Source of the DNA: Penicillus capitatus
Taxonomy: Eukaryota > Plantae > Chlorophyta
NCBI GenBank assembly: GCA_965649825.1
Contig: OZ287703.1
Coordinates: forward strand, 925,722 to 989,721
Direction of reading: 5' to 3'
Length of the DNA stretch: 64,000 nt
The position numbers and the translations under genes were made by a program. Under the pieces are notes generated by a model. It searched no databases. It saw only the letters and a list, made by a program, of their open reading frames with translations, and was not told the DNA's origin. This document shows positions 1-64,000 of the stretch, in pieces (position 1 is the first letter of the stretch; the number at the start of each line of letters is the position of its first letter).

Positions 1-1298
1 CGAGTCGAACGAGGGTCGTTAAGCGTCGTAGCATAACGGTCCCTGATTCGTTAATTGCTGTAATGGACAGTAATAGAAGAGTATGTGTACAGACGATAGT
101 CTTTGGATGTTTCAGCGCCTTCGTCTCTGCGTCGTTTTCGTCTGCATCCAAAACAATTTCGCTGTTGCAATTCCAACAGCAATGCGCTCTGTTTCAGAAG
201 CTATAAATGGATTTTCTCAACGTCTCTTCTATCGAGGTGTAGACGAACCTTACACGCCATCGTCGCAGTTAGTTACGTTGCCTGTTCGAGGACCTAATCA
301 ACAACTATCGAAATAGGCATCTAAATGCTCGTTAAGCTTACTTCGAAAGTAGTCGACGCCTTGTCTTTCGCCTAAACTGCATTTATCACAACAATTCGTG
401 AAAGCATAAGATCGTATGAGTGAAAGCACTATATGCTCCACCGTACACTACTCTACAGAAGTGTATCTCCATAAAACTAACTCTATGTGGCCTCTGAAGT
501 CGACTCGATGGAAGCACTACTAGCTGATGTCAATGACTATTGCGAGTACTCATTTCTCTGGATGCATTCGATCTCGATTGCAGTCCTTAGCTGTTGTCTT
601 TAGAAGGTTCGATGAAAACTGGCCCCCTACGCGCCTGCTGTTTCGTGGCCACGAATAGAACTCTGCAAAACTGCGTCACTCTCAGGATTCTATGAATAAG
701 ATGATCCATCATGCCATCTTCATCTATTCTGTCCTTTCTGTTGACAAATGTACAAACTCATGCAAAATCACTTCCATAAAAGCCACAAAATAAACCACCG
801 AATGTCATTATATTTTTATCCTCCATCTACCCACACTTGCGATGTTGCGAATGATCTGTCATGGCGTACCGTAAGGTATTGCACGGTACTAATCTCTTCT
901 CTTAGAATGCATTGTGATGATATAAACATAGTCTTGGAAGGCATGCACAAGTCTTGAAGTTATCGTCTTTATGTGCCGACTTCGTTTCACACGATTGGCT
1001 CCATGCGAATGACCTTGGCGTGGGTGTCGAGTTAAAAAGTACTGGGAGCATTTTTACGGAGAAGTCGTTTGTGTCAAACCGTCTCTCTTGTGAGTCAATA
1101 CATAGTCTGGACAAAAAAACTCTCGCCAACCCGACAAGTCCTTCCGGGCACGTTTTGTCAATTGCGTTTCTCATAGGTTAAGGTTCTTTAAGAGTGTTGA
1201 ACCTTACTAAAAGAATTCGTCGGATCTGGGCGAAGATACCGCCGCAACGGGATCAACGATTTTTTGAGGCTTCATACCAACGGACGTATCTGACAATG

Positions 1299-1315
1299 TG
1301 GTCCACGAAGATATA
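1299..1315 (+). repeat. Target-site duplication, left copy (TGGTCCACGAAGATATA)
   Basis: Exact 17-bp match to 3217-3233. Confidence 0.9.
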
Positions 1316-3216
1316 TATAAGATTGCGTGCTTTTACAACTCCTTTTTGAGAAGATCAGGAGTGCGTCGAAACATTAAGTGTAGCAAACAATATTCAGGCG
1401 TCCAAACAGAATAGACCGGCCGACATGAATGAAATGGTGGTTCAGGTAGTTTCTCGTGGTGCACTGGGGAACCGAGCGAACGGTCGGATGGGCAGTACCA
1501 TGTAGTCCAGGGTAGCAAACGCGGCCTTGTGGTCTCCAAACAGTTGTTCGTGGAGAGTCTTCGAAACGAAGACTTTCAGGTTCTTACTCGGTGTCCATTC
1601 CGGGAGGGGTTGTCCTGTAGCGTCTCGTTTTCTGCGATTCAATCGATGCGGGGCTGCAAAATGCGATTCTTCGATTTCTGTTACCGGCAACTTCCAGCGG
1701 GATGCGTTCTGTTCAGCGATGGCGGAGATGGCCGCTTCAGGGTCGATGTCCAGGTCGACATTGCTGATGACCACTGGGACCTTGTCTTTGGTGGGCGAGA
1801 GATACGGGTTGTTGACCGTGAACGTTCCAATGTCATCCAATTCCAGATCCCATGAGTCGCCTGCACATTCCAGACATCGGTCGAGCGATCTCTCGAAAGA
1901 CTTGAGCAGTTCGGCTCGGATTTGCACATAGTAACGTCCGCCGTGATCAGATCGGATGTCTTCTACATATTCCTTCAGGTTCTCGATCTTTAGCGTGCGC
2001 TCCAAGCTGATCCCAAGCTGGCGAAACGACGGGTGGTCTCCCTTCATCGTCACTGGGCATAGCTGGAAGCTGCGTTCATCACATCTGATCTGCGCTTTGA
2101 ACTTCTGAGGTTTCTTGCGAATCTCCCTGGCCTGGGCAATTCGTTGCTTTTGTGCGGGGGTCGTTGCGGACTGGTCTGGGACTGAGCTGTAGGCATGGCC
2201 TGACGATCGGCATCCCGGTACGTTCTGGGAGCTTCGCTGCCGGTGCCAGTTTCTGGCACTGCCTGGGCTCTGGTAGCTGGTGCGGGAGACATTGGTTGCG
2301 CGACAAACTGGGTCGACTCCGTGATGCTGAAGTAGAACAGCATGCATGTGTGCACATCGTGCATCTTGGAGAAAGCCTGGGAGAGACTAGTCCTCAGTGA
2401 AGATTCCTCTGGGATGAAAGACGGGACGATCATCTCTATTTGGGAGAGAGACGATCGGAGGTCGTCGGAGAGTGCTCTGAGAAACTGGCTTAGCGGCACC
2501 GAGTGACGCGATCGACAGAGAAGCGCTGTGCTTGTGCCTCTCGCCGGGCGATGTGACTGTCTTGTCGAAGAAGGGTTCTTCCTGCCAAGGGGAGCTGGTT
2601 GACTCATCTAAGGCCTTCTTCTCTGGCTCTGGGCATGTGATGACTCATCCACCTAGACAGTCTTTTCATCCTGCATGTATAAATGACTGATTCTGAACCT
2701 CTCCGGACCTTGCTCTGTAAACATCAAGAAGTCTTCCGCTGTTGTATTTTCTTCGTTCGACCCGACCGGTGACAGTGCCGTCCGCCAGGGGTGGGTCTGG
2801 GGCTTCTGGCGCCAGGAGGAGCTGGTTGCGAGTGTTCTCAAGCCTTCTAGCGAGGTGTAGCTGTGCGTCGTCCCTTTCTTCGTGTGCAGTCAGAAAGGCT
2901 CGGATCTTCTCGCTGATTTGTACGGGGTCCAGGGTAGCAGCGAGCTGAGTAGGGCAGGCTCGTAGTGCGGTATTGACGAGGATGAGCTTATCCTTGCTCA
3001 TGCCCTTGAGTACCTCAGGGGACTGACGCAGGTCGCGTCGATACCGGACCGTGTTTGCGGCCTGAGCCATCGCCGTGCGCACTGGGTCGGGGGCGGTGTC
3101 AGGACCTCTTGACTGAGAGCCAAAAGGCTGCATCGTTCGTTGTCGCGCGTGCGGACACCGTCGTTCAGCAAGGGTTTTGAAACGGCGGGACGAAAGTGTC
3201 GTACGAGAGAATTTTT
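1316..3216 (-). mobile_element. Non-autonomous ORF1-only (half-LINE-like) non-LTR retroelement, about 1.9 kb, with a degenerate ORF1
   Basis: Flanked by an exact 17-bp direct repeat (1299-1315 and 3217-3233). The minus-strand ORF pieces 3133-2666, 2841-2653, 2607-2050 and 2347-1442 match ORF1 of the LINE at 41.4 kb in order (PDTAP; TYRDA vs SYKDA; DERSF vs DERAF; EDIRSDHGGRYYVQIR vs EDIRKDPRGNFYVQIK; PSKNLKVFVSK vs PSQTIKIWLSK). No endonuclease or RT sequence. The last ~50 nt resemble the LINE 3' end. Confidence 0.85.
1442..3133 (-). pseudogene. Disrupted LINE ORF1 (gag-like) of the ORF1-only element
   Basis: Collinear homology to LINE ORF1 spread over three reading frames. Inferred frameshifts near 2800 and 2150; in-frame TAG codons at 2653-2655 and 2608-2610. 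Confidence 0.75.
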
Positions 3217-3233
3217 TGGTCCACGAAGATATA
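3217..3233 (+). repeat. Target-site duplication, right copy (TGGTCCACGAAGATATA)
   Basis: Exact 17-bp match to 1299-1315. Confidence 0.9.
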
Positions 3234-3489
3234 ATCTCTAACTCGTAGCTTCTGTAAAAAGTTCTTTAAGTGCAAAGAGCTTAAACGATTTGTTCTTTGA
3301 TTCTAAGAGAATCGTCTCTTAGTCTTCTTGTTAAACAGGTAACGCGCTTATGCCCAATTAGATCAATTTCGTAAAGATGGGTGTTTTTCTTCGTTTACTA
3401 TCTATCGCTAGCGTCCGAAGAGCTTCGGTTGACCATCTATAAAGCAAATCTCACAGTCACTTCAATCAGAGTAATCACGTTAAAGCGAA

Positions 3490-4200
3490 CAATTACAATA
3501 GTTCTTTTCTTTGCTTTACAACACAAGTTACTTTACTTGTCGAAAGTTCGTCAATGATCGGCACCAATTTTTGTTTGTCCTGTTTCTCGTTTCTTTTTTT
3601 CTTGAAGATCGATACGGATATATTTTTTCTTCGTCGTGGTGGAAGTATTATGAAACAAGGGTTGTTCTGCATTTTTTCAAAAGTAGATTTAACAGATTAC
3701 TGTGATGCTCCGAATCCATAAGCGGGCAGCATTAGCCGCAGCAGTTTAAAACGGAATGTTAAACACAGTATAAAGGTCTTCAATTTATTCTTCATACTTG
3801 GATATCTCCTCTTGCAGTTTTCTGTGTTTAATATATTCTTGGATAAGGCCCTTTCGGTTTTCTTCGATGTGCAAGCAATCTGTATAAATTTCATTCTTGA
3901 AGGCATCAGTGATGATGACTGGATGTTTGTTCATTGCTAAAGAATACCTCCATCTCTTTCAAGGTTCTGGCGATTAGAACTTTAGGTTATTTGGCTTTCT
4001 GGTTCCGCCATGTGCAAGCAAGTATTCGCCAGTGTATTTAGGTCATTGGCATCACTCAACTCCTTTCGATAACATTCAACAAAAACCACTTTTCGTTTAG
4101 TGAAAGGCAGTACTTCCATGGTCTTTGGACTACAATGAACGTACAGAGGAATTTTGCCAGATCTCGTTTGTAAAGTTCATTCACGCAATGGCAATGGACA
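3490..4200 (-). pseudogene. Decayed AT-rich protein-coding relic of unknown origin
   Basis: Minus-strand frames read as protein-like K/E-rich sequence broken by stops and frameshifts (MNKHPVIITDAFKNEIYTDCLHIEENRKGLIQEYIKHRKLQEEISKYEE*IEDLYTVFNIPF*TAAANAARLWIRS). No family recognised. Confidence 0.3.
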
Positions 4201-5436
4201 GGGAAATTGATTGCTTCTCAAAACTGCCAGAGAAACTGGGGTTGTCACATCGTTACTACTTCGTTGTTTAAGGGTTCTGTCTCCGAAGGGGTACTTACAC
4301 GAGGTTTACGTTAACCTATGGATCCTTTCCCGAGGTCCTGCTAGGCCAGTGACTCATCTGTCATGTCACCTGTGGCACACAAAAACATGACCGCAGACAC
4401 ATGTGAACCTTTGCTCTGTAAGCATGGAAAGCTTTCCTTTGACACAAAGACAATTACAAGATGGCACATTTTTGTGCACATGCGGACATCGCGGACGCAG
4501 TTCTGTCGCCCTTAGAGGATCTTTTGCGACTGCGAATGTCTTGAAAAGCACGACATATGTTAGGACCGCGGGGTGTCGCGAGAGGTATGGGTACGTCGAG
4601 GCCGTGAGTAGAGACGAATCGGACGGGTATTCTTGTAGGCGAGTCTGTACATCGTTATATAGGTAAATGTCCTGTCATTCGACAGCGACGTTTCTTGATG
4701 TAACACATACAAAGAACATTTTATTCCAATTCAGTCCATACGAAGATATCAACTCATTGCCGTGTCGCTTAAGTCCACTTGCGGTGTGCATAAGCAATTC
4801 TCCACATGTGTGCCTGGGACCTGAAGATGGATGTTAGCTGTGGCTGGGGCACTGGCGCTACTACAGTTTGCTGTTTTGTGTTGCCTGTTTTCTTGACGAA
4901 CACTTCGTTGAAGAAGGTTATGATCTGCGTAGAGAAATCAATTGGCCAAGAGAAAGAGACGCTAACGACTTTCCAGCGAGTTGCGAAGTGCACTAACTGC
5001 ACGCCACCTATCTTTATCATGTTTTTAAGCAGCCAATGATTCTGTCAATGTGTCAAGTCGCACTTTTCAGAATTCTGTCTAATAATAGAGTTTGTAACTA
5101 AGTTGTCTTCAAGACCGAAAGAAGTAGACTCAGAATCGTTATGAAGCCGCAAAGGAGAAAGCAAGCTTCGATGAAAGGACAACGGTTGGAGTAACGATAT
5201 AATCAGGCAAAGGTTTAAAAAGCAGCCAAGTGATTTCGAGGTTACACTGCTCGTAGATTGTATTCGTGAACCCTAAAATAGACGAAGATGACAGTGTTTA
5301 CGTACGTCTGTTTGTGTGTTGTGTAACGAGTGCACAATGTTGCATTCGTAAACAGATTCTATCCAATAAACATCCGCCAATGAGATGCTTGTAAAGAATG
5401 CAGAATGAAGAAAAAGATACTCGACCATGAATTAGA

Positions 5437-10319
<4,883 letters not shown>

Positions 10320-12270
10320 CTTGCCAATGTAACAAGAACTGCAAACGGTCGGAGCTTAAAAATGCAGTCTGATTTGACGTGTGAGCAGCGACAGCCACAG
10401 GAAAGCGCTCTACGTCAGTAACTACTAATGCACGCGTCATGCCTTGCTGCGCCGCGGAAGGATAGTAGAACCATAACACCGTTTCCTCGAACGATAAACG
10501 CAGCATCCATTTCGTACTTCATAACCTTGAGAGCGCTGCTCTGGCAGACATTGCGATAAGGGACATGTCACATTGGCTTTGGCTCATTGACAACGGAGCG
10601 CATCCACAAGCACTCGAGCAGATCGCATCGATCTCAGGATGCTTTAATGGAATCTCTTTTTGATCGACAAGTGTCTAGAAACCTTAATCTCGATAGATTC
10701 TAAAATGCGGAAGTGGCCTTACTGTTGTCTGCATTGAAACTTCGATTGTGTGGAGTGGTGTGCTCAGGAGCTTTTGTCAACCTATAAGAGACAGCAGTCA
10801 ATAACGTGCTGTTCTAAACAAAGGCAGTGGAATGCTGAAGAAGACCTCATTCGAAGTGTGCTGGGCAACTTGATCCTGGACGATCGTGTATCGTGAAATC
10901 TTCCAATCACTGGTACGTTCTGCAGTTCTCGGAAGACGGGTGCTACAGTATCTGCACAAACATACATATCCTTGGTCATCATCTAAGTCCAATCCATCGC
11001 TTGGCGACAAAGGCATCCTTCGTCTGCAGCAGAGAAAGTTGCCGTGATTGTAAGGTCAGTCGGTAGTGCTGAACACAAGAGGCGATGGACTGCACGCCCA
11101 TGAAGAGCGCATCTCAAATAGACGCGTCAGTTGACCTTAATCTGTGTTTTGGCAGATCGTGTGTGTCCATCGTTGCTGGGCATCGTGAGACGACTACCCG
11201 ATTTTCGAAAACAGATGGACTTAAAGCTAGGCCGCTTCCGTGGAAACAGTGGATAGTGACCTCCAGTATTTCACTCACGAGATCACGTCCCAGATGACCT
11301 TCAGGCGGCATATGCCGATCATTAAATGCTCATCCGTTGTTAACGTGTAGCAGACCTTCGTCAGTCATGTTTGTCAGAACCTCCCACATTCGATGTGAGC
11401 AAATTCATGTGATCCCTGATATACGACTTCAGTAAAGGCCTTAGAGACACGAAACTGCGTACAGAAGGGCGCGGACAACGGAACGCTCCATCGACAGCGT
11501 GCCGTCCGTTAAAGGACACTAGACTAGGAGAGATCAGCCTCCATGGAGAGCACAGGTGATCTCACGAGCTTCAAACGCTATCTCAGAAACTTGAAGATTG
11601 TTTCCAATCACGATCGACGGGAACGTCATATTCCGACGACCGTAATAGATTGATCACTCTCGTCCTGCGTATTGGCCCAATTAAAGTGAGACGGGAGATA
11701 ATGATGAACTGTATCGCCGCCTCACATAAGAAAAACCGTGCGTGAAGGCGACAGGTGGCAGCTGTAGTTGTCGCTGCAACTGCTGCTATATGCCAATGAC
11801 TGCTGTTGCGTTTCTGCGATGTGACGTCTCGGCGGCGCAGTCACATCTTTCTTTCCAGCCAGCGGTCTCCGCAAAACATGTCGAGAGGACGGCAATATGC
11901 AGAACCGACAGAGTCCATGACGCGACGGTTGCACCTGTCGGAAGCCACGTCTTTTCAAGTCTTGTCAAGCCTTCGGAAGGAACAGGCTGGCAGGTCAGTC
12001 GAAGTCCTAATGTCTCGCCAAAGAACGCGTCAGATACCACGCGGGCGATTATCTTAAATGGACTAACCGCTGCATGATGATCTTCACCAGCGAGGCGTCA
12101 AACAACCGCGCTCTTCATCGTCGAACGTACACCGCGTGTCGAACGTTGTCGTTCAGGGGACGGCCTCTTCCTCCTTTCGACTGTTGCACGTTTCTCTTTG
12201 TCACTCGTCTTTCCAAACGAGAATAAATCGTCAGAGCCAGAGTAGACCTCAGAGTGCTTCCTTCCAACGG

Positions 12271-13017
12271 ATGGCCGGGATGGCAACGTTGCCTTGGAAG
12301 ACGACTCTCTCTGGCATACTGCAAGACTACTCGACCCTTCTTGTGACTACCCTATGTCCTGCTCTGGCATACCGTTCTGCCTCCAAGAATCTTGAGGACT
12401 CTCCAGCTGGATGCCTCGAATCGACGGCGGGAGGATACTGTCCGTGTTATGGGTGGACTCTACGGACGCAGCTGCGAAAGAAATATAACCTGGAGGGTTC
12501 AATCTTGAAAGATATTGCGGCGCATCTCTGCTGCCACTGTGTGGCCCTTGCGAGGGTCTGGAGAGAATCCGAGATGCGGATCGAGACGCAGAACCGACCT
12601 GCGTCTCCGGCATCTCGCACGACATCGATGCAGCCGCCCGTTCAACCCATCGTCCCACCGGTGCAGCGGTTCGTTGCCCATACCAGCGGACAGGTCGGAT
12701 TTCCACCGCCTATAGGTGAGCACTTGAAGGAGAGAGAATCGACCTGCGTCCTACGCTGTTTAGGCATCCCAGTCGAGACATCATGTATCCCTAACCTTCA
12801 ACGCATCGCAGAGCCATCCACCAGATCGGTGATACCTCCAACCCTGATCATACAGCAGGCAGAGAACAGTTCGCGGATGACTGCAGACTCGCAGCCCGCG
12901 CCGTCATTTAATTCGATCTCTTTACCTGCGGCTAACCAGACAGACACTTCGGGTTCCGTGAGATTATTATCTCCGGAACGGCAGCCATTCAATACGGATC
13001 GAGATACACAAGAGTGA
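12271..13017 (+). CDS. PLAC8-family (plant cadmium resistance/CNR-like) Cys-rich protein, copy a
   Basis: LPWKTTL...LCPALAY...YCPCYGWTLRTQLRKKYNLEGSILKDIAAHLCCHCVALAR matches the PLAC8 pattern (R..LR.KY...G....D...H.CC..CAL). P/S/Q-rich tail. Exact start uncertain. Confidence 0.85.
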   Translation: MAGMATLPWKTTLSGILQDYSTLLVTTLCPALAYRSASKNLEDSPAGCLESTAGGYCPCYGWTLRTQLRKKYNLEGSILKDIAAHLCCHCVALARVWRESEMRIETQNRPASPASRTTSMQPPVQPIVPPVQRFVAHTSGQVGFPPPIGEHLKERESTCVLRCLGIPVETSCIPNLQRIAEPSTRSVIPPTLIIQQAENSSRMTADSQPAPSFNSISLPAANQTDTSGSVRLLSPERQPFNTDRDTQE

Positions 13018-13968
13018 GCACAGAACGTCTCTTGCGCAGAAACGTGATCGACACGGTTGTTTTGATTCGATCAGGATTCTCTCGGCCGAGGACAGGCGGT
13101 GGGACGAACTTAACAGGAGGTTAATGGCTTTGCGCCCGATGGGTTATCGATCTTCTGTGTGAGTGATAATACAGCTCAAAAATGCAGTGACCTCCTTCAC
13201 ACCCTCCTGGAAACGAAAGTATAAAAACGGAAGCTGGTTGTTTTTGTACGAATAATAAAAAACACTCATCGAACAAACATCTCTTCACTTCGGCTATATC
13301 TCCCATGTAAGGGCAGGCAGCGTTGCCTTATTGCAAGACGCTAGAACATCGCTTTTTACTCGAAACCGTTTGACTTGACCCGTAGCGACGCGAAACACGG
13401 CAATATGTTGATGAAGGACGATGGCATCAAAGCCATACTCGGCCGATCCGTCTTGGATCGTTGCCTCATCCACGACGATAAGATGATCCGGTTTCCATTC
13501 AGAGCGATCGAGAGTTGCAGGAATCGTGTGTGGTAGATGCGCCTTCGGGTATCTGCGACAGACGCGCTAGCGACGGGAGGTTTCGCTTGTGTTTAGCAGT
13601 GCCGCGGAAAAACGTCGGTTCTCAACTGACGTATTTTGCACAAGCCGCGTTTTTTGATGATGATGACCTAGTCATTGTCACATCGAATATTGCACCGTGG
13701 ACAGAAAACGTCAAAGACATGACCAACGTGAACCTTCGAAGTCCGCGCTGCCTTTATCTCCTGACGTTTGGCAGTGGAAACCCTTCTCTTCTGTATTTAT
13801 TCGGAATGGATAGGATAGGAGTGATTGTTCTATCGTGCTTTTTTCTCAGAAATGTGAGGAGCTAAATCTGTGTGCCAGTAAGAAACGACAGTCGCTATGA
13901 CTGTCGTCCATATCAGTGCAGCTCGAAATCGAAACACGGGATCGACGCGGAAAACGGGCACTCGAAGA

Positions 13969-14077
13969 ATCGATCTTAAATCAGGCAGTCATCCCCACGA
14001 AAATGGAGATCTTGTAGCATCGATCTTAAATCGGGCAGTCATCCCCACAAAAATGAAGATCTTATAGCATCGATCTT
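13969..14077 (+). repeat. 50-bp tandem repeat, about 2.2 copies
   Basis: Unit ATCGATCTTAAATCAGGCAGTCATCCCCACGAAAATGGAGATCTTGTAGC starts at 13969, 14019 and (partial) 14069. Confidence 0.9.
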
Positions 14078-14450
14078 TCATTGTTTCATATTGCCTATTT
14101 CAGCGTCACGGACGGATGGAAGACTTCAACAGCAAACATGTTTAAGCACCTACCTGTTAGCAGGTGAAACTACCCTTCTTATATAAATGAGACTACTATT
14201 TCAAAAGTCAATGTAAGAGTTACAAAGAAGTGCGAATGATGAAAGCTCTGAAGAAACGAGAAAAAATCTAAAGAGATTCATCTGTATGTTCTAAAGAAGT
14301 AAGTAATACATAGATCTGAATTGACACAAATTCAACACTGCAAATAAATGCTACGTATAGCGTTTCTATCTGACATCGACTGCAAAGCAATGTGAATAGC
14401 AATTAGAGAACAAAGAAACAAAGTTCGACGCTGGTGATCAGAAGAAATCG

Positions 14451-19344
<4,894 letters not shown>

Positions 19345-20068
19345 CGTGTCTGGCTGTGAGTCCTAAGCGACGCAAGGACAGTCCGCCCCGTTTTCCGAGA
19401 TGCCCAGATCGTATGCTGTGCTGCAGCAAGACGCGAATCGATAAAAATGGAATCAGTTTGATGAATTGATCGAGCAGCTGATGGCAACCACGTCTGTAAT
19501 CTTCCGTTGCGAAACGTCAGAGATTTGAGCCGCCTACTCTCGAACAAAACGAATGCACCTGGGTCAGCTACTAGAGTGCGTTGTATGAGAGTCGGCGACT
19601 CTTTCAGAAAGGAGTTTATTTTATCTCGGCTGTTTTCGTAGAACATGGATGCACTCTATTTCCGCCTTCGAGGAATTTAGAACACGTGTCCGTGACAAGA
19701 CATCCAAATGCCAATCGAGCTCGTTAGTTACCATTTGCGCGTCAGTAACTACTTGAACACAGTAAGTATCGCACCTTGTACGCAGAGAAGTAGTGCCAGG
19801 CACGTGGCAGCAATCATGGTTTAAATAGAGTCATAGTCGCGCTTCTAGTCCATAACAATCAATGCATCTGTTATAACGTCGAAAAATTGCTTGCCTATCT
19901 CTTATGTGATGTGACGTGCTCCCTGCTAATGGCCCTTAAAGTAGAGTCACCCTTTTGCGATGACAAACACCGTCTTCACGAGTCGGAATCAACGACATCC
20001 TCTCCCTTGAAGCTCCGCAACATCCCAAAGACCACCCTCCAGACTTCCCCCGGTCAGTCATCTCTCCC

Positions 20069-20675
20069 ATGTCTCGCAGGACAGCGAGCGGTGCCGGAAA
20101 CGGAGTTCTACCTGGTTCCTTGAAAGAGATGGCCGCCTCTGTGCCTTTACCGTGGAAGACAACTCTGTTCATGACACTTCTTGACTACCGTATGCTGTTC
20201 ACCGCAGTCGTTTGTCCGGCTCTCGCTTACAATTCCACGGCTCAGTATTTCCAGAACCCTCCTGCTGGCTGCCTCGAGTCGATGGTCGGAGGATACTGTC
20301 CGTGTTATGGCTGGACTCTCCGAACGCGCCTGAGAAAGAAATACGGATTGTACGGGTCGATTTTGGGAGACATCCTTTCACACCTATGCTGCCACTGTCT
20401 GGCCATAGCAAGAATCTGGAAAGAAGCTGAATCGCAGACCGAAGCAAAGAATCAAGAACAGCAGCAGTCTATCAAAGACAGCACTTCCTCCTCTCTTGCC
20501 AATATACCTCGTCCAGATGAACGCGCAACCGAGTCCTTGACGAGGCAAAGAACGGAAGAAAACGTTGAGGTAATACCCTGTACAAAGACAGTCAATGATG
20601 GATGCCTGTCTGTCTGTGTATGAACAGCCTGAGATGCGCGTCCTGAGAAATAGCCCAGATACAAACGCACCTTAG
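20069..20675 (+). CDS. PLAC8-family protein, copy b
   Basis: LPWKTTL...VCPALAY...YCPCYGWTLRTRLRKKYGLYGSILGDILSHLCCHCLAIAR. Predicted last intron accepts at 20627, followed by a short exon ending in TAG at 20675. Confidence 0.85.
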
Positions 20676-21414
20676 ATCGATACCACCACAGATCCATATC
20701 TGCAGGACTAGTCCATCTTCCCTTGGTTTGTTTTCAGGGGATCATACATGGTTATGTTTTCAATACGTCTGTCGAAACATATATATCGCGGGGACATCCG
20801 CAGAGTTGAAATCAGAAAAGCAGAGATTTTGCACAGGGAATGGTCGCCCTGCTATCACGAGACTTCATTTTCTTTCCTATGTTTCGAACACTGACAGAGA
20901 AGGGGCATCCATTTTCCAGTCCATTCTCAAATTCTATAACGATTGTATACATATCTCCTTGCTAGGATGAAAAGACCCTTCGTCTATGTTACATTTGTAT
21001 ACCATCTAGGCATTTACAATGTACTTGAACAGAACATGGATTCACAATCTTCCTTCGGACGTCACATCTGTCTCGTATCACCTTCGAGCGGTTTCGCACT
21101 TTGAAAGCTAGCATTGCCTGTGCGGCAGTGACAAGGGTCGGCGTTTCTGGTCAATGCTTTGTGCATTTGTCTGGACACTTCGATGTGACAAGCTGTCGGA
21201 CACGCCGGTCCCGACCGCCTGGCGAACTGGGTGAGCGACTTCTCCCGGCAGAAAGTGTCAAGCACGAGGAGATGCGTCAGTGCGCACCATTCCGTGCGGA
21301 TGGAGAGACACTGGGTAGTCCATTGCTTCTGAGGTGCTATATTTGACAACGGTCTCAACGGTCATGTCAAAAAGCATCGCCGAGACGGGACGTTGAAAGT
21401 GACGGATTTGTAGA

Positions 21415-26299
<4,885 letters not shown>

Positions 26300-26550
26300 T
26301 TTACTTTCTCGTGTTTATTGCAATTGGTTAAGCGCGTTTAACTGTTTACGCAGTAAAAGTTGTTCTTTTCTTCTGCTGAACCCCTGGACAGTTGATTATC
26401 TACTCACTTGAATTTCAATTTGCAAAACCTCATGCCGAACCCAAACAGAGCGGTTTTTTCTTGACTCGTTGTTTACTCCGTGTATTTGCGTTTGGTCGAC
26501 ATCTGGTCTACTAAACGGACACAGATTGACGTGGGTATAACAACGGTTAT

Positions 26551-26631
26551 GGCCCCGCGGACCGGACAGGGTGTCCGCTTCCTGATGTGACAGGGGTCCG
26601 CGGGGGCCGACGGGTATATAAGCTGACGTCA
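26551..26631 (+). promoter_or_regulatory. GC-rich three-way-junction-like inverted repeat followed by TATATAA and TGACGTCA
   Basis: CCCCGCGGACC (26553-26563) pairs with GGTCCGCGGGG (26595-26605) and encloses two small hairpins (GGACA-GGG-TGTCC; CCTG-ATGTGA-CAGG). TATATAA at about 26615; TGACGTCA at 26624-26631. Confidence 0.4.
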
Positions 26632-27564
26632 CGCCCTGCCTGTAGCATTTGCATTTGCTCAGGTTCGTCCCTCCGCTTCGCCGTGGCGCGTGCGCGCGAC
26701 GCGGTGCGTCTTTCGTTTGGCATCCCCGTCACAGATGCTATACTCAAATTGTTCGTCCACTTCAAACCAAACGAGATTTTGCAACGTAAGCGGTTTTTTC
26801 ATGACAGCTTCTGCCCTGACGCATTTTATACCTCAGCTGTATGATGTCGTATATCTCTTTAGTGTTTGGCTCGATGGATCTCAAGTCACCATTGCACAGC
26901 TGACCCAAGCGTTGGTGTCTAAGTGATACTGGCGAGTATCAACCGTTTCCATCTCGTAGCAACAATGCCCCTGAAAAGCACTCTTCCCGAATTATTGAAC
27001 CTATTAGATCGTCACAGACAGACCTGATCAGTTGCCAGAGTACAAGCACAGAGAGAGAACGTCGCGTTGCAGGCTAAAGGAAGTGGATGTCATGTCGAAG
27101 GGTACCTCAGCATACGAACTGTGCTCTTTAGATGCAACACAAAAAACGAAGCACCTGTGCGGCGCCTTGTCATCGACGACTTTTACGCTGAAGCCTCGAG
27201 GCCAGGGATCGTTAAACCAGAATTCGAAGCACCCTTATCCTGAAGAATCTAATTTTTTATCTGTCCATCCTTACGTTCTCTGCCAGCGCATTGCAAGGAG
27301 ACAAGGGAATGGATCCAGATGGACACCGTTTGTTCGCACGACCTCGCTAACGGAGCAGTATCCTGTGAACATGGATGGTCAAGATGTTGAATTAAGACCG
27401 TTGTGTTTATGACCCCGTCCGTCCCTCAATCACACAGTTCTCATTCATAGCTGTCACATCATCAAGGAATGAACGATGACGACAAGGCGTCCATAGCGAT
27501 CGGCAAAGTCCCCAACCCCATCTCGCAGCAAAGTTCCAAGAATCGTGTCACACATGACGGAGCG

Positions 27565-29426
27565 TTACTCTTCGGATCTCACACATTCCTCGATGGGAGA
27601 GAGAAGCTCGGCACTCCTTTGCTGCCGTTCTCTCTCGATCATGCGTTGAAAGCGTTTCTCCGGCGGTCTCAGAATTTTGCCCAGGGAGAAATCGTTGTGT
27701 GCGATGCCCGATGCCTCCAAATCCGCAAACCGCTTCCGCACACGATTCTCGAGACTGAAGGAGAGACACGAGGGAAAGGCCACGAGCTCATCGATCTTTC
27801 GACCGAGGGTCTTTGTAAAGTAGGAGACCTTCTGCGTCAGTGTCTCCGATCGTATCGATAGCAGCCACGGAAAACGCAGCAGCAGTCGTCGGCATTCGAG
27901 AATATTCAATCTCAGCTGCGATCGGAGATGCTCCATCCGAATGCGGATTTCGGCTTCGTTGCTCGACAGCAAACGACAGCAGCCGATCAGAAGTCGTCCA
28001 GCTCCTTTGCTGTCCAATCCTGTCAGGCTTTTGAGAAACTCCACTTTCGGCCGGAGATCACGCTCGATCGATTTGTTGAGCAAAGTGGGTCGCCGTATCA
28101 GAAGGCGGAAAAAACGATCGGGGGCGATCCTTAAATCTTCCAGAAAGTAGGAACAGACAGGTCGCATCACATCTGTGCAGGAGATGTCCAGAATCGACGG
28201 CTTCTTTAACAGGAGTCGGGCGGCGTGGGCACGGGACATTCGGACATCTTCTAGACAGAAGGACAGCCATGGCTCCAGCTCATCTTCGACAGATCTGAAC
28301 CGTAGATCCACATCGCGTCGATGCAACTGCTGCAGTTCTGCCTGTTCGAATGACAACTCTGCTTTGAGAAAGGCATCGACGCCTGTGCGTCCTTGAAGCA
28401 GCGGATAGGACCGCACGTCATGCACATCTGTCGTTTTGCCTTTTGGCGTTGATGTGACGTCTGACGTTGATGTGACGACGTCAGGTGATGATGTGACTTT
28501 TGGCGGCGGAACGTCGGCTGATGGGACGTTGAGGAAGGTATTGAGTGGTGGTGTTGAATGCGGACTGCCGGGCACTCGATAGAGTTCTTCGCCGTTGGCA
28601 GCAACGACGACCGTTTCGCGCAAGGTCGTGACGATGCTGCTGATCCCTGTCTGTCCAAACTCAAGCGTCACGTCCATTTCGGTGTAATTGGATGGAGCGA
28701 TCGGTACCTACTTCCCATCACATCACACTTTTAGCAAAAGAGTGAGAGAAGAACCAACTCGCATGGAACGGTTCATGCCCTTCTCCCAAGCAAAGGACAT
28801 GCCACCCACTCCCATCCGCACACACTAACAGCCACCCCACCAGCATCACATGTCCAGCCAACAGGCATCGATCCCATACTTTGTATTCGTAGTTGCCCGG
28901 GGGTAAGCGCGTTTGCGATGTCCATAAATGACCCGGTGCCCACACACACAGCAGTCCACGTTCCTCCTTCCAGTTGCCGAGCTCAGGGCAATTGCCGCAG
29001 ACAATGACATGCTCGCCCAGTTCCACACGATAGGGAATGCAAAAACGCACGGCCACGGTACAGGCAGTTACCACCGGCTGCGACGATTCCACCACCTACG
29101 TCACACTTCTCACACTTTTTGACAAGACACGCACCGTCTCTCACATTGACAGCACCTGGAGATGGAGCCAATCGCGCCTCTTGGGGCAACGTCAGTGACA
29201 GACCGTCTACGACAGTGAAGGCGAATGGAGGGGTGGCTCGGTGCGGAGGGGCCCTACCGCCGAGTGTCCGTTCGATATCGATGAATCCGTTTCCTATGGA
29301 CGCGCTCCGTATGCGCATACGTGTGAGATGTCGTCGACGTCGTGTCCTTCTCCATTTCGCACCGTATCGCCAAGAGCAGCTACGGATCATTCTGGGCGAG
29401 AAGGCCTTCATCGATATCATCGTCAT
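27565..29426 (-). CDS. Predicted fusion: putative transit peptide + CBM20 starch-binding domain + S/T/P linker + mTERF repeats
   Basis: Exons 29145-(29318 to 29426), 28880-29095, 28759-28824 and 27565-28707, joined by phase-0 GT-AG introns of 49, 55 and 51 nt. CBM20: VRFCIPYRVELGEHVIVCGNCPELGNW...W...LPPGNYEYK...WEKGMNR. mTERF: LLIRRPTLLNKSIERDLRPKVEFL, LLLRFPWLLS, LVAFPSCLSFSLENRV. Start codon uncertain. Confidence 0.8.
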
Positions 29427-29451
29427 CGGGAAGGGCGTTGCAACCGACGAA

Positions 29452-30796
29452 ATGCGTTGCCAGATCGACGACGTCGTCATCCAGTCGCTCAAAATCGGCG
29501 CCGTCTTTCACGAACCTTTCCGCGCACATATCAACTCTCTCGACTTCCATCGCGAAGACGCCCTCCTGGTAACACCGATTCCCCGTCTCCTGAGCCACGC
29601 GATATCGACCGTCAGGTCACGGCGAGCGACGACGATTGTCTTCAGCTGTTTGACACGCACAACGCTCGGCATCTCAAATCGGTCTCCTCGCGAAAATACG
29701 GGTGTCGTTGTGTGACGTATACCCATCACCCGAACTGTGTGCTGGTGGGGTCGGCCAAAGGCAGTAACCATGCTGTGCGTTACCTGTCCCTTCATGACAA
29801 CAGGTCATTGCTCACGTCACATCATACCTGAGCCTCCCTGTCTTTTCAGATGGCTGCGGTTCTTTGATGGTCACACCGAGAGGGTCTCGGCGATTTCGAT
29901 GTCGCCCTCGAACGATAGCTTCCTCACAGCTTCCGATGATCAAACAGTGAACGCATGATGTGTGCGATCACGGTGAAGCGTAGAGTGAGATGTTAGATAC
30001 GGTTGTGGGATTTGAGGGATCCGAACTGCAGTGCCGTCTTGCACAGTCCTGGCCTGCCCTGTTGCGCCTTCGATCAGCAAGGCCTGGTTTTCGGCATCTC
30101 CTCCGGTTGTGGCGTCATCAAGCTCTTTGATATCCGTAGCTACGCTCAAGGTCCTCCATCCATCTCACACTTCTCACACATTCCTCCTGTCACATCACAG
30201 GATCGTTCGCGACCTTTGCCATCGCCCAAGAGAACTGCGCCGTCGTGCCTTTCTCCTGTCTGAAATTCAGCTACGACGGTCAGAAGCTCATCGCCGTGAA
30301 CGAAAACAACGTCTATGTGGTGGACGCTTTCGAAGGACACGTCCTGCTTAACGTCAGCACCGGTAGAAACACATCATCGCATAGGGACGATACAGATACC
30401 CACTGTCATTGTTAGAGACTCCACAAGGAGGCATCCCACTCGAGGCATCGTTCACTCCAGATGGACAGTAAGAAAGAGAGAATAGAAAAGAGATGTTTCT
30501 GTGTGGTGGTTGGTGACCAGGTACGTCATTGCCGCTTGCTACGATCGGAAGATCCGTATCTGGAATCTGGCACATGTCAGCAGTCGTCAAGATCCGTCTT
30601 CCAATGCTGCTGCTACGCCTTCGGCAGTGGTTGCCCTTGAGGGACACACAAGTGTGCCGTTTCCTACGAGCGTCCTAGCAACAAGTGTGAAATTTTTACA
30701 GGTGTACCCTCGTGTATTAAATGGGCACCATCAAAAGCTGTCATGGCTAGTGGCTGTCAGGCTCTGGCCCTGTGGATCCCCAGCTCTCCATCTTAG
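29452..30796 (+). CDS. WDR82: WD40 protein WDR82/Swd2 (COMPASS/CPF subunit)
   Basis: IDDVVIQSLKIGAVF...INSLDFHREDALLVTASDDDCLQLFD; RYLSLHDNRWLRFFDGH; VSAISMSPSNDSFLTASDD; CAFDQQGLVF; C-terminal GVPSCIKWAP...ALALWIP. Short introns. Confidence 0.9.
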
Positions 30797-31163
30797 GCAA
30801 AGGGCCGAAGAGTGACATACATCACAAGCAGAAATCTTCAAATGGTTCACAGAGGATACGGTCATCATAAAATCATGATTGTTTTTGAAATCACACTTTT
30901 CTAGCGAAACTGTTAACATGAGTGTTCTTATGATTTTATCATCAATCAATCAATCAATGAGCGAACGAACGAACGAAAGATTTGCCTATTCGCGAAGATA
31001 CAAAGCATTCCGTACAGATCACCTCTCGCGTGCGTCTAAACAATACCCTACCGCTTTGTGTAACCTTGTCCATAAAAGCTTAGTCCGTTCTGTCTCAACA
31101 AAAAATGAAAGGGGCTAGGGAGGGATTGGTTATTATGCAGGCAGGGAGGCTTGAGGGGTTATG

Positions 31164-33004
31164 TCAGAGGCTGTTCTGCTGCTGTTGGTGGTGATGATAC
31201 TCTTTTGTGTATACAGACAACGACTTGGAAACGCGGATGCTGCATGCAGCTTTTATGAATCCATCTGGCATTTTGGCCAGAATTGGAAACTGCTCTGAAC
31301 TCAGTTGTTTTGAATTTGAGCTGAGAAGACCGAGGATGCCTTCCAAGGTCTGTCTAAGCAGTTGCTCTTCTGAGCTGCGTAGTAATGCTAATCCGACGCG
31401 GTAGATGATCTTCCACCCTTCAAATAGGAAAATATCCCAAACCTAAAAACAGTACTTTAGCGAAAAGAGTGAGAAAGAGTGAGATGACTCGGAGCAGGTG
31501 TTCAAAAGGTAGAGAATAGGCAAAGATCGTATTGAACCAATTAAAACAGAACATCGAAGGGTGGACGCCTTCGCGCTCAAAATGTTCCGCTAGTTTGGGA
31601 ATGTCCTACACACACCACAGCGCACCACGCCATCATCAGTTAGGCTGCTTATGTACGCCTCCCGTTCTCCTTACTGCTTTAATGAGCCTCTCAAATTGAA
31701 AGAAATGTTGTTGGACGAGTGGGAATCCGTCTGTATATAGTCCTTCCATTGGGGGGTGGACCTGTCCCTTCATCAAGGCGACCAAAGTCCAGAAGGCATC
31801 TTCTTCACACATATAGAGAAGCAGCAGTCCTGCTATAAACCCCATTCCTTGTACATAACCCACCTGTCCGTCACATCATCCATCTCTGTGAACGGCAGAC
31901 GGGCAATGGATCGATCGACCTTTTTGTCGTAGACAGAGTAGGCTTTGAGCACGTTAAAGAGGGACCGCTGCCCGGGTCCCTGCTTTTGCTGGAAGTAGAC
32001 ATGACTGGGGTAAGTTCTGTTTAGATCACGCACAATTTCGAGCTCAATCTTCTCCATTCCTGTCTTGTAGAGCATGAGATCGTGGTACACGCCCTCGTTT
32101 GCCAGTAATAGACTCCGGCCACCTTCAGCACAGCTTCCCATCACAAAGTACTGGAGATGCGTATGACTGTTGTTGCCTGAGAGCAGTTGCCACACAAGTC
32201 CTCTCAATGCATCTGGTATTCCTTTTCTTATTCGCCTCTTCACTTTGACAGGATGTTTATTGAGATATTCCTGCCAATCCACACCGCCCGCTCCGACCAT
32301 ATGGCGCCATTTCTTTAATCGTGTTTTCTCCTAAAGGCACACGGCACAGGCGATCGATGCGTGGCCACTCGAATAGATGTGCCCAGTGGATGTACTTTAA
32401 CAGGATCGACGCCGCTGCCAGATTTGTGTTCCCCATCCCGTACAATAAAACCGTACTGATCGATCGTGATCGATTCATCGGGAATGGGACATGCCAGTTC
32501 TGCGATTTCTGCAGCTGCTGAAGGATGGAGTACGGAATCGTCGCTTCCAGCAGTCGATTCTGATGTAGCAGCAGACGATGCTACACTCAATAAGTTATCT
32601 GCTTGAAAGACACGGGTAGGCGTTAAACTGGCAGAGGTATTCGAAGCAGAGCTCGGTGAGATATCCCAGGCACCCCACTCCATCTCGACAGGAGCTTGCG
32701 GAATACGGTAGCTTTGCAAAAAAGGCGGCGACGGCTGCTCTCTCGTATCAGCTTCATACCCTACTCCCGATCCTTGATGCTCATGATGATGGTGATGTTG
32801 TGGAGAAGAGGCTCGGTGGTGGCTCATTGATGAAGATCCGTCCCCATACCTACACTTCTCACGCATCACTCCTTTCGCTTTCGATCGCATCCGGGATACG
32901 GACGATTGGACTATGGACGGAGAATCGACTTCTCGTCGCAGAGTGGCACTTCTATCTAAGACACTTCTATCGGGTTCAGGGCTGCTTTCCGGTGTACTTT
33001 GCAT
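31164..33004 (-). CDS. TBC-domain Rab GTPase-activating protein
   Basis: RIRKGIPDALRGLVWQLLSG; IVRDLNRTYP; LFNVLKAYS; GYVQGMGFIAGLLLLYMCEEDAFW (TBC Arg and Gln finger motifs). Ser-rich N-terminus. Confidence 0.9.
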
Positions 33005-33047
33005 CGTTTTCCACGGATGCGGTTCCCACCTGTCTCGCACATAACAC

Positions 33048-33463
33048 TCATGCATCCATACATAGACTAGACGTCACGGTGACCTGTATGAGTGGGCGTA
33101 GCGTTCTCGCAGACCCGACCGTAGAGACGGACTGCGGCCAGAAGAGGAACGGACGTCGTTTGTCGGGAACAACGGGACCGTCTTGGATCTGCACAAACAT
33201 ACACTTACGTCTGCTAAAAGTTATTCCAAAGGCAATGAACATCGACACGATGACGGTCAAAAGACAAAAGGTCGCCGTCTCTTGATATCTCAGTCGCCGT
33301 CTTATCACCCAACAAGAACGACCCCCAGGCGAAGTGCCAGTGCTTTTCGCAGCGAGGAGTCGACGAAGCGTGACGTGGGTGTGTTCGTTCGGTGTGCTCA
33401 CTTGAAGCTTTCGTTAAGCGATGCGGGGACCGCAAGAGTAGACAGTAAATAGAAGTCAGACAT
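33048..33463 (-). CDS. Possible small membrane protein (hypothetical)
   Basis: ATG at 33463, a plausible GTGAG...AG intron, then a hydrophobic stretch (TFCLLTVIVSMFIAFGITFS). Could instead be untranslated sequence of the neighbouring genes. Confidence 0.25.
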
Positions 33464-33689
33464 GGAGACTCCTCCACATAGCCTTCGTCAAAAACACCGT
33501 TATAACGTCGTGGACGTCGCACAACCGACCGCTTCGGCGGACACGTCAGGTGTGTCGTCTTCGTCGTTTGGAACTGGGTGCGTGCAGAAATCCGCTACCG
33601 TCGCGACACAAATGGCACGATTCGCGAATTTTATGCAAAGAGGCGAACGAACGAACAGATTCATCGCCGTGTCGAACGAACATACTCTT

Positions 33690-35345
33690 TTAAGGCTCCA
33701 TCGCGATGCGGTGGACGACGAGACCTTGACAAACGGAAGGGTCGTGTGTCCAGGAACCGAGACGCGGACGTCGACTGAGCGCACCGAAGAGCAAACGGCC
33801 GTCCGGGCTCAAGTGCAGCGACGTCACGAGACCTTTGGCACGGAGGCCAGCGCCTAATGCGGTTACCGTGCATAACCGTCCACGGACATCCCGCTCCGCT
33901 GCCCACAAACGCACACAGCCATTCGCTGCGCCACTCGCCTAGACCGCATACGTCGCGATTTTTTCGCAATCATCGAGGCTGCGCACAATGAGATCGGCTC
34001 CGTGTGTGGCGGCGAGAGATTGGACCCATCCCTGGTCGGGGTCGCGGCCGTGTGGGGAAGAAACGAGCGCCAACGGTTTTTTCTTGGCCGCGTTCCACAG
34101 CTGCAGACCATCGGCGGAACCAGAGACGAAGCACGTGCTGTTCAGCATCCGGCAGCAGTCGACGGTGAGACTGGGTGCACGGAAAACGAGTTGGGAGTCT
34201 GTCCATGTCTTCCACATCCGGCAGCTACGGTCATTGCCCGACGTGACGATCTTGGGCACATGCATGGTATCGAGATCGAAAATCTCACTCTGATGGCCAT
34301 ATAGTGTATCCACATATCTCACACAATCTCACACTCTTGTGGAGGAAGGAATGTCGATCTCGCTTACCCCATGTCGTCGACGCTCCAGATCTTGACGGTT
34401 CGATCGTAGGAGCAGCTAAAGAGCTTGTCGGTGCCGGTCTGGAAAACGACGCCCGATATGGCGGCGCGATGTCCGGAGAAGGAATGCACGCAAGTGTGTT
34501 GTCTGGTGTCAAAGAGATGGATATGGTGATCGCCACCAGCCACAGCTAGAAGATGGTGATCGTCTGCGATGGCCGAGGCCACCAAAGCACGCCGCGCAAT
34601 ACCATGACTGTGCGTTCGTATGGCCCAAGTCGCCGCCGTTCCGCTGGACGATGCCTGGAGCTTCGCAAAATCCCGCTCAAAGCGAATCTTCGTCCTGTGC
34701 GACGAAAGGCTTACATATGAAAGAGCGATAACTCGATCGGTGGGACCTGGATCCGGTTTCGATGTCATACAGTGCGATGCCACCGTTCTTGTCGACAAGA
34801 TAGCAGTGCCGACTGTCGGAGGTAACAGAAATGCTCGTCGGTTCCCATCTGAGATCAGACGTCGGTCACATCACGTTCAGTGGTAGCGAAGCGACTTGGA
34901 AGCTGGATAAAAGTGATGCTCCTTCTGGACTTCGTTCGCCGAGATCCGCACGCGTGACGCAATTTCTTGCGAAGGAGCATCGTCCTGCAAAGGAACATGT
35001 TGAGAAGAGCGGTATCGATTAGTGATGTGACGTCTTCTCCATCTTCAAGTCTCTTTGTCACGGCTTCGTCAGCTTCTTCGTCGCTTCCGTCGACCTCCGC
35101 CCGCACTCTCGCGAGATACGCCTTCGCTGAGATCACTCCTTTTCATATGGCAGTCGTACTCGAGACGTACACCTACCGATTCTCAATTTCTTCTCTTCGA
35201 CTGTCTCGTCCTCTGCCGCTTCCCCGTCGTCAGTCGTCACTTCTTTAGGCTCGCGTTCGAAGAAGGGATCGTCGTCGTCTTCACGCGTCTTCTTCGCACG
35301 GCCGCCGCTGCCGCGAGGCGGATCGTGGCGCTTCGTACCTCGCAT
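33690..35345 (-). CDS. RRP9: U3 snoRNP-associated WD40 protein RRP9/U3-55K
   Basis: K/R- then D/E-rich N-terminus (DDDDPFF; EDETVEEKKLRI..AYL); GHRAAISGVVF...LFSCSYDRTVKIWS; YVDTLYGHQ; FVSGSADGLQLW...KKKP; C-terminal LSPDGRLLFGALSRRPRLGSW. Confidence 0.88.
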
Positions 35346-35371
35346 TCTGATGATGTGACGTGTCTGTCACG

Positions 35372-37019
35372 ATGCGGTCTCATGTCCCCGTTGCGGAGGT
35401 GGTAGTGACATGGACGACGTCTGCTGCGCTCGTCCTTTTCACTCCTGCACGGACGAACACTTCCAGAGCTCTCCTTTTCGCCGCCACCTGTCTTGTCGCC
35501 TTTCATGAAGCTTTTCTCAAACACAGTACTTAAGCAGCGATTCGTCGTTGCGTAGAGACACCTGCCCCACTTCATTCTAGGCGGAATCGTGGGGCGACAG
35601 CCATCTGGCCTATCCCAAGGAGCATTTCTCATCCCATGGTTGCTCTTTTCATTTGAGGGGGAGACAGACAAAGAGAGTCTCTTTCTGAGTGCCCTCTGCG
35701 TAGGACTCCTGTTCAATTTCATCTCACTCGCTGTCACATCGTGGTGCGATCCCAAACCCGCACACTTCGGCCTGGGTACCGGCCTCATGGGCTACCTGAT
35801 GATCCTGGTTCTCTCTCTGACACAACTGAATGCGATTGTTACGTGGAAGAGGGCGATCGTATGGATGATGGGCGGCAGTGTGGCAGGAGTGATTCTCGAA
35901 ATGCACTACTTGGCCGAGAGTTTCAGCCTGGGCGAGATGTTTGTTTGCGCCGAACTACTGTCAATGCTCCTGTGCAGTGGCGTCATAACACACCGCCCCC
36001 TGTCAGATGATTTCCTCACTCAAGATCCAGCTTCCGGGCAGCTTCTCTCATGGATCTGCATTGCCCTGTCTGCCACACTAGGCTTCTCCGTATTCTCATG
36101 TCTAGCAATTCGCCAGTGGACGGTCGACTGGCTGCAGAGCCTCGATGGCTTGACCTTTCAGAAAAGAAAACACCAATTATGGTCACTCTTTGTACACGTC
36201 ATGACTCTCTACTTTACACGATGGCTCATCACTCTTTTCCCAGATGCCGTTTCGACTCTCGTTTTCGCTCTGGGCTCTCGTCGGCGAAGATATCTCCTTC
36301 TGTATTGGGTGGCTGTTTTGAGTGGAGGTATCGGAATGGCAGAGATATTGAAGCGTCGGATGCAGACGATCGTCATGCGCAAGTGGTTTCATTTCGTGTC
36401 TCTGGCGCTCTTCCTGCCCAGTCACCTCATGGAACCCATTTTGCTGCAGATAGCTTTGGCAGTGGCACAGATGCTCTTCTTCTTTATCGAGGCTCTGCGT
36501 CTTGCCCGCATTCCTATCGTCTCCCTCAAAATCGATCAATTTCTCGCCAGCTTTACAGATCATCGAGACCATGGCCCTCTGATCATCTCACACTTCAGTT
36601 TACTGATTGGACTGGCCCTGCCGATCTGGATTTCTCCTGTGTGGGAACCTGACCCACAGCGATCTCAGCTTCTCTCGCTCTCTGGTCTCATATCTCTTGG
36701 CATTGGCGATGCCTTTGCCGCCATCATTGGCACCAGGTCTGTCTCCTTCTCTCTTGTACATCTCATTCATTTGAACGACCTGTGCAGATTTGGATCACAT
36801 CATTGGGTGAAGGGTCTTGACAAATCGATCGAAGGTTCCGTGGCGTGTTTTCTCACGATGGTGCTTGGATGGTTCTTTCTTTCGTTTTGGTGTCCGATCT
36901 CATTAGGTTCGTTGATCGTGCCATCCCTTATGGCCACCGTGTTCGAAGCCTGCAGTGCACAAAATGACAATCTCTTCTTACCCCTTTACTACCTTACAAT
37001 GATCAAACAGTTCACGTAG
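35372..37019 (+). CDS. DOLK: Dolichol kinase
   Basis: Polytopic membrane protein with RKWFH, RDHGPLIISHFSLLIG, GLISLGIGDAFAAIIG, KSIEGS and NDNLFLPL. First exon 35372-35525, then a 55-nt intron, joins in frame to the long ORF. Confidence 0.92.
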
Positions 37020-37502
37020 AACACGATCCGTCATCAAACAGAAGCGTCGCGTCACTGTCGTTGCGAAACAGAGGCGATCAAAAAGCGAAGAAAACGCAAT
37101 GCAGCGTTGTTAGCGGATTCGATAGAGATCGCTACCCGCCGCGACTTGAAATCTTCGTCGTGTCTCGGGGCCGCCATCACGCACGGGCTCTTTCGGAATG
37201 ATGGTTCGAAATGGAAGGACGCTGACGGCGATGTCGAGCAATGCTGCGCGAGATGTCCATCGATCCGTTTCATCAACACATCCGCTTAAACGCTGCATGC
37301 ACTCAGATTATCTGCATTTTCATCCTCTGTCTCCTCAGACCTCGCATAATACAGACAGCTAGTACTTCTTGATGTGTGGCATCGCGTGCTTAACGTCGAT
37401 TTCGCCAAATCTGACGCTCGTCGTTGTCCTGGTAAAAAACGATCCGAGTCTTGTTGCCCACTGACGTTTACGTGCGACAGAAAAGGGAATCATAGGACGA
37501 CC

Positions 37503-39518
37503 CTACAGCGGTGAGGCCGAAGGATGATCGATATCCTCAAGCGTTAATGGCTCGAGAATGCATTCCAGCTCCGTATCATCATTTACGGCGGTCGTCATCA
37601 CGTTTTTGTACTCGTATCGCATCGCCTCGTACACAAACCAGAAAAACACGAGGATCATCATGACTAGGAATACACACATCACGTGAGAGGCGAGGAAAGC
37701 GCACGTGCAGGACGAACCGAGTATCACCAGATAGAACATATCCAGGTGCCCTTCATTGAGGTTGTCTGTGATCCATTGGTGTCCCATTGAACGGGTGATG
37801 GCATCGATGAGCAGCATAAAGAGACTGGAGAGATAGGCGGCCAGGGAGATGGCAGTAAGGTTCAATGCCGACATGACGCTCCTCATCGAATCGGGTGCCT
37901 AAAGATATCACGCCTTAGCGGCGTGTCGTTCTCTGGATCAGAAAACCTGGCTGTAGAAAAATTCAAGGAGTCCCACCGCCGCCATCACTTCGGTTATGCC
38001 ACAGAGCGATTCGGGAAGAGCCAGCCAGAAGACGCTCATCCTCACCACCTCGACATCCTCTCCGTCCTGCTCGACAGTGTCGAATTGGCCTTCGGCGAAG
38101 AGATGCTTTCGAGATCTCTCGATCACGAAAGAGCTCAAAACAGATAACACGGCCAACAGGTACCCGACGCCAATACGCTGCAGAAGCGTTGGTGTGTACT
38201 GCAAACGCTTGCGCATGAAAGGAATCAATAAGCGATCGTAGATCGGCAAAAAAACGATAATGGAGCCCGTATTGAAGATAACCAAAGAAGCAGATGGAAA
38301 CTTGGTGTGGTGCCCAAACACATGCACATCCCTATTCATCTGCATCCCCTGAAGAATCCGTGCATCCATCTGGCTAAGTGACATCCTACGACAATACCAC
38401 ACAAAAAACGTGCACGATAGAGAACGTCACGCATTTGTAGGGGGCAACCAGAAAAACACGGCGGTGGCAAAGATGGGGAGCATTCGGCACACGAGCTTCG
38501 CTTCTTGCACATCTTGGCGCGAAGATTTTCCTGTAGGATGGCAGCTGGCCTGATGAACGCGTATTTATGATGAGAATACCAGATGCTGTTGCACAGTCCA
38601 GCCAATGTGTGTGCTGCTGCTGGCGGTGATTCCTGGATCGCATCTCTTCCCCTGATGGTCTGTCCACGGCAGAATAGGAGAACCGTTTCGGCTGATCGCG
38701 CAGTGCTCTGCACACGGTGGCAAAGAATCGCACTACGGGCGATTCCGATGGCGGAATGCAACGATACAGCGATTTCCTCCAAAAAAACGTCAGAGCAGAG
38801 AGCAGCATCACCCCACCTGTCACATCAGTCTTGTGGTCATAAATACAGGGGAATCGACCTCTCACTTGCGAAGGCAAAGGAGATCCCCCACAGTCCCTGG
38901 TCTTGCATGTAGACCACCACCATTGCAGCCAAAAGTGCACCGATGTTAATAAAGACGTAAAACCAGTTGAAGAAAGATTTCTTCTCTGCTCGATCACGCT
39001 CTCTGCTGTCATCGAACTGATCGGCGCCGAAGGCAGAGACATTGGGTTTGATGCCTCCTGTCCCGACGGCTACCAAGAAGAGGCAGAAGACCAGAAGCAT
39101 CCACTGCCAGGCATTGGCATGCGTTCCGTCGTCCACACGGATTCCGGGGAGTACAGCACTGATTGTCAGTAATACGAGACCACAGAGGTAGATGAAAACT
39201 GAGGCGCATATGGTTCGATATCGGCCAAGATGCGCGTCGGCTATCCACCCACCCACCAAAGGAGAGAGATAGGAAAACCCGGTCGCAATGTTGCCGCCAG
39301 CGGCCGACGTCGATGCTGCAGCACCCAGTTTCTTGAAGTAATTTACCAAGTTCATCCGAATGCTATAGTAAGCCAAACGCTCGCCGAGCTCCGTTCCTAA
39401 ATCGCTTGCTTCAACGCGAAAGCTTTTACTCGACGACAGTACCCAAAATAAACGAACACACCGTCAGGAGGACAGATTTCTCCTCATCTGTATCGTTCTT
39501 TCCTTCTGCGGACGACAT
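37503..39518 (-). CDS. NRT1/PTR family (NPF/POT) proton-coupled oligopeptide/nitrate transporter
   Basis: ExxER motif (TELGERLAYY), GGWIADAHLGRYRTI, GTGGIKPNVSAFGADQFD, SFFNWFYVFINIG, GLLEFFYSQ. Confidence 0.93.
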
Positions 39519-40532
39519 TTCGATCAAAAGGCGAAAAGGCGAAAACCGTTACGTCATCGAGATGGTCGAACTGAGATATAAAAGTGATGGTCGTTTGTTC
39601 TGGTGTCGGGAGTGCATGATACAGAAAGAATTCGATGAATGCTGAAACATAGATATTCGGCTGAGCGCGTTTGTAGGTACAAGGATCATGGCGTCTTTCA
39701 TATAAAAAGGACCTCTCAAAATTGAAATTTAACGATTCTTTGGAATCATTCGTGGACCGGAGAAATGACTTTTGGAAAAGCTGAACTGAAGAAATTCGTA
39801 TTGTTGTCGAAGCTCGTGTCGACGAATACGCGCAAACGTGGATGATTTCGCGCTAGTAGCAGGTAGAAGGTGGATATCGGCTGATAACAAGGTACCAAAA
39901 AGGCTGAATGAAAACACGTTTCCGCGTACTTTTACCATCTTGTATCCGAACCCCAAAAAGCGCTTTTTGTATAGGAAACTTGAACACTCTGATTGCGATC
40001 GCAAGAAACAACACTCTCTCTATATGTGAACTACTATTACCATTCCTAGCTAAGTGCTTGCCATTTGCTTTGCATTTCGTGTTTTACGTGGAAAGCGGGA
40101 TTTGTGTGTTGTTCGAAACGGATGAAAATTTTATTCATTTGAGTGTGTCCTTGTTGTCTGTCAGAGAGAAATATGTAATGGAGAGACGCAAAGGTAGATC
40201 TATCGTCTTTTGTGTCTTCTCGCACATGCAGCAGAGCAGACTCCGCACACGATTGGCGGAGTCTCATCGAATCAATTTTAAGACAAAACCAACATCGCAG
40301 CGAGGAGACTGCTGTTTGAAGGACAAAGATGGAAAAATGAACATTTTCTGAATATCAAAGATCTGTCCAGGTCGACTCGCATGCCAAACACAGCCGGTTA
40401 TCGTCACGATTCTGTGAAGAATCTAGGAACTGTAAGTGAGCGAAACGGTGAACGTCGTTACGGTTCGTTTTAATGTTTCTGTTCTTTTATTTCATCTAGG
40501 GAACAAACAGATTCGTCAAACGAACCGCAACG

Positions 40533-41303
40533 ATGTTCGCCGTTTCGATGATGATGATTCTTGGATCTCACCGAACCGCTAGGACTTCTCGCATCCAGAG
40601 TATGTCGACGTCACAGAGGATTTCTGGTAATGTGCCATCTCGTTGTGCAGGTTGCGGCCGACAGATCCGCGGCGCACGCTTCACGTTCTGTCTAGTGCAC
40701 GCCATATGCCGCAAGGTCGCCAATACGGCACTGAACTTCGATGGTCATCGGGTCGTGCGTGCCCTGCACTAACGTTCTCGAGGCCATGTACCCTTTTTAT
40801 CGATCGGGCGTCCTCGGTCAGTCGACGGCGGCGGAAATCGCAAGACGTCATTCGCTACACTACGGCGACGCGGTCTCATCAAAGTAAACTCTTCTGTCAT
40901 CTTCTCTACGTCGTTCTAACTAACCGTTTTCCTGTAGATTAAACCAAAACGCCAGGACGCTAACCCCGTTTACTGGCGTGACGAATCGACGAGCAGAGTG
41001 CTTCGTGTGCAACATCGTTGGTGACGATCCTTACGTTGCGCTTGGCTTCGAACATCTAGATATGGCCGTCGCTGCATTCAGGTAAGTGTATCTTGTGTAT
41101 GCAGTTACTAAAGTGTGTTTATTTGCAGATATGCGATATACGCAGCAGCAAAGCTGACGGTTGGAGAGAGAGTCACTTCGATTGGAAAGCTCGTGGAGAG
41201 AGCAGGAGATGGCGACAGTGGTGCAAAGATACCTGGAACCGGTTCTGGAGAGCGACGAAATGCTAGTGGCCAACATGCCACATCACGCGGTGATCGCGGT
41301 TGA
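40533..41303 (+). CDS. Hypothetical spliced protein, about 150 aa or more
   Basis: Two GTAA...AG introns (near 40885-40938 and 41082-41128) join exons into one frame (...FVCNIVGDDPYVALGFEHLDMAVAAFRYAIYAAAK...). 5' end uncertain; no family recognised. Confidence 0.4.
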
Positions 41304-41358
41304 CTTGGGGGAGGCGCCGAAATAACTTCGCGTCCTAGCTTGAGGTCGCTATTTCCCC

Positions 41359-41372
41359 TTCCAGTGCCTTAC
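41359..41372 (+). repeat. LINE target-site duplication, left copy
   Basis: TTCCAGTGCCTTAC, identical to 46869-46882. Confidence 0.92.
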
Positions 41373-41381
41373 AATCTTCTG

Positions 41382-42956
41382 ATGGAACGTTCATCACCAT
41401 CGCGAACGCGCGCAAAGCCGAAGGTCAAGGGCAGAAACAAGCCTCCAGACACCGCTCCGGCGGAACCACAACTTCCGCCTGACTTCCCAAAACGCCTGGC
41501 TTAGCGCGCAGCCCACGAGTCGGGCTTTCGACGGTTTGCCCGAGATAACGAAGCCTTCCTCCCGCTCCTAGACCAGGCCACGCTGAAAGCTGTCACCTCG
41601 GCAGTGCACCAGCCGGACTGGCTGATTTCGAAAGCAGAGCTGCCCTCGCTTGATAGCGAAGTGCTGCTAGGAGCTCTTCAACAGTATCTCCGCAGCTATC
41701 AAGACACTGACTCGAAGTGGGAAGCGGAACAAGACCAGACGTCAGAGGAGGATGAAGAGGACAAAATGAGTGGAATCTCGACGCACACCGCAAAGAGCCC
41801 CCAGGGCCCGACGGCCGCCCAGATGGAGGTCCCTGCCGAGCCCCAGCGCAACACGGCGGCACAGAAAGGAACCCCGTACTACTCGTTTGGCAGCTGGTTA
41901 GGAGAAATACACACAGGCATGAAACTGGCAAGGGAAGCGCTTCAAAGCCAACTACGAATGCTCAACTCCATGGCGGACGGCCTTGAACCCTCGGACGCAG
42001 ACATCAACAGCCTCACTCAGCTCGCCGCGGGAGCTCTAGGCACGATCAACGGGTTGGCAAGTGGCAGCGACCTCATGCTCGACCGCTACAAAGAATGCCG
42101 AGCCACAGCAGTCCCTCAGGCTGCCGCCGAAGCGCACCCAGAATCACACGCCGTAGGGGATCCCCCGCGCAGACGACCCCCTGCACCCCACTCTGGTAAT
42201 CTGCTCTCTTACAAGGACGCCGCCACCGCCGCTTCAACGACATCCCCAACACCCCGGATTGATGACAATCGGTCCGAGATGCTCCGCCGTCGTCGCGAAG
42301 TCTTCGGAGAGCTTAAAAAGGCCAACAGAGCAGATGAACGAGCCTTCCGGCTGCTCCAACCATCTAATCGTCTCCCGATGGCACTCGGCCTGGTAGGCAA
42401 AGCCTTCCTGGAGGGCATCAAATGGAAATCGTCAGAAGACTCCCCAATTGAAGACATCAGAAAGGATCCGCGTGGAAACTTCTACGTGCAAATCAAGCGT
42501 GCACAATTCAGACTCGTCACCAAAAGAGTTCAAGAAAACCGCAACGAAGAACAAAGCATCGATCTGCCATCTCTGGGCCCCACCCTCATTAAGGACCCCC
42601 GAAAATGTGAACGAGCCGGCTTGACACCGGCCGCCCTCACAAGAATTCACCAAGACTGGACCCTCGACCACGCCGCGGAGGAAATCTGGACATCCAACAA
42701 AGACAGATGGCAGCTAGGTCCCAACGCAACCCGCCAAGACCATATCATCCTGGAGCGTCGCCTCGCTCGCAGAGACCCGAACTCAGAAGACCCCTCGGTC
42801 CGAATCCCAAGTCAAACAATCAAGATCTGGCTCTCAAAAGAACTGGCCGCCCGGATCGAACGAGACGGTTGCGCCGTCAGATTCGACTACCAGATTCATG
42901 AGGTCCGGCGCTTCGAGGACACAACAGGTCGCCAACAGGCGACCCGCTCATTATGA
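41382..42956 (+). CDS. LINE ORF1 (gag-like, 524 codons) with one in-frame TAG at codon 41
   Basis: ATG at 41382 is in frame with the 41604 ORF; the only interruption is TAG at 41502-41504. Sequence on both sides of the TAG matches ORF1 of the left element (PDTAP; AA....FRR..R). Confidence 0.8.
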
Positions 42957-45900
42957 GCAGCACATCCTCAGCCGACACAGATCTCAGCCGTGATCACCCG
43001 CAAAGCATCCAGTCGCAGCTCCCCCCTCAATGGACTCATTGGCAGATAAATATGCATGGATCGCAACAAGCCATGGACATCCTTTCAAAGCACATCTCAG
43101 AGGAAGCAGTTGAAATAATCAGCGTCTCCGACCCAGCTTGGGTACTTCGAAGAGGTTGGGCCCCGCCGGGCTATGTCTCAATTCGTCCGCAGATTCAAGA
43201 GGAAGATGACGTTTTAGCGCTCCTCCTCATCAAGGCCAACCTGTCTTTCAAGACCCTCTTCTTGCCTGACGCCCGAGTCGCTGGTGTTGTACTTAAGTCA
43301 AACCGAAAGGACTGGTTCTTCCTTTCAGTATACATTCAACCAAACACCGGCATGGGTTTTGAAACAATTTCCACGCTGCTGCGAAACACACACAACTCGC
43401 AACAAACATGGTTCATCGCCGGAGATTTTAACTCAAGACACCCACGTTGGGGCCCGGAGGACACTCCTGAAACCAACAAGGCAGCAGGCATTCTGGATCT
43501 CTGTGATGACTTTCACCTCGCAATTCTCAACGAGTACCCCTGCCCCCCTACTTTCCGATCGCCAAACGGTCAAAGCTGGATCGATCTGACTCTCTGTTCC
43601 CAAAACTTGGCTGAATCATCGACGTGGACGGTCAGAGAAGATCTCATCTCGCTCTCGGACCATCAGATTGTGGAAACCAAGTTATGGCACTGCAGTCGTC
43701 CCCCCAAAAACGCATCCAGACAGAACTGGAGGAAGGCAGACTGGCCCGCCATCCGTAACTCCGTAAAGGAGGCGCTGGAAGGCTTCCCAGAAGCTACGCA
43801 CTGGAGGACGCTCAACTCCAGCGAGGGCTTCGATAGTCACTCGAAATTGTTCATTGAACTGATCCAGGAGGCCGCCAGACCACACGTGCCCCTCTCAGGA
43901 GCGCGAAAACCTAGGAAGCACTGGTGGAACGATGAGCTAGACCAGCTCTACAGGGTACTCAAAAGAGCCCTCCGCCGCAGAGAGAAACACAGAAGCCGTT
44001 TCGGTTGGACTCCAGACTGCCTTGAAGACGCAGTGTCCGACGCAAAAGCCCACCTCAAACATAACATTCGGAAGAACAAACGCGAAGCCTGGAGGGAATT
44101 CCTATCCAGCAACTCTGGAACCCAGTCTGACATGTGGCAAACAGTCAAGAAAATCACCCAGGCACAAAAGCGCCCAACACTGGACTTTGTGCAGAGCCAA
44201 AACGGCGAAATTCTCCATGACCCAGCAAATATCGCAGCGGCCTTGCAATCAAAGTTCTTCCCGACACCGGAAGACGTCTATCAAGACAACCCATGCACAT
44301 CAGCTACGCCCCTGCCCCGAATGCATATGGGTAATATTCCGCAGGTCTCCGAGATAGAAGCTAGGAAAGCCTTTGGCTGCGGCCGCCCCCTAGCGGCCCC
44401 TGGACCGGACGGCCTCCCCAAGGCAATCTTCCAGAGATGCATGCACAGTCTCAGTCCTCAACTCAAGGAACTCGCCTCAGCCAGCCTCCAGTTCGGCATA
44501 TGCCCCCATCACTGGAAGCTCTCTCAAGTCATAGCCCTACACAAGGGGAACAACCCAGGAAATGAGGTCGGTAAACTACGGCCCATCAGTCTCTTAAACA
44601 CGCTGGCAAAAGGCATGGAGACTCTCGTGGCTGCACGTCTGAAGTACTGGTCAGAGAAAAACATGATTCTAGACCCCTCTCAGTTCGGTTTCAGACCCGG
44701 AAAAAGCACAACAGATGCCCTGCTCACCGCTTCGGATTGGATCGCAGAACAAATGCAAAATGGTGACATTGTGTACGGTGTTGCCCTGGATCTTGTCGCG
44801 GCTTTTGACTCCATAAGCCGGGCTTATCTGGTTCAGACGCTCATACGACTAGAAGCCCCCCCGTATCTGATCCACTGGTGCAGCTCCTTTCTACAGGACC
44901 GCAAAGCAGAACTGCAGATCTCCGACTCTATCTTCACTTCGTCGACACTCGCCGGCGTCCCACAGGGATCTCCCTTGAGCCCGCTGCTATTCATCCTAGG
45001 GATCAATGCGGCCCTGCAGATCCCAAAGGACACCGGGGTGCATCTACAGGCGTATGCAGACGACATCCTCCTCCTATGCAGCGCGAACTCGGAAGAATTG
45101 GCTCGTCACAAGGCTCAGAAGACCTTGGACCTACTGGTGGAATGGAGCCGCAAAGCTGGAATGCAGTTCTCAGAAAAGAAATGCCTGGCAATAAGATTCC
45201 AAGCAAAGGTCAGACGAGCAGAGATGCTCCCGTTGTATCTGGGTTCGGCCAAGCTTAGAGCAGTCAAAAGCTGCAGATACTTAGGGATGATCCTGGATGA
45301 AAGACTCACTTGGAAACCGCACCTGCAATTTGCCCAACAGCGCGCCCGGGAACGTCTGGCAATCATCAGAAGGTTCTCAGCCAAGACCTGGGGCTTCTCA
45401 CCGGAAGCCATGTGGCAACTCACAACCAAGGCCCTGGAACCTGCACTGTACTACGGGGCGGAAGCTCTAAGCCGCATACAAAACTCCCCCCAACATCTGT
45501 CAATCCTCAACCGAGTCGTTCGCCAAGCTGGCCTCCTGATCTCGGGCTGCCTGAGAACGACCTCCTACGAAGCAGTGTTCGCCCTGGCTGGCCTCCTCCC
45601 GGCGCAAATGGAAATCAGACGCAGAATTCTCTACTGGCACCTCAAAAAGGACAGAGGGAAAATACCCCCGTTGGTCTCCGAACTGCACTCAGACAACCGC
45701 AAAGATCCTGGCCCACTCCGCCGCAGACTGACTGCCAGACAATGGCACCGGAACCTCGCAATCAAAGAGCAGCTGGAACTTCCACCGATGAAGCTGTGCA
45801 GTTTTTCCCCAGAGCTGGCGGGCTTCCTGGAAGCAAATGTAGATGAAGATCATCGTCCAGAATGGATACTTGCAGTGGCAGAGGCAGATCTGAACCTCAC

Positions 45901-46753
45901 AGACGGTACAAAAACGGCCATTGTCTGGCAGCTTACAGGGAGGCAGAAGATCGCAGGGAGAGGGGTTTTGGTTGCGCCACATCAATCAATAAAGGCGGAG
46001 GTGTTGGCAAGCATCCGAGAAGGTCTATACTCCCTAAGTGATCTCCTTCATGAAGCAAGCGGCTCACAGTCCCTCGGTATCATCGCACGGAGAAGCATAT
46101 ATCAACAAGAGCTTACATCTTCGTTCAACGTATGTAAGGACATGCACCTTATCCAACAGTGGTGGATCAAATGGACAATGGCTGGAAACCAAGTGAAATG
46201 GTTCACACAAAGCTGGTCCCCAGGACGAAGCCCTTACCAAGCAGCTAAACTCTCAGCAGAACACATTCTGATGCAAGCACGAAGGCTACCCCCTTCAGCG
46301 AAATACACAGCTCTCGGCTGGTGCAAAAGACACATCAGCTTCACCCTAAACAACTGGACACGAGAACAACTGGACAATGCTGATAAGGGAAGAGCAATCC
46401 TCGACCTAAACCCGCCGATGGGGAAAGGACATTTCCCCACAAGGAAACTCCAACGCACCGACGCCTCACGGGTCAATCAATTCCTGGCAAACCATTTCCC
46501 GTCCAAGGCATATCTCAGCCGCTTTCACTGTACAGAAGACGTGGAGACGTGCGTATGTGGTCAAGAAGTAGAAGATAGAGATCACCTGCTTTACTCCTGC
46601 CCCCGCTTTCACCGACGAAGGATGATTTACGGACAGGAATCTCAGGCTGAAGCGGATCAATCACACCCCCTTTGGAATGCCCCCCACGCTCTGGCGGCTT
46701 TCCTAGAAGAAATCGCTCAGGATTGGCAGCAGCAAGGAAGGACATGGCACTGA
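42953..46753 (+). CDS. LINE ORF2: APE endonuclease + reverse transcriptase + degenerate RNase H-like region + C-terminal CCHC
   Basis: APE: QINMHGS, GDFNSRH, SWIDLT, SDH. RT: PGPDG, LRPISLL, QFGFRPG, DLVAAFDS, GVPQGSPLSPLLF, YADD, YLG. Terminal CVCGQEVEDRDHLLYSC. Open for 1266 aa. Confidence 0.97.
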   Translation: MSSTSSADTDLSRDHPQSIQSQLPPQWTHWQINMHGSQQAMDILSKHISEEAVEIISVSDPAWVLRRGWAPPGYVSIRPQIQEEDDVLALLLIKANLSFKTLFLPDARVAGVVLKSNRKDWFFLSVYIQPNTGMGFETISTLLRNTHNSQQTWFIAGDFNSRHPRWGPEDTPETNKAAGILDLCDDFHLAILNEYPCPPTFRSPNGQSWIDLTLCSQNLAESSTWTVREDLISLSDHQIVETKLWHCSRPPKNASRQNWRKADWPAIRNSVKEALEGFPEATHWRTLNSSEGFDSHSKLFIELIQEAARPHVPLSGARKPRKHWWNDELDQLYRVLKRALRRREKHRSRFGWTPDCLEDAVSDAKAHLKHNIRKNKREAWREFLSSNSGTQSDMWQTVKKITQAQKRPTLDFVQSQNGEILHDPANIAAALQSKFFPTPEDVYQDNPCTSATPLPRMHMGNIPQVSEIEARKAFGCGRPLAAPGPDGLPKAIFQRCMHSLSPQLKELASASLQFGICPHHWKLSQVIALHKGNNPGNEVGKLRPISLLNTLAKGMETLVAARLKYWSEKNMILDPSQFGFRPGKSTTDALLTASDWIAEQMQNGDIVYGVALDLVAAFDSISRAYLVQTLIRLEAPPYLIHWCSSFLQDRKAELQISDSIFTSSTLAGVPQGSPLSPLLFILGINAALQIPKDTGVHLQAYADDILLLCSANSEELARHKAQKTLDLLVEWSRKAGMQFSEKKCLAIRFQAKVRRAEMLPLYLGSAKLRAVKSCRYLGMILDERLTWKPHLQFAQQRARERLAIIRRFSAKTWGFSPEAMWQLTTKALEPALYYGAEALSRIQNSPQHLSILNRVVRQAGLLISGCLRTTSYEAVFALAGLLPAQMEIRRRILYWHLKKDRGKIPPLVSELHSDNRKDPGPLRRRLTARQWHRNLAIKEQLELPPMKLCSFSPELAGFLEANVDEDHRPEWILAVAEADLNLTDGTKTAIVWQLTGRQKIAGRGVLVAPHQSIKAEVLASIREGLYSLSDLLHEASGSQSLGIIARRSIYQQELTSSFNVCKDMHLIQQWWIKWTMAGNQVKWFTQSWSPGRSPYQAAKLSAEHILMQARRLPPSAKYTALGWCKRHISFTLNNWTREQLDNADKGRAILDLNPPMGKGHFPTRKLQRTDASRVNQFLANHFPSKAYLSRFHCTEDVETCVCGQEVEDRDHLLYSCPRFHRRRMIYGQESQAEADQSHPLWNAPHALAAFLEEIAQDWQQQGRTWH

Positions 46754-46868
46754 GATGGTCCCCGGCACGGGGCGACTGTACCTCTGAACATTAGACTCAG
46801 CCCTCTCCTCTGATGTTTAACTTGAAAAGGGGATGTAAGAAGCGCCAATTTTATTTATTTATTATATA

Positions 46869-46882
46869 TTCCAGTGCCTTAC
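46869..46882 (+). repeat. LINE target-site duplication, right copy
   Basis: TTCCAGTGCCTTAC, directly after the AT-rich tail. Confidence 0.92.
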
Positions 46883-47625
46883 GAGACGCCGTTTTCGCGA
46901 CGTTACCTGTCGACGCGGTCCATCGATCCGCAGGTGCCACTTGTGGGATCAGCAGAGGCAATGGAGGTCGTGGAAGAAGAGATCGTTGCACTCGATATCG
47001 GTAATCGACGCGAAGGATCGTTCCAGTGTAACGCAAGGTAGTTCCCCTTCCAGTGACATCTGTCGGCAGAAGGGGTACCTCTTGTAAGCCCTTGCGGTTT
47101 GCATTGGCTACCGACCCGCCTCATCGGTCCAGCTTAACAAGCTATAGCCTATTACTACATTGCATCGATTTGATTACCAAGGATATTGAAAAGTTGATTG
47201 GTACTGATGATCGTTTACAAATTTCTCTCCTCTTACACGCTCGCTAGTAATCGTCGGAGAATAGGAATCATCTAAAGTAGTATAGAAACTTATTTGAATA
47301 AACTACGAGCCCCTCACATACCCTCCGGCAATGGACTGTAATCCATTCGACGTATTTCACACGACGCGGATCCTAAAGTCGTCTCCCGAAGGAGATTATC
47401 ATTTCCGTCGAAATCCCCGTTAAAAGGGGAGCGTGGTGTGCACTTTTCGAAGAAAACCGTTACCTGTGCTTGACCGTCGCAACGTAAGACACCCACACGT
47501 TCAGCAAATAACTACTCTTAACTAAGCCGTGCCTAGAAATCGACAATATCGAAGCAAAACGAGCGTTTCGTCCACATACGGACTTTATCACGAGTTGTTA
47601 CTGAGATCGATATGAGAACCTCCTC

Positions 47626-50600
47626 TTGAAGATGCCGACGAACGTGAACGATATCGACGACGTCCTGCGACGGCAGGCGCTCGAGCGCGCACTTTTCGCT
47701 TTCGAAACATCGAAGCCCAAGGCTTCTGGCGCCGGATTCGCTGCGGAAGGTCCGACAGACGTGTTCGGATTAGATTACCACCACGACGACTATGCAATGA
47801 AAGCTCAACAACAGTCTCCCCATCATCGAGCATGGTACTAACATTCATCCGTTTCGTCCAGGACGTCCTTTAGGGGTGACACCTATGCACAGGAAGCAAC
47901 TCCCTTTAAGAGTTCCGTCACTCTTGCAATCGTCACCCACACTGAAGGAAGAGATCGAACAACTCATCGGAAACAAAATAGAGACGACAGACAGACAAGG
48001 TCGCCTAGTCAGGAGTTACTCTTGAAAACAGCTGTTTACACTTTCCAGGCGACGTATTCACTTTATCCTTTCTTTTCAAGCACCGCGCTTCCGACCGGAT
48101 CTCAATGCGGCTGATGCTTTGCCGGATGGAGCGACTCCTGCTCGAGGACGAGACCACCACATGTCCTCAGCAATTATCTTCCCTCGAAGTACTTTATCCC
48201 ACTGTCTCAAACGAAGAGACCACAGATGCATCGACAGGCGGTTTACAAAGGCGCTCTGTTTTTAACACACGAACTCTCTGTCGGCTGTTACGAGAGAGGC
48301 GCCTTGCTTGCTTGTCTGTGGAATTACTACACGGCCTTCCTCGACACACGGCTCCAATCCCATCGCACCGATCTGAACGACGCGACAAAGAAGATCCAGG
48401 ACCTCGAACGCAAGAATAAGAGGTGCTGCTCTGGTGTCTGTCTCCGAGAGATCGGATGGTGGAGATTTAGACTGGAGTCACGACTGGACTGGGTTTACGA
48501 AGCTAAACGCGAGATGGCAAACGTCACATTGGAAAACGAACGACTCCGTCGGGCGCTTTTCATCGCGGAAACGGAACGCGATTTCTTGATCCGCAAAGGA
48601 GATGAGGGACCGAAGCAGAATTTCGCAAGACAACGATGGGCTCTAGCCATTCGACTCATACAGAACAAGGAACAGATTAAGCAACTGAAAGTGCCGCGAG
48701 CCTGCATTGAGTTCTGCACGTGTAGCGTCGACACGCTCTCTGTTGTAGAAAGATATCAAACAATTGTCCGTCTGCGCGGCATATGCAGGCGAAACGGCGA
48801 AATGCCTTCACCAGCAAGTGCACACGTTCGGCGACAGTCCTTTTGACGCTGCTGCTGCCGACGTTCTTCAAGATTCACTCGATGGACTCCACGACATCAC
48901 TGCGGTGAGCATTTTCATCACCTATTGCAAGAGCGTGTTTCTTTTCCGTGTGGCAGGTTTGTTCGAAGGCAGTCGATGAACATCACGTCCTGCAAAACGA
49001 GACATTGCCTCACAGGGAGCTGGTCGGTGTATCGTGACGGAAGATTTGTTTCGGATGCTAAACGTTGCTGCCGTAGGCGGAAGGATTTTTTCATCGCTTT
49101 GGGAATTGTTCGGAGGAAAAGACACCGAGCTTGAAGACGCAGACACAGGAGCGCGTTTGTCCTCCGTGCGAATTGGAACAGAGGATTGAGACGTTTCTCG
49201 TCGCCCAGGAAAACGAAATCGTCAGTACGTCACCCACCGAACCGTCCCAGCGCTAAATGTTTGACCCTTCTTTCAGCTGAACTCAAAGCGGCATGCCAAT
49301 GTGAAAGGCCTCCTGCCACATTCGCATCGGAGAACGGCGACGTGAAGAGCGAAGCGACAAAAGAATCTGCTGCTGTTATTCCAGTCACCGACAACATTAA
49401 TGGCACAACGTCGACGTCGCTCTTTCCCGTCGACAACGAAGTCCGTTCAAATGCCAACGAGGGACAGAAGGAGAGCTGCAAGACAGAATTCAGATGCACT
49501 TCGCCTAAGACGCCGGGCCCCTTCCAGAACAAGAGCCATCCGTTTGTCCCGTCAAGCAGCAAAGAATCTGGCCACATTGAGCGAGGGTCCGCGCATGTCG
49601 ATGGCTCAGATCGTGACGATTCGAGCGAGCATTGGAGGCAGAAATGCTCTCTGTTGGAAACGCGGATTCAGGAACTCGAGCAGAAACTCGAAAGCATTGC
49701 TGATAGAGATGGTCGCACTGTGGAAACGGAAAGGACGCCTGCACAGGCGCACCGCGTGCCATCGACGATAGCCGTGCGAAGAATGGAGGATAAGGACTGC
49801 CAGACAGATCCAGTTTCGTTTCTCTCGCCGCGAAGCCATCCAGCCAGAAAAACGAAAGCCGCCAAAACGATACAGGTGATCAGAGCGCCCGATCTCCGAC
49901 GCCGTCTGAGCTTCGCACCAGGCGGCCTATCGATCACATACATCGAGATTACGCGCAAAGCGGCTGGGAGACGGGAGTGATGTCCCGAAGAGATCAGGCT
50001 CGGAAACGGACGGGAAAGGGAAGGACGCGACGGCCGAGAGAGACACGTGCGAAGCCAAGGCGGCTTTTGCATCGGGTCTGTTTATTCCGGCCGATGCGCG
50101 GCTGCTTGACATTCTCAAGAAACAAGGCAAAGCCCGTGTGCGTTCCAAGGAATGGCTCCTGAGATTCATCGACGATCTCTACAGGTTGAGCCAATCGGCC
50201 AAGAGATAAGCAACCGACAGCCTGCACACACTCTTGTCTGGTCTCGTAGGGCGAAGTGGCAGAACGATGAGCAACGGGTTCAGGGTGGCATGAGTGTTCA
50301 GTCGCTCGCCAACTTTATGTTCAAACACCTCAACGGTCCGTCTCAATGCGATGCAGCGCTCCTCGATGGATTGCTGAATCTTTAGGGTACTACGGTGCGA
50401 AATCGCTCGTCAATGAATACAGTGCAAGTGTCGTGGCTTGCATCCATAAGTTTCATCGAGAGGACATCCGGGTGCAACTCTTCGGACACTTTCTCTCGGA
50501 GTTGTGGGACGCCGGGACACTTCATGTCTTTCTTCGCGGTTTTGGAAAACTGCTCGAACCGTCGCGTGTGGCGTGCATTGAACTGCCAACGGAGTCTAAC

Positions 50601-51529
50601 AGGTAACGCACGTTGTTGCGTTCAAGACGGCGCTATGGTACGTCTGTCAGTAGGAAGGATCCCGCACTGGTGGATGTCGGTAAGTGCTGTGATATCGCTG
50701 AGATGATCATCGGGCCGACAACCAGCGCTCTGAAAGAAGCCTTTCGCGAACAGCTGTTGGCAAAAAGCACGACGATTGTAGAGGAGGAAACCATCATGCG
50801 TTACTTCGTTACGCCTGGAGCGGAGTTTAAGGAAGCGCTTGCGATGAAGGCGGCTGTTTCGGCGAGTGGCGGCTGCTACGTTGTCCCGGACATCGTCTTT
50901 CTCGCGACACTGTGCACCGAACACATTCGTTGCGAACGGGCGTTGTCCGACGAACTGCCCACCATCTTCAAAGTGCCGTCCGTTGCCTTTAAACGGTAGC
51001 ACGTTCAAAACACGTCGCCTCTACTAGGACACGGATACCAATCGAGACGGGATGCTTTCGAAGGATGAGATTGGCGAGATGCTGGGGCAGTTCTACGACA
51101 CCTCGGCGACACCGGCGTTGATGGTGGAGGAAACGATCGAAGAGTTTTGGGAAGAATGTGTCTTTCTTCAATGTGTTCAACACAAGGGCGCGCCATGGAG
51201 AAGAAGAAAGGCCGTGTCGGACGGCGAGGCTCAAAACGTCGAGAGTATCGGATTCCGGGTGAGCAGCGTGAGAATCTCCTGTCTCTAGCTGTGACGCACA
51301 GGCATTCTCGGAAGCGGCAATGAAGAACGCAGTGATCCGTGCTTACGTCAGACGACATCGAACACCCGTTCCGTCAGAAGAAACTAGCGAAACGGAAGTC
51401 GAGAATACGGGACGCTGCTTGGTCTTGTCGATGGACAGACTGTGGAGACTGAATAGGAATGCCATGCTTCATTGCATCGGCCAGACAGAAAACCAGGAAT
51501 CCGTGATCAGAGAACTGGTCTTGCTGTGA
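47626..51529 (+). CDS. Large multi-exon coiled-coil protein with an axonemal dynein light chain-like motif
   Basis: HELSVGCYERGALLACLW resembles the p28/AXDND-type motif (xxCxERGxLL); coiled coils and an S/E-rich low-complexity middle; the later helical segment (YGAKSLVNEY...IRVQLFGHFL) weakly recalls TSNAXIP1-like proteins. Boundaries approximate. Confidence 0.45.
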
Positions 51530-52080
51530 TCGCGTACCGACCGCGGAGCTATGCCTTTCTGTTCCTATAGGTATCCAAGCTGACGGTCGAGATACACGAT
51601 ATGCGGAAAGCCGACATTTACCACAGCATTCTGCAGCTGCTCTGTGAACATCACATGAACCGTGTGCAGAAATGTGCGTTAACCGTCGCTTGAGTGTACT
51701 CTCGATCAAACGTCGCGTGGTTCAGGTCTGTCCGTGTACACCGTCGAGGACGGTTCGAGCCAAGTGCAAGGGTTTTTTAGTCGAGCCATCGACGCCGTCA
51801 AGGTCATGTACGGCTACCGTTACGTGATAGAAGAAAACCCACCCGACGCTTCTCACCGAGAAAATGCTACCTCGGCCTCAAAGTGATGCATTCCGCAACG
51901 ACTGAAAAAACTTGCCGAGTGGCTGATACCCCGCATCGTTAGGGAATTTCAACTGGAGCAGATGCACAAGACCGTCGCGCTCTACAATCGACTCGGCGAC
52001 TACGCCAAAGACTGCGCTCGACGTATCCTGCAGCGAAATCTCGAACGCTTTGTCAGACAAAGGCGACGAAAGGCACAAGA

Positions 52081-53091
52081 ATGATTGGACAATTGCCGAA
52101 GGGCATCGGCTTTCTGGTGTTTTGCCATGCATTGACTGTTGTTGATGCAAAGCGTTTGACGCATTTCTCACCGAAACGACTGTGCCGCTCACGGGAGACG
52201 CGGAAGACACTCCGCCGCCATTGTCTCCTTGCCCTCGGACCGTTTCACTTATCGACCGACGCGCAGGACCTTTTACCCCGAAGCGACGCGGCTGTCCTCC
52301 AAGTCTCTTCTGCCGTTTGCGTCACGGCTGTTAATATGCGCCGTTCAGCGAACCGGAAACGCATCCCGTTAATTTACTTAAAGCCCTCCAGCCAGAATTC
52401 GACGAAAAGGAAGACGACATCGCCAAGCATGACTATCGTACTGTTACAGGTCGCCGCTTTCGAGAAGCTCTCGGAGGTCAAGATGCTGCAACGCTTTGCA
52501 GTTCGCACAGGCACAATGCGACTTCCGGGTACCTTCGTTTTGACAGAGAGCCTTTCAGGGTCGCAAGATTTTGACTGAGATCCGCAGGACGAAAAGAGCA
52601 AATGGTTCGACGAATATTTCGCCCAAACAGCTAAAGCATATTCTGGTCCGACTACCGCCGCCTCTTGGACTCGGGCACTATGCCAACAGCAACGACGTCC
52701 TGCGTTTCGTTTGCGGACAGGATATTCCAGTCATCGACAGACGCGTGCCGTTTCATAGGACAGCTTACGAACTGGTCCGTCGTTGCTGCGAGACAGTCAT
52801 GCCGCTGGGGGAATCAAAAATCAGCTCGACAAGCTCATCGAAAAATTCTTCAACGATCTTCTGGTCGATGCGACGCCCAACTTCAGCCAAGCGGTCCTCG
52901 TACCGAGACTGGAGCGAAGATGGAGAGCCCAACTCAATGCAAAGGTCCGACGTCACCTGGAAGCCAGGACAGAACGCATGGCCCTGCCTTCAGCCGAAGA
53001 GATCCACAACAGCGCTCCTCAGTTTCTCAAAGTGCGCCGCGCTCTTGACATCGTCGCCGAGTGTTTGCTGCAGCCGCATTCAGAACTTTGA
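52081..53091 (+). CDS. Hypothetical spliced protein
   Basis: Protein-like last exon (QLDKLIEKFFNDLLVDATPNFSQAVLVPRLERRWRAQL...) behind a plausible acceptor near 52758. 5' exons uncertain. Confidence 0.3.
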
Positions 53092-53198
53092 GCAGATGCG
53101 GAAACACGGCAAGTGTCGTTTCCGTCTCAACAGCAACGCAGCGAAGAAGCTGCTTTCTGTGTACGACGTAAGAGTTAGGAACCGAAGAGACTGACGGA

Positions 53199-54078
53199 AT
53201 GGTCACCGTCATCGTCTTGATGGTCACCATCTTGAATACGGCATTCAAAAGCGACGTGCGTTTGGATGTTCGTCTATCCATTTTAATGAGGTCCGCGTTT
53301 GCGCGTCAAGGAGGGTCGCAAATGAACACCGTGCAATATCAGGTCTCTGTTATCGGTACGTTGCTCACGATCACATGCGGTTCCGTTGTCGCCTTTGCGA
53401 ATCTTTGCTGGCTATAGAGAGACACGCCGCTAAAGGCGACGGATCATCGTCTACGAAATTCTGTGACAAATGGAAGACGAAACGACGCGAGGTCGGGACT
53501 CACGTCCTCTCATGGAAAGGCCTTCGACCTCGTCATGATGTACGGTTGGATGTGGACGATCGTGGTGCCTGTGACGGCCTAGAAGTGCAGCTCTCGATTG
53601 TCTTTGATTGGATTGCGGCACGGTTTTCAGGTCACCCTTTCTCGGATCAATGAACGCGGCGATCTCGTCGCTGGCACGTCGGAATTGCCAGCGGTCGATG
53701 CGCTGCGCAAGACGAATGAACTGGAGTGGCACACGCTCAAAAATAGGGAAGGCGTGCCGATTGGATATCTTCGACTCGCTGCGCGAAACGCATTTCGTTC
53801 TGGTCACACATCTCACTCTTTACAACTCTCTTAATCCAACTTCCGTATCTTGTATTTCAGGCGACGAAGAAATGGACGCTGTTACGCGAGAAGCGATAGC
53901 AAAGCTAATAGATCCGAAGACTCTACTGAACGTGATCGTGGTGAAGCAGCCACCCGTGCGTCTCCCGTGGTTCAAAGTGGCAGTTTCTTTTCTGGCGCTC
54001 GGCGCTGGCATTGCTTATCTGACCAAACCGAAGCGCACTTCGCCGGGTTTATTCTTAAAGGTATGGCTTTGCTGCTAA
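53199..54078 (+). CDS. Hypothetical protein with a C2-like beta region and a C-terminal membrane anchor
   Basis: LVAGTSELPAVDALRKTNELEWHTLKNREGVPIGYLRL recalls the end of a C2 domain. C-terminal WFKVAVSFLALGAGIAYL is hydrophobic and followed by basic residues. Confidence 0.35.
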
Positions 54079-54313
54079 GTTGCGAACGCTAAAGTCAAGC
54101 AGATCCACTGTTTTAGAAGTGAGTTCATTTTCCCAACGCTTGCCCGGCGACTGGATCGAAAAAATAAAAAGGCGTAGCTTAAGCTGCACCTTTAAGCGAA
54201 GTTCACACACGCGCCTGTTCGTTGTAACGATACCGGGCGCGTCTTTTATCTCTGTATTCAATCGGCATGTCATAGAGAGACCGTTGTCCGTCACTGTGTC
54301 AAAGAAACGACAC

Positions 54314-55606
54314 ATGTATCCCTCGCGTCACATCTTTGTCGCTTGTCCTTTCTTATCGCAGTCCGAATGGGACGACGCTTGGCCATCGACGGGACATCGC
54401 AGGTCGATTTTCCGTATCCGCTCGAAGGGACTGTATTTGTCGATAGCTCTGCCACCGTTTGAGCCGCAAACAGTATGTCGTCCTTCCGTCGTCGTTGACG
54501 CGAGACAGAGACACTCAACCTTCTCACGTAGTCGCTGTTCCCGCGGCCTTGTTATTTGAGTTGAGATTAGTCAGAAATCGAAGCCCACCTCAACGATCTC
54601 CTGCAGCGAGATCCTTCTGTGTTCCTCGAACGGTCCGTCTGAGGACGGTATTCATTTTGGCCAGCCTTTGAGCACAATGCAACAGATACGGCAAGGAACT
54701 GCAACAAGAAGAGCTGTGTCTGTTCGATCATCTATCTGGTAGGTGTCTTCCGTTTTCCGGCAACGTTTGTTTATTTGGATGGCATGGAGATGACTATGAA
54801 GTCGATTTCTACTTGAAGAAGCTGCGCAGTGGATCGGCAGTCGAGAACCGCGATGCTCTTGTCAAGAACAGAAGATTGGCGCATATGATGAAACTGGTGA
54901 CGATGTTCAGGGCCGATGACGGGCCATGAATTCTTGCTGTGTTTTGAGTTGGACGAAGGGGAGTACTTTGGAGACGCTAAGATGCGAGAAAGAGATCCTT
55001 TGCTATTCGAACAGTACATTGGCAGCGCCGCCGTTCCTGTGTTCAGACCCCGAAAGCTCTCGGAGACGATCCTCCAAAATGCAGAGGAGGAGGAAATCCG
55101 AGCCAGGAAACTCAAACCATATCTGCTCCCACGCCTCAAGAATGGAGATTTTTCTCTTCAGGCTAGCAGCGGCACAAGAAAAGGAACAGATGGGCGAAGA
55201 GGAAGAGGAATCGGAGGATGACGATCTCGGCGAGACGATCGAAGGTACCAAACATTATGCTCACGTTAGAGATCGCGGTTTTGCCCAGATCGCCCAGGTC
55301 CATCAGAGAACGCGCAGTTTATGGTATGGTCGTTGCGTACACGGTGAGTAGATCTTGTGCCGTTCGTGTAGAGGAATGAGTTTGAGGCGACGATGCGAGA
55401 GCGTTTTTTGTCGGGTCAGGATACGGACTACATCGACTATTCAGCCATCGACAAGTTAGCTTCGTGATAGCTTCGTTGTAATAAGTGATTTGCGACGGGT
55501 GTACTATTAGCGATGTGTTGCTTGATGATGATCTCCTGGATATTGCAAACAGAGACGAAGAAGACAAGTATTTCGCCGCGGATGACTCAGCAGCAGTTTG
55601 ACACAC
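54314..55606 (+). CDS. CCDC97: CCDC97 / DUF2052 family protein
   Basis: Spliced LLQRDPSVFLERYGKEL; DYEVDFYL; LVKNRRLA; EGEYFGDAKMRERDPLLFEQYIG; FLSGQD..IDYSAID; RDEEDKYF. Start approximate. Confidence 0.8.
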
Positions 55607-56072
55607 TTTGTCACACTTTATTTGTATGAGATACGCCTTGTGCTATCTGTCTGTCTTGCTGCCTTGCCTGTCGATCTGTGGCGTACGACTGCTAGCGTTT
55701 AAAGTCACTCTTCCTGACGGCGACAAGATATGAGGAAGCGTGGAGGAGATCATCACACACGAATCGTTATTCTCGACTTGCTCGCGCTGGACCACCGCTT
55801 TCGAGAACAATCGACTCTTTTAGGATATCGACCAGCTGGCTGGTTAGGAATTCGTCCTCTACGATGTTGAGACAGTCGAGTAGGAAAAAGCAAATCGTAT
55901 ATGCACGATAGTCGCCATCTGACAGTCGATCGCGCCCATCTTCGATCGTGACACTCATTTTTACTCTGTTGGCATTGATGCGTTCGTCTACGTTACCCGC
56001 ACATACGACGGGTTGAACCCTTCAGTCGAATAACAGATCTGTAGACAATATGAACGTCCAACCATCATGCGC

Positions 56073-56717
56073 AACCACCGGGAGTGGTTTATCGTCGGAA
56101 TAACCACCGCAGAGCGCTGACCATCGGTGGCGACCGGTGGCGGCTTTAAAACCAATCACTCAATAACCATAGGGCTGTGGTTAGCTAACATGACCCGAAG
56201 TTCGCAGCTGTTAGGTCTGGAGGTAAGCGAATTGTCAGAGATCGATGTAAAGACAGGTTCATCGTCGGGTCGATCCTCGCGCAACGAACGGACGGAAAGG
56301 CAATCCGATCTTCGAGATACGAACACGGGATGTTACAGGGAGGAATGTCAGCCTTAAATACACGGGGTGGTTAAGGACTTCCCAACCTTTGCACCTAACA
56401 GCTGGGAACTTTAGTACATGTCCGATAACCACAGCCCTAAGGTTATGAGGAAGTTAGCTCGGGAGCCGACATCCGTCGCGACCGATGGTTGGCGCGCCTT
56501 GATGGTTATGCTACGGCTCTACCACTTCCGGTGGTTACAAAACGACAGTTAGGAGCTACATCTCCCACACGAATCCTTAAGCATCAGGCGTACTTAAAGG
56601 CCGACATTCCATGTAAAACAACTCGTGTTCGTATCTTAACAATCCGATTGCGTTTCTGCCTGTTCGTTGCGCGAAGGGCGACTCGACTTCTAACGTATTG
56701 TTACATCGATCTCCGAC
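56073..56717. repeat. Two interleaved degenerate inverted repeats (B-rc, A-rc, B', A')
   Basis: Reverse complement of 56073-56216 vs 56393-56536: 103/144 identical, ungapped. Reverse complement of 56234-56361 vs 56590-56717: 73/97 identical over the ungapped 3' part. Counted by hand. Confidence 0.85.
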
Positions 56718-57004
56718 CAGATCACACACTTTGTTATACGCCGGACAGCAAAATTCACAAAACGCTCCTTTTAAGCAAAGAGTTAATAAATGATTACAGA
56801 AAACGTCGCAGCGCGTGCGAATCAGTAGCCGCCGCAATAGAACTTCACTTCTCAACCCCTATCGATAAGGTCTGCTGGTGTTGGCATTTATTCTGCCTTC
56901 GAAAAGATCCTCTCACGTTTCTGTACAAGCGGAATCATAGACTTCCCGAATCGGTGATGAGGTCTTATATGTACAGGTCGGGATTTCGCCATGCACCCAT
57001 GGAA

Positions 57005-58618
57005 TTAGACCAGAAAAGCATCGTCATCAAACGAACCGTTCTCGAAGCAAGACGGCTGCGTCTTCAATTCGATGATCAACTGAGGTGCCCTCTCTTTCAG
57101 CTCCCGCAAATGCTCTTTTACTCCCTCGGTCACACATCCATTCGCACACAACGAGAGTCGTTCCAGCCTTGTCATCACATTAAACGCCAGTAGAGGAATA
57201 ATCACCGTCTCATAGAGATCGGGATTGCTCACACACTTGATCTGAAGAATACGAAGATTTGGCAATACGTCAAGCCCGCTCATTCTATCTAATGATACAG
57301 TTGGACGTAGACGAAGAAAGAGAACCTCCAGGTTCTTCAGATGAGCGATCGTGTACAGAAGTGGCCCGTTATATAGTATGCCGCTCGGAACTTCGAGCAA
57401 ACGAAGTCTTGGCAACTCGTTTAAGTTACGGAGAAAGATGGACAATCCATGGGGGCGGTTGTCTATCCCAATGATCCCACGCCACTGTAAGCTCACGAGG
57501 TTTTTCATCTGATGCAAAAACGAAGAGGAACCGTCTTCTATCCAGCAATCATCAAGTCTTAGGCGCAGGAGACGATGCATCGTGCCCAAAACAGCTCTTC
57601 CACTGAAACGACAACTCCTGAGACAAAGGCTTTCCAATTGATCCAGAGCACGGAAAACCTCTCCAGAAATGGCTTCACTTTTTCCTCTGCAACACAATTT
57701 CAAAACCTTCAGCTGCTGAAAAATTTGAAGAAATCCTTGGTGGTGTTCAAGACATGACAGGTCATGAGACACTGCCAAGCTCTTCATGCGATTCAACGAT
57801 GCGATACGCTCCCAGACGACACCACCTCCGTGCACTGCTAGAGATGAGATCATCGCCGAAGGATCGGGCAATGCTTCAATCAATTGCATCGACTGCACAC
57901 CATGAAGCCTAACGGAGTCCAGTCTTCCAAGAAATGACAGATCTGCATTCGAGCTCAACAGATTTGCCTGCACCTCCAATCTGTTCACTGCAGAGAAGAC
58001 CCCAAGGACTTCCTTCAGCATATCCGAGGCGTCCCGCTGTGGCCATGACCGATAATTCCACGCCATATTCAAATGTGTGTCCCCATAGAGCTTCAGATTC
58101 TGATCTGAGTAGCAGTACAGCGAACGGAAGGTGTCGAACCTCGGCTGAAGATCCTTGGTGCCCAGACACCAGTGATAGAAGACGGACAAGGTTCTGTAGT
58201 TCATTTCCAGCTGCCGGAGATGGGACAGCTGAAACAAGACACCGATCGCTCTTTCTAGTTGTCGACCGAGCCACGGGGAGAGGTACATGACGGCGTTTTC
58301 TTCGAACGCTTCGGACGATGCATCGTCAGCGGGGTCAATGAGAAACGGCGAGATGTCGACGGAAGTTAGGCGCCGGAACTTGAGCAGGGACAAAATGTCT
58401 TCCTCCACGATCGTTCTCGTATGATGCGGACGGATAGACACGACGTTGTGGTTTACAGCATTCGACCAATGCTTGTTAAGAATTCTGAGCGAAGGTCCGT
58501 CGCATCGCCACCTCGAAGTGCGCTTGAGCACGTCGACCATTCTGTCGATGGTTGGCGCTGGGAGAGACGCCCAGTCGCGGAGGCGGCGTGACATAGAACG
58601 TGTCATGCGTGAAGACAT
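57005..58618 (-). CDS. Intronless F-box-like/leucine-rich repeat protein, about 537 aa
   Basis: N-terminal DWASLPAPTIDRMVDVL (F-box-like) followed by LxxLxxLxL repeats (LDQLESLCLRSC, LPRLRLLEVP, LPNLRILQI). Single uninterrupted ORF. Confidence 0.7.
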   Translation of the reverse strand: MSSRMTRSMSRRLRDWASLPAPTIDRMVDVLKRTSRWRCDGPSLRILNKHWSNAVNHNVVSIRPHHTRTIVEEDILSLLKFRRLTSVDISPFLIDPADDASSEAFEENAVMYLSPWLGRQLERAIGVLFQLSHLRQLEMNYRTLSVFYHWCLGTKDLQPRFDTFRSLYCYSDQNLKLYGDTHLNMAWNYRSWPQRDASDMLKEVLGVFSAVNRLEVQANLLSSNADLSFLGRLDSVRLHGVQSMQLIEALPDPSAMISSLAVHGGGVVWERIASLNRMKSLAVSHDLSCLEHHQGFLQIFQQLKVLKLCCRGKSEAISGEVFRALDQLESLCLRSCRFSGRAVLGTMHRLLRLRLDDCWIEDGSSSFLHQMKNLVSLQWRGIIGIDNRPHGLSIFLRNLNELPRLRLLEVPSGILYNGPLLYTIAHLKNLEVLFLRLRPTVSLDRMSGLDVLPNLRILQIKCVSNPDLYETVIIPLLAFNVMTRLERLSLCANGCVTEGVKEHLRELKERAPQLIIELKTQPSCFENGSFDDDAFLV

Positions 58619-60081
58619 AGTCGCGGAATGGGTACGGATCTGTCGGAAACTCTGAAACAGAAATTTACAAAAGACAAAAAACGTACTTAGCAACAATCAT
58701 ATGCACTGAATCGAGGTGACACGTTCATTTAAGCCAAATCAAATAACAAACATACGACACGATCACAATTGAGAACTGTCTCTCGGCGTCGCGATTCTGT
58801 TTTTTAGTATTTCAGACAACCGAACCGATGAGTCGCACTTCACGCACAGAGAGAAATGATCTGCGACAGATCGATTACGTCATGTCGTATCAGCCGAACA
58901 AACAGTGTTAAATCGAATACGTACCTTCGATATACGATCGGTCGTCGCCTGCGCAATGTGTCGTACAAATGACATCGGCAGACTGCCCTCCGAAACCACG
59001 TGAGAGGTAACGGTCACATCAAAGGATGCGACAACCAGCACGCACTGATATCTGTTCACGTCACTCTTCCACACCATGTGCTACTCATGTGTCGAAGGAA
59101 TGACAATTCTAAGCCGCTTCCATTCACTGAGATTATTTCTTATGTCCAACCTAGAACAACATCTCGGCCATCCCACACGCACCTCTTGCGCTTGCTTTGG
59201 CATCGAAGACAAACATGTGCTGTGCTTGTGTGGATCGTTTTTTGAAAACAGAAAGCATCTGCTCTTTGAACGCCTTACTCTGGACAGAGCTCGCCGAAAG
59301 CTACGACAGCAGCAACAGTGCTCGACCATTTGAAAACCCAGGATTTTGTGATGTGTCTCGGTGATTTGTGGTGGGAAAAGACAGACGTTGAGGTACAGCA
59401 GAAAGCGAGCCTGGATCACTTTGATTCTGTCTGTTTCGTTAACTTCATTGGACAAACAGAACGCTGGCTTGTCCTTACATCCCCCGGTATGTCATCTAGC
59501 CCAAAGAAAGGTGATCGAGCCAAGGTTTAGTGAGGTCAACTTCTTATGAGACAAAACACTTATCCGTCGATAGGAAGGTGATGTCATCTAAAGGTCGTGG
59601 TTAACAATTTCAAAATGTGAGTCCAAATGGGAATGATCGATTCGACTGTAAGATTCTCATTCTCGACTTGCATTTGGATGTTTTGTTTCAGACACATTCT
59701 AAATTCTTCGTAGGCGAAAATAAAGCACATCCATGTTCTAAGCCCTAAATGCCACTGGCGAAGGGCTTTAAGGAATCATTCACACACATCCATGTTATAG
59801 AGTAACTAAGAAGGCGATATCAGCTCCATCTTTTCGAAAGCATTGTTAATTCTTATTACCTGACGCAGGTGCATTCGTTACTGTTCGATTGCAAGAGGCC
59901 CAAATGTTTGACGCTTTCTTGGCAGAAGACTGCACACGCGACAGTCGTCAGATGTGTTCGATTAACTCATCAAACGGATTCCACGTTTATCGATTCGCTT
60001 TTTGCTACTGCATAGTCACAGCATATAATTTTGTGTAGTTAAGAAGACAAGCAGCCTGCTCTTGTCGCGCAGCCTGACACG

Positions 60082-64000
<3,919 letters not shown>

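What the first reader, a model, noticed from the sequence alone, without database searches (positions are those of the whole stretch)
1299..3233. TSD-flanked ORF1-only half-LINE related to the autonomous LINE 40 kb away
Seen: a 1.9-kb insert bounded by an exact 17-bp TSD holds a short 5' leader, an ORF1 homologous end to end with ORF1 of the LINE at 41373, and a ~125-nt 3' end, with no ORF2 sequence. The TSD fits directly around this arrangement, so the unit appears to have been inserted as is. ORF1 divergence is large, so it is a separate lineage and not a recent deletion of that LINE copy. Established: ORF1-only HAL1 elements are described as L1 derivatives. Inference: an independent HAL1-like family mobilised in trans by a non-L1 APE LINE in an alga.
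Basis: partly seen in the sequence, partly recalled or inferred. Interest (0 to 1): 0.7.

Follow-up and report, generated by a model that had tools for sequence, protein, structure and literature searches.

The report
Decayed copy of ORF1-only retrotransposon
The 1.9-kb insert is a dead copy of a mobile-element family that carries only the RNA-binding "ORF1" gene of a LINE and apparently borrows the copying enzyme of two different full LINEs whose 3' ends it imitates; this kind of parasite is known from mammals, flies and slime moulds, and is seen here in what looks like a green alga.

Summary
An exact 17-bp target-site duplication (1299-1315, 3217-3233) brackets a 1,901-bp minus-strand unit: an 83-nt leader, an ORF1 and a 126-nt 3' end, with no ORF2. 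Two corrections apply. The ORF1 here is broken by 3 stops, 2 frameshifts and about 240 extra bp. It is homologous to the ORF1 of the LINE at 41373 only over the C-terminal ~250 aa (24-29% identity).

The family reading is supported. Twenty-six related proteins exist, and intact copies are about 472 aa. All 10 copies whose DNA I read, from two related assemblies, lack ORF2 and have their own 12-17 bp duplications. dN/dS between copies is 0.16-0.40.

The 3' ends come in two types, and each matches the 3' end of a different LINE lineage. A 6-bp hairpin is kept through compensatory changes. The window copy carries the tail of another LINE lineage (L008 type), not that of the LINE 40 kb away. Sister copies carry the window LINE's tail, and that LINE is young (a second copy is 99.8% identical).

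The modelled ORF1 protein has a helical N-terminal half and tandem RRM-like domains. This is a new member of a known kind (HAL1, HeT-A, TRE5-A.2). Mobilisation in trans is inferred, not shown.

The parts
1299..1315 (.). Target-site duplication, copy next to the element's 3' end (TGGTCCACGAAGATATA on the + strand)
   Evidence: Exact 17-bp repeat. Only 2 matches in the window even with 2 mismatches allowed; 0 expected.
1316..1441 (-). 3' untranslated end of the half-element (126 nt). It finishes in a short TTATA tail (1320-1316) rather than poly(A).
   Evidence: Runs from the stop codon to the duplication. It aligns with the 3' ends of the other copies.
1323..1380 (-). LINE-like 3' module, 'type A'
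   Evidence: 60-nt local alignment, 83% identical, to the 3' end of the L008 LINE from the same assembly: score 66 against a shuffled maximum of 21. Against the window's own LINE the score is 28 against 25.
1338..1362 (-). Conserved 3' hairpin (ACTCCT, 13-nt loop, AGGAGT), followed by TGTAAAAGC (1337-1329)
   Evidence: Predicted in 11 of the 12 3' ends folded. On 11 aligned 3' ends the 6 pairs are formed in 98.5% of cells and 4 of 6 pairs show changes on both sides. Slid controls reach at most 62% with 0-1 such pairs.
1442..3133 (-). Broken ORF1. aa 1-131 lie at 3133-2741 (frame a), aa ~120-244 at 2535-2164 (shifted frame), aa 227-473 at 2194-1445 (frame a), stop at 1444-1442. There are three in-frame stops.
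   Evidence: Translations and blastx against the 26 family proteins. The closest relatives are 84% identical over the C-terminal half.
2549..2789 (-). About 240 bp with no counterpart in intact copies; origin unexplained
   Evidence: Alignment with L001, L004 and L005. No other match in the DNA held. Bounded by an imperfect direct repeat at 2584-2601 and 2811-2828.
3134..3216 (-). 5' leader (83 nt). After 11 variable nt comes CGTACGACAC, which is conserved at the 5' end of every copy.
   Evidence: Not similar to LINE 5' UTRs: alignment scores equal the shuffle means.
3217..3233 (.). Target-site duplication, copy next to the element's 5' end
41373..46868 (+). Full-length LINE (ORF1 41604-42956, ORF2 42953-46753), flanked by TTCCAGTGCCTTAC at 41359-41372 and 46869-46882. 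It ends in (TTTA)n/(TA)n.
   Evidence: A second copy, 99.8% identical over 5,470 nt with different flanks, is in L010.
46805..46841 (+). 'Type B' 3' hairpin module of the window LINE. Half-element copies L005, L011, L012 and L003 carry it.
   Evidence: L005 against the window LINE 3' end: 92 nt, 87% identical, score 124 against a shuffled maximum of 21. L003: 51 nt, 86%. Motif hits in L005, L010, L011, L012 and L003.

Best explanation
Window 1316-3216 (minus strand) is a decayed insertion of a non-autonomous non-LTR retrotransposon family that encodes only an ORF1 protein. Proposed life cycle: the element is transcribed from its own conserved 5' leader. Intact copies are translated into a ~472-aa ORF1 protein with a helical N-terminal half and two RRM-like RNA-binding domains. 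The RNA presents a 3' hairpin followed by TGTAARA, copied from a LINE 3' end. The endonuclease/reverse transcriptase (ORF2 protein) of that LINE then nicks a target and copies the RNA in by target-primed reverse transcription, which leaves a 12-17 bp target-site duplication and a short A-rich or TA/TTA-rich tail. The family uses two interchangeable 3' modules, each matching a different LINE lineage in the same genome. The window copy has the type A module (L008-type LINE). Sister copies, one apparently on the same contig, have the type B module of the window's LINE at 41373. Shown: the architecture, the copy-specific duplications, the absence of ORF2, the shared tails, hairpin covariation, purifying selection on ORF1, and the tandem-RRM fold (a model). 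Inferred: use of LINE ORF2 protein in trans, recognition through the hairpin, the need for the element's own ORF1 protein, and promoter activity of the leader.
For: An exact 17-bp duplication lies directly around leader-ORF1-3'end. The family has 26 relatives, with intact members of 470-476 aa. All 10 copies read (window, L001-L007, L011, L012) have their own duplication of 12-17 bp, and none has ORF2 following its ORF1; the only ORF2 match in those loci is a separate truncated LINE upstream in L007. The sequence right after the stop codon looks alike in the two divergent subfamilies on reading the aligned 3' UTRs, so the ORF1-only layout is probably ancestral. dN/dS is 0.16 (dS 0.40), 0.21 (dS 1.25) and 0.40 between intact copies, and 0.10-0.27 in the C-terminal half. 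The 3' ends match LINE 3' ends far above shuffles, and they match type by type. A 6-bp hairpin is kept through compensatory changes. In about 210 kb of DNA held, the tail motifs occur only at LINE and half-element 3' ends. LINE copies have similar duplications of 11-14 bp. The type B LINE is young, with two copies 99.8% identical. The AF2 model (48 sequences, pLDDT 81) matches tandem-RRM proteins at E about 1e-4, probability 1.0. Distant relatives of the ORF1 sit in LINE contexts: two are fused to Exo_endo_phos_2 and two to three carry CCHC knuckles.
Against: No experiment or polymorphism data show mobility or dependence on a LINE. The partner assignment rests on 40-90 nt of 3' sequence. The copies were found through predicted proteins, so intact copies are over-represented, and I could read only 10 of at least 26. 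The genome was not searched exhaustively, so a full-length LINE with this ORF1 could still exist. The 5' leader is unrelated to the LINE 5' UTRs I had, and the N-terminal half of ORF1 is unrelated to LINE ORF1, so the origin is not a simple internal deletion of any LINE seen. The window copy itself is dead and ends in TTATA rather than poly(A). The data are metagenome-style assemblies of an unidentified host.
Confidence: 0.8

Rival explanations
1. The insert is a full LINE insertion that lost ORF2 by deletion after it landed. This is the refutation scenario the first reader named.
For: The ORF1 C-terminal half is homologous to LINE ORF1. The window copy is visibly decayed and carries an internal rearrangement of about 240 bp.
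Against: Ten independent loci have the same ORF1-3'UTR arrangement, each with its own duplication directly around it. No ORF2 remnant exists in any of them. ORF1 is at most 30% identical to every LINE ORF1 found. Purifying selection has acted across deep divergence between ORF1-only copies.
Confidence: 0.03
2. The copies are processed retrocopies of a single host gene (a domesticated ORF1/gag-like gene, as L1TD1 is in mammals), scattered passively by LINEs. On this reading there is no self-propagating element.
For: Retrocopies also carry duplications and A-rich tails. The protein is a plausible cellular RNA-binding protein with tandem RRMs. Only tens of copies are known.
Against: At least 8 dispersed copies keep intact ORFs, with dN/dS 0.16-0.40 at dS 0.24-1.25; dead-on-arrival retrocopies would approach 1. 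All copies begin at the same conserved leader motif. Their 3' ends are LINE-specific hairpin modules of two exchangeable types, not just poly(A). No intron-containing parent gene was seen among the hits.
Confidence: 0.07
3. The window copy was mobilised by the LINE 40 kb away (41373-46868), as the finding's title implies.
For: That LINE family is young, with a second copy 99.8% identical. Half-element copies L005, L011, L012 and L003 carry its 3' module. Both tail types share the hairpin-TGTAARA design.
Against: The window copy's 3' end matches this LINE only marginally (31 nt, score 28 against a shuffled maximum of 25). It matches the L008-type LINE clearly (60 nt, 83%, score 66 against 21).
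Confidence: 0.15

Closest known systems
HAL1 ('half-L1') elements of mammals
   Same: Both are non-autonomous LINE derivatives that encode only ORF1p, are multi-copy, and are presumed to be mobilised by the LINE's ORF2 protein. HAL1 arose several times independently (PMC5753468; Bao & Jurka 2010 as cited).
   Different: HAL1 derives from L1 and carries an L1-type ORF1 (coiled coil, RRM and C-terminal domain; Pfam Transposase_22). Here Pfam finds no Transposase_22, the model looks like tandem RRMs with L1 ORF1p only at E 0.06, and the N-terminal half and 5' leader are unrelated to the partner LINEs. The element also carries LINE-specific 3' hairpin modules of two types, rather than relying on poly(A) alone (my recollection of L1 biology for the latter).
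HeT-A of Drosophila telomeres
   Same: It encodes only a Gag/ORF1-type protein and lacks pol. It depends on the reverse transcriptase of another element (TART or TAHRE) (PMC5537684). It is a long-lived ORF1-only lineage kept under selection.
   Different: HeT-A inserts only at chromosome ends and serves telomere maintenance. The copies here are interstitial, have ordinary target-site duplications, and sit at unrelated loci.
TRE5-A.2 of Dictyostelium discoideum
   Same: It is a non-autonomous variant that lacks ORF2 and is mobilised in trans by the ORF2 protein of TRE5-A.1; this has been shown experimentally (PMC5633606).
   Different: TRE5-A.2 is described there as a variant of its autonomous partner TRE5-A. 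Here ORF1 is at most 30% identical to the ORF1 of any LINE found, and only about 40-90 nt of the 3' end are shared.
SINE-LINE pairs of the 'stringent' type
   Same: The non-autonomous element carries the 3' tail of its partner LINE. For stringent-type LINEs, recognition involves a 3' UTR stem-loop (abstracts of PMC5786205; PMC3747384; PMC5135761).
   Different: SINEs are short, non-coding, and have small-RNA-derived heads. This element is 1.6-1.9 kb and keeps a selected protein-coding gene.

Membership tests
Non-autonomous non-LTR retrotransposon (general) | No reverse transcriptase or endonuclease of its own | tested here: met
   tblastn with LINE ORF2 finds nothing in the insert, nor downstream of ORF1 in any of the 10 copies; the one hit in L007 is a separate truncated LINE upstream. 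Pfam finds no RT or endonuclease domain in the insert's ORFs.
Non-autonomous non-LTR retrotransposon (general) | Dispersed copies, each flanked by its own target-site duplication | tested here: met
   10 of 10 copies have unique duplications of 12-17 bp.
Non-autonomous non-LTR retrotransposon (general) | 3' end shared with an autonomous LINE in the same genome | tested here: met
   Type A against the L008 LINE: 54-60 nt, 81-85% identical. Type B against the window LINE: 92 nt, 87%. Both are far above shuffles. Hairpin covariation.
Non-autonomous non-LTR retrotransposon (general) | Mobilised in trans by the LINE's ORF2 protein | not testable with these tools
   This needs a retrotransposition assay or insertion-polymorphism data.
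HAL1 (half-L1) | Encodes ORF1p only | tested here: met
   Intact relatives have a single 470-476 aa ORF between the leader and the 3' end. The window copy is a broken version.
HAL1 (half-L1) | Derived from L1: L1-type ORF1 (coiled coil, RRM, C-terminal domain; Transposase_22) and an L1 partner | tested here: not met
   No Transposase_22 hit. Foldseek's best matches are tandem-RRM proteins (E about 1e-4), with L1 ORF1p only at E 0.06. ORF2 has Pfam Exo_endo_phos_2. The LINE clade was not determined by phylogeny, so the partner half of this feature is inconclusive.
Type I LINE ORF1p (Khazina & Weichenrieder classes, as summarised in PMC4120745) | At least one RRM domain | tested here: met
   AF2 model with pLDDT above 90 over aa ~235-460. 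Two beta-alpha-beta domains match HuR, nucleolin and hnRNP A1 tandem RRMs with probability 1.0. This rests on a model, not a solved structure.
Type I LINE ORF1p (Khazina & Weichenrieder classes, as summarised in PMC4120745) | CCHC zinc knuckle immediately downstream of the RRM | tested here: not met
   There is no CCHC in the half-element or window LINE ORF1. Only 2-3 distant relatives carry zf-CCHC.
APE-type LINE (the element at 41373-46868) | ORF2 with an AP-endonuclease domain and a reverse transcriptase, plus a target-site duplication | tested here: met
   Exo_endo_phos_2 at 4.7e-22 and RVT_1 at 1.5e-37. 14-bp duplication.

The most novel reading that the evidence does not exclude
This may be an old, self-standing 'ORF1-only' retrotransposon lineage. 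It would be shared by two related green-alga-like hosts and would survive by swapping its 3' hairpin module between two divergent LINE lineages (ORF2 only about 37% identical), so that it can parasitise whichever is active. It keeps its own tandem-RRM ORF1 protein under selection and has replaced that protein's N-terminal half with an unrelated helical module. That would combine HAL1/HeT-A-like coding capacity with SINE-like stringent tail mimicry and partner switching. I found no description of this combination in the papers searched.
Probability: 0.5. Interest if true: 0.55.

Novelty: new member of a known kind. Interest (0 to 1): 0.45.

Why it matters
ORF1-only LINE parasites are known from mammals (HAL1), Drosophila telomeres (HeT-A) and Dictyostelium (TRE5-A.2). 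A family in a photosynthetic protist or green alga widens that distribution. This family keeps ORF1 under selection, and its members carry either of two LINE-specific 3' modules. That makes it a natural experiment on two open questions: why a parasite of a LINE would need its own ORF1 protein, and how 3'-end recognition by LINE reverse transcriptases constrains partner choice. For annotation, the ~472-aa proteins with no Pfam match in these assemblies should be labelled as transposon ORF1, not as host genes.

Tried and rejected
1. End-to-end ORF1 homology with the LINE. tblastn with loose settings and hhalign of family profiles align only the C-terminal ~250 aa. Rejected.

2. A LINE-derived 5' leader. 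Local alignments of eight half-element leaders against two LINE 5' UTRs score at the shuffle mean. Rejected.

3. First structure model, from 13 sequences (pLDDT 58). It gave no significant fold match, only a weak hint of L1 ORF1p. It was superseded by the 48-sequence model, which points to tandem RRMs instead.

4. Looking for a full LINE with this ORF1. I used contig-length cross-referencing (P0013 and P0031 both lie on the 776,749-bp contig). The L008 LINE's ORF1 turned out to be the LINE type, 67% identical to the window LINE ORF1 and 30% to P0001. Among 88 library representatives, the only ORF1-ORF2 fusions are at most 30% identical to P0001.

5. The inverted ORF1 in L009 as a second ORF1-only family. 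It continues into the start of ORF2, so it is a truncated LINE. Rejected.

6. The ~240-bp extra segment as a known repeat. There is no other copy in the DNA held, and an internal duplication is only marginally supported. Left unexplained.

7. Host identification. The uS13 search against PDB was uninformative. The ABC-domain search gave only 'green algae are the best named relatives' at 48-50% identity.

8. Target-site motif. 6 of 10 sites have YC|AW at the inferred nick (the LINE_win and LINE_L008 rows of that printout were mis-registered and were re-read). This is too few to claim.
Full report
**1. What is at 1299-3233**

TGGTCCACGAAGATATA occurs exactly twice in the window, at 1299-1315 and 3217-3233. 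Shuffles give zero matches even when 2 mismatches are allowed. The 1,901 bp in between are richer in G+C than the flanks and read on the minus strand.

After the upstream duplication come 11 variable nt and then CGTACGACAC. The leader is 83 nt in all. It is followed by an ATG at 3133 and a frame that runs to a stop at 1444-1442. The 3' end is 126 nt and finishes ...TGTAAAAGCACGCAATC-TTATA directly against the second duplication. Nothing in or near the insert resembles ORF2.

- The frame is broken. It has three in-frame stops, two frameshifts (aa 1-131 at 3133-2741, aa ~120-244 at 2535-2164 in another frame, aa 227-473 at 2194-1445) and about 240 extra bp at 2549-2789.
- Similarity to the ORF1 of the LINE at 41373 covers only the C-terminal part. 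tblastn gives 24% identity over LINE aa ~165-437. Profile-profile comparison gives probability 98.7% for aa 219-467 against aa 197-442 and nothing for the N-terminal halves.

**2. The LINE 40 kb away**

The LINE spans 41373-46868 and is flanked by TTCCAGTGCCTTAC (41359-41372 and 46869-46882). Its ORF1 is 450 aa with no Pfam match. Its ORF2 is 1266 aa with Exo_endo_phos_2 and RVT_1. It ends in (TTTA)n/(TA)n. A second copy, 99.8% identical over 5,470 nt and with different flanks, lies on another contig of the same assembly (L010). The family is therefore young.

**3. It is a family**

The 301-aa ORF found 26 relatives, all from ENA assemblies. Seven are intact proteins of 470-476 aa, 76-84% identical in the shared part. 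A sister type of 478-504 aa is 59-62% identical. A profile search of 1.84 billion representatives found only 88 hits, none of which carries a name in its source.

I fetched the DNA around nine relatives (L001-L007, L011, L012), which come from two assemblies.

With the window copy this makes 10 copies. Every one has the same unit of leader, ORF1 and a ~125-nt 3' end. Every one has its own duplication of 12-17 bp directly around that unit. None has ORF2 sequence following its ORF1 within 6-8 kb; the only ORF2 match is a separate truncated LINE upstream in L007.

Reading the 3'-UTR sequences side by side, the stretch just after the stop codon is alike in both subfamilies. The ORF1-only layout therefore probably predates their split.

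Between intact copies, dN/dS is 0.16 (dS 0.40), 0.21 (dS 1.25) and 0.40 (dS 0.24), and 0.10-0.27 in the C-terminal half. Coding capacity was thus maintained while the ORF1-only lineage diversified.

No LINE I could examine has an ORF1 more than 30% identical to it.

**4. The 3' ends point to the partners**

The half-element copies carry one of two 3' modules:
- Type A (...ACTCCTGATCTTCYCAAAAAGGAGTTGTAAAAGC...) is in the window copy, L001, L004, L002, L006 and L007. All but the window copy end in an A run; the window copy ends in TTATA.
- Type B (...CCTCTGATGTTTAACTTGAAAAGGGGATGTAAGAA...) is in L005, L011, L012 and L003. It ends in a TTA/TA-rich tail.

Type B is the 3' end of the window LINE. 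L005 matches it over 92 nt at 87% identity (score 124, shuffled maximum 21).

Type A is the 3' end of another LINE lineage. That lineage is seen as L008 in the window's assembly and as L009 and a truncated copy in L007 in the other assembly. Its ORF2 is only 36-37% identical to the window LINE's ORF2.

The window copy matches L008 over 60 nt at 83% identity (score 66 against 21). It matches the window LINE only marginally (score 28 against 25).

All tails share one design, a 6-bp hairpin followed by TGTAARA. On 11 aligned ends, 98.5% of pair cells are formed and 4 of 6 pairs change on both sides. Slid controls reach at most 62% with 0-1 such pairs. The sequences are few and related, so this supports the hairpin but does not prove it.

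In about 210 kb of DNA held, the motifs occur only at LINE and half-element 3' ends. Copies with different tails share the first part of the 3' UTR and then diverge. The modules have therefore been exchanged, in both assemblies.

**5. The protein**

A 48-sequence AF2 model of the intact protein P0001 has pLDDT 81, and above 90 over aa ~235-460. It shows a helical N-terminal half, a disordered linker, a basic helix and two beta-alpha-beta domains.

Foldseek matches tandem-RRM proteins (HuR, nucleolin, hnRNP A1, Sxl, U2AF65) at E about 1e-4 and probability 1.0. L1 ORF1p appears only at E 0.06.

A few distant relatives carry CCHC knuckles or are fused to an endonuclease domain. This fits the RRM-plus-knuckle 'type I' LINE ORF1 class summarised in PMC4120745. 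The half-element and window LINE ORF1 proteins themselves lack the knuckle.

**6. Mechanism**

The best-supported reading is a non-autonomous, ORF1-encoding LINE parasite. It would be transcribed from its own leader, bound by its own RNA-binding protein, and copied into new sites by the ORF2 protein of whichever LINE recognises its 3' hairpin.

Shown:
- the structure of the unit;
- copy-specific duplications of the same size class as those of the LINEs (11-14 bp);
- the shared tails;
- selection on ORF1.

Inferred:
- the trans-acting ORF2 protein;
- recognition through the hairpin, by analogy with stringent-type LINE/SINE pairs (abstracts);
- the requirement for the element's own ORF1 protein;
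- promoter activity of the leader.

The window copy is a fossil. Its perfect 17-bp duplications together with 3 stops and 2 frameshifts fit a few per cent of decay after insertion (my estimate). I cannot exclude that it was already defective when it was copied.

**7. Comparison with known systems, and novelty**

HAL1 encodes only ORF1p, derives from L1 and arose repeatedly in mammals. HeT-A lacks pol and depends on another element's reverse transcriptase. TRE5-A.2 lacks ORF2 and is mobilised in trans by TRE5-A.1. This family works like them, so the kind is known.

It is not a HAL1 member, because its ORF1 is not of the L1 type and its origin is not a simple deletion of its partners.

Its particular features are:
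- two interchangeable LINE-specific 3' modules;
- a deep ORF1-only history across two related hosts;
- a replaced N-terminal module in ORF1.

**8. Host**

The host looks like a green alga. A PsbQ gene lies in a related locus. The window holds mTERF and ABC-transporter genes and a related locus holds PPR genes. The best named relatives of an ABC domain are Volvox, Helicosporidium and Edaphochlamys at 48-50% identity. The host is not identified.

**9. Verdict**

It is of moderate interest and is a new member of a known kind.

Noticed in passing
window 41373-46868; L010 1435-6904: The window LINE has a second copy, 99.8% identical over 5,470 nt and with different flanks, so the family is young. 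Its ORF1 frame has no ATG where the related L009 LINE ORF1 starts; the first ATG is at 41766, 54 codons into the conserved region. Either the start codon was lost or a non-ATG start is used.
   Followed up: partly
L008 5066-9909; L009 4496-9705; window 41604-46753: The LINE modules are discordant. The ORF1s of the L008 and L009 LINEs are 60-67% identical to the window LINE ORF1, but their ORF2s are only 36-37% identical. This suggests ORF1 exchange between LINE lineages, the reticulate ORF1 evolution described in PMC4120745.
   Followed up: partly
window 5446-9283, 14500-19573, 21409-26275, 59854-63994: Four diverged copies (70-87% identical, both orientations) of an ABC-transporter gene segment (ABC_membrane, ABC_tran) make up a local paralogue cluster. 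An mTERF gene (27568-28677, minus) and a PLAC8 gene (12136-13014) lie between them.
   Followed up: partly
window 2549-2789: About 240 bp inside the half-element copy have no counterpart in other copies or elsewhere in the DNA held. The segment is bounded by an imperfect direct repeat (2584-2601 and 2811-2828). Its origin is unexplained: internal duplication, filler DNA or a subfamily-specific segment.
   Followed up: partly
L009 2482-4420 (minus strand): A partial LINE copy lies head to head against the 5' end of the full L009 LINE. It holds ORF1 and the first ~90 aa of ORF2. It looks like an inverted or truncated duplication.
   Followed up: no
L007 4838-7059 and 7462-9188: A 5'-truncated type A LINE ends about 400 bp upstream of a half-element that has its own duplication. 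These are two separate insertions close together.
   Followed up: partly
L008 11447-15909; L010 1-1364; L011 683-5289; L012 1-2988; L007 871-4348: Genes of Ty3/gypsy-like LTR retrotransposons (gag-aspartic protease, RVT_1, rve) lie next to several of the LINE and half-element copies. These elements appear to sit in transposon-rich patches.
   Followed up: no
5' junctions of all 10 half-element copies (e.g. window 3206-3216; L012 5909-5926): Between the upstream duplication and the conserved CGTACGACAC there are 7-18 variable nucleotides, often resembling AATTCTC. They could reflect variable transcription starts or untemplated additions during integration.
   Followed up: no

Follow-up and report, generated by a model that had tools for sequence, protein, structure and literature searches.

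Does the locus at 29426-27565 on the minus strand of the window, by which we mean the whole 64-kb stretch of DNA analysed here, encode two proteins or one, and what might a protein that joins its two domains do in the cell? The ORF list of the window holds a CBM20 ORF (28718-29095) and a 370-aa mTERF ORF (27565-28677) as separate entries. The first-pass annotation of this DNA had proposed that three phase-0 GT-AG introns join the two into a single protein. We found all three exactly where they had been placed (introns 2-4 in Table 1), and their excision leaves one open frame in the window sequence. Pfam scores both domains above its cut-offs on the spliced product, and the relatives of the gene agree. 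The locus holds one nuclear gene, made up of five exons and four introns. Its introns are of a size normal for this DNA, as had been stated: introns in the window measure about 45-55 nt, and the neighbouring WD40 gene has a first intron of 47 nt and similar gaps between its tblastn matches. We hold the gene model and its CBM20-mTERF architecture with very high confidence.

Table 1. Features of the CBM20-mTERF gene and of the spacer that adjoins it, in window coordinates.
Feature	Coordinates	Strand	Details
Exon 1	29258..29426	-	169 nt; ATG 29426-29424; Arg-rich presequence (aa 1-45) and motif NGFIDIERTLG
Intron 1	29207..29257	-	51 nt, phase 1, GTAGGG...CGTAG
Exon 2	29145..29206	-	62 nt; pre-CBM20 segment DGLSLTLPQEARLAPSPGAVN; 97% identity to L001; aligns to P0003
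Intron 2	29096..29144	-	49 nt, phase 0, GTGAGA..GTAG
Exon 3	28880..29095	-	216 nt; N-terminal two-thirds of CBM20; W543, W563 and K578 equivalents
Intron 3	28825..28879	-	55 nt, phase 0, GTATGG..TTAG; between YEYK and CV
Exon 4	28759..28824	-	66 nt; CVRMGVGGMSFAWEKGMNRSMR; W590, E591, N595 and R596 equivalents (CBM20 site 1)
Intron 4	28708..28758	-	51 nt, phase 0, GTTGGT..GTAG; directly 5' of the last CBM20 strand
Exon 5	27565..28707	-	1143 nt; stop TAA 27567-27565; last CBM20 strand, hairpin, linker and mTERF solenoid
Exon 5 parts	to ~28663; ~28662-28390; ~28389-27592	-	last CBM20 strand; linker; mTERF (aa 278-543)
Spacer	29427..29451	.	25 nt between the start codons of the gene and of a divergent WDR82/SWD2-like gene (ATG 29452, +)

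The splicing was examined by comparison with relatives. A word-indexed protein search returned a single close relative, a 362-aa mTERF ORF of 87% identity (P0001), and a brown-algal mTERF. This ORF is encoded on a 661-kb metagenome contig (L001; ENA ERZ26696514), where a CBM_20 ORF lies immediately upstream of it. L001 aligns with the window at 91% DNA identity, and its introns measure 56, 48, 58 (GC-AG) and 50 nt, against 51, 49, 55 and 51 nt in the window. Because read-through of introns of these lengths shifts the frame, the reading frame of L001 is kept by splicing only. All exon indels between the two sequences are multiples of three, whereas the differences in intron length are not, with the exception of intron 3 (+3). 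Identity is likewise higher in exons (89-97%) than in introns (78-88%). This splice pattern is far beyond chance.

The same comparison revised one part of the earlier model. A product of 530-570 aa had been expected, and the 551 aa encoded by the five exons fall within that range (the L001 counterpart has 542 aa, and both proteins are complete). However, what had been taken as the first exon hides a further intron, intron 1, so that the protein does not reach 568 aa. Intron 1 is not visible from the window sequence alone because its 51 nt keep the frame. In L001, the residues ...ERALG and DGLSLTLPQ... stand in different frames, which are joined once a 56-nt GT-AG interval is removed; since the frame changes within it, the first exon of the earlier model cannot be one exon. 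The case carries a lesson for annotation, in that an in-frame intron was overlooked when one sequence was read by itself and was revealed by comparison with a relative. The start codon is kept in L001, and its assignment is backed by a 31-kb Logan contig (L003; SRR33785046), which has in-frame stops just upstream of its equivalent, Arg-rich Met. The motif NGFIDIERTLG that follows the presequence is also kept in L003 and in the more distant relative P0003.

To recover the family, 1.84 billion cluster representatives had to be searched exhaustively with HMMER. One member, P0003 (485 aa, 46% identity, E 1e-121), matches query residues 45-542 in one alignment. On a 1.8-kb JGI contig (L002; JGI 3300008031), which is without all four intron intervals, one unbroken ORF encodes P0003; this ORF already carries CBM_20 and mTERF annotations, and its 5' end is open. 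At the site of intron 1, L002 reads IERALENGMSVNLPK, where the window has IERTLG and DGLSLTLPQ on either side of the intron. The contig is likely of transcript origin; no poly(A) tail is found in it. Both domains are also present in P0006, a Caulerpa lentillifera gene model of 444 aa and 31% identity, and in P0270, a 517-aa EukProt model recovered by a profile search. Three further members (P0004, P0005 and P0019, the last also a Caulerpa lentillifera gene model) are ORF fragments with the mTERF part only.

Searches by tblastn placed CBM20 exons upstream of the mTERF ORF in L003 and in L004 (ERR4592244). The L003 contig has introns at two of the window positions, between YEYK and CV and between NRxxR and VP. 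In L004, the first of these is the only intron, and the C-terminal part of CBM20 shares one exon with mTERF. The position of intron 3 is thus common to the window, L001 (58 nt), L003 and L004 (50 nt). A RabGAP-TBC gene lies upstream in both L003 and L001. Gene calls in prokaryote style divide the gene in every metagenomic relative. When JGI metagenome contigs were scanned with family patterns, 401 pattern matches were obtained, none of which proved to be a relative by tblastn.

These relatives bear directly on the reading of the locus as two separate genes, in which a CBM20-only protein would end in ...LLLKV and a stop codon within a retained intron 4, and an mTERF protein would begin at its own ATG at 28677. 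Both ORFs do stand alone, prokaryote-style callers split them in metagenomic relatives, and an ATG is indeed present at 28677. However, this Met belongs to the last beta-strand of CBM20 (MDVTLEFGQ), the junction falls within the CBM_20 HMM match, and the coding sequence flanking the junction is highly conserved. Retention of the junction intron had been raised in the first-pass annotation as the outcome at odds with a fusion; in L001 the intron is 50 nt long and reading through it breaks the frame, while in L004, L002, P0006 and P0270 it is absent and the frame is continuous. We consider two genes very improbable, a reading excluded for practical purposes by the L001 frame and the relatives that have no junction intron.

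Members as distant as 31% identity retain the fusion. Among the best 150 representatives, both domains occur together in members of this family only, and the architecture appears restricted to this algal lineage on the evidence of those best 150 matches, where split gene models elsewhere would hide a fusion. Two EukProt gene models carry it, one of them from Caulerpa lentillifera. The question whether the architecture might prove common or already characterised received a mixed answer: it recurs outside the window, among gene models that are already public (Caulerpa lentillifera g7510.t1 and EukProt g3265.t1), but no characterisation of it was found.

We next consider the starch-binding half. 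Against Pfam CBM_20 (PF00686; cut-off 23.3 bits), the spliced protein scores 53.1 bits (E 2.9e-14) over profile positions 1-91 of 97. Only splicing makes the domain complete, because the match runs through exons 3 and 4 into exon 5; an HMMER alignment to the starch-binding domain of Aspergillus niger glucoamylase (1AC0) is likewise complete only when spliced. The 66-nt exon 4 supplies the W..NR motif, as had been noted from the window, and this motif corresponds to W590 and N595 of the A. niger domain. Read-through of intron 3 in the window would lead to a frameshift and to the loss of the motif. Sequence matches in the PDB are starch-binding domains of glucoamylase and CGTase. AlphaFold2 models CBM20 (~aa 90-186) as a beta-sandwich whose seven or eight strands span aa 91-185; confidence in this model is moderate, at a pLDDT of about 70-79. 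Foldseek superposes it on the CBM20 of STBD1 (8x8k; TMt 0.81) and on the starch-binding domains of beta-amylase (0.78) and glucoamylase (1kul; 0.75), as well as on the CBM20 of GPCPD1.

In the A. niger domain, binding site 1 consists of W543, K578 and W590, and site 2 of Y527 and Y556 (PMC9069913). When eight family members are aligned with that domain, the equivalents of the three site 1 residues prove invariant throughout, and so do those of W563, E591, N595 and R596. In the 551-aa protein, W543 and W590 correspond to W119 and W161. Site 2 is degenerate, with L, V, G or S at the Y527 position of the eight aligned members, and W at the Y556 position in six of them and a gap or R in the other two. 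Site 2 is not universal in CBM20 domains, and its loss does not exclude membership. The dN/dS of the CBM20 is 0.12 between the window and L001, which indicates purifying selection. The domain does not appear vestigial, because this low ratio is accompanied by a site 1 triad that is invariant across members 31-46% identical. Judged by its residues, starch-binding site 1 is intact.

Directly after CBM20 follows a conserved beta-hairpin motif, RETVV..G.ELYRV or RETVV..G.ELFRV, and then a Ser/Thr/Pro-rich linker (~aa 187-277). The linker comprises about 90 residues, varies in length among members and is predicted to be disordered (AlphaFold2, pLDDT below 50). It evolves fast, with a dN/dS of 0.76 between the window and L001, compared with 0.07 for the mTERF domain, a value that points to purifying selection on the latter. 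These ratios indicate that the linker is free to vary and that both domains are maintained.

Against Pfam mTERF (PF02536), where the cut-off is 23.1 bits, the second half of the protein scores 91.2 bits (E 7.8e-26), with a match to profile positions 76-314 of 314. Residues 278-543 are predicted by AlphaFold2 to form a helical solenoid with pLDDT above 90 and 22 helices between aa 281 and 539. Foldseek assigns it to mTERF structures with probability 1.0, the matches being MTERF3 (TMt 0.68), MTERF4 (0.59-0.62) and MTERF1 bound to DNA (0.47-0.58). The structural matches to MTERF4 come from mitoribosome assembly intermediates and from complexes with NSUN4. Beyond the family, the next-best mTERF sequence matches are hypothetical proteins of land plants, brown algae and Tetraselmis, whose cluster names give no subfamily.

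MTERF4 works partly through protein partners. The solenoid might, by analogy with MTERF4-NSUN4, serve as a protein-protein scaffold that recruits a partner, either an enzyme or a structural protein, to starch and acts in granule initiation, morphology or turnover. The presence of MTERF4 complexed with NSUN4 among the top Foldseek matches is in line with this, and non-enzymatic CBM scaffolds are known to organise starch, namely PTST2 with MFP1 (PMC10801857) and SAGA1/SAGA2. Against it, the pI of the mTERF domain is strongly basic, at 9.4, and the plant and algal mTERFs characterised so far all act on organellar DNA or RNA (PMC7909791). We consider a role as protein scaffold improbable.

Where such a protein would act depends on the host and on the presequence. 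The gene forms a head-to-head, bidirectional pair with its WDR82/SWD2-like neighbour, and a 1-nt indel relative to L001 falls inside the short spacer between them. The best named matches of the neighbour are from Bryopsis sp. KO-2023 (50%) and Ostreobium quekettii (48%, a lower bound as the SWD2 gene model is crude), followed by other green algae and land plants. These matches and the Caulerpa members of the fusion family place the host, as far as sequence affinity can tell, among green algae allied to the siphonous Bryopsidales. The window has a GC content of 50.6%, against 52.4% in O. quekettii; that alga was considered as the host and rejected, its SWD2 orthologue standing at 48% identity. 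Rfam and tRNA scans of the 64 kb gave no matches. Other contents of the window include a LINE-like element and partial ABC-transporter and PLAC8 genes.

The N-terminus had been described as rich in Arg and Ser, like an organellar transit peptide. Of residues 1-45, 12 are indeed Arg and 6 are Ser, Asp and Glu are absent, and the net charge is +14. L003, P0270 and the open 5' end of L002 likewise show an Arg-rich N-terminus. From this composition, a presequence of organellar type is plausible. Arg-rich presequences of green algae do not separate plastid from mitochondrion; green algae keep their starch in the plastid only. The protein could be sent to mitochondria or to both organelles, with a CBM20 that is vestigial or has as its ligand an alpha-glucan that is soluble or other than starch. 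Amphipathic, Arg-rich presequences are typical of mitochondrial import, and many mTERFs are mitochondrial, among them MOC1 of Chlamydomonas (PMC7909791). The constraint on CBM20 and its invariant site 1 triad argue against this reading, as does the plastid confinement of starch, and we regard it as distinctly improbable.

How does the protein compare with known systems? We set it beside plant and algal mTERFs (Arabidopsis mTERF4/BSM, mTERF5, mTERF6, mTERF8/pTAC15 and mTERF9, and Chlamydomonas MOC1) and beside human MTERF1, MTERF3 and MTERF4. With these it has in common the Pfam repeats, a predicted solenoid that superposes on MTERF3 (3m66), MTERF4 and DNA-bound MTERF1, the basic charge and a putative presequence of organellar type. 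It differs from them in its N-terminal CBM20 and in the linker of ~90 residues. Plant mTERFs act at chloroplast nucleoids, in termination, splicing and ribosome assembly, according to a review whose text, when searched, made no mention of starch or of an additional domain (PMC7909791).

The closest parallel for the starch-binding half is provided by SAGA1 and SAGA2 of Chlamydomonas, in which CBM20 is combined with Rubisco-binding motifs and which bring the starch sheath to the pyrenoid (PMC6744930, PMC13167743). Like these, the present protein is a non-enzymatic green-algal protein in which CBM20 would serve as a starch address label, and a second module would engage another structure. Unlike them, its second module is an mTERF solenoid and not a coiled coil or a set of Rubisco-binding motifs, and no relationship extends outside CBM20. 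SAGA-type tether features are absent: outside CBM20, the AlphaFold2 model consists of the disordered linker and the mTERF solenoid. A SAGA-like, Rubisco-binding reading was rejected, as the protein has a single W[RK]xx[LIVA]-like string, WRYGA (aa 19-23), which falls within the presequence and has no conserved counterpart in P0270. The protein is an analogue of SAGA1/SAGA2 in logic, not a member of that group.

A second parallel is the Arabidopsis pair PTST2-MFP1, in which a CBM48 scaffold works with a coiled-coil, DNA-binding protein associated with thylakoids and nucleoids and sets the site of granule initiation (PMC10801857). That pair links a starch-binding module with a protein first described as DNA-binding and nucleoid-associated. 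The Arabidopsis system, however, consists of two proteins, with CBM48 and no mTERF, whereas here the link would be covalent, within one polypeptide. Other CBM20 fusions include laforin (a phosphatase), STBD1 (with a membrane anchor and an Atg8-interacting motif), GPCPD1 and plant GWD3/PWD. As in these, CBM20 is joined to an unrelated activity, which it would here bring to an alpha-glucan particle. To our knowledge, none of the partners in laforin, STBD1, GPCPD1 or GWD3/PWD is nucleic-acid-binding and none is an organellar gene-expression factor.

Taken as a whole, the protein is best explained as an imported, starch-docked nucleic-acid-binding factor of the plastid, a tentative reading by analogy to which we give a probability of roughly 0.4-0.5. 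The presequence would import the protein into the plastid, the sole starch-containing compartment of green algae. CBM20 site 1 would then dock it on the surface of the starch granule, as the CBM20 of SAGA1/SAGA2 does in Chlamydomonas. Through the flexible linker, the basic mTERF solenoid would be able to reach and bind either plastid DNA or structured RNA beside the granule, with rRNA or the 3' ends of transcripts as candidate RNA targets. The outcome would be a gene-expression factor of the plastid that is placed, and thus made available, according to starch: nucleoid or RNA might be held at starch, or the factor might be titrated off its target when starch surface is plentiful. A tether of nucleoids or transcripts to starch, or a link between carbon storage and plastid gene expression, had been suggested at first pass; both are plausible, being compatible with the intact site 1, the basic solenoid and the green-algal host.

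The second of these outcomes could also be the main role of the protein, as a switch that reports starch status more than a structural tether. Binding to the granule would sequester the mTERF from its nucleoid or ribosomal target, and plastid transcription or ribosome biogenesis would run inverse to starch load over the day-night cycle or from chloroplast to amyloplast. The same anatomy, an intact site 1 and a long flexible linker, would serve such a switch, and the linker dN/dS of 0.76 suggests that exact length and geometry matter little. Sensing of glucans through a carbohydrate-binding module is known in principle, from the CBM48 of AMPK beta and glycogen. The sequence, however, has nothing to separate a switch from static tethering, and we think a switch unlikely, if a serious contender.

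What is new here is the combination. In the searched literature, full text included, CBM20 and mTERF are not mentioned together, and the titles and abstracts returned for 'starch binding domain' with mTERF include none on such a protein. The statement in the first-pass annotation that no characterised protein has this architecture agrees with the searched literature. The fusion is undescribed rather than undiscovered, since it is already present in public proteomes as unnamed gene models. The architecture is real, conserved and uncharacterised.

Its interest follows from its two parts. The mTERFs are major, poorly understood regulators of organellar gene expression, and CBM20 is a proven starch address in green algae; from a fusion of the two that is conserved and under selection, one would expect a nucleic-acid-binding factor of the plastid that may live on starch granules. 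The fusion thereby offers a concrete, easily testable handle on the spatial organisation of plastid gene expression and on its possible sensing of stored carbon, and a cell-biology toolbox exists for Bryopsis (bioRxiv 10.1101/2023.11.22.568388). A stronger claim, that in siphonous green algae a starch-granule-resident mTERF couples the plastid expression machinery, be it nucleoid, transcripts or intermediates of ribosome assembly, to the carbon store, so that starch surface would set transcription or translation capacity, we hold to be rather doubtful. If true, it would constitute a direct link from a polysaccharide to gene expression inside an organelle, and it may bear on the differentiation of chloroplasts and amyloplasts in Bryopsidales and on the unusual autonomy of their plastids.

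The start codons of the CBM20-mTERF gene and of a divergently oriented SWD2/WDR82-like gene, whose first intron measures 47 nt, are 25 nt apart, the spacer beginning at window position 29427. Since only these 25 nt separate the two ATGs, the promoter and 5' UTR of each gene must overlap with coding sequence of its partner. The SWD2/WDR82-like region was matched at high identity in L001, the metagenome contig that carries a 91%-identical CBM20-mTERF gene, and the sole indel over this stretch is 1 nt long and falls within the spacer. The ABC-transporter fragment directly downstream of the CBM20-mTERF gene has a same-position counterpart in L001 (L001 8570-12282).

Comparing the four introns of the CBM20-mTERF gene between the window and L001 revealed that intron 3 is the most divergent, with the L001 copy 3 nt longer. 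The L001 orthologue of this intron (L001 5797-5854) begins with GC rather than GT, and either is a GC-AG intron or has a shifted donor site.

At least two paralogues are present in Caulerpa lentillifera, g7510.t1 (P0006) and g7519.t1 (P0019), whose close gene numbers may point to a local duplication. The g7519 gene model is probably truncated, because it is annotated without the CBM20 part and begins exactly at the final CBM20 strand. The EukProt model g3265.t1 (P0270) and the gene of L004, a more distant relative locus, have nearly identical N-terminal exons.

The remaining features include a LINE-like non-LTR retrotransposon. The upstream ORF of this element matched nothing in Pfam and is possibly its ORF1.

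Features in the window and in the CBM20-mTERF protein
Feature	Window position	Strand	Remarks
ABC-transporter exon fragment	6560-7498	-	ABC_membrane and ABC_tran among the fragments
PLAC8-family ORF	12136-13017	+	
ABC-transporter exon fragment	25021-26061	+	
Motif RETVV(M/V)..(N/T)G(D/E)ELFRV	about 28629-28570		aa 198-217, directly C-terminal to CBM20
SWD2/WDR82-like WD40 gene	about 29452-30800	+	Divergent from CBM20-mTERF gene
LINE-like non-LTR retrotransposon	41604-46753	+	
450-aa ORF of LINE-like element	41604-42956	+	Upstream of 1266-aa ORF
1266-aa ORF of LINE-like element	42953-46753	+	AP-endonuclease (Exo_endo_phos_2) and reverse transcriptase (RVT_1) domains
ABC-transporter exon fragment	60583-61461	+	

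The motif that follows CBM20 is present in all relatives and is about as conserved as the domains themselves. It matched no Pfam family, and AlphaFold2 predicts, with low confidence, a beta-hairpin. The motif may extend the CBM20 sandwich in a way specific to this family, or it may be a site of interaction.
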